Source: Ylistrum balloti (lineage: Eukaryota). Taken from it: 64,000 nucleotides of DNA. Under the pieces are notes generated by a model, which saw nothing but the letters and a program-made list of their open reading frames with translations, had not been told where the DNA came from and did no database searches. The position numbers and the translations under genes were made by a program. The stretch is from positions 930,001-994,000 of the forward strand of contig NW_026782259.1 of NCBI RefSeq assembly GCF_031769215.1, in the 5' to 3' direction. Positions 1 to 64,000 of the stretch are shown piece by piece (position 1 is the first letter of the stretch; each line of letters starts with the position of its first letter).

Positions 1-657
1 ATGGTGAAGATAATCAGTAATTCTCCCTTTCTGTGTTACCATGTAGATCTATGGTGAATTGATATGATGATAATCAGTAATTCTCCCTTTCTGTGTTACC
101 TATGGTGAATTGATATGTAGTAATTCTCCCTTTCTGTGTTCTAGATCTATGGTGAATTGATATGATGATAATCAGTAATTCTCCCTATCTGTGTTACCAT
201 GTAGATCTATATATGAATTGATATGATAATAATCAGTAATTCCCTTTCTGTGTTACCATGTAGATCTGTGATTCTCCCTTTCTGTGTTACCATGTAGATC
301 TATGGTGAATTGATATGATAATAATCAGTAATTCTCCCTTTCTGTGTTACCATGTAGATCTATGGTGAATTGATATGATAATAATCAGTAATTCTCCCTT
401 TCTGTGTTACCATGTAGATCTATGGTGAATTGATATGATAATAATCAGTAATTCTCCCTTTCTGTGTTACCATGTAGATCTATGGTGAATTGATATGATA
501 ATAATCAGTAATTCTCCCTTTCTGTGTTACCATGTAGATCTATGATATGAATTGATATGATAATAATCAGTAATTCTCCCTTTCTGTGTTACCATGTAGA
601 TCTATGGTGAATTGATATGATAATAATCAGTAATTCTCCCTTTCTGTGTTACCATGA
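1..657. repeat. 60-bp minisatellite in an ACP7 intron (about 11 copies visible; runs off the window start)
   Basis: Unit ATGGTGAATTGATATGATAATAATCAGTAATTCTCCCTTTCTGTGTTACCATGTAGATCT. Printed lines 301-540 are identical, which fixes the period at 60 bp. The array ends about 25 bp before the acceptor AG at 682-683. Confidence 0.97.
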
Positions 658-683
658 GGTATGGTTATAATTTCTCGTTTCAG

Positions 684-2386
684 TTTTTCTTCGGAGGTTT
701 ATTTCATTAATAATGCTTACTTCGTTTGTAAGCAATTCTATTGGCTGTTGGATGATTTAACACAAGCCAATCAGAACAGAGACAAACAACCGTGGATAGT
801 TGCAATGGGTCATAGACCTTTGTACTGTTCTAACAATGACGCTGACGACTGCACGGGCCGAATATTCGGTCATCTTGTCAAGAATGGGTAAGTAAAACGT
901 GCAGCTAAAATGCATTACATACATATGGTGGTAAAGAACAGTATTGGAATAATTTCATTCTTCATACGGGATACTTGTCTTCCAGACTTAAAACAGAAAA
1001 AAGTTTATTTTGAGTGATCGCCTATGTTTTCTTCTGACTGGAACTGTTCAGTTCTTAGGTATTAGTGTTCACGTTAGTGAAAGTACCCATCCTCGCGGCT
1101 GGTGATAAGTTTATCAAGCTTCAAACAGAGTTTCACATTGTAAACCAGAGACTCCTGGCACGACCGCACTAGAGGCACTGATATAGAATTGAAAGATAAA
1201 ATTTTAAGCACACCTTGATATAATGCTTTATCCTATGGACTAGTTACCAATGCTGTTTTCTTATTTCAGCCTTGAAGATCTCTTCTATGCTCAAGGTGTA
1301 GACTTAATACTTCAAGCTCATGAACATTCCTATGAACGTCTTTGGCCTGTTTACAAGGATAAGGTTATTGCCAAGAACTATAATCACCCACAAGCTCCGG
1401 TACATATAATTACCGGCGCCGCCGGAAGTGGAGAAGGAGCTGATCCTATAGGTCATAGAGGTAAGAGATAAGCATGCTTATTAATACTATAATTATTGAA
1501 TTGTTACAGTCTGTAATAACAACAATAAATCATGATAAGGTACATTTAATCAAGTGAGTACGATTTTTATACGCCGCCGGAGGCGGTCGTATACTGGTGT
1601 CATCTTCTCCGTCCGTATGTCCATTTCTTGTGAACGCAACTCCTCCTAAAAATAATCATCAGATTTTCACGACACTTGCTCAATGTCACCACTACAATGA
1701 GTAGATGTGCATGAAGGGGCGATTTTTCGGTTCTTTGATTTTTGTAAGATTTATGCCATTTTCAACTTTGTATCTGTAGCTTGCTCTTAGTGGAGCTTTG
1801 TGAACGCAACTCCTCCTAATCTAATGATCAGATTTTCACGAAACTAGCTCAATGTCACTACTACAATGGGTGGATTGCTGGAAGTGGCGATTTTACGGTT
1901 TTCTTGATCTTTATATTTTGTGGCGGCGTATATTGTGTCCACGGAACTCCGTTATAGTAACTTCTGATTTCTGTTACAGGTCCATGGTCAGCTTTTGCAT
2001 CAGCAGAAGGAAGCCTGAATTCCTTCGGACGTCTCGTCGTGTACAACTCGAGTCACCTCTATTTCGAGCAAGTGAAGGTCAAGGATGGACAGCCACTGGA
2101 CAGTGTATGGGTTGTCCAGTCCCATCACGGACCTAACGTACCGAACCTGAACTGTTACACTTCGGAAGCACATAATTCATGCAAGTGTCCGTTTCCATTT
2201 TATTATATCACGGTAATAATTGTGAGTGCAGTGATAATCCTGATTGTCATTTCTACGTGCATATACTGCTGTTGTTTATGGAAGAAGAAAAAGAAACCAG
2301 TTTGTTTCAAAAATTGTAGCTCCAATCCAAAACCTGTTCACGCACGCTTGCTCGACAGCGACGAAGATGAGGATTTGATAATATGA
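684..2386 (+). CDS. ACP7: Purple acid phosphatase type 7-like (Fe/Zn metallophosphoesterase), last three coding exons; 5' exons lie outside the window
   Basis: Exons 684-887, 1270-1460 and 1980-2386, all GT-AG with matching phases (2, 2, 1). Translation: FSSEVYF...QFYWLLDDLTQANQNRDKQPWIVAMGHRPLYCSN...LEDLFYAQGVDLILQAHEHSYERLWP...PVHIITGAAG...PWSAF...GRLVVYNSSHLYFEQV. It contains the GHRP and AHEHSYER metal-ligand motifs of purple acid phosphatases. The last exon adds a hydrophobic helix and cytoplasmic tail. Confidence 0.92.
1564..1958 (+). mobile_element. Non-autonomous Helentron-associated element (HINE/DINE-1-like) in an ACP7 intron
   Basis: Starts with TTTTT. Subterminal inverted repeats TATACGCCGCC (1568-1578) and GGCGGCGTATA (1922-1932). 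5' fold-back TATACGCCGCC-GGA-GGCGGTCGTATA, a GTCC-like microsatellite, an internal tandem unit of about 170 bp (TTGTGAACGCAACTCCTCCTAA at 1628 and 1798), and a 3' hairpin ACGGA-AC-TCCGT (1941-1952). This is the canonical HINE layout. Confidence 0.85.
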
Positions 2387-4439
2387 CCAACTTGTTGATA
2401 CACCCCCTGCTATTGACAAAGCGATTAATCCACTAAGGCCACTTCCTGCCTTGAGAACACTCATAACTGAAAGCTCACTAGGAAAACGTAAAATGAATAC
2501 TTAAGTGTGAAGGGATTAATAGTGCTAAATCTTAGGATCTGCCTTAAGCTGCGCTGAAAATTGATTTGCGATATATTTAGCGCGGTACGTTAACTTAACA
2601 CTCAACAAGTGTTTGCTAGCGAGATGCCTTTATATGCCATCCTGTGTAGTATAGTGACATGTTCCGTTATATAACGTGTTTTTGTGATACTTGATTTTTT
2701 CGCACGTACCAAATTTTTGCGAATCTAGCAAAACATTAAAAATGCGGAATTTGCATGTCTCATTTTTATTGTAAACGTGTTGACGTTTCTACTTGTGATT
2801 ATACTTCTGTGGAAAATAAACGCTAGATGGGATGTAAATCTCTAATTAAGTGTGACTGGTCAGGCAGACCTCCAGCTGATAATAGATATGTAAGCTATGT
2901 CCATTCTAAAGTATTCATAGCATTCTAAAGAGACCTTTCAAAACTTCTGAGGCGATGAAACTGAAAAAGTGAAAGACACATAAATTATAAATGTATATTT
3001 TGGAGATTTTCGCAAAAATTGCACAGTGCAACAATGTCCTGATATACAGGGATTTATTTATAATGATTACATTATGCTATTTTTTACGTAAACTTAAGGT
3101 GCTATAAGAAGACGACTTAATGGCAGAAGACTCCAGAATTATTGTTTCAAGTAGTTTTAAATCAGCACTGATACAGATGTTAAAGTGATGTCAATCTGTT
3201 ATCAGATATACCTACGACTTTCAGTAGGATTATAGTAGGAGTACAAACAGTACACCAATTATAGCTTTTATATCCTTGCCAATGTCGGGAACGTGCTCTA
3301 CTCTCTATGAGTTGTCAAAGGACAGGCAACGTTTGTGATAATTTAAATCGTTTAAGATCGATATCCTCTAGTGCCTTGTGTCGGGGAAAGAACACCGATA
3401 CTTTATTTGCTCTCCGTTATATGCAATACATCAGGATATGCGATAAATTTTCTCGTAGTTGAATGTGAAAAATAGGTTTGTTTAATGTTTAACCAGGGTT
3501 GTACTGTGATATCTCACAATAAAGAGTGCCAAAACAGCGTTATCAATTCACACTCAGTGACTTTGTTAGGTGTTACAAGCTATAATACGTTTTTGTACAT
3601 TTAGACAAATACTCAGAACATGCGGACTGTGCTCATGAAATGCTATTCTTTTCTATCCTTATTTTGTAGTTTGTTGAGTTTAAGTATTTTTAAACGTGTT
3701 GATATGATATACCTGTTTGACGTCATGTACAGCCCTGAATTATCGTTTTCGAAAAGAAATATTGAGGCATATTTATTATTGTGTTTATTTTCATGTAATC
3801 GACTTACTTGATTCTTTACTGCCCACACCGAATAATTCCACATACTGTTTTATACGCAAATATCAGATTGCCACCATTTTGAAGACTGTACAGTTGTATA
3901 TATCGCTGACAGTATTAATTTTTGCTAACTCCAGTTACATCTCCGGTTTTCATTTTTGTTATTTCAACTTCCTCATTCTTTTTGCCTGAATGTACATTTG
4001 ACATTTTCTTCGTTCCCTTTGGTCACTATGTTAAGGAAAACATTGTGTTAATGAGTACCTCAGTGTTTGTATAACTGTACATGTTAACTTTGACTATAGT
4101 CGATGATCTCAAGTTGTGAGAGACAAATGACTTGGATGTAGAAGTTTTGTAACCATTAGTCCAATGTCGTTGCGTATCAAATTATTTATACATAGTTTAC
4201 TCTGATAAATATGATACTGATAGACACATCCACATAAAGTATAATATATATGTAATTTACACATTTATAAATATATAGATATGTATTTTGATGGCTTTAT
4301 TTTACCGATTTATAAAATGTATAATTCCACACACTTTAATTCGACCATTGTTTAAGATATATGTACATTGTATCATTCCATTAAGCGGTACCATTTCGTA
4401 CTTAATAGACATATAATTGTGTAAATTTATACATCATCA

Positions 4440-4660
4440 GACACACTCGTAAATTATTTTAATTTTCGTAGTGAATGACCGAAAAATACTCTTTATACGT
4501 GGAAACACACGTAAATTATTTTAAATTCATATGTATATGTATAAATGTTCGTAGTTAATGGCCAAAAAACTCTTTATACGTGGAAACACACGTAAATTAT
4601 TTTAATATCATATGTATATGATTGAATTTGAATGGCCAAAAATACTCTTTAAACGCGGAA
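4440..4660. repeat. Short imperfect tandem duplication (about 75-bp unit, 2-3 copies)
   Basis: CTCTTTATACGTGGAAACACACGTAAATTATTTTAA occurs near 4488 and 4570, with a partial third copy near 4645. Confidence 0.7.
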
Positions 4661-5664
4661 AGAAAGAAATCGTTGTTTCATAGAAGGCCGCTTCACATAT
4701 GGATGCAAGGTTGAATGGTTCCGATTTAGAAACTGTGCTTGGTGTCTGTGAATAACGTGATTAATATCTAATGTTCTTCAGCATTGCTTACGATGGTTAA
4801 CCTATAACCGCGTTGAACAAGGTAAGGGATACAAACAAAACACAAATAATGACATTTTCCTGGCACTATTTTCAGATACTGACGGTATAATGAGGTTTGC
4901 TGCGGAATATTTACTTGTGAACAACATGTTTAGCACAGTTTATGAAGCTGAACATGTTGACAAAGATTGCCATTGTTTGTTAGTGTTAGGTGTCTTACCC
5001 AGTTTTGACATCAACCAGGTGATCAGCAACCTACCAAACGATAGTCAGTACAGCTAACATACTGTTACTCTGTACAAAGTTCGATCTCTCTCCGTTTGTT
5101 TCTATATCTATGATTAAGTTCACTTTAAGTTTTAAGTGTCATGTTGCAGAATTTTCAACTTTAGCGAGTCATACTATCATTTATACAACAAATACGCTAA
5201 TGTATTTACTGTTATTTGTATGTCGTGTCGTTTTAATTGTGTGTCTGAGTACTTTGTTTTATATGCGATATGTGTAACTTAATCAATCTTTAAGTATTTC
5301 TACTTCTTTTCTTGAAAATCATAAATATATTCCTTATTTACATTCCCTTTGTGTATGTTTTCAATTTTTATAATCATTTCCTCTGTATGTAGTTCAATGA
5401 TGTAACATCTGTTATTGTAAAAAGTGGTGTATCTGAGGTAGTTTATTTCATGTGTTCCTTTTTTGATGTTGTATGTACATGCATTGTTCGCGCTGATAAT
5501 TGTGTATGTATTGTGTATACAAGATGACTTATGTATTATTAATGCGAGTGTAAGAAATTTGATGGTTTATATTACGAATAATGGTATGCTTAGAAGGAAT
5601 AAAGAATTTATTAAATGAGATAAATATTGTTACAGTCGTTGAATTTCACTATCAGATAACTTGG

Positions 5665-6020
5665 TGACGTCTTGTCTATAGATAACGAGAAATTTATTGA
5701 ACACTTTCATCGAATATAACTACCAGAATTGGAAATCAAAGAAACGACAGAGTATTCTACATCAGCCACATATCTGGAATGTTTCTTATAACGAAACAAA
5801 CATAGACAGCTTTCCACCAAACTGTATGATAGCACGATAAGCGTGGTGATTTCATTTTCCCTACTGTGAATTTTTGATTTCTGGATAGCACTTCGCTGCT
5901 TCACAAAAATAGGGTGTTTACATTTCCGAGTTTCTTGGAATACGTCGTCTACTTACGGAAAAATTCGCAGCAAAGGGATTCAAATGATGTTGGTAAATGA
6001 AAATTTTACGGTCGTAAGAG
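5665..6020 (+). mobile_element. Degenerate Penelope-like retroelement reverse-transcriptase fragment
   Basis: Translation with stops and shifts: GDVLSIDNEKFIEHFHRI*LPELEIKETTEYSTSATYLE...LSTKLYD..KRGDFIFPTVNF...KFYGR. This matches the Penelope-like RT region DDVLS..IYP.ELEIKETT..SASYLD..LSTKLYDKRDDFNF.IVNF..KFYGR as recalled from family knowledge. Confidence 0.8.
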
Positions 6021-7782
6021 TGAGAAATATTTCTCGTTGTTTTCTTTATTTGTATAGTAGTCACTGATTGTTAGAGAAACTCTATGAAAGTTAGAATGAT
6101 ATGATATTGATATGACCAAACACAAGTGTTGGGAATTCACGATAGTTGTAATTTCGATGGTTGTATAGAGGTTACCATGGTCGATAATTTCTGTATCGAT
6201 ACTAGCAAATTACATTAAATTTACTATCTCATTCTCACATTCAATATGATATTTTAAAAGTTATCCATTTATTATGAAGGTTCAATTATATAGACAAAAT
6301 CCCCTATTTCTAGAGACGGGTATAACACGTAACATAAAGAAGTAAGTCACGCAACTTTAACACTTTTTTTATTTAGCTGTATCCACATAGATTCAAATGC
6401 AGATTAAGTTTTCAAAAGTTTTGAAAATTAACCAGATTTATTGAAGTGTGGAGTGTCTCCACGCCCTCTATTTTTCACATTTGTTTGTGCCGGTTCTGGT
6501 GTCTCCGACACGTCTTTCATATTTCCACATTTTAAGCTCCTAACATCACTAACGAGTCCTGGAACATTGTTTGTTCGAGGGGTTTCACTTTATCATCTAA
6601 TTCTAAAGTTGTATGAAGAAGTATTAACTTTGTTCAATTCTCTGTCATAAAAACACTATTCCGTAGTGCTATAAATCTGGGTTCAGAATTTTGCTTTAAA
6701 ACTGCTTTTAAACCTGTGTAGTAATCTGTTAATTTATATACACGTGATATCTAGGTTCGTTGGGTGCTACCACTGATAAAAGTCACACACGCTCCATAAA
6801 CAGACATTACTCAATCCATATTGACAAAGCCCAGTATCAGTATGTAAAACTCAGTTATCTTCTCCAACTATCATCTCCTGTGAAAATTATAGTGGGAAAT
6901 CAACATCTATAAAGGTGAGTCCTATCACTAATCTTAAAAACGTGTATATTTGTAGAATTGTGAAATCTATGTGAAGCGTACGTTTTTGCCAAGTAATCAG
7001 AACATTACCGATGTTGTTGCTTTAATACAAAAATGTTCGGATCAAACTTTTGCAGCGACAGGAGTACTGGTAAATGTCCTGGACGTGGTTTGTTTTGAGG
7101 ATGTTGTAGACTTTCCCGGCTGTTTTTATCTCCCTGTTCCAGTCAGGTTATCTATCGTTTACACCAGTACAGCTCACGAGGTAGTACTGTTCATAGTATA
7201 TAACGGTAGAAATGACTCCTGTCGTCGTCCATTGTTTACACAGAGATTTTATTATCCAACTTCTGTGGATATTTACGACGAAAGCAGCGATTGTCTAAGT
7301 TGTGAACGGTATAATCCTATAAGGTCGTCAGAAGAAGGAAAATAATTCTTCCTGGAATGCCAACGTTATTTGTCCCAAACATTTGATTATCACTTGTTTG
7401 ACCCCGTTCCTGCTAACGTCACGTGTCTGCAAGTCGTTAAAGCGATCAGTGCTAGTAACATTGTCGAAGGATGATATGAGAACCAGAATCCTGGAGTTTT
7501 TCCCGTGAAAACTACTTTTTTACTAATCCAAAACTTTGATTATTCTATTTTCCAACGACCATTTATTTCAACCGGAATGGTAACATAGTTCTCTAGCATT
7601 TGAGAAGTAGTGCCTTTCCTTGATTGAGACTCTACGTCATTCCACTACTAGACAATAACCTAGCAACATTTGTAAAATTATCTTAATCAAAGCAACCATT
7701 AATGAGAACAAATTGAAAATGGAAACGGAATGAGTTTTATATATTTGAAGCTGTCTTGATGCCACCGAATTGAAGTTAAAAT

Positions 7783-10700
7783 ATGCCGGTAGACGATATA
7801 GACTGGCGCCGCCCTCTCTTTAAAGTGATACTTCTAGGGGAGGTGGGCGTCGGCAAATCTTCACTGTTTCTTAGGGTAAAGGACAATACGTTCATCCAGG
7901 GGCTGCAGCCGACAGTTGGCATTGAAAGCTGCGTGAAGACGTTGTACGTCGAGGACGAAAAGGTCGCGGTAAGTAACGGTAACTTTGTCTCGATAATCTT
8001 CTACCTCAGTCTTATATCAACCCCCTCCTCCCGCTTCTTACCGTAGTGTCTACCCTGACACATCTACTGTCATGCCAAAAATGTTAAATGAATAAGTTAT
8101 AACATCTCTGTGTATGAAATGACCATTTAAAATGATACACATAAGATGATGAAATGAAGCGATGATAGAAATAAGACTCTCATGCTTAGAAAAAAAAACT
8201 CTATGTGTACCATAGTTATTTGTCGATACCATGAAATTGAAGATGTCCTTTAAAGACTCACTAGGGAACGAATATGGGACCTCAATTAACCAATGCACTT
8301 TAATGCATGCCATACAAAATGCTATTCCTCGCCGCTTTGGTATAAAACGGTTATTATCTTTATCAAAGTGACGTCTAAAGATTATTTTCTCTAACTATGA
8401 GCTATAAGAAAAAATGCAATTTAAACGACTGATGTGTCTTTCAAATTTGAAGTAAGAACCACGTGAAAACTTTTAGATACCCTTTATAAGGTTTTGTTGT
8501 GGACTGATAAATAAGTTCATTCACGATATTAGGAACTAATGGTTCTTCGTATTTCCGTGCCAATTACATGACAGTGTTAAACAGTATGACAAATGAAGTA
8601 CCAGTTTCTTCGCTTACGTCGGTAGTGCATCCTCGTATAGCCAAAGATTAGGAAATAACATACCACATTTGTCTCCATCATCTAGACAACAGATCTACAG
8701 CAGGTCTAGATTCGGAATGACATACCACATCTGTCTCCATCATCTAGAAAACAGACCTACAGCAGGTCTAGATTCGGAATGACATACCACATCTGTCTCC
8801 ATCATCTAGAAAACAGACCTACAGCAGGTCTAGATTCGGAATGACATACCACATCTGTCTCCATCATTTAGACAAGGACCTACAGCAGGTCTAAATTAGG
8901 AAATAACACACCACATCTGTCTCCATCATCTAGACAACAGATCTACAGCAGGTCTAAATCATTAAATAACACACCACATCTGTCTCCATCATCTAGACAA
9001 GGACCTACAGCAGGTCTAAATTAGGAAATAACACACCACATCTGTCTCCATCATCTAGACTACAGACCTACAGCAGGTCTAAATTAGGAAATAACACACA
9101 ACATCTGTCTCCATCATCTAGACAAGGACCTACAGCAGGTCTAAATTAGGAAATAACACACCACATCTGTCTCCATCATCTAGACTACAGACCTACAGCA
9201 GGTCTAAATTAGGAAATAACACACCACATCTGTCTCCATCATCTAGACAACAGACCTACAGCAGGTCTAAATTAGGAAGTAACACACCACATCTGTCTCC
9301 ATCATCTAGAAAACAGGCCTACAGCAGGTCTAGATTCGGAATGACATACCACATCAGTCTACATCATCTAGAAAACAGACCTACAGCAGGTCTAGATTCG
9401 GAATGACATACCACATCTGTCTCCATCATCTAGACAACAGGCCTACAGCAGGTCTAGATTCGGAATGACATACCACATCTGTCTCCATCATCTAGAAAAC
9501 AGACCTACAGCAGGTCTAGATTCGGAATGACATACCACATCTGTCTCCATCATCTAGACAACAGGCCTACAGCAGGTCTAGATTCGGAATGACATACCAC
9601 ATCAGTCTCCATCATCTAGACAACAGGCCTACAGCAGGTCTAGATTCGGAATGACATACCACATCTGTCTCCATCATCTAGACAACAGGCCTACAGCAGG
9701 TCTAGATTCGGAATGACATACCACATCAGTCTCCATCATCTAGAAAACAGACCTACAGCAGGTCTAGATTCGGAATGACATACCACATCTGTCTCCATCA
9801 TCTAGACAACAGGCCTACAGCAGGTCTAGATTAGGAAATAACATACCACATCTATCTCCATCATGTGGCAACATATTATAGTAAGTCTAGATTTGGAAAT
9901 AACATGGCACATTTGTCTCCATCAGCTGGTTCTCTGGGACACTGCAGGTGTGGAAAAGTTCAAAACGATGACCAGGAACTACTACCGCAACACGCATGCT
10001 GCCGTGCTCGTGTATGACGTTAACAATCCAGCCTCGCTCCAATATCTCTCAAAATGGGCCAATGACGCTCTTGATTTCGCTCCAAATGGTGAGATATCAT
10101 AACCAATTATCAACTGACTTGAGGTAAAAACTATGAATTAGATCTTAATTGTATGTTAATGATGTTCTTGTGTATACTTCTGATATCAAATCAGCATTTA
10201 TGAATCATCCTGAAAAAATGAACAATTGCCCATCGTGTTGATTACAAATGCAAATTTATTTGTCGAAGAAAACAAATATCTTACGTGCATATAACAACCA
10301 TTGTTTTCAGTTAACAATGATATAATACGAAAACACAAAAAGTTAAATGAAATCAAGAGATTGTTACTGTTGGAAATCTACTAGATGGATCTTTTTTTAA
10401 TGTCTACAGCCTTGAGATTTATAATGGGGAACAAATCGGATCTGGAAAGAAATGTAATAACGGACAGCACCGAGAACTTCCGCTATGCACACAATTGCGA
10501 ATGCGTACTTCCGGTTTCCGCACTAACAGGTAATGTTGAACAATGAAATAAGCAGCCGAGGACTGTGACTTTGACCAGAAGAATAAAATCAGTTAGTTAG
10601 TGTCAATGTAATACCCACGTTTCTGTCATACATTTCCGTCCATAAAATATAAAGAATTCATTATCATTCAGAATCCGAATCTTAATAACGAAGATGTAAA

Positions 10701-12091
10701 CTTTATTGAAACCTTATCACCCGGGAATCACATCGGGTGCAAACTACCAGGAAATAAATCGAGCCTTACACCTTTTAGAATACTTTATGCCCTCAAATGT
10801 TGACTGCACTGTACTCTTAGTTCAGTATGGTTGTGGAGTGGTTGTCCACCGCATGATACTGATACATTTAAGAAATTAAAATTTGAAACTTCCAAGAATG
10901 TTCCGGATTAAACATTATATGCAAGTTGAGACTCTCTTTGCTTTGAAGCTGGATTTGAAACATAAAGTTGGATTAAAGGTATATTTTTATAACAAAAAAA
11001 AAAAAAAAAAACCGATTACATGGCCTTTCTTATTTACGTAACATTCTTCCACCCTAAGTATCCTTCAATCTACTTCTAATTTAATCCTGAAGACCACATC
11101 TGATTTATGGACTACAATATACTATCAAGTCCTGTATACCGTCTACGAGGTTATGTAATGATTCCGAAACTAATACCAAGCCGACACTTAATCATAAATC
11201 ATAATAGGCAATGTTCGAATTTTACAAAGTGTGAATGTAAATATCGCTACCTTGTGAGCATTTGAAAATCTAATATTCTACTGACTATACTCATGAAACT
11301 GATATAGTTCCTCATTGGATGATATATTTCTAGTTCGCTTAACTGTCCATTTAGACCTTCGAAAGAAAATGTTTGTCATCAATTTTCGTGACAACTAAAT
11401 GTAGATCCGTTAACTCAGTACACTTCGCTATGGTTACGAGAGTTCTAATTATCTAGTACTTCTTACTCAATAATACATAAGTTCAAATAGGAATGTTCAA
11501 TGATAGATTCTAATATCCATAAACCTTATGTGATGCGGCAAGCTCCCATAATTGCCTCTTGTATTCGATTACTTGTTGCAAACTGTGAGTATTTATATAT
11601 GTGTCCGTGTCATTACAAACTCTTTCACTTAGCCACCCACTTTGGCTTTTTGTTCTATTTTTTCTGTGTGAGTTTATAAAATTTAAATATGTTTACACCA
11701 TAACCAAATCAATTCATTGTTATAAATGATCGCGGAAAAAGACCGGTATATATCTATTTGTCAGACTAATTTTGAGGTAGACTTATTGATGAGGTCACTT
11801 TGACATAATGTTTCAGCAATCGAAGGTCGATGACGCTGTTCCTTGTGTTTATAAATAAAACCAGCAAACTGTAATTATTCTTATTTTTAAACGTCTATTG
11901 ACCATACCTTAAATGTTATTTTTACAGGCGAGGGAATAGACAACGCTTTAACTATCATTGCTACAAAGCTTATGGGTGCTTACAAGACGCCATTGTTTTA
12001 CGAATCTCTGTACAACAGCACTGTAGAAATCACGAGGTATCAACCACGACAGCGAGGCAAACCACCGAGGGAGTGTTGTCAGACGGTTTAA
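7783..12091 (+). CDS. Rab-family small GTPase (about 210 aa, divergent; subfamily not assigned)
   Basis: Exons 7783-7968, 9926-10088, 10410-10529 and 11928-12091, GT-AG with phases 0, 1, 1. Motifs: G1 GEVGVGKS, G2 PTVG, G3 WDTAGVE, RabF-like MTRNYYR, G4 GNKSD, G5 VSALTG, and a C-terminal CCQTV prenylation-type motif. AATAAA at 12519. Confidence 0.92.
8657..9925. repeat. 62-bp minisatellite (about 20 copies) in Rab intron 1
   Basis: Unit CATACCACATCTGTCTCCATCATCTAGAAAACAGACCTACAGCAGGTCTAGATTCGGAATGA; unit starts at 8721 and 8783 give the 62-bp period. Two variants (GATTCGGAATGA and AATTAGGAAATAA) occur in blocks. Confidence 0.97.
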
Positions 12092-12899
12092 AACAACTCA
12101 TTGTGTGGAGAAAATTTTACAAATATCAGATATTGGAGGACAAATATTCGATTGGTGTTTTAAAATACAACTTTGTGATAAATATCTACATGCTTAGACT
12201 ACTTTCGTTTTAGTGGAGAAAATCTTTGTTAGCCAGAGTTCCCGGTGAGAACTGGACATTCGATTTTATAAGAATATATCTTCCCTCCATTGGATGTAAA
12301 AGATTACAAAAAGACGTGCTCATGACATTGTCGATTATGGTAATCAGGTCATAAACATTATAGTTGAGGTTGTTGATATTTTATTGTTCAGAAACGAGTT
12401 TTAGAACAAATTGATGATACAAGATATACAACATACTACATATACAACTTTTCATTTCCGTTTCTGATTCCTTCTTATTTGGTATGTATGTTCTTTTTTC
12501 TAGCAAGGAATTATTACCAATAAAATATTGTTTCAAATGACGTTAAAATATTTGTGGCTCAAATTCTTTTTTTTTAAGTTACGCCTGCTGCGTTTTGGCA
12601 CCATTTTCTCGTGAAAGTGATATATTTTCAAATGCTTGGTGATCAATCATTGGTAGCCGAAAGAATGCAGCATGCGATTCGCTTTGTCAGTGTAGTGACA
12701 ACATCTCGTGTTATTTGGGAAGCGGTGTTGAGAGTAGTAGGAATGTGGTACTTAATAGTGGACATCATCGTCAAAGCAGAAAAGACAGTGGACGCCCATC
12801 CCACATGTCCATATTGCTTTTAATACGTTTCAATACACTAAATCTTCCTTCGCAGAAAAATAATACATATCTACATATATCCACTAGAAGGACAAACAA

Positions 12900-13050
12900 A
12901 TTTAACAGGTGCTATTCATTTGTGTGTCTTTTGTAGGAGAGCCTGTCGTGTTTTTGATTTCCAATCCTGGTAGATATATACGATGAACGTTAAACGAATT
13001 TAACGAATGTAAAAGGCCCTTGGATATCGAATCGTCTGGCATGTTAACAT
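12900..13050 (-). mobile_element. Second degenerate Penelope-like RT fragment
   Basis: The reverse complement of 12943-12985 matches 5708-5750 at 38 of 43 nt and translates as VHRIYLPGLEIKNTT. The element may extend across about 12600-13900, but this was not resolved. Confidence 0.6.
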
Positions 13051-15911
13051 CATAGGCTGTGGATACAAGGATACTTATTATGATAAATTACATATCGTTT
13101 TTCAACTTATCCATATTTTTTGGTGACGAAAATGAAGTTCTCTTCTCGCTAGCACACAAAATAGAGCTCTACAGCCTTGAAGTGAATGGGCCACAGGTAG
13201 ATAAGATTATGTAATAAATGTAATGGGCGGGGAAATCGAAGACTTCGTGATACATTGAACAAACACAAAGCGCCAGATACGTCAGCCTCCACTGGGCCTT
13301 CTTTCCAGACTCTGCATTATACGTCCTGGTTAAATTATGACAAGGTAATGAAAATTTTCAGATATAAACCAGAGAACATTGCGATCATCCTTGTTCATAT
13401 CACAACTGTAGATTTATTGAGGCAGGTTAGAGTGATACAATCCGAGTGTCAATTTGCTTTGAAAGCCCATGAACTTTTTAGTGTCGATTAACTACAGAAC
13501 TGGCAACGGCTTTCCACAGCATACTGATTAGAACTGGGTCTTCCATTTCTTTGTACAGTATGAGTCTGAACGTGTAAGATGCTCATTTGTATGCCAGGTA
13601 GTTTCAATGCATTGTTTACCCTGTTCTTCGTTGGGAATTTGCAATGATTGACCAAAATTTACACGGCGGATGCCGTCAATGAAGACGAAGACGTTTATCT
13701 TTCTGGAACACCTGGTCTTTTCTCCTTATACTTTTTCTGGAGTCTCCGTGTAAATCTTTCTTTTATTCTTATTTTTGTCATAGGTTCATCAAATTTGTGT
13801 TTAAATTAAGTTATCATCTACTCCTCCAGATGGAGGAATCCCTCGTGTGTTTGTTACAAAATAATGTTCAAGCTTTGTTCATTTTTTTGTTTTTAGTCGT
13901 CATAGTAACATTTACAAACTTCTTTGGGGAAAACTAATTCTGATTTATAAATACAAAATATCCTAGTCTTTGAAAGCTCAGGGTCATACTCATACATTAC
14001 CGGATTCCGTGTTTACACTATGAATAGATCTCATCAGAACAGGTGCTATTAACACTCAGATCTCGACAGAACAAGTGTTGTATAAAACTCAGAACCCATT
14101 ATAACAAGTACTGTATAAACGACAAAAATAATTTACATATGTATATTTTTATTTTATTGAATCTCATTCAATTTCAGTCACACATCAACACACGCTAACA
14201 AAACATCAGCAACATGATCTTACAAAACACGGATCAAGTATTCTTTTGACATGAGATACAAAGTGGGTATAACACAATGGGATAAAGTGTCTTGTGTATT
14301 AATTCACACTTTACTGATGTCCCAACAGCCACAACCACTTTAAAGAACATATTAATTGGATTCACTGATTAGGTTTCACCTGTATCTATATTTGTAGGGT
14401 TTTTCAGATTTAGTGTAATTATAGTAATTTTCGTTTCAATTTGTTTGTGTTTCTAAGACCAGATGAAATATCTAAACGAATTTTTAACATATTATAAATT
14501 TACAATCCTTTCCCCGAACTGTGATAATATAAATAGTATGTTTTTACAGCTCTAAAATACCAGTAAAACGCACCAATTCTTAACATGGCAGTTCCCTTCA
14601 AAACCTATAAACTACTGAATTTTAAAAAAAACAAGTCTCCCATTTTTCCTGTAGCATGGTAAAATGCACTGTCCCTAATATACATCCTTGTCACAGTGGA
14701 GAAAGATTAGAAGATCACGTTCAGGAAGGCCATCAGTCAGTACTTTTGATATTCTGCACAAACCAGTGATTGAAAGACGCAGTATTACTCCTTATGACTT
14801 ACATGTAGTAGCAGCAACAGGCCTAGTGACATAGATCTATAAATGGCATACTTCATGACAAACAACACATGTCAATAGTATATTAAAGATGGGTCCCAAC
14901 AACATATGACATGAAGCAATCATGAGTCACCATAGGTGAAGGCTTGCTAACTCGGTAAAACGCCAACCCAGATGCTTTTCATTTTAGGGTTATAATTATC
15001 CTGAGAGTAACCACAACTGCAAGGAGAGAAATGTTCAAAGCCATGGATGTCAAATATAAGTGTAATAAGATACTTTTCTACTTGACAAACATGGAACTAG
15101 ACTAACAATGGTATATGTACTGTATAATAAGGACTTACATTTGGCTTTTGGTATGTAGGACACGGATTCAAATGGAAATGGAAAATCATAATATGATATG
15201 TTCTACTTCGCATGAAAACCATACAAAAGCTAACCTTCAAATTTCTGAGTGTTAAAAAGAAAAACAAAGACTTACAGTTCAGATGTGTATGCTTTATCGC
15301 ATTAACCTTACAATCAGTAAAAGGTTTTAAAACACGATCTTGGACAGTGACCATGAATACTAATAAAGTACGATTAATATCGGACTGAAGTTCACCCAGA
15401 CACCATTTCAGTTGCCCAGTAACAAAATGGTGAATCATGAAGAAATTCCAGTCAATTCTGACCTGAAAACATATTTCAGATCTCGTACCATACATTTACG
15501 ACTGTACATTCAACGTATAACAGACTGATTCTCATCACTCACCACATCCAATGCAGTGACCAAACTGATTTGTTTTTAAAGATTCTTTCAGAAAACTGAT
15601 AATTCATTCTCACCTAACTTTTGACATAATCCGGAACTTCCAAAGAAAATTCTCACTTGTTTAGGATAACATCCTGCGAGTTCTGTCTGGTCTTTCACAA
15701 GATTTCATTTTGCTCCAGACAATATGTTGATTTTTTCTTCAGAACTTTTATAGAAGATATTTTACAAGGCTTTCACTTGCATGGGGTTAACCAGAACCTC
15801 CAATAGTTACAATGTTACATATTCCCTTGTAGCCTTGCAGACCTTCTCATCTGCCTTTTGCAAGTTTTGGGCAATAATACTTGAATCCTTCAGGAACTTA
15901 ACTGAAAGTTC

Positions 15912-18900
15912 TCATTTGCTTTTTGGGGTCAGACAGTTACCGTCAGGATACCTGTTGCGGAACAATTTGACAACATCAGGATCTTTTAGTCTCACACCCT
16001 CCACCTGATTGCCCAGGGTTATCCTGAAAGATAATATATACTTATCATAAATACAAGTACAGGAAACATACAAAGTTTATTGTATGGTTGGTTTGGTAAA
16101 AAGCATCTGCTTAATGTATATAAGACATTCTACTACGTTACCCATTATCACTGTAACTTGTGTTAAGAGTTCAGGTTAATATTGCTTGGGGCTGGCTCTT
16201 TACCAAAGAACATAGTCCTCGAGATATTTGAAAATCCCTGTTCTTTAACTACATTCATGATATTGAGAAATAAGAAGATAAGCACACTAATTTTACTTTA
16301 ATCCAAGTCCCTGTAGGACTTGCAAAACATAAAATTTAAATATAAGTAAAACTAGAAAATCATATCTGATATAGGTATTAAAGTTATCAGACAAAAGAAT
16401 AGGTTTGCCCATTTCAACTTCCACTAACAAGACCCCTTAATACTGTAAGAACAATGTTGCTCACCAGTTTGGCTGTACATTATGTGGTCGTCCAAACAGT
16501 TCTACCTTTCTAGTCCCTGGAGATAGTCTCTCAATAATACCGTAAATCTCATCTGGTTTGTGACTGGTTGCACGCACCTACAGGTCAACACAAAGAAAGT
16601 TCATTATTAAACTCAAATGAATTTCTGGCAATATTTCTGGAAAGGGACATGTGGTCTATATTTCCCTTTATTTCAAAAAATGTTCTATAATCTGTTTCCA
16701 ATTTCTATGTATTTTGCCATAACATTTTTAAATTGGTCCAAAATTTGGTAAAGTCAGAATGATCAATGAAGTTCATCACTTTATCTCGTCATATTGTATT
16801 TTACATCAGTTAAGGTAAATATGTATCAGATCATATCTGAAACACTTTTCTTTTCAATCACAGACAAGAACTAACAAATCTTCATTAGATTACTAACGAT
16901 ACTGTTTATACTATTTACTTATGATTACCTCTGCCACGATAACATCACAATCAAGTCCTCTGTTAGCTCCCTGGGGATTTCCCTTCACACCAACCTGAAA
17001 GTATTGAAACATAATGATTTACAGATACAGTGGAATCCTGGTACCTATCCTGATCAGCCCTCCATAATTTGAAGGTATCTTTGATCTTTTCTATCACATT
17101 AATTTTTAAACAATAACTTAAAAGGTGAATAAACAGTGTTGATTGATTTTTGCTAGTTTTATCCCCTTGTTAACAGCCAAGGTCATTTTCAGGCAAGGTC
17201 TCCGTATAATAGCCAGTGGCTACCGCACTGAACAACATCCATCACAAATAGGGTTGTGTGTCTTGCCCAAGGTCACAACCACATCAGCAAAGACTTGTCC
17301 GTTTCCCAGCTTCCTGAGAAACACACATTGCCAGAGGTAGGAAGCCTCGTACCACATACCACAAGTCTTCACCTGGGGTTATGTAGGCCTATGTTTAACC
17401 TGACTGAGCTATAGCCTTATCTTAGTGATATAATTCATAGGTTGTTATTGTCCTCTTAAAGTCAGTGGATTAGATCAGATCAGAAAAAGGACTCAAAACT
17501 ACAAAACTGACATTTGATAAAATACCCTAGTACATAGCAAGAAAATATGATAACAAAACTTGTTAAAGATAGAAAGAACAAGGACAAAGTGTTCATCACT
17601 TTGACCTTGAGTTGTACTGACCAGACAGTGTTCCTTGCCATGATTGAGCCAGTGACCAGTACGTCCCGTCCGAATAATTCTCTGGAGCTGATTCGTTTTC
17701 ACCCAAATCACCTCATCGACCCGTTTGTACCTAAGGAAATACAATATAAATGTATATTAAGGATACACACTACCTTTAATGTGACTAGCATAACAAAAGT
17801 CAGTTCTGACAATATGAAATATGTAGGACCAAATTGTCAACCTGAAAATGCATCTATTTTGAAAATATGTCAATTTTTTTCTAAACGCAAAAAAAGTCAC
17901 TAATCACTCAAGAGCAGTATATTTCTTAACCTTACTTTCTACTATGATAAAGGCTGAATTCTTATCTCTTGACAACAGTCAAACCATCTAAGCTGCTTAT
18001 TCAGATTTGGTTTGTACTCACCCCCATAAGTCGAGGCATTCCCGACCAAGCTCCATAGCTCTATGAAGAATAGAAACAGAATATCTAAGTCAGTATGAAT
18101 TTGAAATTTATTAACATGAATTTGAGTAATTTTACTTTCACTGGTCTATACTGAAAAAAGTGACAAATGTTAACTTTTTATGATTTTCCTTGGTTTTGTA
18201 AGATATGACATTTATATTCTTGAATTTGAACAGAGAAAAATCTAAAAATATGTGCCAGATATTACATCTGCAAAGTTCACTGAAGACATCTTAAAATTTC
18301 TCTCCTTCATGTCAATAGACAAAAACTCCACAAACCTCCCAGTAACCCAGAGGAAGATAAATCCATCGTCCTGGAGACTAGGGACATCCAATTTCCTCAT
18401 CTCATCATCAGACATGGTCCCGTATGGAAGCTCCATGTGGATGTCCCAGGGTGGATCAGCCATCACAACTGCACACTTTCCAAGGACGGTCATATCAAAG
18501 AATCGCAGGTCACACTGAACCCACTGTCGGGAAATCACAAAAAAAAAAAACCTTTTTGTATGTTTATTTCACTTTTATAGAAGTGATATTGAATAATGTG
18601 GAGGAAGAATGTAGCAGAAAAAAACTTTAAGAGATAGAAGTAGGGGATTAATGAGGGAACAAGACGAAAAAAGGAATGAAGGTAAATAGAGGAAGGGAGA
18701 GTAGGGGAGGGGAGAGTAGGGGAGGGGAGAGTAGGGGAGGAAAGGGAAAAGGGGAGATAGGAAATGGCAGAATGGATAATTATATAAAAGAAGAGAGGAG
18801 AGGGAAAAAGAGGAAATAAATTGGAGGCTAACTGGAGGGCTAAAGTCGAAGTGAAAAATGGAAGAAGAGGACAAGGAGAAGGAATAATATGTGAGTTGAA

Positions 18901-21900
18901 ACAGGTAGACTGTAAGAGTCCTGGCTTAGTTTTGCATTTTAGGGAAAGGTTGAGAAGGATTGATGAATTTACCTGAGGAGGATACAGCACATCACCAGAT
19001 TCCAATCCTTTCTTTGCCATGGCTAGAGCTTCTTTTTTCATGGCGTCAGTTGTACTGACGGCTGGGTAGTCAATCTCGTAATGGACATACTGAAGTACCA
19101 ATGTACACTATATTGTAGAATGAGTTCTACCAACTCCTAGTTATCGTATACAGCTTTGATAGAGGTAGGAAATAATTTTGTAACACAGCTCAGTGAAATC
19201 AGATTGAACTACCACACCAAACCAAACTTAGACAGAATGTCACTTAAAATCAATGTTTCAAACAGGCAACAAATTATTTACATAAAATTGAATAGATTGT
19301 CTAAATCTAAGATGTATTACACCTTACCTTACAAGTATCCATGTGAAAACATGTGTTCAGAAAAGAACAATCACCCAAGGTTTCTACAAATCAATGAAAA
19401 ATGTATTTCAGTTGATAAATTCGCAAAATGTATAACATTTACATATAAACAGCTGGTGGATTTTCCTTGTCATTTGTAGCTCTCATTTATATTTTGTTAA
19501 ATTAACTAATATTTTGGAAATATATAAGGCATATAAACTTAATTGCAGTTATCACTAAAGAATCTGAAGGTAAATTAGGGTTTAATCAACAACATTTTAC
19601 AGAGAATTCTTAACCAACAATATCTGTACTAGATAATGTATCTGTGGAAATTACGCATTGCATGTTATACAGGGCATGAAATACACACATTCTCTCTAAC
19701 TCCTAGTCAGCTATGGGAGGACAATGAAACAGTATTTGTTGATATCTTAACAGAATGGAAGAGCTACCGCTTATTATCAAACATGAGTTTATAGTCATAT
19801 ATTCTTAATGATACATTTGCTTAAAGCCATAAAACAATCAAAATAAACTTAAAAGACAAAAAAAAGTAAAATAAAGTCATTAAATCAAAATATTCACTTA
19901 ATTAAGAGTAGATTTTAATTGATAGAAAATAATTACCATCTGTGTGTTTGTGGATGATTTTCCTGAAGTGTAATTTTCTACACTGTTCTTTGGTTTCACC
20001 AAGTTTCTTGCATTCCTCTCGAGTACCATATTGACAAAACTCCTTCAACTGTGCACCTATAAAGTGTGACATAATGAATTTTTCAAACTATAGATATATA
20101 TATAAGTGTAAAAAATTAAACAATTAAATTTAATCGTTCTTCTGTAAAACATTACACATTATTAAATACTAAAGCATTTCCAGACATAATGATTTATGTT
20201 GACAAGTGGAGAGTATGGATAAAAGCTTTCAAATGCTTCTATGTACAAGTTTGATCGTCATTTCTGAATGGTCCACATATTTAAATGCATTTCATGTATC
20301 TTGATATTCAAATTAATAAATGTAAATAAAGCATCATTATAATAATTGATGCAATTCTGCTAAAAGAAAAAAATAGAAGGGCTGTTAGAGGCCAGTTATG
20401 CTCCCCAACTGGGACAAAATTTAAGTATGAAAAATAACAAAGCGCAATAAGAGAATTATGATTCTTGTGCACTAACCTTCCTTCTTGTTGAGATCTATCT
20501 ACATATGAGGTTTCATGTTAATACCTCTTATAGTTTTAGTGTAATGCTCCAGGCAAAATATAAGTAAGAAAAATAACAAAGGGCAATAACTCCTAAATTA
20601 TGCAAAAATGAGTTATGATTCTTGTGCACTTCACTTCTCCTTGTTGAGATCTATCTACCTATCAAGTTTGATGATGATACCTCTTAAATTTTTTATGTTA
20701 TGCTCCAGACAAAATTATAATGGATGGACTGACGGACAGATGGACAAAGCAGGGACTATTTGTGGAAAATCAGTATATTATACTTACCACCCTGAGATTT
20801 GAAACGCTTCACTAAACTTTGTTCCTGAAAACAGATAATTTTACTCTTCAACAGATATTTTGGAAATGTTTATGTTTTTGCACTGGGAATAACAAAATAA
20901 ATTCTTACATTTCATGAAGCTGTGTTAAGCCTGTCTCTTTAAATAGTATTAAGTATCATTTTATATCATTTCAGCTTAGTTAGAGAGAAGGTTGTCTGCA
21001 TATATTACCTTAGCTGTTGGCTTTGTCAGAAGATCAAGGATTTCTTCATTTAATTTCTTGTTTTCTTTCTCTTTTGCAGACTGCATAGACAGTAGACTCT
21101 GTGGGTAAGAAGTATTAAAATCAATACTCAATAATGAGAGTTAATGTGTACAAAGTCACATTGAAAGTAAGTCCTAGAAATGCATGCATCATCCTTGGCT
21201 ATCAAAATTCACACTTCAACTTACACTTCTGTGGAAATCATCAAACAAATCAAACAAAGAAGCTTTGTTTTGTTGTAAGGAACTTGTACAGTCAATGATA
21301 ATTCCTATTGATGTATAATGATAATTCCTCAATGTAAGGATGTATAACTGATGTATGATCAATTCCCATCAATTTTTGTTTTTTTTCATGATAATTCCTA
21401 TTGATGTATAACTGGTGATCAATTCCCATCAATTTTTTTTGTTGTAAGGAACTTGTACAGTCAATGATAATTCCTATTGATGTATAACTGGTGATCAATT
21501 CCCATCAATTTTTTTTCAAAACCGAGTGCTAGAGACCAGTGCATATTATGTCTATTTACCTGTTAAAACATTCCACTCTTGAATTTTCAAAATACTGGGT
21601 ATTTACAAGAAGAGTATTTAACTACCACTTACCTCTATACTAGTATCCTCCTTCACTTCCTTAAGTTTGGGATGTTTAGAGGGTGGTTCTATGCCTTCTT
21701 CTCCATCACTAGAAAAATTAAAAAATGAAGAGACTGATAAATCTGTGGCACCAAATAAATAATCTTCAATAAATTAACAAATTCATAAAAGATGTGTATA
21801 TCAGCAGAGTACTGTACCATGTAAAGTAAGAGTATTGCTTATTTTAACTATTTTTCAACTGAAGTTGGCCAACTCTAACTGAATATATTATGTATTTTTA

Positions 21901-24030
21901 TCTTGATAAAGCAGTTGCTAGCCTTAGATCTCACTATGTTCACTATTACTACTCTAATTAAATAAAGATCTAATTTAGTTGGAAGTCATATCAGGAATCA
22001 GGTGTAGTACCTACCTGTCTCTAGTCCGCTTCTTGTGCTGAGAGTCTTCACCTTTTATTACGGACAACTAAAATTCAGATTAAAAAATATACAACATAAA
22101 TGTTTGATTAACCACTCCAGTTTTAAAATCAAATCTGAAACAAATAGGTAGGGTGATTTTGTATAAGATTTTAGAGAGAGCGCTCTTGAACACAAAAGAT
22201 GGCAAATCAACTGATATTCACATTAATTTCACAGGAGCAAAAGGATAGAATTACAACAAAATTTGGGAAGTATTTGTCAAGCACTTTTTGAGAAATAGCG
22301 ATATATGGACACTGAAACAAACCTTGCTTTGTCTCATTACTCATTATAAATATCCACTTTTTACAGGTTTATCATAGAAGTATAAATTACCTTGGCAATA
22401 TCTAATGTGTTAACCAGAAGTCTACTCCGGTCAGATCCAATCTGATCTATGGAGGTGATACTGTAAAATAACAAGGAATTCATGAGTACGTGTTATAAAA
22501 TTAGTATTACAAATGTTTTTAAAAGGGGAGCCCTAACTGGGGGAGAAATAAGTACACAATCTAAAGTAAAGATAAGTTTAGTTACAAAGGAAATCCAGGA
22601 TCCCTGGGCCCCCTCTAATCAACCTGAAGTAAGTAAATAAATTATTCAAGTATCTAAGTCTTCCTACATATTGTGGACAACATTTTTGCATTTCACTTCA
22701 AAAAATTATTAAATACCTACATATTAAAGGTTTTACATAGCCATGTAGTAAATCTCAAAATCTATCACAGCAAGTCAATTTTATTAAAACAATCTTCAAT
22801 AAAAAACCATGCTGCAATTTTAATATGTTGACTCTGAATGGTAAATTTAACAAACTGTAAATAGATTAAAAACAAACTGGACAAATTCCTATTCCTGTTT
22901 CTGACATTCATTTAAGAACCACCATAACATAGTTTAGCTGTAACTACTATGTGAAATAAAGGTTCTTATAATACAACCAGTAGAAGATTTCCTTCGACTG
23001 GTTGTGCAAACATCTCACTCAAATTTTCTACTAGTTGTTTTAAAGAATTTTTATTTCACTGACATTACAAACCTGAAGAAAATGTTCCAAAAACATAAAT
23101 AAACTGAAAAACGATGAAAGGGAATTGTAAATTGGAGTTTAATTGGTTTTTGGTGTGAAAAATAACCTGATCATCTGTTGTGAAGCAAATTTCTTAAGCA
23201 CATCTTCAATAACTGCTAACTGGATATCCCGGCCCATCAGGTTGGAAACTTGCTCAGCGATTACTGCAGAGTTACATGGAATATCCAGACTAATGTCACA
23301 TAGCATCATTCGCACACGCTTCTCCATCTCAGGGTCAGCTTTCTGTGTTGTTTCAGATTCCCTAGCAGAGTCAGGTTTCAATAATTGTGGGACAGGAGTA
23401 CTTTCTGGAGCTTTTAAACCACTGGACTGAGCTGTAATCAGGGATGTCTTCATTTCAGGCTTGGATGACGCTGTAATAAACTCGAAACTTGTAACACCAA
23501 ATTGTATCAGGTTTCAAATCACATGCAGATTAATCTTACCAACACCAGTTGTATTTGGGGTTTTGGAGAAAGACACTCGTATGGGAATGCTATTTTAATT
23601 GATCTTTTGTTCTTATGTCTGTTCATAAATATTATATCAATAAAATGCTGCAGTTGTTCAGACTCTTCAGTGCAAATTAAAATGGTAGGAATTCCTCCAA
23701 CATCTGTGCACAAGACAACAATATTTTTGCGAGTTATCTCCCCTGTCAACATTTGCAAAGATACCAGAAGTATGATATTAACCAGACCAACCGTACACAT
23801 TTCTCTATCCAGTATATTGACATTGGCATGTCGCACTTTGAAATACAGTTTAAAATATATTAGGATAGTGTACCTGGAGTTGACGAGGAGGTCGCCGGTT
23901 GCAGTGGCGAAGTAATGCTTGTAATTTCTGCTTCCAAACCTTCGCGCTGTTTTCTGCGAGCTGCCATTTTCGCACGGAGATTTCCATGTCGACTTTTGAC
24001 AGCTTGGATATCATTCAGTGGATCAGACAT
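15912..24030 (-). CDS. METTL3: N6-adenosine (m6A) RNA methyltransferase catalytic subunit METTL3/MT-A70
   Basis: 16 coding exons, all GT-AG and phase-consistent: 24030-23874, 23470-23167, 22460-22391, 22067-22015, 21708-21633, 21098-21009, 20824-20788, 20056-19937, 19383-19328, 19089-18973, 18523-18336, 18060-18022, 17730-17622, 16994-16929, 16577-16465, 16023-15912. N-terminal leader [28 protein letters not shown]; two CCCH fingers (CQYGTREEC...CRKLH and [17 protein letters not shown]); catalytic DPPW; also [55 protein letters not shown] and NWITLGNQ. Confidence 0.98.
17139..17416 (-). mobile_element. tRNA-derived SINE (CORE-like domain) in a METTL3 intron
   Basis: The minus strand begins GGCTATAGCTCAGTCAGG (A-box-like) and has a degenerate B-box (GGTACGAGGCT). 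It contains GTGACCTTGGGCAAGACAC, which resembles the CORE-SINE domain, and ends in an (AATC)n-like tail. Confidence 0.7.
18640..18890. repeat. Polypurine/polypyrimidine tract with a 15-bp GGGAGAGTAGGGGAG repeat in METTL3 intron 10
   Basis: The plus strand is almost entirely A/G over about 250 bp, with three copies of the 15-mer at about 18696-18740. Confidence 0.85.
20385..20760 (-). mobile_element. HINE/non-autonomous Helitron-like element with internal tandem units, in a METTL3 intron
   Basis: Two imperfect units of about 140-160 bp (AAAATAACAAAG...GATTCTTGTGCACT...GAGATCTATCTAC), followed by a GGAC/GGAT microsatellite (ATGGATGGACTGACGGACAGATGGAC). This is the reverse of the layout at 1564-1958. 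Confidence 0.65.
21272..21515. repeat. Imperfect local tandem duplication in a METTL3 intron
   Basis: Recurring blocks TTGTTGTAAGGAACTTGTACAGTCAATGATAATTCCTATTGATGTATAA and GATCAATTCCCATCAATTTTT. Confidence 0.8.
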
Positions 24031-24104
24031 CTTGTCTTCTCTTCAGACACTGTATGCGGTTGTATTTTCTGAGGTTTACACAATTTGCATTATTCAATTT
24101 TAAA

Positions 24105-24112
24105 CCGGAAGT
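24105..24112 (+). promoter_or_regulatory. ETS-type motif (CCGGAAGT) in the putative METTL3 promoter
   Basis: Exact CCGGAAGT about 75 bp upstream of the METTL3 ATG (24030). ETS motifs are typical of housekeeping promoters; function is inferred. Confidence 0.45.
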
Positions 24113-24889
24113 TAGAAGTTATACATAAATACCGCCAGGTACACCTGATATCGACAAATTCCATCAGTATCGAAGTCATGGACACTAACCATGTACAGGA
24201 GTGTCAGAGGGAAACTCCCGATTCTCTAACATGTGTTTATAGTGAAATTGATATTAAAAAGGTGGTTTTATATATTAAAGTATTGAATTAAATTTTACGT
24301 TGTTTTAAATACCATTCGATCATTTAAACAAAGCACTCATCCGAACATTTTTGGATATATTCCCTAGTTTCCCCTCTTTTTATTTGATTTGCTCTAAACA
24401 AATCAAAAATGTTTGGTAGCATCAATAAACAAGGCAAGCATCAAAATACAATTTGAAATATATCCATCCGAAGCTTGAATAAGGACTAAGGGGATATAAA
24501 GAAGTTGAATGGGAGTAAGACCGAGTTTTTTGGAGCTTAAGGTTTTTTTGTATATACGCCATTTGCGAGAGAATACCAAACATTGTTGTTGTTCTGTCAT
24601 GTACCTCTGTTATTATGATAAGGTAACATCGTTCTCCGAAATGTCCATGGATGTTGTAGCATATATATGTAGACTTATGTGTCAATGGGTAAACTATCGT
24701 GAGATATAGAATGACAATAGGATATTTTATTCCAGAGTGTATGGCAGATGCTTGATTAAAATGGTTTTATTCCATACTTTTCTGCATATCAAACTTCTAA
24801 CAGGCATGTTCTATCACTTTAGTAACACTACACTACATGGGCGTCATATTTAATGCTAAGGCACATGAAGTGATCACAAGCAGAATACG

Positions 24890-25145
24890 TATTCATCAGG
24901 TATGGAAAAGATCAAAGTTTTAAGAAATTTAAAATATAAGCTCAAATGTGATATATTGTAATGAAAACATAAATAACTCATTTTACCAGTGTTAGAATAC
25001 GCTAATGAATTATGGGACCGGTGTGACTCAAATTTATTAGAAAATGCCCAGCGTGTATCATTATTTGTTTATCGTCTTCTGAAAGAAACAATTTTCTGTA
25101 TGTTGAAACCGAAACACTTTCGGTTAGAAGATAAAGAGACAATTA
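24890..25145 (+). mobile_element. Degenerate CR1-like LINE RT 3' fragment
   Basis: Translates with shifts as LRNLKYKLKCDI...PVLEYANELWD...LLENAQR...LYVETETLSVRR, typical of the CR1-clade RT C-terminus. Confidence 0.6.
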
Positions 25146-27104
25146 CCTCCGGACCCTGAAGTGTTTTAGTTATTGGGGACTAGGTCTGAAGAATAGAATA
25201 GGCGAGGGAGGAGTTTGTAGCCTCACTTGGACACAGTTTTCATCGCAGCTTAGCTGGTATGGTGTCCTGTAGAAACCATGGATTCACTGACGCACTTATT
25301 GCAGTAGCTAGCGCAATACTCCCCCTGTATTTGTGACTCTACTGGATGGGTAATGGACCTGAATAACTTTCTATTGTCTTAAAATCGATCCTTGTAATAT
25401 TTCGTCACAATTTACAAGCTTAAAATGAAAATTATCTGGGTCGGCGTTGTACCGAGTTAGCAAAGCTCAACTGATGGTGACACTGTAATGCCACCTAGAA
25501 GCATTCGTGGGATCCATCTTGCAAATACCTTGGGCAGTTTGTCTTGAAGTGTGCTGGGTATGGATTCATGTAATAAGTCTGTTACTAACACATAAACAGA
25601 AATGCGACGTTTTCTGATCATTGGTATGTGTACAGTATCAATGTTGTCTTGTACTGATTTTTTTTTCATCAAGCCTTTGGCGGTAGTCACTCGCTCTTCG
25701 GCCTGTTAAGCAGATTGCCTCTTTATCACCGCTCTACGCTTAGATTTGTCTATTTTACTACCCCATTGAGGGTATGTCTCTCCAACAAAACGAAAAATGA
25801 CAGCCAACAATATGATACCACGTGAAATCAGAAGCTGTAGGGGTCATTATACCATCCCAAAGGAAAACATGTGCGAGACTCAAAATATATCTCCTCTTCA
25901 ATCTTGGTCAATCCAAGTGAGGAATATCGGGTTTCCAAAGAAGATTTACAACACACGAAATCACCAAGTATAATGATAATTACCGAATACATCTATTGCT
26001 GACTTCGTATAGCATATTTTTAATGGTCTCCTGTGTGAAGGAATTGTTCTAGAACACCAAATACTCTGTCATGAAGCGACACCTATCGGAATAGACAAAC
26101 TAGAATATATAAAAATACTGATGGTGGCTTTAACTAATTAAGAATATTAATGATATCTTTATTGAATGAAATCAATAATTGCTTTCATAATTGTGTGTTC
26201 AGAAGAATTATCATAGCTACTGTTTATCTATCCAACCTAAAGACAATTATGATATCGATACAGCCTATCGATTTCTGTTTTTCTGCTGTGCGGGCAATAC
26301 CTTATACTCAATGTTGCTATGATGTCTATATAAACACAGCAGTATAGCAACGATTAATAATATATATACTCCGGCCAAATTATTCCTTAGCGACAGAGCC
26401 ATCGTATTGAAGTCTGCGGCTGGACCTTATTCACACTGACCAGAGAAACAATGAACAGCCCATACTTCATTAAACGGAATTGTTAGTCCATTAGTGTTTA
26501 TACTGTCGGTAATGTCATAAAATATTAAATGTAAAAACTGTTAAGGTCCATGTCCATATCTCTGTTCTTCAGTAGGAAGTGATTTATGGGACCTGTTCAT
26601 AAATACTTAATTGTGATATCGTGGAATATTGCTCTCTACATTACTTTTAACTCACCTATGGTGCTCATTGAAGTATGATGTTATCTAGAGATCTTGCACT
26701 AGAGTCCGTCGGGAACAGAATCCAATTTCAGTAAAGACTCAGTGTCTATTGGGATGTGACCACAATACATATTCCGGAAAAAGGTCAGATGTTCTGAAGT
26801 ATCTTTAACTAACATCTACGTATTTTCGAGGATGTTTTTTCCTTCATTTTACCAAACATGAATTATACTCCTTAACGTTATCGTGAAAAGTTCTATAGAA
26901 ATATATAATGTACGAAAACTCTATCATAATAACCAACGGTACTTAACAAGGATATCAATATACGACTGGAAATTCGTGTGTGAAACGAAGTAAACATCAG
27001 GATATTACAGTTCGAAATTGAGTAAACATAAATAAATTCACGAAAGAAACTAGATATACATGGGAACATTCATGAAATTGAGAGTGAATAAGGATTTTTG
27101 TTCG

Positions 27105-27400
27105 AAACTGAGCATACTTAAGACAATTCGTGTTAAAAAACTGAGTATACTTAAGACAATTCGTGTTAAAAAACTGAGTATACATAAGACAATTCGTGTT
27201 AAAAAACTGAGTATACTTAAGACAATTCGTGTTAAAAAACTGAGTATACATAAGACAATTCGTGTTAAAAAACTGAATATACTTAAGACAATTCGTGTTA
27301 AAAAACTGAGTATACTTAAGACAATTCGTGTTAAAAAACTGAGTATACTTAAGACAATTCGTGTTAAAAAACTGAGTATACATAAGGAAATGCATGCAAG
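27105..27400. repeat. 33-bp minisatellite (about 9 copies), decaying over 27400-27650
   Basis: Unit AAAACTGAGTATACTTAAGACAATTCGTGTTAA. It gives 11-aa periodic ORFs on both strands. Confidence 0.95.
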
Positions 27401-27644
27401 AGACTGAGTATACATTCATACCATAACCCGAGTATTAAAGCGGAGTATACGGAAGGAAATCTACGTTAGATAACTGAGTACCAATCAGGAATTCAGTTTA
27501 TAAACTGAGTATACAAAATGAAATTCGTGTTAGAAACTGTGTACACAAGGATTCTGTTCGATACGTCGAAACTGAGTTGACAGGGGGAAATTCGTGTTTA
27601 AAATTGAACATTTGTGTGTAAATTTCTGTTCGAAACTGAGTATA

Positions 27645-30120
27645 ACAAGGGATATTCCTGTTATAAACCAAACATACCTATGGATATTCCTGTTATAAAC
27701 CAAACATACGTAGGGATATTCCTGTTATAAACCAAACATACCTAGAGATATTTCTGTTATAAACCAAACATACCTAGGGATATTCCTGTTATAAACCAAA
27801 CATACCTAGAGATATTTCTGTTATAAACAAAGCATACCTAGATATACCCTGTTATAAACCAAACATACCTATGGACATTCCTGTTATAAACCAAACATAC
27901 CTAGGGATATTCCTGTTATAAACCGAACATACCTAGGGACATTCCTGTTATAAACCGAACATACCTAGGGACATTCCTGTTATAAACCAAACATACCTAG
28001 GGACATTCCTGTTATAAACCAAGCATACCTAGGGACATTCCTGTTATAAACCAAGCATACCTAGGGACATTCCTGTTATAAACCAAACATACCTAGGGAC
28101 ATTCCTGTTATAAACCAAACATACCTAGGGAAATTCCCGTTATAAACCAAACATAGCTAGGGATATCCCTGTTATAAACCAAACATACCTAGGGTATTCC
28201 TATTATAAACCAAACATACCTAGGGATATTCCTGTTATAAACCAAACATACCTAGGGAAATCCCTGTTTTAAACCAAACATACCTAGGGAAATTCCTGTT
28301 ATAAACCAACCATACCTAGGGATATTCTGTTATAAACGAAGTATATCTAGGGATATTGTGTTATAAACAAAGTATACCTAGGGATATTCCTGTTATAAAC
28401 CAAACATACGTAGGGATATTCCTGTTATAAACCAACCATACCTAGGGATATTGTGTTATAAACAAAGTATACCTAGGGATATTCCTGTTATAAACCAAAC
28501 ATACCTAGGGATATTCTGTTATAAACGAAGATATTTAGGGATAGTATATACCTAGGGATAAACCAAAACCAAAGTATATCTAGGGATATTGAATATTAAA
28601 CCAACCATACATAGGGATATTCTGTTATAAACGAAGTATATCTGTATTGTGTTACCTAGGGATATTCCTGTTATAAACAAATATAAACCAAACATACCTA
28701 GGGATATTCCTGTTATAAACCAAACATACCTAGGGATATTCCTGTTATAAACCAAACATACCTAGGGATTTTCCTGTTATAAACCAAACATACCTAGGGA
28801 TATTCCTGTTATAAACCATAAATATATTTAGGGATATTCCTGTTATAAACAAACATACCTAGGGATATTCCTGTTATAAACCAAACATACCTAGGGATAT
28901 TCCTGTTATAAACCAACCATACCTGATATTGTGTTATAAACCAAAGTATACCTAGGGAAATTCCTGTTATAAACCAACCATACCTAGGGATATTCTGTTA
29001 TAAACGAAGTATATCTAGGGATATTGTGGTATAAACCAAACATACCTAGAGATATTTCTGTTATAAACAAAGCATACCTAGGGAAATCCCCGTTATAAAC
29101 CAAACATACCTAGGGATATTCCTGTTATAAACCAAACATACCTAGGGACATTCCTGTTATAAACCAAAGATATTTAGGGATATTCTGTTATAAACCAAAC
29201 ATACCTAGGGAAATCCCTGTTATAAACCAAACATACCTAGGGATATTGTGTTATAAACAAAGTATACCTTGGGATATTCCTGTTATAAACCAACCATACA
29301 TAGGGATATTCTGTTATAAACGAAGTATATCTAGGGATATTGTGTTATAAACCAAACATACCTAGGGATATTCCTGTTATAAACAAAGCATACCTAGGGA
29401 AATCCCCGTTATAAACCAAACATACCTAGGGATATTCCTGTTATAAACCAAACATACCTAGGGATATTCCTGTTATAAACCAAAGATATTTGGGGATATT
29501 CTGTTATAAACCAAACATACCTAGGGAAATTCCTGTTATAAACCAACCATACCTAGGGATATTCTGTTATAAACGAAGTATATCTAGGGATATTGTGTTA
29601 TAAACCAAACATACCTAGGGATATTCCTGTTATAAACAAAGTATACCTTGGGATATTCCTGTTATAAACCAACCATACCTAGGGATATTCTGTTATAAAC
29701 GAAGTATATCTAGGGATATTGTGTTATAAACCAAACATACCTAGGGATATTGTGTTATAAACAAAGTATACCTAGGGATATTCCTGTTATAAACCAAACA
29801 TACGTAGGGATATTCCGGTTATAAACCAACCATACCTAGGGATATTGTGTTATAAACAAAGTATACCTAGGGATATTCCTGTTATAAACCAACCATACCT
29901 AGGGATATTCTGTTATAAACGAAGTATATCTAGGGATATTGTGTTATAAACCAAACATACCTAGAGATATTTCTGTTATAAACAAAGCATACCTAGGGAA
30001 ATCCCCGTTATAAACCAAACATACCTAGGGATATTCCTGTTATAAACCAAACATACCTAGGGATATTCCTGTTATAAACCAAAGATATTTAGGGATATTC
30101 TGTTATAAACAAAGCATACT
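27645..30120. repeat. 32-bp (with 31-bp variants) satellite array, about 2.5 kb
   Basis: Unit TTATAAACCAAACATACCTAGGGATATTCCTG; AAACATACC starts at 28690 and 28722 give the 32-bp period. The array ends about 90 bp from the glycosyltransferase stop codon. Confidence 0.97.
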
Positions 30121-30212
30121 TAGGAAAGATATTTTACTGTCTAAACAAGAACAGAATAACAAAATTCACAAGATCAATAGGTGTACATAAAACGACTCAG
30201 AACCGTCATTTT

Positions 30213-31253
30213 CTATACAATATAAGATAATATGAATTTGCCTATTCCCCATATAGAACAATCGTTTTTATCCTTGCCGAACGTGGTTCGGCGATCCCAG
30301 TATTGTTGCACAGTACCTGGTGAAACATAATGTGTTATTATATGACATCGAGAAAACAGGTCACTAAACAACCAGTCGTAAACATAAATATTCATATTAT
30401 AAACAAAGTTATCTACATTCTTTACCGATAACCCAAGTTTATAAGCAACAATCCCTACATAAACATCTTCGTATTTGAATACTCTTGTATTTCTCATTTC
30501 ATCATATATTTTGCGGGCTGTATTTAACGTCATCACGTATCCCGGTCCATTGCAAAATGGTGGTAATATTTGAAAAGGGTATTCTTCGTAAGAAATTTGC
30601 CACTTGCTTGACTTCCTACACGGAAATGATATTTGGTTGCATGAACCAAGAATAGCATAATCTGGAACATAATTGGCATCCCTTTGAATTTTACTGAGAA
30701 TGTCTAGATCTAAATACACATCGTCATCGATTTTAAAAAAGTGCCTCGTTCCCTGACAATAATGTACGACCCAGTTGAAAGCAGCTATTGTTTTGTATGT
30801 TAAGTTATTGTAATCTTCATCGACATCCACCTGCAAGAGATCTCCATTATCGTTGTTTAGACTGACTCCTTCCTCTCTACCCACAACGAAGTACATACTA
30901 AAGTTGTATTTTATTTGCATCTCCCGATTTCCCCATGTCCTTCGAATGGCGTGCCGTGTCACAATATTGGACATTTTGCTTAAAACCATGATAACAATAT
31001 TTCTCGTAGAGTTTTTAGGACACTTCAAATTTGGAACAAGTGAAAATGGTATGGGTTTAAGGCTCTCCTGTTGGTAAGCAAACTTTAAAAGGTTTGGGAG
31101 GGTTAACGTTTGCTCATGAATGGCTTGGGAAAAGAACAACCACACCATCAGTACTGCTCCCACGAACATCACACCGCCGACTCTTCTCCTTGTCGGCCTT
31201 CTTACGGCCCTGCAATAGAAGACATAGCAGCCTTCTAAATTGTCTACAAGCAT
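30213..31253 (-). CDS. Beta-1,3-galactosyltransferase-like protein (glycosyltransferase family 31), single coding exon, type II membrane protein
   Basis: 346-aa ORF with an N-terminal hydrophobic anchor (MFVGAVLMVWLFF). GT31 motifs: RHAIRRTWG, DLLQVDVDEDYNNLTYKT, KIDDDVY (DxD), YPFQILPPFCNGPGYVM, EDVYVGI. The true start may be the ATG at 31169. Confidence 0.93.
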   Translation of the reverse strand: MLVDNLEGCYVFYCRAVRRPTRRRVGGVMFVGAVLMVWLFFSQAIHEQTLTLPNLLKFAYQQESLKPIPFSLVPNLKCPKNSTRNIVIMVLSKMSNIVTRHAIRRTWGNREMQIKYNFSMYFVVGREEGVSLNNDNGDLLQVDVDEDYNNLTYKTIAAFNWVVHYCQGTRHFFKIDDDVYLDLDILSKIQRDANYVPDYAILGSCNQISFPCRKSSKWQISYEEYPFQILPPFCNGPGYVMTLNTARKIYDEMRNTRVFKYEDVYVGIVAYKLGLSVKNVDNFVYNMNIYVYDWLFSDLFSRCHIITHYVSPGTVQQYWDRRTTFGKDKNDCSIWGIGKFILSYIV

Positions 31254-31259
31254 CTATAT

Positions 31260-31282
31260 CACACACACACACACACACACAC

Positions 31283-31322
<40 letters not shown>

Positions 31323-31337
31323 TCACATATATATATA
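31260..31337. repeat. (CA)n plus (TA)n microsatellite
   Basis: About 30 CA units with a few interruptions, a few bases 5' of the glycosyltransferase ORF start on the minus strand. Confidence 0.97.
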
Positions 31338-31475
31338 ATGAAAATATCAACAGCTCAGTGTCTGGTGCAATATATGAGAATAATAATCATAAAAACGATG
31401 TGCATTTAAGTGTAAAGCATGAGCGCTTTCGTGAAAGCATTACACCTAAATGCACATCGTGTTTCTGATTATTAT

Positions 31476-31479
<4 letters not shown>

Positions 31480-31507
<28 letters not shown>
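31480..31507. repeat. (TA)n microsatellite
   Basis: Perfect TA run. Confidence 0.95.
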
Positions 31508-31511
<4 letters not shown>

Positions 31512-34500
31512 ATTGTTTTATACACGTGAAAAATGTTTAGTCCGTGATTTGAATATCAGCGTGTTTAATGCTGTTGGTATCACTTTCTTTTTGTGAATGA
31601 AACATTACTGGAATTTTATTCTTCGCACATATCAGACATGTGCTACCAAATCGATAAGGTCGACGTTCTATCGATTAGTGTTTTTTAATACAGACATGGT
31701 CCCCTGATCTAGCCTGATTTGCTTGACTGGTGATGAATAATTCACACAGCTTAAGATGAAGACACTGTAAATACCGTGTACATTCGCCACATGTTGAGTG
31801 ATTGCTGTATTTGTTTTTTATCGAATGAAACCAAGCAATAGTCAAACATGATAAATATTTGCTCAGTAGATTTCTTCAACACTCCCACACAAGTGGGTAC
31901 ATAAAAGTTTAATGAGCATTCTAGCTTTGTAATGTGGTGATTGTCGTTATTTTAATAACAACGAGTCGTGCATGGTTTTGTTCAAAGTGTCGCATCAGAT
32001 ATATACCTAGCTATATTACATATCTGGAAATGTGTGGGGTATTTTTTGTGTGGCTATTCTTGATTTCGTTATGATTTTTTTTAGAATATTTGAAAACTAC
32101 AAAAATGTATACAATGTAGAAAATCGTGTAATCAATTTTTCAACATGTATGGAAATAAGAGGTATTATAATAATTATGTTAGGTAACATGCATTATGAAA
32201 GTCTGAATGAACTGAATAGTAAAAGGCGACAAAATATATCTTTGCTTCCCACTCTAAAAAGTCAAGGTAGGGGTGAGAAGGTAGGGACAGTTGCCTTTTC
32301 TACGTCACTGGGGCATTGAGTATGTTTGATGAAACGGTGATGTAATTTGAGAAAACTATCAAGACAGTCATTGGTCCATTGTTACCCCATGCACAGCGAT
32401 GATTTGTTGTGAACTCGGGATTAATTCATAAATTTTTAATAGAGACGATGTTTGTTTTGAAGGCATGTATAGATACATGTACGTACAGGTGATTTACTTT
32501 TTATCACATGCTTCAGTAGCAACAATTGATGGTATCAAAATTGTTTTCACCTATTTAATGTATCTTACAGTAAACTATGTAGTAACCATTTATGCTCCAT
32601 CAGTTTACTGCATTCGTAACCTTGTGGTGCGATTCGAACAACTGGAATTTGTTTAATGGAGAAAATGAATTTGTAGGTCATTCGCTCAACTCTTGTAGTA
32701 CCGTTAATTTTCTTTCTTTCTTCATTCAACGTTTCCAGTGTGCCATTTTTCAAAAATCAAGCTCAAAATTAAGTGTGTCAAACTAATGAGGAAGTGATGT
32801 ATCATAATCAATTTTCAAAATTCGAACTGACTGGACATATGCTATTGTGTTTTATAGTCAATCATAAATGTGAACCACCCTTTTCGTTAGAATTAGTTAT
32901 CAGCAAGGATAATACTTTATACATGTAATATTCAACAGTCTCTTTTGTTTAGTATATATTTGATTTATAGTGACAGATCATTATAAATTATGAAATAATA
33001 CTGTTTAAAATTTCTGATTCGGTCAGATTTACAATACCATGTACGGTTCCTCAATTTCGGCAAAACTGAATTAATATTAAAATTTAACAGTATGTGAGAG
33101 GCTAGAATGAATAAACATACAAAAGTCAGAAAGTAAGCGATAAATATTAGCCATCGGTCAGATTGTGCCGATATAAGTAAATACATACATATCAATAGTT
33201 TCAATTTCTGTATACTCACATCACCAGCGGCGATATTTTGATACATGCACTCATCCGATCCATGGAACTGAAGATTGCATGAGCACACCCGTACAAATAC
33301 CCGGTCGTGTAGCTTCGTACAGTCTGTTAGGGGCGGCGTGGTGTTAGTTTATGTATACTCAGTAATCACAAACAGCCAGATGGTAGTCAAGCCGTCAATT
33401 AAGTAAATCCAGATACGAACTAATCAATATTTTTTCCGTATGAAAAGATATGACAGCCCGTGTAGTGATAAGTGTTTAAGCTTCTTGAGGTAATCGAAGT
33501 ACTGTACAATCCTTTTCTCTCGTTGTGGTTAACTTCGCGGTTAAAAGACAATGACATTTCATTTCGTGGATAAATATAGCTCAATAAATCTACTTATATC
33601 TATTTCAACGGTTCGTGGATTGAGAAAGCCTCAAAACCAATAAAAATGCATCCCCACAAAAATTAACGGTTTTACAACAATGTCAGTATCGCAATTGTAT
33701 GATATTTTCTAGAAAAAGGAGTTGAACTGATTTCTGTGTTTCATAATTAGTTTAGCTGTGTTTATCATCATGTTAATATATAACACATGCCATTGAGGAT
33801 GCCTTTCATTCTTCAGGGATATTGTCAAAAAAAAGCTACTAAACAACTGCAGTAATGGTCTAAAGATTAACTGATGTAATGAAATCCTAAAAGATTATAA
33901 TCTGTCTTCTTTAATATGATCGACTTTAATACAGTTTAACCCTCTCAATTCCATTTCATTTTAACAACACATAGACAACCACACACACCTTGACGTAATA
34001 CATAGTAGTGATGGAAAAAGACATAAACAAAAAGACTTGAATATCGAAAAAGTGGCAAAAATATGCAACACACGTACGGTATGTTTAGTAATGTTCAGTA
34101 GGGATGTTCAGTAAAAATATCACTGAAAAAACGTTGACCGCACATTCGCCCCTTGTAAGAATATTCATGCGAGATATGACACAGCTGTAGAATAATAGAT
34201 TTAAGTAATCTTGAAAATATCCAGGTAGATGGTGAACGAATTGTTACAGAGCGATCAATATACATAGAGTAGATACATATACATAACGAAAAATATTGGC
34301 TGGAATCAACTAAGGAAACTTATCTGGATTTTTCACAATTACAAACGGTATAACTCTACATTATTTGTAGGATACTACACCAGAAAGCATTGGGGATATC
34401 AGACAACAAAACTTCCGAATGCAAATCATGCTCAAATCTTTTTGCTATCAAAAGTTAAAAAATGGTTAATTCCAACATTGTATTATCTACTTTTATCCAA

Positions 34501-34548
34501 TATTGATATATCTATTTGTCCAACAATGTGTGTTATACATAAGTGTAA

Positions 34549-34850
34549 TTGACCCAACAAAGTATGACATATTTGACCCAACAATGTATGACATATTTGA
34601 CCCAACAATGTATGACATATTTGACCCAACAAAGTATGACATATTTGACCCAACAAAGTATGACATATTTGACCCAACAAAGTATGACATATTTGACCCA
34701 ACAATGTATGACATATTTGACCCAACAAAGTATGAAATATTTGACCCAACAAAGTATGACATATTTGACCCAACAATGCATGACATATTTGACCCAACAA
34801 TGTATGATATATTTGATGCTGCAATGCAAGATATATTTGACCCCACAATA
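34549..34850. repeat. 24-bp minisatellite (about 12 copies)
   Basis: Unit TGACCCAACAAAGTATGACATATT. It produces 8-aa periodic ORFs in five frames. Confidence 0.96.
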
Positions 34851-35420
34851 TATTATGTTACTGCTCCAACACCGTTTGATATGATCTACACGATTCAATA
34901 ATTGTATAATATTATTGATTCGTTTGTTCACTTTCCAGCCGTCTCCATTGTTACTTAGTATACGTGGCTTGCTTATGCATCATTCCCCGTACATTATCCT
35001 TGATATATTTTTGCTGTGAATTAATAACTATCAATCTAACGCTTGACTGAACTCGAACTTGTTCCTTTCACAACTGTTTACAACTACTCCACATATGAAT
35101 GAAGACGATAACGATTTTTCGATGTCATGATGATATGGTTCCTGATGTATTCACGACGAGTTCGACGTTGCTATAACAAATTATGAAATATTAAATGCAA
35201 TTAACATACTAAATACGAATAGTGCGTGTGATTCAGATGGTATTTTAATGAGTTTTTTTTATCAAACGTAAGGCGGTGTGTAATGCCTTGCTTTATTACT
35301 TAATTCAACAATATACATATACATATGGACATTTTCTATTTCTAGGAAAAAAAGTTAATATTGTCTCTGTTTTCAAAACGGGGTTGGGGGTGGGGGGTGG
35401 GGGGGGGGCGGGGCGTTGCT

Positions 35421-35624
35421 ACTGATGTAAATAACTACTATTGTTAGTTGTCTTGGAAAACTTTTCACATCTTTTCTTAATAATAGACTGATGTAAATAA
35501 CTACTATTGTTAGTTGTCTTGGAAAACTTTTCACATCTTTTCTTAATAATAGACTGATGTAAATAACTACTATTGTTAGTTGTCTTGGAAAACTTTTCAC
35601 ATCTTTTCTTAATAATAGACTGAT
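35421..35624. repeat. 66-bp tandem repeat (3 near-perfect copies) directly after a G-run tract
   Basis: ACTGATGTAAATAACTAC starts at 35421, 35487 and 35553. Confidence 0.95.
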
Positions 35625-35909
35625 TTTCTTTTACCTAAAATATAGTAAAATAACTGGTGCTCACTTTGGCTTGTTTGCTTTTGTAAATCGCCAGGATCTG
35701 TGGTTTAAATTAATAAGGGAAGGTATTGATTGAAAATTATTTAAGTTTATGAAGGTCGCTGTAATTACTTTGATTGTGAAAATGGATTGTTCCAAAGGGG
35801 AAGTTTATCACTTATATTGTTTTCTTTCTACGTTAATAATTATGATATACAATTTTTAATTGACAACTATCCTTTGGCTGAAATTCAGGTTCTAGACTAG
35901 TTTCTGTTA

Positions 35910-37090
35910 ATGTGAGCAGATGACATGGTAATATTCTCGGAGACGCCCGAAGGTTTACAGGATAGGCTAAATTCTTTAGAAACATAAAAAAATGGATTTA
36001 ACTGTCAATACAAGAAATGGTGGCATTTTGAGAAATGACGAGATCTGAAGCTATGACGGTTGTCAATTAGAAATTCTAAATAAATTTAACTATTTGGGCA
36101 TGTTACTTAATCATAATGGAGCCTTTAGAACACAACAAAAATCGTTGAGCAAGACAAACAGCTTTATTTGCAGTTTTAGATGTGTGTCGTAAAAATTATT
36201 TCAATATTGAAACCCAATTATCGGTCTTAGATACATGCATAATAACAAGTTATGGTTCCGAAATAAAGGGTTTTCATAAAGCACCTGAGGTTGAAAAAGT
36301 TCGCCTGATGTTTTGTAAAAGATTCTTGGGGTTCGGAAAATACGTGTAATAGTATGGTATATTTAGAATTCGGTAGGTTTTCACTGACAATGCTAAGAAA
36401 ATTAAGAATATCTAAGTATTTGATGAAATTAAAAAAGAAACTGAGAACTATAAAAACGAATTGTATAGACTAGGTTTCGGCTATATTTGGGAAACGGAAA
36501 ACATTGCTGACACACTGTATAACGTAATCAGAGAAAGATTTTGGATATATTTAGACAAGACTCTAAAATTAGAACTTTGTTGAAAGGACATTTATACCCA
36601 TCTTCGTCATGACCCCGATTTACAAAGCTATCTGGAAAAAAAACATTACCTAGGGAATATTTGAAAAAAATTACAAAAATTAGTCTTCCATCTCACAATC
36701 TAAAAAAAAGGGGCCGATATCAAAATATACCGAGTAATTTACGAGTATGTACCCTTTGTGATTTAGATGATACAGAAAATGAGTTTCATTGTGTGTTGAA
36801 ATGTCCTTGTTACACGGACCTGAGAAAGAAAATTTTGAAAAAGTACTACTATAAAAAAAACCTGGTATTTTAAACTAATAGAACTTTTTAATGTATAAAA
36901 CACAAAAGATATTACAAAACTATCTAAAAATATCCAGGCTGCTAACGTTTTAAAAGATTAATCGGTCCATTAGTTTGCTCTCTCTGGGTCTGTATTGTGT
37001 CTATAATCATGTGTTTGTATATTGTTATAAATGCTTTATGGTATTACTTTCCTGAACCCGATGTGTCAATTGACTTTAGGTAATAAAGAA
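35910..37090 (+). mobile_element. 5'-truncated degenerate non-LTR retrotransposon (RT C-terminus plus cysteine-rich knuckle; RTE-X/L2-like)
   Basis: LEILNKFNYLGMLLNHNG..., then SHNL..GRYQNIPSNLRVCTLCDLDDTENEFHCVLKCPCYTDLRKK..KKYYYK, a common LINE ORF2 ending. AATAAA follows at about 37082. Confidence 0.85.
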
Positions 37091-37119
37091 CTTAAACAAT
37101 CAGTCTCACTTACGTATGA

Positions 37120-37400
37120 TTATTAGTTCTCTACCCGTAATGATCTTCCGTCCGTCCGTCCCTGCACTTGTCTTCTGTGAAATTTGTCAGCGCTCTAGAG
37201 GCGTCATTCCTTGAGGGATTCTCATCAAACTTCACAAATCTTAAATCATCAAATTAGCTCAGGCATAGACGAAATTCAGGATTGGATGATGAAGGACAAG
37301 GTTGCGGCTAGATACAGTTTGAGCCATATTAATGCTATCAGTAAATATATTGCTGGGAACTTCTTTCTTAATCAACCAGCCAGGTGTAAAGTGTCCTACT
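37120..37400 (+). mobile_element. Probable HINE-like fragment
   Basis: T-rich start followed by a CCGTCCGTCCGTCC microsatellite and ATCAAACTTCAC, resembling the element at 1564. Termini were not resolved. Confidence 0.45.
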
Positions 37401-38039
37401 TACTGTTCTGTTAACATCACTTATCCTATGTAACACAGATTCAAGCGTGCCATTTAGCTCTGTGATCGAGGAAATTATGACTTATTTAAAGATAATTTGA
37501 ACTCTATTGATTACCCGGAAAATTAATTTAATGATACAAATATTGCAGTTAAAATACAGATACATTGCTGGATATTGCTAAAATTAGTACTCCAAACAAA
37601 ATTGTCTGGCGAACCTCCTTGGGTGTCCGTTTATTTGGAGACAGAAACGTGCACTTACAGAGGCAAACGTACGCTGATACTCACTTCACCAAATTTCATG
37701 AATGCTCTGTAAGTTGGTTGGTAATCATACCAAACTGAAAACTTCAGTAACATTTATGAAATCAAATACCCTATTTCATTCTCCCCAACATTGAACAAAA
37801 CTTTACTTTCTAAAGTTAGTGTACAAAAACATTTACTTTTATCACAATATTGTGGCTATAGAGATTACTTTAGTTTTATCTACACTTTCCAAAACAAAAT
37901 ATTGTACGCAGATTTAAGTTCAGCCATGCATGTACTTCTCTTCAAACTCTATATTTTGCTCTTATTCGCCTTATTTTTGAATATGACAACATCCTCTGGT
38001 ATAATCTTCTGGCATGTTACGGTATATTTACTGCTGAAC

Positions 38040-38680
38040 AAAGCTGAGTAGTAGTGTAAAACTCTCTAATAAGACAGGCTTGCTCCCTATAAAATCAACC
38101 ATTTACACAAAATGATACATGGTCTCCTCCCTCGGTACCGAAATTCTTCCTCACCGTAACGACAGCATCCGTAATCATAACACTCGTGTTGGTAAGAATT
38201 GTCCTCTTTCTTGTCGAACAAGCCCTTACATGAAATCCTTTCTACCGTCTGTAATTAGTCCTTGGAATTCTTTACCAGATACAATAAAAAAACGATCTGT
38301 CAATAAAAAATTATTGAAAATCATTTGAATACACCTGGCCACAAATGCTTTATCTTACAGGTTCGCCATACAAGATTGAGGATGGAGTGCAGTTCACTTA
38401 AATTTTAACTTGTATTTCGTAGAAATCTTGTTAATAGTCCACCGTGCTGTTGTTATCAAAAAGACGAAACCAACGAACACTTTTTTCATCAAATTGTTGA
38501 CTTTTTTCTGAGCTTCGCATACGTTGTTTTAGTATTCCAAATTCTCGATCGAAATACTACTAGCCTATGTCATACAATTCCCAAACAGTTTTCAGGTCTA
38601 GGGAACCCCACATTACGTTCACTCACCATGTGTTCTGAATATGATTGCAGAGACCTAGAAAACGCTTTACGTCATAGCAA
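38040..38680 (+). mobile_element. Degenerate CR1-like LINE 3' end
   Basis: RTSPYMKSFLPSVISPWNSLPDTIK followed by HTRLRMECSSLNFNL..RNLVNSP.CC...ETNEHFF, typical of CR1-clade ORF2 termini. Confidence 0.8.
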
Positions 38681-40134
38681 GATATAGTCTGTAATGAATA
38701 TGATCAGTGCGTGGCCAAGGGGAAGTAACTGTAGTAATGTCTCGTCCAGGCTTGGTAATGTTGAACAGGAGACAATAACCTGACATTAACCTTAGGGTAT
38801 CACTGACGAGTCCTAGAATGATGAAATAACTGTGTGATGCAGCTTTATTTATCATTTAAACTGTATGAAATGATGTTACTCACTTGTGCGTCGTTGGTGG
38901 TAGACACTATTGGAGCGGTATCTGGTGTGTGATATTTTGGTCACTAAAACAATTAGGTAATATCGCCGCCTATTCAAAACATATGACGATGTGACTTATT
39001 CAGTATAAATATATGTATTAAATGATATAATTGAAAAAATAAAAATTCGCATTATCCGGTACAGGTAAATAATAATAAAACACTTTTGGTTAGTTAAGCA
39101 TAAGTGTTTTTCATATCAAATCTTCATATGCTTTTCAATAAGTTGAAGAAGTTTTACTTATTCCTTAAGAGGCCTTGTGGTTATATATATATATATTATT
39201 GTAGATATCACCATATCCCATCGAAAATGTTAGGGTGTTATATTTCGGTGAATATTATGGTGATTCATCAAACCAAACTGAATAGGTTCTACCGCCACAA
39301 TGAATAAGTGATCCTCTATAATGAATAGTTTGTATCACCTAATCGTTTCACAGGAATCAGTTTAGTGGAGTAAAAAGTAAAAACGGAACTGGTGGTCTTT
39401 TAACCCATTAGGTTTACTGTATATACACGCATTTGGTGTTCTTTATCAGATACATGAAAATGACTAAATTTTATTGAATTGTGGGAGTAGTGCACTGTCC
39501 ATCTTCATTCGGTCACTTTTCCTCAATCGCCTCCTACATGTGATTAAAAATACATGTCCTTTGAAGGGTAAAACAGTTGTTTGGTGCAGTTTAAAAATTC
39601 AGCTCTTTTGTACCTAATCAAAGGTGTTATTCATTTGTGGCAGTCTTCGATTTCCTAAACACATTTAGGGTTTGTTACCAATACCATTATTTCTGAAGAT
39701 GTCAGTCACTGACAAACTCGGTCAGGATTTTGAGAGATGTAGGTTGTTGAATTATTGCTAAGTTTTGATCACATCAGGGATATGTTTTAATTTCTCTGTG
39801 AGATTGGGTTTGAAAGCTTGACGTGCTTTGTTATTTACCTTCTAATTGGCCAATGTTTACAAGGCGGGTGTCGTCGATGATGCAGAAGACATGCTTCGGA
39901 ACATCTTGTTTTCTTTCTCCCTGTACATTTTCCGGAGTCCCTGTGTATTCCCTCCCCCATCCCCCCACCTTTTTATCATATTTTGCCCTAGCAAGCTGGG
40001 TTGAAGATATCTCAATTTATTCATGTTAATCACACTGGCCCATTTTCAAGGCTACTGAAGTCAAACAAAGTACATGTATGTCAAAATCTTCAAACAGTTT
40101 TTTTTGCATCATTAAAAGACCTGATTTTGGCAAA

Positions 40135-43100
40135 AGAGCATGCTAGGATGATGTACCCAATAGCTAAACATGCTAGGATGATGTACCCAATAACTAAACA
40201 TGCTAGGATGATGTACCCAATAGCTTGCTAGGATGATATACCCAATAGCATGCTAGGATGATGTACCCAATAGCATTCTAGGATGATGTACCCAATAACT
40301 AAACATGCTAGGATGATGTACCCAATAACTAAACATGCTAGGATGATGTACCCAATAGCTTGCTAGGATGATATACCTAATAGCATGCTAGGATGATGTA
40401 CCCAATAGCATGCTAGGATGATATACCCAATAGAATGCTATGATGATGTACCCAATAGCATTCTAGGATGATGTACCCAATAACTAAACATGCTAGGATG
40501 ATGTACCCAATAGCTTGCTAGGATGATATACCTAATAGCATGCTAGGATGATGTACCCAATAGCATGCTAGGATGATATACCCAATAGAATGCTATGATG
40601 ATGTACCCAATAACTAAACATGCTAGGATGATGTACCCAATAGCATGCTAGGATGATGTACCCAATAACTAAACATACTAGGATGATGTACCCAATAGCA
40701 TTTTAGGATGATGTACCCAATAGCATGCTATGATGATGTACCCAATAACTAAACATGCTAGGATGATGTACCCAATAATTAAACATACTAGGATGATGTA
40801 CCCAATTGCATGCTAGGATGATGAACCCAATAACTTAACATTCTAGGATGATGTACCCAATAACTAAACATGCTAGGATGATGTACCCAACAGCATGCAA
40901 GGATGATGTACCCAATAGCATGCAAGGATGATGTACCCAATAACTAAACATACTAGGATGATGTACCCAATAGCATTTTAGGATGATGTACCCAATAGCA
41001 TGCTAGGATGATGTACCCAATAACATGCTAGGATGATGTACCCAATAGCATGCTAGGATGATGTACCCAATAGCTTGCTAGGATGATGTACCCAATAGCA
41101 TGCTAGGATGATGTACCCCATAGCATGCTAGGATGATGTATCCAATAGCATTCTAGGATAATGTACCCAATAACTAAACATGCTAGGATGATGTACCCAA
41201 TAACTAAACATGCTAGGATGATGTACCCAATAACTAAACATACTAGGATGATGTACCCAATAGCATTTTAGGATGATGTACCCAATAGCATGCTAGGATG
41301 ATGTACCCAATAACATGCTAGGATGATGTACCCAATAGCATGCTAGGATGATGTACCCAATAGCTTGCTAGGATGATGTACCCAATAGCATGCTAGGATG
41401 ATGTACCCCATAGCATGCTAGGATGATGTACCCAACAGCATACAAGGATGATGTACCCAATAGCATGCAAGGATGATGTACCCAATAACTAAACATACTA
41501 GGATGATGTACCCAATAGCATTTTAGGATGATGTACCCAATAGCATGCTAGGATGATGTACCCAATAACATGCTAGGATGATGTACCCAATAGCTTGCTA
41601 GGATGATGTACCCAATAGCATGCTAGGATGATGTACCCAATAGCATGCTAGGATGATGTACCCAATAACTTAACATGCTAGGATGATGTACCCAATAACT
41701 AAACATGCTAGGATGATGTACACAATAGCATGCTCGGATGATGTACCCAATAGCTTGCTAGGATGATGTACCCAATAGCATGCTAGGATGATGTACCCCA
41801 TAGCATGCTAGGATGATGTATCCAATAGCATTCTAGGATAATGTACCCAATAACTAAACATGCTAGGATGATGTACCCAATAGCATGCTAGGATGATGTA
41901 CCCAATAGCATGCTATGATGATGTACCCAATAACTAAACATGCTAGGATGATGTACCCAACAACAGGCTAGGATGATGTACCCAATAACTAAACATGCTA
42001 GGATGATGTACCCAATAGCATGCTAGGATGATATACCCAATAGCATGCTAGGATGATGTACCCAATAGCATGCTAGGATGATGTACCCAATAACTAAACA
42101 TGCTAGGATGATGTACCCAATAACTAAACATGCTAGGATGATATACACAATAGCATGCTCGGATGATGTACCCAATAGCATGCTAGGATGATGTACCCAA
42201 TTGCATGCTAGGATGATGTACCCAATTGCATGCTAGGATGATGTACCCAATAACTAAACATACTAGGATGATGTACCCAATTGCACGCTAGGATGATGAA
42301 CCCAATAACTTAACATGCTAGGATGATGTACCCAATAACTAAACATGCTAGGATTATGTACCCAATAACTAAACATGCTAGGATGATGTACCCAATAGCA
42401 TGCTAGGATGATGTACCCAATAGCTTGCTAGGATGATATACCTAATAGCATGCAAGGATGGTGTACCCAATAGCATGCTAGGATGATGTACCCAATAGCA
42501 TTCTAGGATGATGTACCCAATAACTAAACATGCTAGGATGATGTACCCAATAGCATGTTAGGATGATGTACCCAACAGCATGCAAGGATGATGTACCCAA
42601 TAGCATGCTAGGATGATGTACCCAAAAGCATGTTAGGATGAAGTACCCAATAGCATGCTAGGATGATGTATCCAATAGCATGATAGGATGATGTACCCAA
42701 TAGCATGCTAGGATGATGTACCCAATAGCAAGCTAGGATGATGTACCCAATAGCTTGCTAGGATGATGTACCCAATAACATCAAAGATGATGTACCCAAT
42801 AACATGCTAGGATGATGTACCCAATAGCATGCTAGGATGATGTACCCAATAGCTTGCTAGGATGATGTACCCAATAACATAGCATGATAGGATGATGTAC
42901 CCAATAACTAATCATGCTAGGATGATGTACCCAATAGCTTGCTAGGATGATGTACCCAATAGCATGCTAGGATGATGTACCCAATAGCTTGCTAGGATGA
43001 TGTATCCAATAGCATGATAGGATGATGTACCCAATTAACATCCTAGGATGATGTACCCAATAGCATGTTAGGATGATGTACCCAACAGCCCAACAGCATG

Positions 43101-43495
43101 CAAGGATGATGTACCCAATAGCATGCTAGGATGATTTACCCAATAACATGCTAGGATGATGTACCCAATAGCATTCTAGGATGATGTACCCAATAACATC
43201 CAAGATGATGTACCCAATAGCATGCTAAGATGATGTACCCAATAACATGCTAGGATGATGTACCCAATAGCAGGATAGGATGATGTACCCAACAGCATGC
43301 TAGGATGATGTACCCAATAGCTTGCTAGGATGATGTACCCAATAACATAGCATGATAGGATGATGTACCCAATAACTAATCATGCTAGGATGATGTACCC
43401 AATAGCTTGCTAGGATGATGTACCCAATAGCATGCTAGGATGATGTACCCAATAGCTTGCTAGGATGATGTACCCAATAGCATGCTAGGATTATA
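40135..43495. repeat. Satellite array of about 3.4 kb with interleaved 25-bp and 30-bp units
   Basis: 25-mer TAGCATGCTAGGATGATGTACCCAA and 30-mer TAACTAAACATGCTAGGATGATGTACCCAA share a common core. More than 120 units. Confidence 0.98.
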
Positions 43496-44689
43496 TACTA
43501 TGAAGTTTATTAAAATGTATGATCTGTGCCTTCTTTCGAGTTCAAATTGGTAATAAACAGCAAAACTATAAAACAACTTCTTCTAAATAATCAAAAGGTC
43601 AAGAGTCAATATGACCAGCGAGTGGCACTGTGGGATTAAGTATAAAAAGTTTGCCAAAATGAATGACTTCATATCAATCAACCAGTCAAAAGGCAAATGG
43701 TCTTGAGTAAATGACAACCAGATTTGCGTGCTTAAAGTTTAGAATTAGTGCTAAAATTTAAACAAATGACCTGCACCTAACTTAAAGGTCAAATGTGTGA
43801 CAAATTTCAAATACATTCAGATGAATAAAAATATACAAAGACAAAATACCAGTAGAGGAAAAATAATTATATTTGACTTTCATATATTTTCCATTAATTA
43901 AGAGACATAATAAAAACATTAAATATACAACAGTTTTCTTGCAACCTTTGACACACAGTGTAAGTCTTAAAAAAATCACATTTCATTAACATGCCTTACT
44001 TCAGTAACAAGAAAATCATAGTTCACCTTAAATTTGTGAACATTTAGAAAATGCTTCTATCATTGAAATTTCACAAAAGACTTGATCTTAATTGAGACCT
44101 AGAGTCACTAAGTTGTACTACAAACAATGGAACTACCAGGTACTGTTAGTTGGGGAAGATCGCTGTATTTCAATAACTGATGAGTTATTCAATAAATTAC
44201 TGACGTTAATAACATAAAGTCAAGTTTCGGTAAAATGAACAACATCAAATTTTTGAATCAGAACATGATCAATATCGTTTAACTCTTTTTTGTTGTTGAA
44301 TCTGTACAACATTTCCACATCTTTATTTGTTCGAAAAAATCTGCCTGCTCAATCAATTGTGTTCAAATTAATTTTGCGAAGTCAAACACTTTCTCATCAA
44401 AAATTATACACACTGACATAGCACTTTGCTACTGGAAATGTTAATAATTTATTGATATTTTGGTGCCCTGACCAAATATTTAATGATCGGAATGCTAAGA
44501 AAGTACAAATATTTCCATGCATGATCTTCTGTTCAGTTGATCACATTGAAACTGGATAGTAATCTCTTGTTTTGTAAAGAAAGAAAAACAACAAAGTGTT
44601 GAAATAATTTTTTGTTCTGTTTTTCATTCAGTCCAAATACGTTAAGAAACTTGTTTGAACTATTTGATTTCATCAGCTTCGATTTTCCA

Positions 44690-45277
44690 TTAACTTTCTG
44701 TACATCCATACTTTACTCGAGAAAAATAACAATCAAATCCAAGTGAGATGGTATTATCATACAGAACCCTGAATCGTGTTGGTAAGATCAAAAAATTAAA
44801 TAGCTGTGCTGGAGGCCATACAATCCATTCAGCCAGATACAGAATAGCACCTTTACTTGTAGTCTCCTCTTTTATTTCTTCCCAAGTCTTGTTTTCTAGT
44901 ATAGAAGTCGTTAGTAAAAACAAGGAGATGTAAATTGGAGAGCAGATCAACTGATCAACAATAACCTTTTTGAGTACAACTTTGATCGTTTTGCCGGGAA
45001 GCCATTTGTCCAAGAAAAGGTACCAGTAGTGGCAAAATGGTCCTATCACTAGTCCAGAGGCTGCCACATGTTTGCTGCGAGTCAGATTCATTGCCTTGGC
45101 TTCTTTTGTCCTGATCTGGTACCTCTGCTGAAGGAAGTCTCCAGTACATGATAATCCCACTGTTATACTGACATTAGTCACTAGCAAATATTTTTTGCCA
45201 AATAGTACTTTCCCACTGTCTGAGACAGCCTTCTGAACAGGCTTGGACAATTGCTTCAGCCATCTTAGGCCCAGCAT
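44690..45277 (-). CDS. MPV17L2: Mpv17-like protein 2 (Mpv17/PMP22 family membrane protein), single coding exon, about 195 aa
   Basis: LLVTN...LSCTGDFLQQ, SGLVIGPFCHYWYLFLDKWLPG, VLKKVIVDQLICSP, EWIVWPPAQLFNFLILPTRFRVLYDNTISLGFDCYFS. The ORF-track N-terminus (45430) reads through a pyrimidine-rich acceptor (AG at 45355-45354), so the start is placed at MLGLRWLK (45277). Candidate non-coding upstream exons end at GTAAGT donors near 46207 and 46734. Confidence 0.93.
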   Translation of the reverse strand: MLGLRWLKQLSKPVQKAVSDSGKVLFGKKYLLVTNVSITVGLSCTGDFLQQRYQIRTKEAKAMNLTRSKHVAASGLVIGPFCHYWYLFLDKWLPGKTIKVVLKKVIVDQLICSPIYISLFLLTTSILENKTWEEIKEETTSKGAILYLAEWIVWPPAQLFNFLILPTRFRVLYDNTISLGFDCYFSRVKYGCTES

Positions 45278-45639
45278 GTCTCTTGAGTTCACCAATGCAT
45301 TCAGTTGTCTATTGAAAAGAAATGCTGGAGAATGCTCTTTAAAAATCCATCTCCTGTAAGGAAATAAGAAGAAAATTGTTATAAAATTAAATAGGCAAAA
45401 TACAAGAGGCACAAAAGCCATAACAGTCATCTAGCTTCAAAAAATTTCAGCATGTAGAAGGGTTAATTTTTCTACTTTGAATGAAATCTTCAGACAACAA
45501 TCAACCCTAAAGTTGAATCAGTTACCTTTCTGAAGGCACAAACGCAGCTGGCTGAAAGCTTTTACATACCGATAGTTAAAGAATAACAACATTTTGTTCG
45601 CTACCTTTACTTAATATCCCTACCAATTTTTAGCTCAAA

Positions 45640-46021
45640 GGCACCAATTAAACTGGACAAGTTTGAAATATGTTTATCAAGATGGTGGCCATTATGGATT
45701 TCAGACTGATTAAAAAAAAACCTTGGTTACAACCATCTCAGGAACATTCCAGACAAGTTGGAGCTCAACCCTGCTGGTGAACTTGAGAAGTTTGAAATAG
45801 GCCTTGCACAAGAAAACCATAATTGCACAATCATATTATGAAATGGCTCAATAGCACCACTGGAACTAGAGAAGTTTTAAAAAAAATCAAGATTGCCACT
45901 GGTGGAACTTTAGGAGAAGTTTAAAATGTCAAAAGATTACACATGAGGCACAGCGGACAGCCTTGGATGAAGCACAATGGCTATAGGTCATCATGACCCT
46001 TTGGGTCAGGTGACCTAAAAA
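45640..46021 (-). mobile_element. HINE-like element in the MPV17L2 5' intron
   Basis: Terminus GGTCATCATGACCC-TTT-GGGTCAGGTGACCTAAAAA (a fold-back plus a T-run on the minus strand), preceded by imperfect internal repeats (GAGAAGTTT...AAAAT). Confidence 0.6.
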
Positions 46022-47934
46022 TGCTGCATTACAGTTGAATTATGATGCTTAAAAAAAAACACTGAATAAGAAATATCCAAGGAAGCATGAATAATTTACA
46101 TTTGCATCTTTTCTTTCTTTATAAAATAGTGTATGTGATGTTTTATCCATGAATGACAAATTGATAACAAAACGTGCCAGCTATCGTATCTTTTTTGTTA
46201 CACTTACCGTAACGTTAATCCAATACAAACTAAAATATCAACAGAACATCGAAGTCACTGAAGCATGAAAAGTGGTACCTACATTGTACACCACAATGGC
46301 CTACATGAAAATCACTTGCTCTATTGCCAGCGCACAAAAATAAAATAAACAGATCATAGTGCTTGTCAAGTGTTAAAACTTAGTTTGTCTAGCTATTATG
46401 ACCATATGCATCTTTTAGATTTATACAGTTATATAACGGCATGTGCAACACAATAAACTAAGAATATTTAACATTAACATTAGCTATTAAAAACTATTTG
46501 GACAGACAGCGATTTGTTAAATAAACACCAGAAACTAAAATATTCTACTTAACTGTAAGTATTAGTCCAACTTGTTTTTCAAATAAACAGATCATGAGCC
46601 TTCTAAGCTCTGACCTATTCAATGTCGTCATATTTAACCACCAGTGCTTCTATTTAGTGAGAATTTAAATGATTTCCAATGTATATGGTTATAAATCATG
46701 AATTGTAAAACTTCTCTTATTAATTTATACTTACTGTGTCAAATCATAAGGACTTCGTAATCAAACGTGTACTCTCACTTTCCAAAGGGCACCAACGGTA
46801 TCACGCACGCCGGTTTCATAATGTTCGTCTGCAGGTCAACAGGGCCTGTGTATGTGGTTTAATCAAATTTGCAGAGGAAATATAACGAAACGAAATCATA
46901 TCCTGTATTTGTCATTCGGATAGTTTTAGCAGAGACGTATATATCACATGTGTCATAAGTGTCTCTGGTTTTAGTCAAATGCACAGAATAATATGACTTT
47001 AACTTAATTATTAATGTTGGAAGTGTTGTCTGATCATAGAAATGAGAAATATAGAGTAATAATAATTGTTATTTGAATGAATAAATCAACATAAAAATAT
47101 AATTACCAAGGACCAATGACGTATATATAACACAATATATTCGTCTCTGCAGGTACATGTACGTATAAAAGGGCCTCATGCGTTGATGTAAATACATTGT
47201 AGACAAAAAAACAGCAATAAAGATTATGTGGAACAACATATATCAAAGGTCAATGCAGACCCAAACTCGTATGGGTCAATATACATCTTTATTCTCAAAC
47301 CTACAATAAACTCATTTAGCTGTGTTTAATCAGCAATTCCTTTTTACGAGTTCTTGTAACTTAACCTGCTTTACTAATGTCCAGATCCTGTGTATGTTTT
47401 TGTGTATGATCTAACGTCAATGACCTGAGCGTGTCACGCCAGATACCACCCTAGTCACTACACAGATAAAACATCTATATTAGGATGTGTCCTATATCAT
47501 CATAGATACTGATATATTCGACAACTTACTATGATAAACCTGCCCCAAATGATTAGATTATCAGACTTAGAGTGTACATATCATCTGAGATCAAATCAAG
47601 TATATACTTTGTTCTCTTTAAGTCCATATTATTTTAATCAATGTTAAAATTATATTTCATTTGCAGATCGTGGAAATCTTTGGGGGGTGGGGGTTTGGGG
47701 GGTGGGGGGTGGTGGGTGGTAGGTGGGGGCATAGAACGTCAGAACAATTCGGATCGACTAGCGCTACTCTAGCAAAGTCATACGATGCCATCCACCCAAA
47801 GCCTTCCCGTAAATACAGATATACCCATAACGTAACAGGTTATCCAACGATACTCCAATATTCGACCCCATCGACTGCTAAACTTATCATGACACCATTC
47901 TGACTAAGTGAAAACCCTTGCAATGCCTATCCAA

Positions 47935-48108
47935 CTGATTGATTGATTGATCGATTATTTGATTAGTTTGATTAGATGATTGGTTGGATGATTAGTTGGT
48001 TGGTTGAATGATTAGTTGGTTGGTTGAATGATTAGTTGGTTGGTTGAATGATTAGTTGGTTGGTTGAATGATTAGTTGGTTGGTTGATTGATTGATTGAT
48101 TGGTTAAT
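47935..48108. repeat. (GATT)n/(GGTT)n compound microsatellite with a 20-bp higher unit
   Basis: TGGTTGAATGATTAGTTGGT is repeated about 4-5 times and runs into the assembly gap. Confidence 0.9.
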
Positions 48109-48293
48109 NNNNNNNNNNNNNNNNNNNNNNNNNNNNNNNNNNNNNNNNNNNNNNNNNNNNNNNNNNNNNNNNNNNNNNNNNNNNNNNNNNNNNNNNNNNN
48201 NNNNNNNNNNNNNNNNNNNNNNNNNNNNNNNNNNNNNNNNNNNNNNNNNNNNNNNNNNNNNNNNNNNNNNNNNNNNNNNNNNNNNNNNNNNNN
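48109..48293. other. Assembly gap (185 N)
   Basis: Run of N characters. Confidence 1.
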
Positions 48294-49101
48294 GATTTCT
48301 TGATTGACAGGTTTTCCGTCTCCGTGACTTCTCCCGTATCCGATTATTGTCTCACCGAACGTCAGTGTTCTTGCGACGTTATGCCTATACAACTCCTTTC
48401 CTAATTATCCAACGTTATTTATACCTAGGCAACGCCTACAATAATGAAATCAATTCATGATATACCGTATGACGCGCGAAATACGAAACTGAAAAATGAA
48501 ATAAAGATATGTTCAACTTAAAAATGGTAAAAATATGTCACAAGTGTAGGCTCTCTACGAATCATAAATAAATGCAGATGTACGCATTTTATTATAATTT
48601 TCTAAAATATATGTATGATCTATAACAGTGGATATTGTAATGATAAAACTGATATAGATAATTGATATATCACCCTATCGCAAAGGACGCAAGATTACTG
48701 GTTTCTAGGTGAGTAAGATTTATACCGTATCTAATGGCACTTGTGATATTTCAATCATTCACAAATACATATGATTATTAGAGCGTGTACAGCATAAGCA
48801 TAAAACGAATAAATATTTGCATTGTCACATAGCCATACTTTTAATCCATGGCAAACCGATACAGATACAACTGTATTTTATCCAGATTTCATTTTATAGT
48901 ATAAATGTAGATTCCGTCTTTTTTCGTATATTTTTTGTTTTGTTTCTATTTATCTGTAAAAGGCTATTTGTATGTTTTACATATTTTTGCACGGGATTGA
49001 CTTGTTTTGGCAAAATAACAATCAATTATCCTATTTTCTTTGTGAGTACGTTCGTATAATATTACGTTCTTTTTATTTTAAATATACACGGAACATCTTT
49101 A

Positions 49102-49198
49102 CCGGAAGTACTATTTCAATCGTTCCCATGCGTTTTGCTGAACTCTCAAGTCAAAGCATGAGGGATCGAGTAATGATTTGAGTGTAGCGCCATCTTTG
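49102..49198. promoter_or_regulatory. Putative promoter of the hnRNP C-like gene (ETS plus YY1-like motifs)
   Basis: CCGGAAGT at 49102-49109 and GCGCCATCTTTG (YY1-like) at 49187-49198, about 1 kb upstream of the first coding exon (acceptor at 50205-50206). Confidence 0.5.
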
Positions 49199-50233
49199 CC
49201 GCGAACGGTATCAAAAACCAACATGTGCTTATATTTGAAGTGACCCAATCGGCACATGTGTGATTATTTAATTCAAGATCATCGTCCTACACGTTCAATA
49301 TATTTTGGTAAGGCGTTTGAACTTAATACAATACTGAGTGCGACTATGTCAATGGAAATTTTCTCTCTTTTTGTGCGTGTCTTATGTCTTTCTTTGGTCA
49401 TGTTGATCAACGATCTCGGCCCTTTAGTCTGGTATGTCCATCTCGATTTCAAATCTTAAATGTGTCAATTGTGCGCTCTTTAATTTGAAATTATTGACGT
49501 CATACACGTAAAATAATGGCATAGATTTGTCTCTTCGTATTGTATAATTACAGTAAACAACCTACCACAATGAATGGATGCAGCTGAAGGTATAATATTG
49601 TACCTGATTATTTTCAACCACAAAAGTTCCTGTATTAAAAAAAAAACAAATATTCAGTAAAGGGAAAAGGACAAGTTATCCAAATTCATAATTCTTGTTT
49701 TCAGACATGTGGACATAATATGTTAGATTTACTTCTATATCTTTAAGCACAATATCAAATTTAATGAATAGACACTAAAATGTAATTGATTTGCACTGAA
49801 AGAAAGCAGAACAAAAAAAAAAAAAACAAAAAACAAAACTGTTATACATTGGAGTTTATCAGAGATATGGATAACTTCAAGATCTGAAGTACTTGCTGTA
49901 CTTAATTAGAGTGACTTTAGAAGGCATGTTACAAATCAAATGAGTAAGGACAGGTTATAAGTTGAATATGGAGCATCTACTTATCTAGATCTTTGCTAGC
50001 TTTGAATGAAATGGTCCAGACGAGCGAAAAAAATCTTTGTATAGGCAAAGGTTTGATTTCAAATATATTGAAAATTGATTTTTAATTTCAGGAACTCTGA
50101 TGTCAGAAAGTCTTCAGAATTAATATATGTTTAGATCAAGACTAACCTGCAATTTAGCAGTTTTGCTACAAAATTGATCAATTTTGTTTATTTTTTAGTT
50201 TGACAGATTTGACCTGTAGCAAAATATTTCATC

Positions 50234-53200
50234 ATGATGCCCAGAATGCGAATGCCGATGAGAGCTCCACACCCAATGGGTCCTGGACCCCATGGCCCTG
50301 GAGGTCATCCAGGCGGTCCTCATGGTCCGCCAATGCCCCATCGTGCTCCTCACATCCCTCCTCATGGCCGTCCTGGACCACCAGGGCACATGGCTGGACC
50401 TCCACGCCAATCCATGCCTCCTCCTATTGGCCAAACATCTGTTGGTAGTGTCACAAATGACCCATCAACAGCTGGTGCCAGAGTGTTTGTGGGGAATCTC
50501 AACACAATAGCATTGTCAAAGGAAGAAGTTGAAGCAATCTTCAAGCGTTATGGGGCAGTGACTGGACTGTCAATGCACAAAGGCTACGCCTTCATCCAGT
50601 ATGCAAGACAAGCTGATGCTCGGAGGGCATGTATCAATGAAGATGGGAAAATGTATGCCAACCAGACCCTAGGTAAACAATGAACCTTACATTGTCAACA
50701 ATTTCAGAATTGTGAAAAAGCAGGTTCTGCCTTACTGGTTTGCAAAACAATATACTTCAATCATATTAAATTGCAAACATAAAACACATTGTAATGATAA
50801 AAATGCATCTGTGTTTAGGTAAAATTAAGCAAGATTCACATATATTTTCATTCTGAGCACTCTAAGCCTTGTATAATGTTTCTATGATAGAAGTGAAGTT
50901 TTTAGATGTTTATTCAAAGTTTAAGCAGTTGTGTAAATGATATATATACAAATGTATCTTATGCTTTTTATACTTTTACATAAACCTGGTCAGTTTTATC
51001 ATGTGTATATGAAAGACAACGAGTCTTTATTTGGTAATATTTATTGTGAAGTGACTGGTAATATTCCATTTCAGATATAAATATTGCATCAGAGCCAAAA
51101 CATCGGCAAACAACAGCTACAAATGCTGTTAAGAAGGCAACCACAAATTTTCAAAGGTATTCATTTGGAGACAGAATTTTAGTTTTGCAATGATTATAGA
51201 TACATATTTAAGAAGACTTTCGTGTAACAAGTTATAAGAATATCATACTTTTTTTTAATGCCCTTCTTAAGTAATTCCTTTTTTAATTTGAATGTAAGTA
51301 ATTGTTCTCTGATTTTTAGAAATGGTATTTTTCTCTTTTTTGTACTATATGTAAATTTTTATGATGGTATGAACAGTACTACAGCTAAATCTTCGGGAGT
51401 GAACCGAACGTTAAGTGGAGGAGGACCTCCAGCCAAGAAAATGAGGACAGATACACAGATTAGTGGCGGTATTAAGCGTACACTTGTCAGTCTGACATCT
51501 GGAGATATGGGCACTACAGCCAAGACTGGCCTCAACAAGAATTCAAATGCTGTATCTTCAAATGCCAGCAAGGTCGTGAGTAAGTAAATTCACAATGATT
51601 ATTTAAGTATGTACTTCACAGTTAAAAATACAGTGGACAGTCTAGTTTTAGTTCACAATGCGACCAATATTGATGAAGTGATCAGTAATCTGGGGTACCT
51701 ATTTGATATTTACTACCTTGGCTGACGAGTATTGACGGTCTATACTATGAGCTAAGATACTAATCTAATAATGATGTATCCTTACAATAATTACCAATAT
51801 GGTTGTGTAATTTTGACTTCGTGATTTTTCTATGCTGTTGGAGATTGAAATCTTTGCTTCAAAAGTTTTGTGTAATCACCATTTTCATTCACTTAACTTT
51901 GACTTGAGTGCTCAACATCCTAAAAATTTTCTGAAAGGTACTGACTTGAGTGCTCAACATCCTAAGAAATTTCTGAAAAGTACCGACTTGAGTACTCAAC
52001 GTCCTAAGAATTTTCTGAAAGGTACACTTGTAAGCCTATAGGATTGGTACATAAATGATACAAGAAGCGTGTAATTTATGTGGTAACTTTTCAACTTATC
52101 TTCTGCTCCTTTGTGTATTTTATAGTTGGAAAAGACGTACTGATCTGTGGTGTTTGTAAAAGTCAATTTGCCAGTCTTCACAGTCTGGCTCAACACAAGA
52201 AGACGCCGTGTCGTCTCAGGTTTTCTTGTATATGTAAAAATGCGCCACCTCCAGGTATGACAGCTATCATTTAATAACTAGTGTTGATAATGGTAGTTTT
52301 ATATATTAAGCTAATTGGTAGTACCTTACATTATTTCAATATGTACCTTAAAGGTGATTTCACAGACCATTGGTAATTATGAAATATAAAATAAGCTATT
52401 TTTTCCTTTATTACTATAATTGGTATTGTTTACTCCAATGTTTTGGACAGTTTAAAGGGATTGGTTAATATTTCTTTTACTGAATATGGTACCTATTTTC
52501 TACGTAAATCTTCAGTGTGAACATTTCCATTGTAAGACAACTACTGGAGGTAAAAAGATTTGATATTAGAGTATTAGGGAGTGAGGATCATAGGGTCAGT
52601 ATTTTCAGAAGGATGACTACCAGTAGACTGATATCCATTGTCCATCATTTTACAGAGAGTCCAGAACCAGCCATTTTGTTCTGTGCTCACTGTGATGCAC
52701 AGTTTGCAGCATGTTGGGATCTTGTTCTCCACGCACAGCAGGAACATAGTCTATCCATCTATAAGCAGGTAAGAACACAATTTTTTCTTTCTCATGAGGT
52801 GTTAAGAGGTCAAAGATCATTCAGAATTGATCTCTGTTGCAATATCATTTGAGAGGTGGTAAATGATTCTCTCTGAACAGTAATGTTGATTTCTTTTTAG
52901 ATAGCACCACACGAAATAAAAAAATATTTCTATTATCTATATACCATAGAAAAGTTGTAGATTAAATTTTTTCAGATTTGCAACAATTAAGTCGGATACT
53001 CTTAACCTTTGAAGACATGGCAAACAATTTAATTTAAACAAGTTATCTCACCGATCATGTACTACACAATATTGAAATTTGACTATTCAATTTTCATAAT
53101 TTCACCAAACAATTCCCATTCTGTGTCTTGAACTTGGAATGTACTCTGCTGTAAAATTACATAGTTGTTGTCAGTTGAAAAAATCCCCCAAATATACAGG

Positions 53201-54105
53201 AGCATACAGACAGCAGTCATTTGTTGTATGTTTTATGGTAGTTGGCCAGTTTCACCAACTACTATAAAACATACAACAACAAAAGACTGCTGTCTGTATG
53301 TTCCTATACCTGACTGCTTCAGACTTATTGCCTACAACTGAAATGTTCATAAGGTTGCTTTCAAAGTTTGTGGATGTTTACTGTTTATTGTTAAAGGATC
53401 ACAAAGTGATTAAGTACATATGTATTAACAAAGGAGAAATTTATGAAAATTGTGAGATTGATTATTTTTCAAAGTGTCCTGAATTGGATCTGATTGATTT
53501 TGTTTTCAGGAAGGAGAAGAAAACACAGAAGTAGTTGTTGAGGTGAGTGATAATAGTTATGATGTACTTTATATTAGCTACAGTTGGAACAATTGCTTGG
53601 AAATCAATGATGTTATTCATATATGAAATGTCAGATTGTTGTCTTACTTGTTGTTCACAGTCCACACTATGAGTACTTTAATAACATTGTACATTTAACT
53701 TGTAAATATAGGTTACATCCATATTTAATGGCTATCATCTTTCAGTTTGAATAATTGGCTGTTTATGTCAAAATTTCTTACAAGCAAATATTGACCACTC
53801 ATGTTTACTGCAAAAATATCTTAAGTCTGCCATGTGATGTTCAAAATGCCTTTTGCCTGTGGTCAGAGGAATTTTCAAATTAAAGAGCAAATTAAAGGAA
53901 AGGATTAAACTGATAAAGAACAATTTAATGACATACCATGGTGTGCCAAGATGTTAGTGGGGTTTGTTTTATAAATGACTGTACAACAAATTCATATATC
54001 AGTTAGATGAAAGGAATTGGATATGTTATTGAGAGTAATGAATTTTTTTTTCTGTTGCAGGAAGTGTTGGTTGCAGACGGAGAGGGAGAAGTGAATGGAG
54101 AGTGA
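50234..54105 (+). CDS. HNRNPC: hnRNP C/RALY-like RRM protein with a Pro/Gly/His-rich N-terminus, two zinc fingers (CCHC and C2H2, BCL11/ZFP64-like) and an acidic tail; 347 aa
   Basis: Exons 50234-50672, 51075-51156, 51377-51579, 52126-52254, 52656-52768, 53510-53542 and 54061-54105 total 1044 nt, with all phases consistent. The RRM RVFVGNLNTIALSKEEVEAIFKRYG..MHKGYAFIQY..ARRACINEDGKMYANQTLDINIASEPK closely follows hnRNP C/RALY. NLS-like PPAKKMR. The symbol denotes family likeness, not tested orthology. Confidence 0.9.
51901..52026. repeat. 42-bp tandem repeat (3 copies) in hnRNP C-like intron 3
   Basis: Unit GACTTGAGTGCTCAACATCCTAAAAATTTTCTGAAAGGTACT. Confidence 0.92.
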
Positions 54106-57100
54106 GAGGAGGACATGATGATCCCTCAGGGTGAGGAAGGCTTCACTGTTTATTGTCAAAACTTCCTTTTACAGTCCAGGCCAATGGCTGACACATGTGA
54201 CCTGAGGACTAAAACAAGGGGGATAATCAGCACCAGGGATCTGTTACCACACACCGTAGTAAATTGTTGCAATTTATTTTTCATTGTTTGATATGAACAG
54301 CTTGTTCAAGGTATCTGGTATCTATAAGTCAAAGTGTAATGTATATTTTGTATTGCATAATTACAACATTGTTATGTCGACACCCTTATTATGATCATGT
54401 TCACGTGTTAATAGGTATTTGATGTCTGTGCAGTTGAGAAGAGGTGAATTTATTTATGCTGTTTGTCAACTTTAAACTTAGTCATATATAAATTTAAAAT
54501 TAGCATTGTCATTTGAGACCTTTAATTGAAAATATCTTCGTCAGATCCATCCAATCATTATTCTGAAGTGTAAACTATGTTTTAATATATGTTAAATTCA
54601 ATGTGTTAATGCAATTTTTGAGAAATTTTAGAAGTTACACGTTTGATATCATGCCTTCGTGTAAGTCTGAAAGGAATTTGTTTTTATGTAATGCTAAGTT
54701 TGTGTTTGTACATTGAAATGTTAGAGCCGTTACCTTGAATGAAAATCATGAAGGTATATATGGCATTGTCATATATGAAAGCATTGGTGTGTTCATAGCT
54801 AGGGTGTATTAAGTGGATAAGTTGATGTGCATTTATCATATTGTTACTTTTGGTTTTAAAGTTTGTAAATGTTCATATCTCGCCTTGGAATCTTATTGTC
54901 TGTACATGTATATAGATGTTCATCTCTTACTATGGAATCCTGTCATCACCTGCCAAGAATAAATACAAATGTCATGTCTATCCTGAGATAATATTAGTTA
55001 TTGTATAAATCTGACCAATTATAAGAATTTTCATTCTGTATATATCATCAAAGTTGAATTTTGGTGAGCTATACAGTAAGTCTATTGTGTTCTGGAGGTC
55101 TTTTTATTATAACAAGTCCCGGATACAATTTGTTGATGGTAAGGTTAAATGCCTATTTATACACATGCACTAAATTAAAAATTGATATTTCATCTTTACC
55201 AATGATTAATTGATTTATAGTTGATTTTCTTGATTGATCGGTTATTATTCATAATTTCATTTCCCTGTGGATCAGTTATTCAATCTGAGTTACAACATAA
55301 TTAGTTCTCACATGATAAAACATGTTTGATTTTGTAGTAATACGTTGATACTGACTTTTCAAGCTTTTCTTTTATCTACAAAGAAATTGTTAGTACCCAG
55401 GTACATTCATTCAGTCTATTTAATAAGTTTATGGAAAGCTTCACACTATTTGAAAAACATTCTAAATTTTTGAAAATACTGTTTGAATAGCTTGAATTTT
55501 TGTATCAATTTTCAAAATATTTGAACTGTTTTGTACCCTTTGTTCAATAAATCTGTATCAGAGTTAATTTTGATTTATGTACTTGTTAACATATTTTTTT
55601 TTCTCAAATAAAATAACATCTAGGGACTATTATTTGTTTTTTCATCTCTTCTTTTAACATATGTCATGGACCATTTGAAGGTGAAATTGTTTAATTAATC
55701 TTTTTGACAAAGCATGTCTTTAAGTTATTTTTATTTTGGTCCTATAACTGGAAAATGAATTTCATTTGAAGAAGAGGTAAACTTTAAATGATTTTATAAT
55801 CACGAAACAAGTCTTTGTCTGCTATATTTTGTGCAGTAATCTTTTGATTGTCAAAGATCTTACAATTTCTCTTATGCTAAACACTGATGGTTATGACTCT
55901 AGAGAAGACATAATATCTTAAGTTATTGGATGGACAGTTGAAAAACTTCAACTTTCAGTTTTTTTAGAGTCAATTTAATCTATTTTCCACACAAGAAATT
56001 CTGCATATTGAGATGATTTTCAACCCACTGTAAATTCATTTAAAATAAGTTTTATGATAAAGTGAGATTGTCCCTGTTTCGTTTATTTAAAAAAAATCAT
56101 TCAAATAAGTGCTTGTAATTAACAGCAGATGCTTGCAGATCACACATGGTAATCATTTCATAGAAAACTTAAATTGCTAGATGGTTCCTTGAAAACATTA
56201 TTTTAGAAAATCTTAAAAACAGATAAAAAATTAATCTTTAGTAAAATCAATTTTCTCTTGTTTTTTTTTCAGACACCAAGTTTAGATACACTAAGAAAAA
56301 ATGAATACTGATTTTCATTAGCTTTCTGTTAAATTGTCAAATTCAACATTTCAATACCATTTTTTTTCTAAATTGTGAAGATATCAACTTAAATGAATCT
56401 CTTAAGTCTTGATGGAAGCTCTTGGTCAATTTGATGGAAATTTGGCTACTTGGACAGTTTATTGTAGGCTTTAACATAAGGTTCTTTTCTAGACTGCTTT
56501 TATGAAATAAGGCCCAAGTGTTCCTAACTTAAGTGGAAATCTAGTAAAGAAATTTTGCATATGAATCCTGGTGCACAGTATTATAATATGAAAGCTGGTT
56601 GTGGACTATTTCAAAATTTAATTTTCTCATAAAGAATAAGTGAAGCATTGCCATATTGTTTTGCAGGAAAGATTGTCATTTCAAACATTGTTAAAGAATT
56701 CATCAACATAAAGCATAGGTGAATATTTAACACCCAAGTCTTTAATCTTTAAAAGCATATTCCCAAGTATTTTTTACATAAACTATACTGATCATATGTC
56801 TTTTGACCAAGTATATACCAATACATGGCAGAGTAATGTTCACTATGTTGAGCTTAAACAATAAAGTGTATTATCAAAAGTCCAGAACAGATGATTTATT
56901 GGTAAAGATACAACAGTTAAAGTTTTACATCCACAATAAATTAGATTTTATTGTGTTTTTATAAAGATTGCTATTAAGATTTCTCCTGTATCTTGTGAAC
57001 CAGACTCGAAAAAAAACCAAAATGCTTTTTCAGCATTCTGATGGGTATGCTGTTAATCTTTAGAACAGTTATGTTTTTGTTCCACCACACAAGCAATAAA

Positions 57101-60100
57101 AAAAACTTTGTGTTCTACTGCATTCAACACAGCTTAATGCAGTATACAGAAATTATTAAAAGGCTACATAGAAATTAGAAGTTGCTTAAGAGATATACTC
57201 TTACAAGAAATTTCAGAATCATAGTATTTTACTGAGGAATCATCTCATGATTAAAAACATGTCGTTAACGTGTTCTGCTTAAACAATCATAAAAAAATTT
57301 TTCATCTTGAAGACATTATCTTAGGAAAATATTGTAGTTTTGTTATTCTGGAATAGATATTTGTAGCAGAAACATTACATAAAGATGTATTTTTTATAAA
57401 GAATATTGATATATGTATATTATGCGATTTGCACATTTGTTTGGTCCACCCTATTTTTAACCTTTTAAACTTATTTTTTGATGACCTCTACATGAATCTA
57501 AGAATGGCCAATCCGATATTTACCTCCTCCCAATGACGTTTTTCGCAATTGGTTTTGTCTGATTACCTGAAAGATAAACATTTTTCTCCTTAATTAAAAT
57601 CTTCCCTGATATATTTTGTTATATTGCAGTATGATTAAAAATTGCAGTAATAAGTATAGTCATAGTTTGAACGAGAATTGAATGTTTGGTAAACTGGCTG
57701 TGTCAAACCCACCTAAGTATCTAACGGGACGAAACTGGAAGCAATTAATATTCATGCCTTGAAGACAAAGGCAAATAACATGAGATATTAACAATGAATT
57801 CACTACCTTAAGCTTAAACACGTTTTTGTGTCATACTACACATTTGGGGTCACAGCAAGATGTATACTGATTTTATACTGGCAAAAGTTTTGCAATCCAG
57901 TCTAACAAGTATTTCTTTTAAACTTAAGTTGAAATTGAATTTTACTAAGGATCACTCAAGGAAACTCTTTAAAATAGCTTTGATGGTTGACAACAGTTTG
58001 GGTGTCCGATGACACCAGACGCTTTGGGAAAGATCTGCAGTCTTGAACACAGCAGTTACTTATATACATAGATGGAGTTTTTATGGAATCATTACATGGT
58101 GAACAATTCCAATTTTAAAAAGGTGAAATCTATATTTGGATTTCAGTTACAAGTTAAATAGCAGAGGTATACAATTCGAGTTTAAAAAGAAGAGATATAT
58201 GTAATGCATTAAAAGAAATACCACGCTGCAAGTGGTTGTTAATAACTTATTGTTTTATAAATTTTCAATGAGTTATGTTCCTTATCCCTCCCTTGTGTTG
58301 TTGAATCTTGGCAGAATCCTATGATCACTGTTTGCAGAATCCCATGATCACTGCTTTAGATTTATTGGAACACATGTACGAAACTTCATCTACAGAATGT
58401 AAAGTCTTGAAAACGATTTATTGATGAATTTTAATCAATATTGTTGCAATGTTGGTCTTTTTGAACACCATTCTTCCCTCATATTTTTATTTTTGGAGTT
58501 TTGGAGATGATGAAAGAAACTTTACCTTTCTCACCTCTCCTCCAATAAGAATAACTTTCCTTCAGAAACATAATGTAACAATTCATTTACAAGATAACAT
58601 TAAAAATACTGAAAATGCTACTACTACCAGTGTGTAATACCTACAGGTAGTTTTTGTTCTGAAGAATAGTATGGAATGAAGAATTATTGATTTATTAAAT
58701 TTTAACACAAGATCCACAACTGGAGTAAATGATTGTAAAAAAAAATCAGCAAATTAAACAGTTTAATTGTAAGCTTGAGAATAAATAAACCAATGAAGTG
58801 GAGAATCTCACTGATATGTGAAATGACGTGAAAGGAAAATTTTTTTCATAAAATCTTATTGATTGAAGAAATCAAAGACCTTCCAGTTTTTTCTTAAAGA
58901 GTATACACACACGAAACATTTTTTAGAATTTTTGCCATGCTTGGATAAAATGAATGCCAGTGCCCTGAAGCAGTCTACACCGACTTTGCTACCAGCTTGT
59001 TGAAGGAAGTCATGTTTTTTATCGGTAAGATATTTTTTGTTAAAGATTATATAGTTTGTATCATGTATTATTAAGCATAGTTCTCTTGATCTGAATGGAA
59101 AAAATGATAGGAAATTTAATTTTGTGTAAATGTTTCAAGACTGTTATTTAACAATTTGACAAACCATCCATATCCCCTATTTTAAATATGGAGATTTTTT
59201 GTTAACGATAATTATTTTCCGTAACTGTTTTGTTCAATGAAATAAAATATGCAGGTCAGCAATAGTGTTTAATGAATAGGAAAAACAGGTTTTGGCATTG
59301 TATTCTGAAGTAGTAAGTACTAAAGAAGTGTTGATAGTTGTGATCATATCTGCAATTTTTACGACAATAGGAAAAACAAATCAGTGTATCGTGTTTGTGT
59401 ATGATGATTGTTTGTATTGTTATTTTTTTTATTTCTGCATGCATATTGTATTAGTCTTTTCCAAGTAATTGTGTTCCTTGTGCAAAAATAAGATATTTAT
59501 TATATCTGTACATATGTTTTTTGCCAGATTGATTTTTAAGTGTCTTGTTTTGGCAAAATGCATTCTATGTTATGTGTTAACTTTTAAGAAAACATGATAT
59601 TATACTGTATTTCCATATTAACCCTCGTTTAATGATTAAGGAAAACGATTTTGTCACCCTGCCCAAAGTAAACTTAACAGCCACTTTTACAAAATCCTAA
59701 TTTTGATGTTTTTTCACTGCTGTTGTTATTTCCCCCTTTTTACAAGATTCAGATTTTTTGGTAGATAACGCTAATCTTTGGAGCCTGTTGTTTTCATTGT
59801 TGATAGTTAGGATATGTATAACACTTGTAACTGGAGTTCAGGCCAACAAGTCAACACAACCTTTAAAAAATATTTAATGTTAGTTTATTTCATGGTTTTC
59901 TTCTGTTCGTTTCGCAGTTTGTTGTACTCCTCTAAACAAAATATTTCTGTTAATATGAACATGGATAGATAATCCCTATCAGTTGGTTTTTCAATTAGGA
60001 ACAATTCTTTAAATGTAATATTACAAATATAGACAAATACCTGAGAGACAATGAGCACAGACATGCTACAAACAACATATTACAATAAACATGTTTTGTT

Positions 60101-60279
60101 TGTTGGGGTTAACATCCAGTGAACAACCATGGTCACTTTGTAGTAGTGACAACCAGGCTGAAAAACCTATGGGAGGCCTATGGAATATCATCCAGACCAA
60201 TTAAGCTAAAGTATCTTATCTGAGAACCGCCACAACATCTCTGACCAACCTGTTTCTCCGCTTAAATATACAAACCATA

Positions 60280-60660
60280 GTGACAGACTCCATCATCATA
60301 TGCATATCACAATATGAGGCTGTAACACAGGGTTGCTATAATGACAGACAGACTAGTTATGTATCGCAATATGGGACTGTTATAGTGTTGCCATAGTGAC
60401 CTGGTATGATTTTGACTTACATGAGAAAGATAACTCAATATGAGGCTCTGATACAGGGTCACTAGTGATGGATGAACTAGCTACATTTCACAATATGTTA
60501 CTGTGATACATGGTTGTTATAGTGACAGACAAAACTAGCTACATATCACAATATGTTACTGTGATACATGGTTGTTATAGTGACAGACAAAACTAGCTAC
60601 ATATCACAATATGTTACTGTGATACATGGTTGTTATAGTGACAGACAAAACTAGCTACAC
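60280..60660. repeat. 58-bp tandem repeat (3 near-perfect plus about 3 degenerate copies)
   Basis: ACATATCACAATATGTTACTGTGATACATGGTTGTTATAGTGACAGACAAAACTAGCT; copies become more divergent toward the left. Confidence 0.9.
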
Positions 60661-61177
60661 ATCATAGTAGTATCAAGCACTTGTGAAAGATAGTGCCCTG
60701 TAACGTTTCCGACAATGACTTTGAATACTTGATAGGTTTACTGTAAATCACTCCTATTTCTTATTGGATTTATTTTCACGTGAGGAGTCAATTTCTAATT
60801 CAAAACTTTCAATATTATTTTTGATAAAATAACTCCTGATGGCATCCATGCTAATTTAGTCATGAAGAGCCCAGGTCTCCAGTAAATAGCTTATCATTTG
60901 CAAATTTAACTTTTCTAGATGGGCATTCGCAAACTCATGTATTCGCAAATATGTCTGAAGAGGTAAGTTTACTATAAGTGTTTGTTAAATCTAAGTGATT
61001 TACAGTACTATCACAACATATACAGGTGCTCTCCTCAGTGGCAGTCTGATTTGATACCATTTGGTTTTATTTGAAAAGATTGCCTACATGGTTTATATGC
61101 AGTTAGAGGATATTTGTTCCATTTTTAACACGTTTATCATGGAGTACCTCTACAATACACACTATGCAGAGAGGAAT

Positions 61178-61520
61178 AGATGGTTGCCATTGAGTTGTTA
61201 GGTCCTTGGATGAGCTGTACACTAGTTTATGATATGTTATGTAGTTATACACCAATTCTACTGTAGTGACGAGTACAATGCATTTCTGTGATGGTTGCCA
61301 TTGAGTTGTTAGGTCCTTGGATGAGCTGTACACTAGTTTATGATATGTTATGTAGTTATACACCAATTCTACTGTATTGACGAGTACAATGCGTCTCTGT
61401 GATGGTTGCCATCGAGTTGTTAGGTCCTTGGATGAGCTGTACACTAGTTTATGACATGTTACATTTGTAGTTATACACCAATTCTACTGTAGTGACGAGT
61501 ACGATGCATTTCTGTGATAG
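61178..61520. repeat. 111-bp tandem repeat (3 copies)
   Basis: GATGGTTGCCATTGAGTTGTTAGGTCCTTGGATGAGCTGTACACTAG recurs; the 37-aa periodicity of ORF 61103-61444 gives the 111-bp period. Confidence 0.93.
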
Positions 61521-62999
61521 TTAGTGAAGGGTTATATAAAATGGATTGTGACATTGAAGGAAACACATTCAATAAAAGTTGTTAATTATGTAGTGTAAAA
61601 TTTATCAAATACTGCAGGTTTTTAACTTTCTATTTGAAAATGGTGGTAGCATGGATTTCCTTGGTTTTCCTTTGAGCATTCTTCAAGACTGATTTATTCA
61701 AATTTGATTAGGAGGTTAAGCTTTAAAAAAACCTGAAATGGGACAATGATAACCTACTGTATGAATTGAATAAACAAGTTTAAATATGAAGTATGGTCAA
61801 AAGATTAATTGGAGTTGACTTAATTTGTCTTTTAGCATTCTGAACCAAATTGTTTACTACAAAGTTGCCACACAGGTAAATGGTTTTCAATGAAGTTTTC
61901 AACCACATGTTATTCTAATACTATTTCTTCTTGGATAAATCATCCACAAAGCACAATGATTCTCTTTAGTTTTACTGAACTTATGATAAATTTAAACAGG
62001 GGTTATGAAATTACCCTATTACAGTGAAAATAACAGAGTGGATCAATAGAAGTAATTTAGAAGTTTTGATGCAGACTGACAAGACATTAAGAGATTATGA
62101 CAATTTCAAAATTCAGAAAGAAATATGTCGAATTGAAATAAATATTTCTGCCAATAAACAAGGATACATACTGGGAATATCAATGGCATGAAGCTTTGGA
62201 GTTTGAAATACGATTATATTTAAACAATCGTTTTTAGTTTCTCTTTCTTTTCTGTTCCTCAAAAATGGTGCAGGTGTTGCTTCTAGCATGTCTTCTTAGA
62301 GAAAGGTAATTTGTATCCTATAGGTTATACTCTTACTTTGAGGAAGAACAGGATCAGAGTCCTGATATTTTCCATTAAAAGTATTAAGGATAACAAAGTG
62401 TAACACTAATGACTTTACTTTAATGTACATTGTATATCGTAAGATGTTTGGGAGGAGGGTGGGGGCGGGGGGAATACTCTTTAAAAAATCAACTCAGATG
62501 TGCAACCGATCTGGAGTTGCAGAGCTGAAGCTAGTCAAATGATTTGAAATTTACATTGCAATGTAATTAGAAACAAGAGAAAAAATAAGTATGTCTAGAT
62601 ATTTCCCGTTAAATTCTTGGTGCGGTGAATAAGAGATTGCTGTTCTTTTCAATTTCATTTATTGATTTATTCTTTTACTGCACAATGATGGCATAAAGAA
62701 TCATTTCAGATTAGAAAAGAAAAAGGATTTTATTATGTTTTCTCAAATTGAAAGAATATGACATTATGGTAATTATTGTGTATTTTTGAAACTTTATATT
62801 ATATTTTTGTATATTTTTAATCCTTTTAAAGGCATTATTTTTGCTTTGCTGTTGTAACATACAACTTTGCCATTATGGAACCAACAAAGAAGAAGGTTAT
62901 TTTTGTACAAACCTCTTGAAAGTATGTAAATGGACGTAAGTATGGTTTTGACATTATTCATTATTGGTTGATTTTTTTATATATTCTCCGGGTTCTTCG

Positions 63000-63070
63000 A
63001 CCGCCATTTAGTTTCTAAATTCCACTTCCGGTTAGCGAACGTCGTTGCCGCCATGTTGTCCATTTTTGCG
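63000..63070. promoter_or_regulatory. Promoter-like GC-enriched cluster (ETS plus two YY1-like motifs)
   Basis: CCGCCATTT at 63001, ACTTCCGG (reverse CCGGAAGT) at about 63025 and GCCGCCATGTTG at about 63047, in an otherwise very AT-rich region. The associated gene was not identified. Confidence 0.5.
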
Positions 63071-64000
63071 GCCCCAATTTAATCATATATTTCCTATTCT
63101 TCATTAATGGAATAACTATGCAAGATTTTGATCTTCAGTGGTTTAAAAAGTAAGGAGTCAGTTTAATAATTGTGTTGAACTGCAATCATTAACCACGTAA
63201 TCGTCTTTTGACGTGAAATACATGACCTGGGCCTACATCGGCCCTGACCAAGCGTTTGTTATTCACGAGTCCCCTAACGTTATACTCATATTAGACATGT
63301 GCTCTTTGAGGTGCCTTTTTTTGGTTCACATGTGCTGTGAACCATATAAGCACATGTATTGAACCCCGACCCATTTTCTATTGAACAAAATTTAATCTTG
63401 GCAATCATTTACCTTTAACACTGTATGTCAGATAAATACATAGAAAGGTTACACCTTCAAACTCGCACGGTGATTCACATAGCTGTAATCTAAAAGACAT
63501 ATTTCCTCTAAAAATGAGATCTGGAAGAAATGATTTTAGATCTGAGATAAATTATCTGGGTTTGAACACAGGCACGTTTCAATGAGAAAGTATATAATAC
63601 AAATATCCACGTTAGAGCTCGCGGGTTTAAGTACAGTTTATCGCGTTGTCGTAAGGCATTAGATTAGGAGTTTCATTAAAACTAACAACACATTCGTTAT
63701 TGCCTACCTTAAACTATGTTGAAACTTGCTTATTGAAGATGATTTATACTGCAAATACTGAATAGTATTAAATCAGCTGGTATTTTTTCTTTCCCATATT
63801 CCACTAAGTATTTGATAATGATTTTGTTGTAATCTAATACGAGAACCTGCTGTACCCTGAAACAAGACCACGGAAATAAATTACGAGATAATCTCAGGAT
63901 GTACCTAATATGGCATGTACTTGTTGTCAGGACATTATTTAAAATCTAGAAAGATAATGATGTAAAATGACAGACAAACATTTAGATTTAATTTATTTAC

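What the first reader, a model, noticed from the sequence alone, without database searches (positions are those of the whole stretch)
50234..54105. hnRNP C/RALY-type RRM joined to a BCL11-like zinc-finger pair in place of the leucine zipper
Seen in sequence: phase-consistent splicing links the hnRNP C-like RRM to exon 4 (DVLICGVCKSQFASLHSLAQHKKTPC, C-x2-C-x12-H-x4-C) and exon 5 (PAILFCAHCDAQFAACWDLVLHAQQEHSLSIY, C-x2-C-x12-H-x4-H), then a short acidic tail. No heptad leucine zipper is visible. Established knowledge: vertebrate hnRNP C has an RRM, basic region, leucine-zipper tetramerisation domain and acidic tail, and no zinc fingers. The second finger closely follows BCL11A ZnF1 (F..AW.L..HAQ..H.L.IY). 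The first is the CCHC type found at the N-terminus of BCL11 and ZFP64, and BCL11's CCHC finger mediates oligomerisation. Inference: this may be an invertebrate hnRNP C that oligomerises through a BCL11-type zinc module, or an RNA/chromatin bridging factor. I cannot confirm whether this architecture has already been described.
Basis: partly seen in the sequence, partly recalled or inferred. Interest (0 to 1): 0.8.

Follow-up and report, generated by a model that had tools for sequence, protein, structure and literature searches.

The report
Scallop hnRNP C-like gene with zinc fingers
This is a real, spliced scallop gene, the only hnRNP C/RALY-type gene found in its genome, and like its relatives across molluscs, arthropods, flatworms and nematodes it carries two BCL11-like zinc fingers where chordate hnRNP C has its leucine zipper; databases already hold the family, but no paper found here describes it.

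Summary
Seven GT..AG exons (50234-54105, + strand) give a 347-aa protein identical to the public model LOC132553929 of Ylistrum balloti. One spliced contig from a related species joins the RRM exons to both finger exons at the predicted junctions.

The N-terminal half is a true hnRNP C/RALY RRM (E=2.7e-28 to human hnRNP C) and is the only such locus found in this genome. The C-terminal half holds a CCHC finger and an atypical C2H2 finger. Between two scallop species this module is as conserved as the RRM (96% against 71% for the linker).

The architecture is not a scallop oddity. 243 of the 395 proteins retrieved carry both fingers. They come from molluscs, a brachiopod, arthropods including Drosophila species, flatworms and nematodes. 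Vertebrate and tunicate relatives have the leucine zipper instead, and no retrieved protein has both.

The second finger is specifically BCL11-ZF1-like. The first resembles BCL11 ZF0 more loosely (x12 spacing rather than x14, below the Pfam threshold).

My best reading is a nuclear U-tract RNA binder whose fingers mediate protein-protein contacts, probably self-association. That function is inferred and was not shown here; the one complex prediction gave no verdict.

Novelty is moderate: the family is catalogued, but its finger module is not described in the literature I searched.

The parts
50234..50672 (+). Exon 1: start codon, Pro/Gly/His-rich N-terminus (aa 1-72) and most of the RRM (Pfam RRM_1 at aa 84-146, nt 50483-50671)
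   Evidence: RRM_1 E=3.5e-10; human hnRNP C RRM 2mxy, E=2.7e-28. The X2 contig covers 50227-50670.
51075..51156 (+). Exon 2: end of the RRM with the hnRNP C-type 'LDINIASEPK' extension, and the start of the basic Ser/Thr-rich linker
   Evidence: joint 50670->51073, GT..AG; alignment to hnRNP C runs through this motif.
51377..51579 (+). Exon 3: basic linker with an NLS-like 'PPAKKMR'. The linker aa 151-240 has 14 K+R, 3 D+E and 27 S+T.
   Evidence: joints 51153->51375 and 51577->52126; family consensus P-x-K-R-x-R.
52126..52254 (+). Exon 4: CCHC finger (aa 249-270, nt 52146-52211), preceded by the invariant D-x-L-I-C-G strand and followed by the R-L-R-F-x-C-x-C motif
   Evidence: D, L, C, G in 42/42 and I in 41/42 members. 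The X2 contig covers 52126-52251.
52656..52768 (+). Exon 5: atypical C2H2 finger (aa 294-315, nt 52682-52747) of the BCL11-ZF1 type, with Trp at helix position +2 and an I-Y after the last His
   Evidence: W in 40/42. The X2 contig covers 52653-52769.
53510..53542 (+). Exon 6: start of the acidic tail
   Evidence: AG/GT, in frame. The orthologue P0151 has the same tail. The 91 unplaced letters of the X2 contig fit exons 6 and 7.
54061..54105 (+). Exon 7 coding part: acidic tail and TGA stop (54103-54105)
54106..54370 (+). 3' UTR, at least this far
   Evidence: The X2 contig lies on 54121-54188 and 54274-54370.

Best explanation
This is the scallop's single hnRNP C/RALY-family gene, and it is a real seven-exon gene (identity confidence about 0.95). 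The protein has five parts: a low-complexity Pro-rich N-terminus, one hnRNP C-type RRM with its LDINxxEPK extension, a basic Ser/Thr-rich linker with an NLS-like P-x-K-K/R-x-R, two isolated zinc fingers, and a short acidic tail. It belongs to a protostome-wide family in which the finger pair occupies the position that the basic-zipper/leucine-zipper tetramerisation region occupies in tunicate and vertebrate hnRNP C/RALY. The likely mechanism is inferred, with about 0.4 confidence for the self-association part. The RRM binds U-rich pre-mRNA in the nucleus as in hnRNP C. The two fingers do not read DNA. They serve as protein-protein interaction modules, most probably for self-association, and so do the job of the chordate zipper. 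The second finger is homologous to BCL11 ZF1. The first belongs to the same broad class as BCL11 ZF0. Both BCL11A fingers are reported to be needed for its dimer or tetramer formation.
For: Shown here. The gene model equals the public protein. A spliced contig joins the RRM and finger exons. The RRM matches human hnRNP C and RALY at E=2.7e-28 to 1.3e-27, while the next RRM type scores 1e-7. Only one such RRM locus is found in the 648-Mb genome. Both fingers are present in 243 of 395 retrieved proteins, from Mollusca, Brachiopoda, Arthropoda, Platyhelminthes and Nematoda. All eight zinc ligands are invariant, as is D-x-L-(I)-C-G before finger 1, and Trp sits at +2 of finger 2 in 40/42 members. 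Between two scallop species the finger module is 96% identical and the RRM 95%, against 71% for the linker. A zipper motif is found only in vertebrate and tunicate-type relatives and never together with fingers. AlphaFold2 gives two confident beta-beta-alpha fingers (pLDDT above 90) joined by a floppy linker. The helix positions that read DNA in canonical fingers (-1, +2, +3, +6) hold S/D/G/E, H/Q/D, S/E/K and Q/E/D in finger 1, and S/T/N, W, D/S/E and Q/V/H in finger 2. Basic residues are nearly absent at these positions, and there is no TGEKP linker. Finger 2 is the closest relative of BCL11 ZF1 in the genome, and finger 1 aligns to BCL11 ZF0 with a 2-residue gap (hhalign probability 93.6%). 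[quoted passage not shown] Both fingers have hydrophobic residues where DNA-reading fingers have polar ones (PMC12006351, citing Zheng et al. 2024).
Against: No experiment or prediction here shows self-association. The one dimer prediction scored 0.20 against a mark of 0.32, and the tool says this is no evidence either way. Finger 1 differs from BCL11 ZF0 in spacing (x12 against x14). It also lacks ZF0's five-residue hydrophobic stretch at the helix start, which forms the tetramer core, and it falls below the Pfam PF25491 threshold. Sequence, profile and fold searches of the PDB gave only generic C2H2 matches. No RNA data from this species itself were found.
Confidence: 0.5

Rival explanations
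1. The fingers are a docking module for other proteins, not for self. For example, they could co-assemble with the BCL11 homologue or other proteins that carry ZF0/ZF1-type or FOG-type fingers, so that the protein bridges nascent RNA and chromatin repressors.
For: Finger 2 is the only BCL11-ZF1-like finger in the genome besides BCL11's own. BCL11A and BCL11B hetero-multimerise through ZF0 (PMC12006351). CCHC fingers of this class (FOG/ZFPM, PF25445) are known protein binders, and 4 of 42 members touch that model. The residues at DNA-contact positions are almost all non-basic.
Against: No partner was tested. The module replaces a self-association domain in the same position. The spacing of finger 1 differs from ZF0, which argues against a matching interface.
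Confidence: 0.22
2. The fingers are extra nucleic-acid binding units (RNA, or single- or double-stranded DNA) that extend or tune the RRM's binding, as in other RRM-plus-finger proteins such as Matrin-3 or ZNF638.
For: C2H2 fingers can bind RNA. There are weak touches to zf-met and zf-C2H2_jaz (E=0.03 to 0.004). The language-model look-alikes below the family itself are Matrin-3, ZNF638 and RBM20 (scores 0.80-0.83, leads only). The linker before the fingers is basic.
Against: Basic residues are nearly absent at the helix contact positions of either finger across 42 members (only Lys at +3 of finger 1, in 8). Trp and hydrophobic residues are conserved there instead. The fingers are isolated, with a 12-62 aa spacer and no canonical linker. 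The atlas scores are in the range that shuffled proteins also reach.
Confidence: 0.15
3. The finger exons belong to a gene-model or assembly artefact: a fusion of two neighbouring genes, or an isoform that is rarely made.
For: No RNA run of this species was found. The label of run X2 as RNA is a guess by the tool.
Against: One contig of a related species carries exons 1 to 5 with the introns removed at GT..AG sites, plus UTRs. Many family members come from 1-3 kb transcript-sized contigs with the whole open reading frame. The same order of domains is seen in five phyla. The module is under strong constraint.
Confidence: 0.03

Closest known systems
Vertebrate hnRNP C1/C2, RALY and RALYL
   Same: They share a single N-terminal RRM of the same subtype (about 55-60% identity; E=2.7e-28 to 2mxy), the LDINxAxEPK extension, a basic linker with a P-x-K-R-x-R type NLS, and an acidic C-terminal tail. 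This is the only such gene found in the scallop genome, so it is the co-orthologue.
   Different: It has no basic-zipper or leucine-zipper tetramerisation region. Two zinc fingers sit in that position. The N-terminus is a long Pro/Gly/His-rich stretch.
BCL11A/BCL11B N-terminal atypical fingers ZF0 (CCHC) and ZF1 (C2H2)
   Same: A CCHC finger is followed by an isolated C2H2 finger, in the same order. Finger 2 shares E-P-x4-C, S-A-W at helix positions -1 to +2, H-x-Q-x2-H and the trailing I-Y with scallop and human BCL11 ZF1. Finger 1 shares D-L-L-x-C-G-x-C and H-K-x3-C with ZF0. Both BCL11A fingers carry hydrophobic residues at DNA-contact positions and are implicated in oligomerisation.
   Different: Finger 1 has x12 spacing, not x14, and lacks the hydrophobic helix start of ZF0. 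It scores 17.9 bits on PF25491 against a cut-off of 27. The spacer between fingers is about 20 aa here, against roughly 100 aa in BCL11A (my recollection of the human sequence). There are no DNA-binding arrays ZF2-3 or ZF4-6 and no N-terminal NuRD-binding peptide. The protein is RNA-binding.
Drosophila CG42458, listed as the fly orthologue of hnRNP C
   Same: PMC5570092 (Table 1) pairs hnRNP C with CG42458. Drosophila species proteins of about 700 aa are members of this finger-bearing family. The gene is a TDP-43 toxicity modifier and a neuron-subtype marker, but it has not been characterised biochemically.
   Different: I did not retrieve the D. melanogaster sequence itself, so its membership is inferred from congeners. 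The fly proteins are twice as long because of Gln/His-rich insertions.
Other CCHC fingers of the class 'x-C-G-x-C ... H-K-x3-C' at the N-termini of multi-finger transcription factors (Pfam PF25491 CCHC_BCL-11A, PF25445 CCHC_ZFPM2)
   Same: They have the same C-x2-C-x12-H-x4-C spacing and the same C-G-x-C and H-K signature. In the scallop genome three such exons (C504:995361, C167:131168, C402:994752) score higher against the family profile than BCL11 ZF0 does.
   Different: Those genes carry C2H2 DNA-binding arrays and no RRM. None has a ZF1-like second finger.

Membership tests
hnRNP C / RALY family | Single N-terminal RRM of the hnRNP C subtype | tested here: met
   2mxy (hnRNP C) E=2.7e-28, 1wf2 E=4.2e-28, 1wf1 (RALY) E=1.3e-27. 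The next RRM type (RBM14) scores 1e-7. RRM_1 at 40 bits.
hnRNP C / RALY family | Post-RRM extension L-D-I-N-x-A-x-E-P-K | tested here: met
   LDINIASEPK at aa 146-155, aligned to LDINLAAEPK of human hnRNP C.
hnRNP C / RALY family | Basic linker with an NLS of the P-x-K-R-x-R type | tested here: met
   PPAKKMR in exon 3. The family consensus is P-x-K-R-x-R with a nearly invariant Lys. The linker has 14 K+R against 3 D+E. Nuclear import itself was not tested.
hnRNP C / RALY family | Basic-zipper / leucine-zipper (CLZ) tetramerisation domain | tested here: not met
   No CLZ motif and no run of three heptads in any of the finger-bearing proteins. The motif hits only vertebrate and tunicate-type members. 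A vertebrate CLZ query found nothing in the scallop genome, but there was no positive control.
hnRNP C / RALY family | Acidic C-terminal tail | tested here: met
   10 D/E in the last 31 residues. The tail is much shorter than in vertebrates.
BCL11 (CTIP) family | ZF0: CCHC finger with C-x2-C-x14-H-x4-C, matching PF25491 above 27 bits | tested here: not met
   The spacing here is x12. PF25491 scores 17.9 bits over profile positions 1-12 only. The control, scallop BCL11 ZF0, has x14 and scores 56.6 bits. Only 4 of 42 family members touch PF25491 at E<0.01.
BCL11 (CTIP) family | ZF1: isolated atypical C2H2 with E-P lead-in, S-A-W at the helix start, and H-x-Q-x2-H-x3-I-Y | tested here: met
   In the genome-wide profile search, BCL11 ZF1 is the top non-self hit at 39.8 bits (E=3e-7), while every hit outside the CCHC-exon class scores 26.8 bits or less. 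hhalign probability is 98.8% over 37 columns. The single-sequence search gives 42% identity.
BCL11 (CTIP) family | Tandem DNA-binding arrays (ZF2-3, ZF4-6) and an N-terminal NuRD-binding peptide | tested here: not met
   There are only two fingers in the 347 aa, and the N-terminus is MMPRMRMP.... The scallop BCL11 locus does carry the ZF2-3 array. The definition of the NuRD peptide is from my own knowledge.
Protostome RRM-CCHC-C2H2 family (annotated 'hnRNP C-like', 'RALY-like' or 'uncharacterized') | hnRNP C-type RRM, then D-x-L-I-C-G CCHC finger, then W-containing C2H2 finger, in that order | tested here: met
   the invariant columns include all eight zinc ligands. The scallop protein is 27-72% identical to the other 41 aligned members across the module.

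The most novel reading that the evidence does not exclude
The finger pair is an ancient homologue of the BCL11 ZF0-ZF1 oligomerisation module. It would be the protostome (possibly ancestral bilaterian) way of assembling hnRNP C particles, with the leucine zipper a chordate replacement. Two unrelated devices would then serve the same 'molecular ruler' oligomer. In a further version, the fingers let the RNA-binding protein co-assemble with BCL11-type repressors, linking nascent RNA to chromatin silencing.
Probability: 0.3. Interest if true: 0.7.

Novelty: new variant of a known kind. Interest (0 to 1): 0.5.

Why it matters
The function of hnRNP C as a length-measuring, U-tract-binding particle rests on its zipper-mediated tetramer. 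If the protostome orthologues, including an uncharacterised fly gene that modifies TDP-43 toxicity, assemble through zinc fingers related to those shown in 2024 to tetramerise BCL11A, three things follow. First, domain replacement in a core RNA-packaging protein could be studied in genetic model organisms. Second, the BCL11 ZF0/ZF1 module would gain a second, independent family in which to study its interface. Third, current annotation, which records only the RRM for most members, would need correcting. If the fingers do something else, the family is still a conserved and unstudied RRM-finger protein present in most protostome phyla examined.

Tried and rejected
- Complex prediction of two copies of the finger module with four Zn: score 0.20 against a mark of 0.32, and the controls were not run. 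The tool's verdict is no support and no evidence against. My alignment was not used.
- PDB sequence search with the module and with the 42-member profile: only generic C2H2 matches (CTCF, PRDM9, ZBTB). The BCL11A rows are its DNA-binding fingers, not ZF0 or ZF1.
- Foldseek of the AlphaFold2 model against the PDB: nothing at E<=0.001. This is expected for two fingers on a floppy linker (pTM 0.39).
- Pfam on exon 5 alone: no family at E<=1.
- RNA runs: two searches found no run on record as RNA for this species. X1 is DNA collinear with the introns.
- The 5' UTR exon implied by 164 loose letters of the X2 contig could not be placed in the window.
- A vertebrate leucine-zipper query against the scallop genome found nothing, but there was no positive control, so this is not evidence of absence.
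- Rfam on the whole window: no family.
- I could not establish whether ambulacrarians, cephalochordates, cnidarians or annelids have fingers or a zipper.
- D. melanogaster CG42458 itself was not retrieved.
- Earlier-findings look-ups returned nothing.
Full report
**Observation.** The region 50234-54105 (+ strand) contains seven open segments bounded by AG acceptors and GT donors: 50234-50672, 51075-51156, 51377-51579, 52126-52254, 52656-52768, 53510-53542 and 54061-54105. Spliced together they give 1044 nt, or 347 codons, ending in TGA. The CCHC finger is C-x2-C-x12-H-x4-C at aa 249-270 in exon 4. The C2H2 finger is C-x2-C-x12-H-x4-H at aa 294-315 in exon 5.

**Identity of the gene.** The translated model is letter for letter a protein already in public collections. 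It is P0001, 'uncharacterized protein LOC132553929 [Ylistrum balloti]', a scallop. The window is contig C402:930001-994000 of a 648-Mb assembly.

**Transcript evidence.**
- No run on record as RNA from this species was found.
- Run X1 is genomic DNA collinear with the introns.
- Run X2 comes from a related organism, about 90% identical in the exons. It holds one 1763-nt contig that lies on exon 1, exon 2, exon 3, exon 4 and exon 5 in turn.
- That contig skips exactly the predicted introns (GT..AG, within 1-3 nt of alignment slack).
- It then carries 91 letters where exons 6 and 7 predict about 93, and continues into the 3' UTR to 54370.
- Twelve of the thirteen listed exon-1 differences in X2 fall on third codon positions (my count; only part of the differences are listed).
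- A second transcript-sized record, P0151 (347 aa, from a 1921-nt contig), has the same architecture and the same acidic tail.
- Identity between the two scallop proteins is 95% in the RRM, 96% in the finger module and 96% in the tail, but 71% in the linker and 78% in the N-terminus.
- The finger exons are therefore part of the same mRNA as the RRM and are under constraint as strong as the RRM. A gene-fusion artefact is very unlikely.

**The N-terminal half.** Pfam sees RRM_1 at aa 84-146.
- Against all solved structures the best matches are human hnRNP C (2mxy E=2.7e-28; 1wf2 E=4.2e-28) and RALY (1wf1 E=1.3e-27). The next RRM type is twenty orders of magnitude worse.
- The alignment runs through the hnRNP C-specific LDINxAxEPK extension.
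- A basic, Ser/Thr-rich linker follows (14 K+R, 3 D+E, 27 S+T in 90 aa). It contains PPAKKMR, which matches a family-wide P-x-K-R-x-R motif.
- A six-frame search of the whole genome with the RRM finds only this locus at E<=0.001.
- This is therefore the scallop's single hnRNP C/RALY-type gene.

**The finger module.**
- An alignment of 42 diverse members (A1) has every zinc ligand invariant. Also invariant are Asp, Leu, Cys and Gly of a D-x-L-I-C-G strand before finger 1 (Ile in 41/42). Trp sits at helix position +2 of finger 2 in 40/42 members, and I/L-Y/F follows the last His.
- Most members (31-32 of 42) also have L-R-F-x-C-x-C just after finger 1.
- AlphaFold2 with this alignment gives two confident beta-beta-alpha fingers (pLDDT above 90) and a low-confidence linker (pTM 0.39). 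The fingers are therefore independent beads, not one globule.
- Basic residues are nearly absent at the positions that read DNA bases in canonical fingers (-1, +2, +3, +6); the only one among the common residues is Lys at +3 of finger 1, in 8 of 42 members. The spacer between fingers is 12-62 aa (median 26), with no TGEKP-type linker.
- This argues against a DNA-reading array.

**Relation to BCL11.** I searched the whole scallop genome in six frames with the A1 profile.
- For finger 2, the best non-self match is the first coding finger of the scallop BCL11 homologue (C703:95917-96024, 39.8 bits, E=3e-7). That open frame continues into the unmistakable BCL11 ZF2-3 array. Apart from the CCHC exons that match finger 1, all other hits score 26.8 bits or less.
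- hhalign of A1 against that exon gives probability 98.8% over 37 columns, including the E-P lead-in, S-A-W, and H-x-Q-x2-H-x3-I-Y.
- Both introns that precede the finger are phase 1, but they lie three codons apart. This is suggestive only.
- For finger 1, three other CCHC exons (C504, C167 and C402:994752) score higher (35-30 bits) than the BCL11 ZF0 exon (C703:147996-148163, 26.8 bits).
- hhalign aligns finger 1 to ZF0 with probability 93.6%, but needs a 2-residue gap. BCL11 ZF0 has 14 residues between the second Cys and the His in human and in scallop. This family has 12.
- On Pfam PF25491 (CCHC_BCL-11A, cut-off 27 bits), exon 4 scores 17.9 bits over the first 12 profile positions only. 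The scallop BCL11 ZF0 scores 56.6 bits. Only 4 of 42 members touch the model.
The statement about the first finger holds only at the level of a broader class of N-terminal CCHC fingers.
- BCL11 and this gene are the only loci found in this genome that pair a CCHC finger of this class with a ZF1-type finger, and they do so in the same order. That makes common descent of the pair plausible, but it is not proven.

**Distribution.**
- A full HMMER scan of 1.84 billion representatives with the RRM returned the protein itself. Among the best 150 hits were 31 clusters with both fingers.
- Word-index searches with P0001 and with a 29-member profile added many more.
- In all, 243 of the 395 proteins fetched carry both fingers.
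- Named sources include bivalves, gastropods, a cephalopod, a chiton, the brachiopod Lingula, insects of many orders (Tribolium, Nasonia, aphids, mosquitoes, Drosophila species at about 700 aa), crustaceans, ticks, spiders, a scorpion, a sea spider, a millipede, flukes, tapeworms and nematodes.
- Their names are 'uncharacterized', 'RRM domain-containing', 'heterogeneous nuclear ribonucleoprotein C(-like)' or 'RNA-binding protein Raly(-like)'.
- The precomputed Pfam column shows only RRM_1 for nearly all of them.
- A zipper motif written from vertebrate RALY/hnRNP C hits only two groups: the vertebrate representatives, and a group of marine transcripts whose one named relative is from the tunicate Clavelina lepadiformis. 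By eye, that protein has a related heptad stretch that the strict pattern did not match.
- No protein has both a zipper and fingers.
- I could not determine the state in ambulacrarians, cephalochordates, annelids or cnidarians.

**Mechanism.**
- Shown: a single-copy, spliced and conserved gene; an hnRNP C-type RRM; two constrained, isolated, non-canonical fingers in the place of the chordate zipper; and specific similarity of finger 2 to BCL11 ZF1.
- From the literature: BCL11A ZF0 crystallises as a tetramer. Its dimer forms through strand beta1, and its tetramer core is the hydrophobic start of the helix. [quoted passage not shown] Both fingers are needed for BCL11A oligomers and stability (PMC12006351 citing Zheng et al., Science 2024; also bioRxiv 10.1101/2024.12.10.627839).
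- Inferred: the invariant D-x-L-I-C-G strand and the conserved Trp-containing helix face are interaction surfaces, and the module replaces the zipper as the assembly device.
- The weak points are the different spacing and less hydrophobic helix of finger 1, and the absence of any positive prediction.
- Heterotypic docking and nucleic-acid binding remain live rivals.

**What is known.**
- PMC5570092 lists CG42458 as the fly orthologue of hnRNP C (30% identity) and finds it to be a strong suppressor of TDP-43 eye toxicity.
- Other papers use CG42458 as a marker of R8 photoreceptors and of TmY8, T4/T5 and Mt1 neurons.
- None of the papers found describes its zinc fingers or relates them to BCL11.
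- I did not retrieve the D. melanogaster protein itself, so its membership rests on congeners in the family and on that table.
- Automated annotation has noticed the co-occurrence in places. One aphid entry is named 'Zinc finger C2H2-type, RNA recognition motif domain', and a few sandfly entries carry PF00096.

**Verdict.** The finger-for-zipper exchange across protostomes and chordates, and the BCL11-ZF1 identity of the second finger, appear not to be described. They give a clear, testable hypothesis, which is why I rate the finding as of moderate interest.

Noticed in passing
window 53198-53305 (intron 5 of the gene): A near-perfect hairpin with a stem of about 46 bp. The RNA fold is -72.6 kcal/mol, z = -14 against shuffles. 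It is single copy in the 648-Mb genome and matches no Rfam family. It could be a hairpin-RNA or miRNA-like precursor, or a young inverted duplication.
   Followed up: partly
window 51900-52025 (intron 3): Three tandem copies of a 42-nt unit, 90-93% identical.
   Followed up: no
G000:C402:994690-1008950 (starts about 690 bp past the window end; L012, L020, L021): About 10.6 kb downstream on the same strand a multi-C2H2 zinc-finger gene begins. Its first coding exon carries a CCHC finger with the same C-x2-C-x12-H-x4-C spacing (30.1 bits on the family profile). A 21-nt-period coding repeat lies at L020:7504-8454. Whether this neighbourhood relates to the origin of the finger exons is unknown.
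   Followed up: partly
window 30213-31253 (-) and 44690-45430 (-): Two intronless open frames: a galactosyltransferase (PF01762, E=8e-40) and an Mpv17/PMP22 family protein (PF04117, E=7.6e-20).
   Followed up: partly
window 48109-48293: A run of 185 N (assembly gap or masked). I left it untouched.
   Followed up: no
P0064, P0390-P0395 (P0393 = Clavelina lepadiformis): Tunicate-type hnRNP C relatives carry a leucine-zipper-like motif close to the vertebrate one and no fingers. The zipper therefore predates vertebrates.
   Followed up: partly
P0026 (356 aa, JGI transcript): A family member in which the CCHC finger has lost its cysteines (…NDVLVCEMKLHG…) and the C-terminus is replaced by unrelated sequence. 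It is either a degenerate lineage or a chimeric transcript.
   Followed up: no
P0219, P0220 (cluster of P0130): Two short 'Mycobacterium' proteins (44 and 32 aa) fall in the same 90%-identity cluster as the Aedes albopictus family member. This probably reflects eukaryotic contamination in bacterial assemblies.
   Followed up: no
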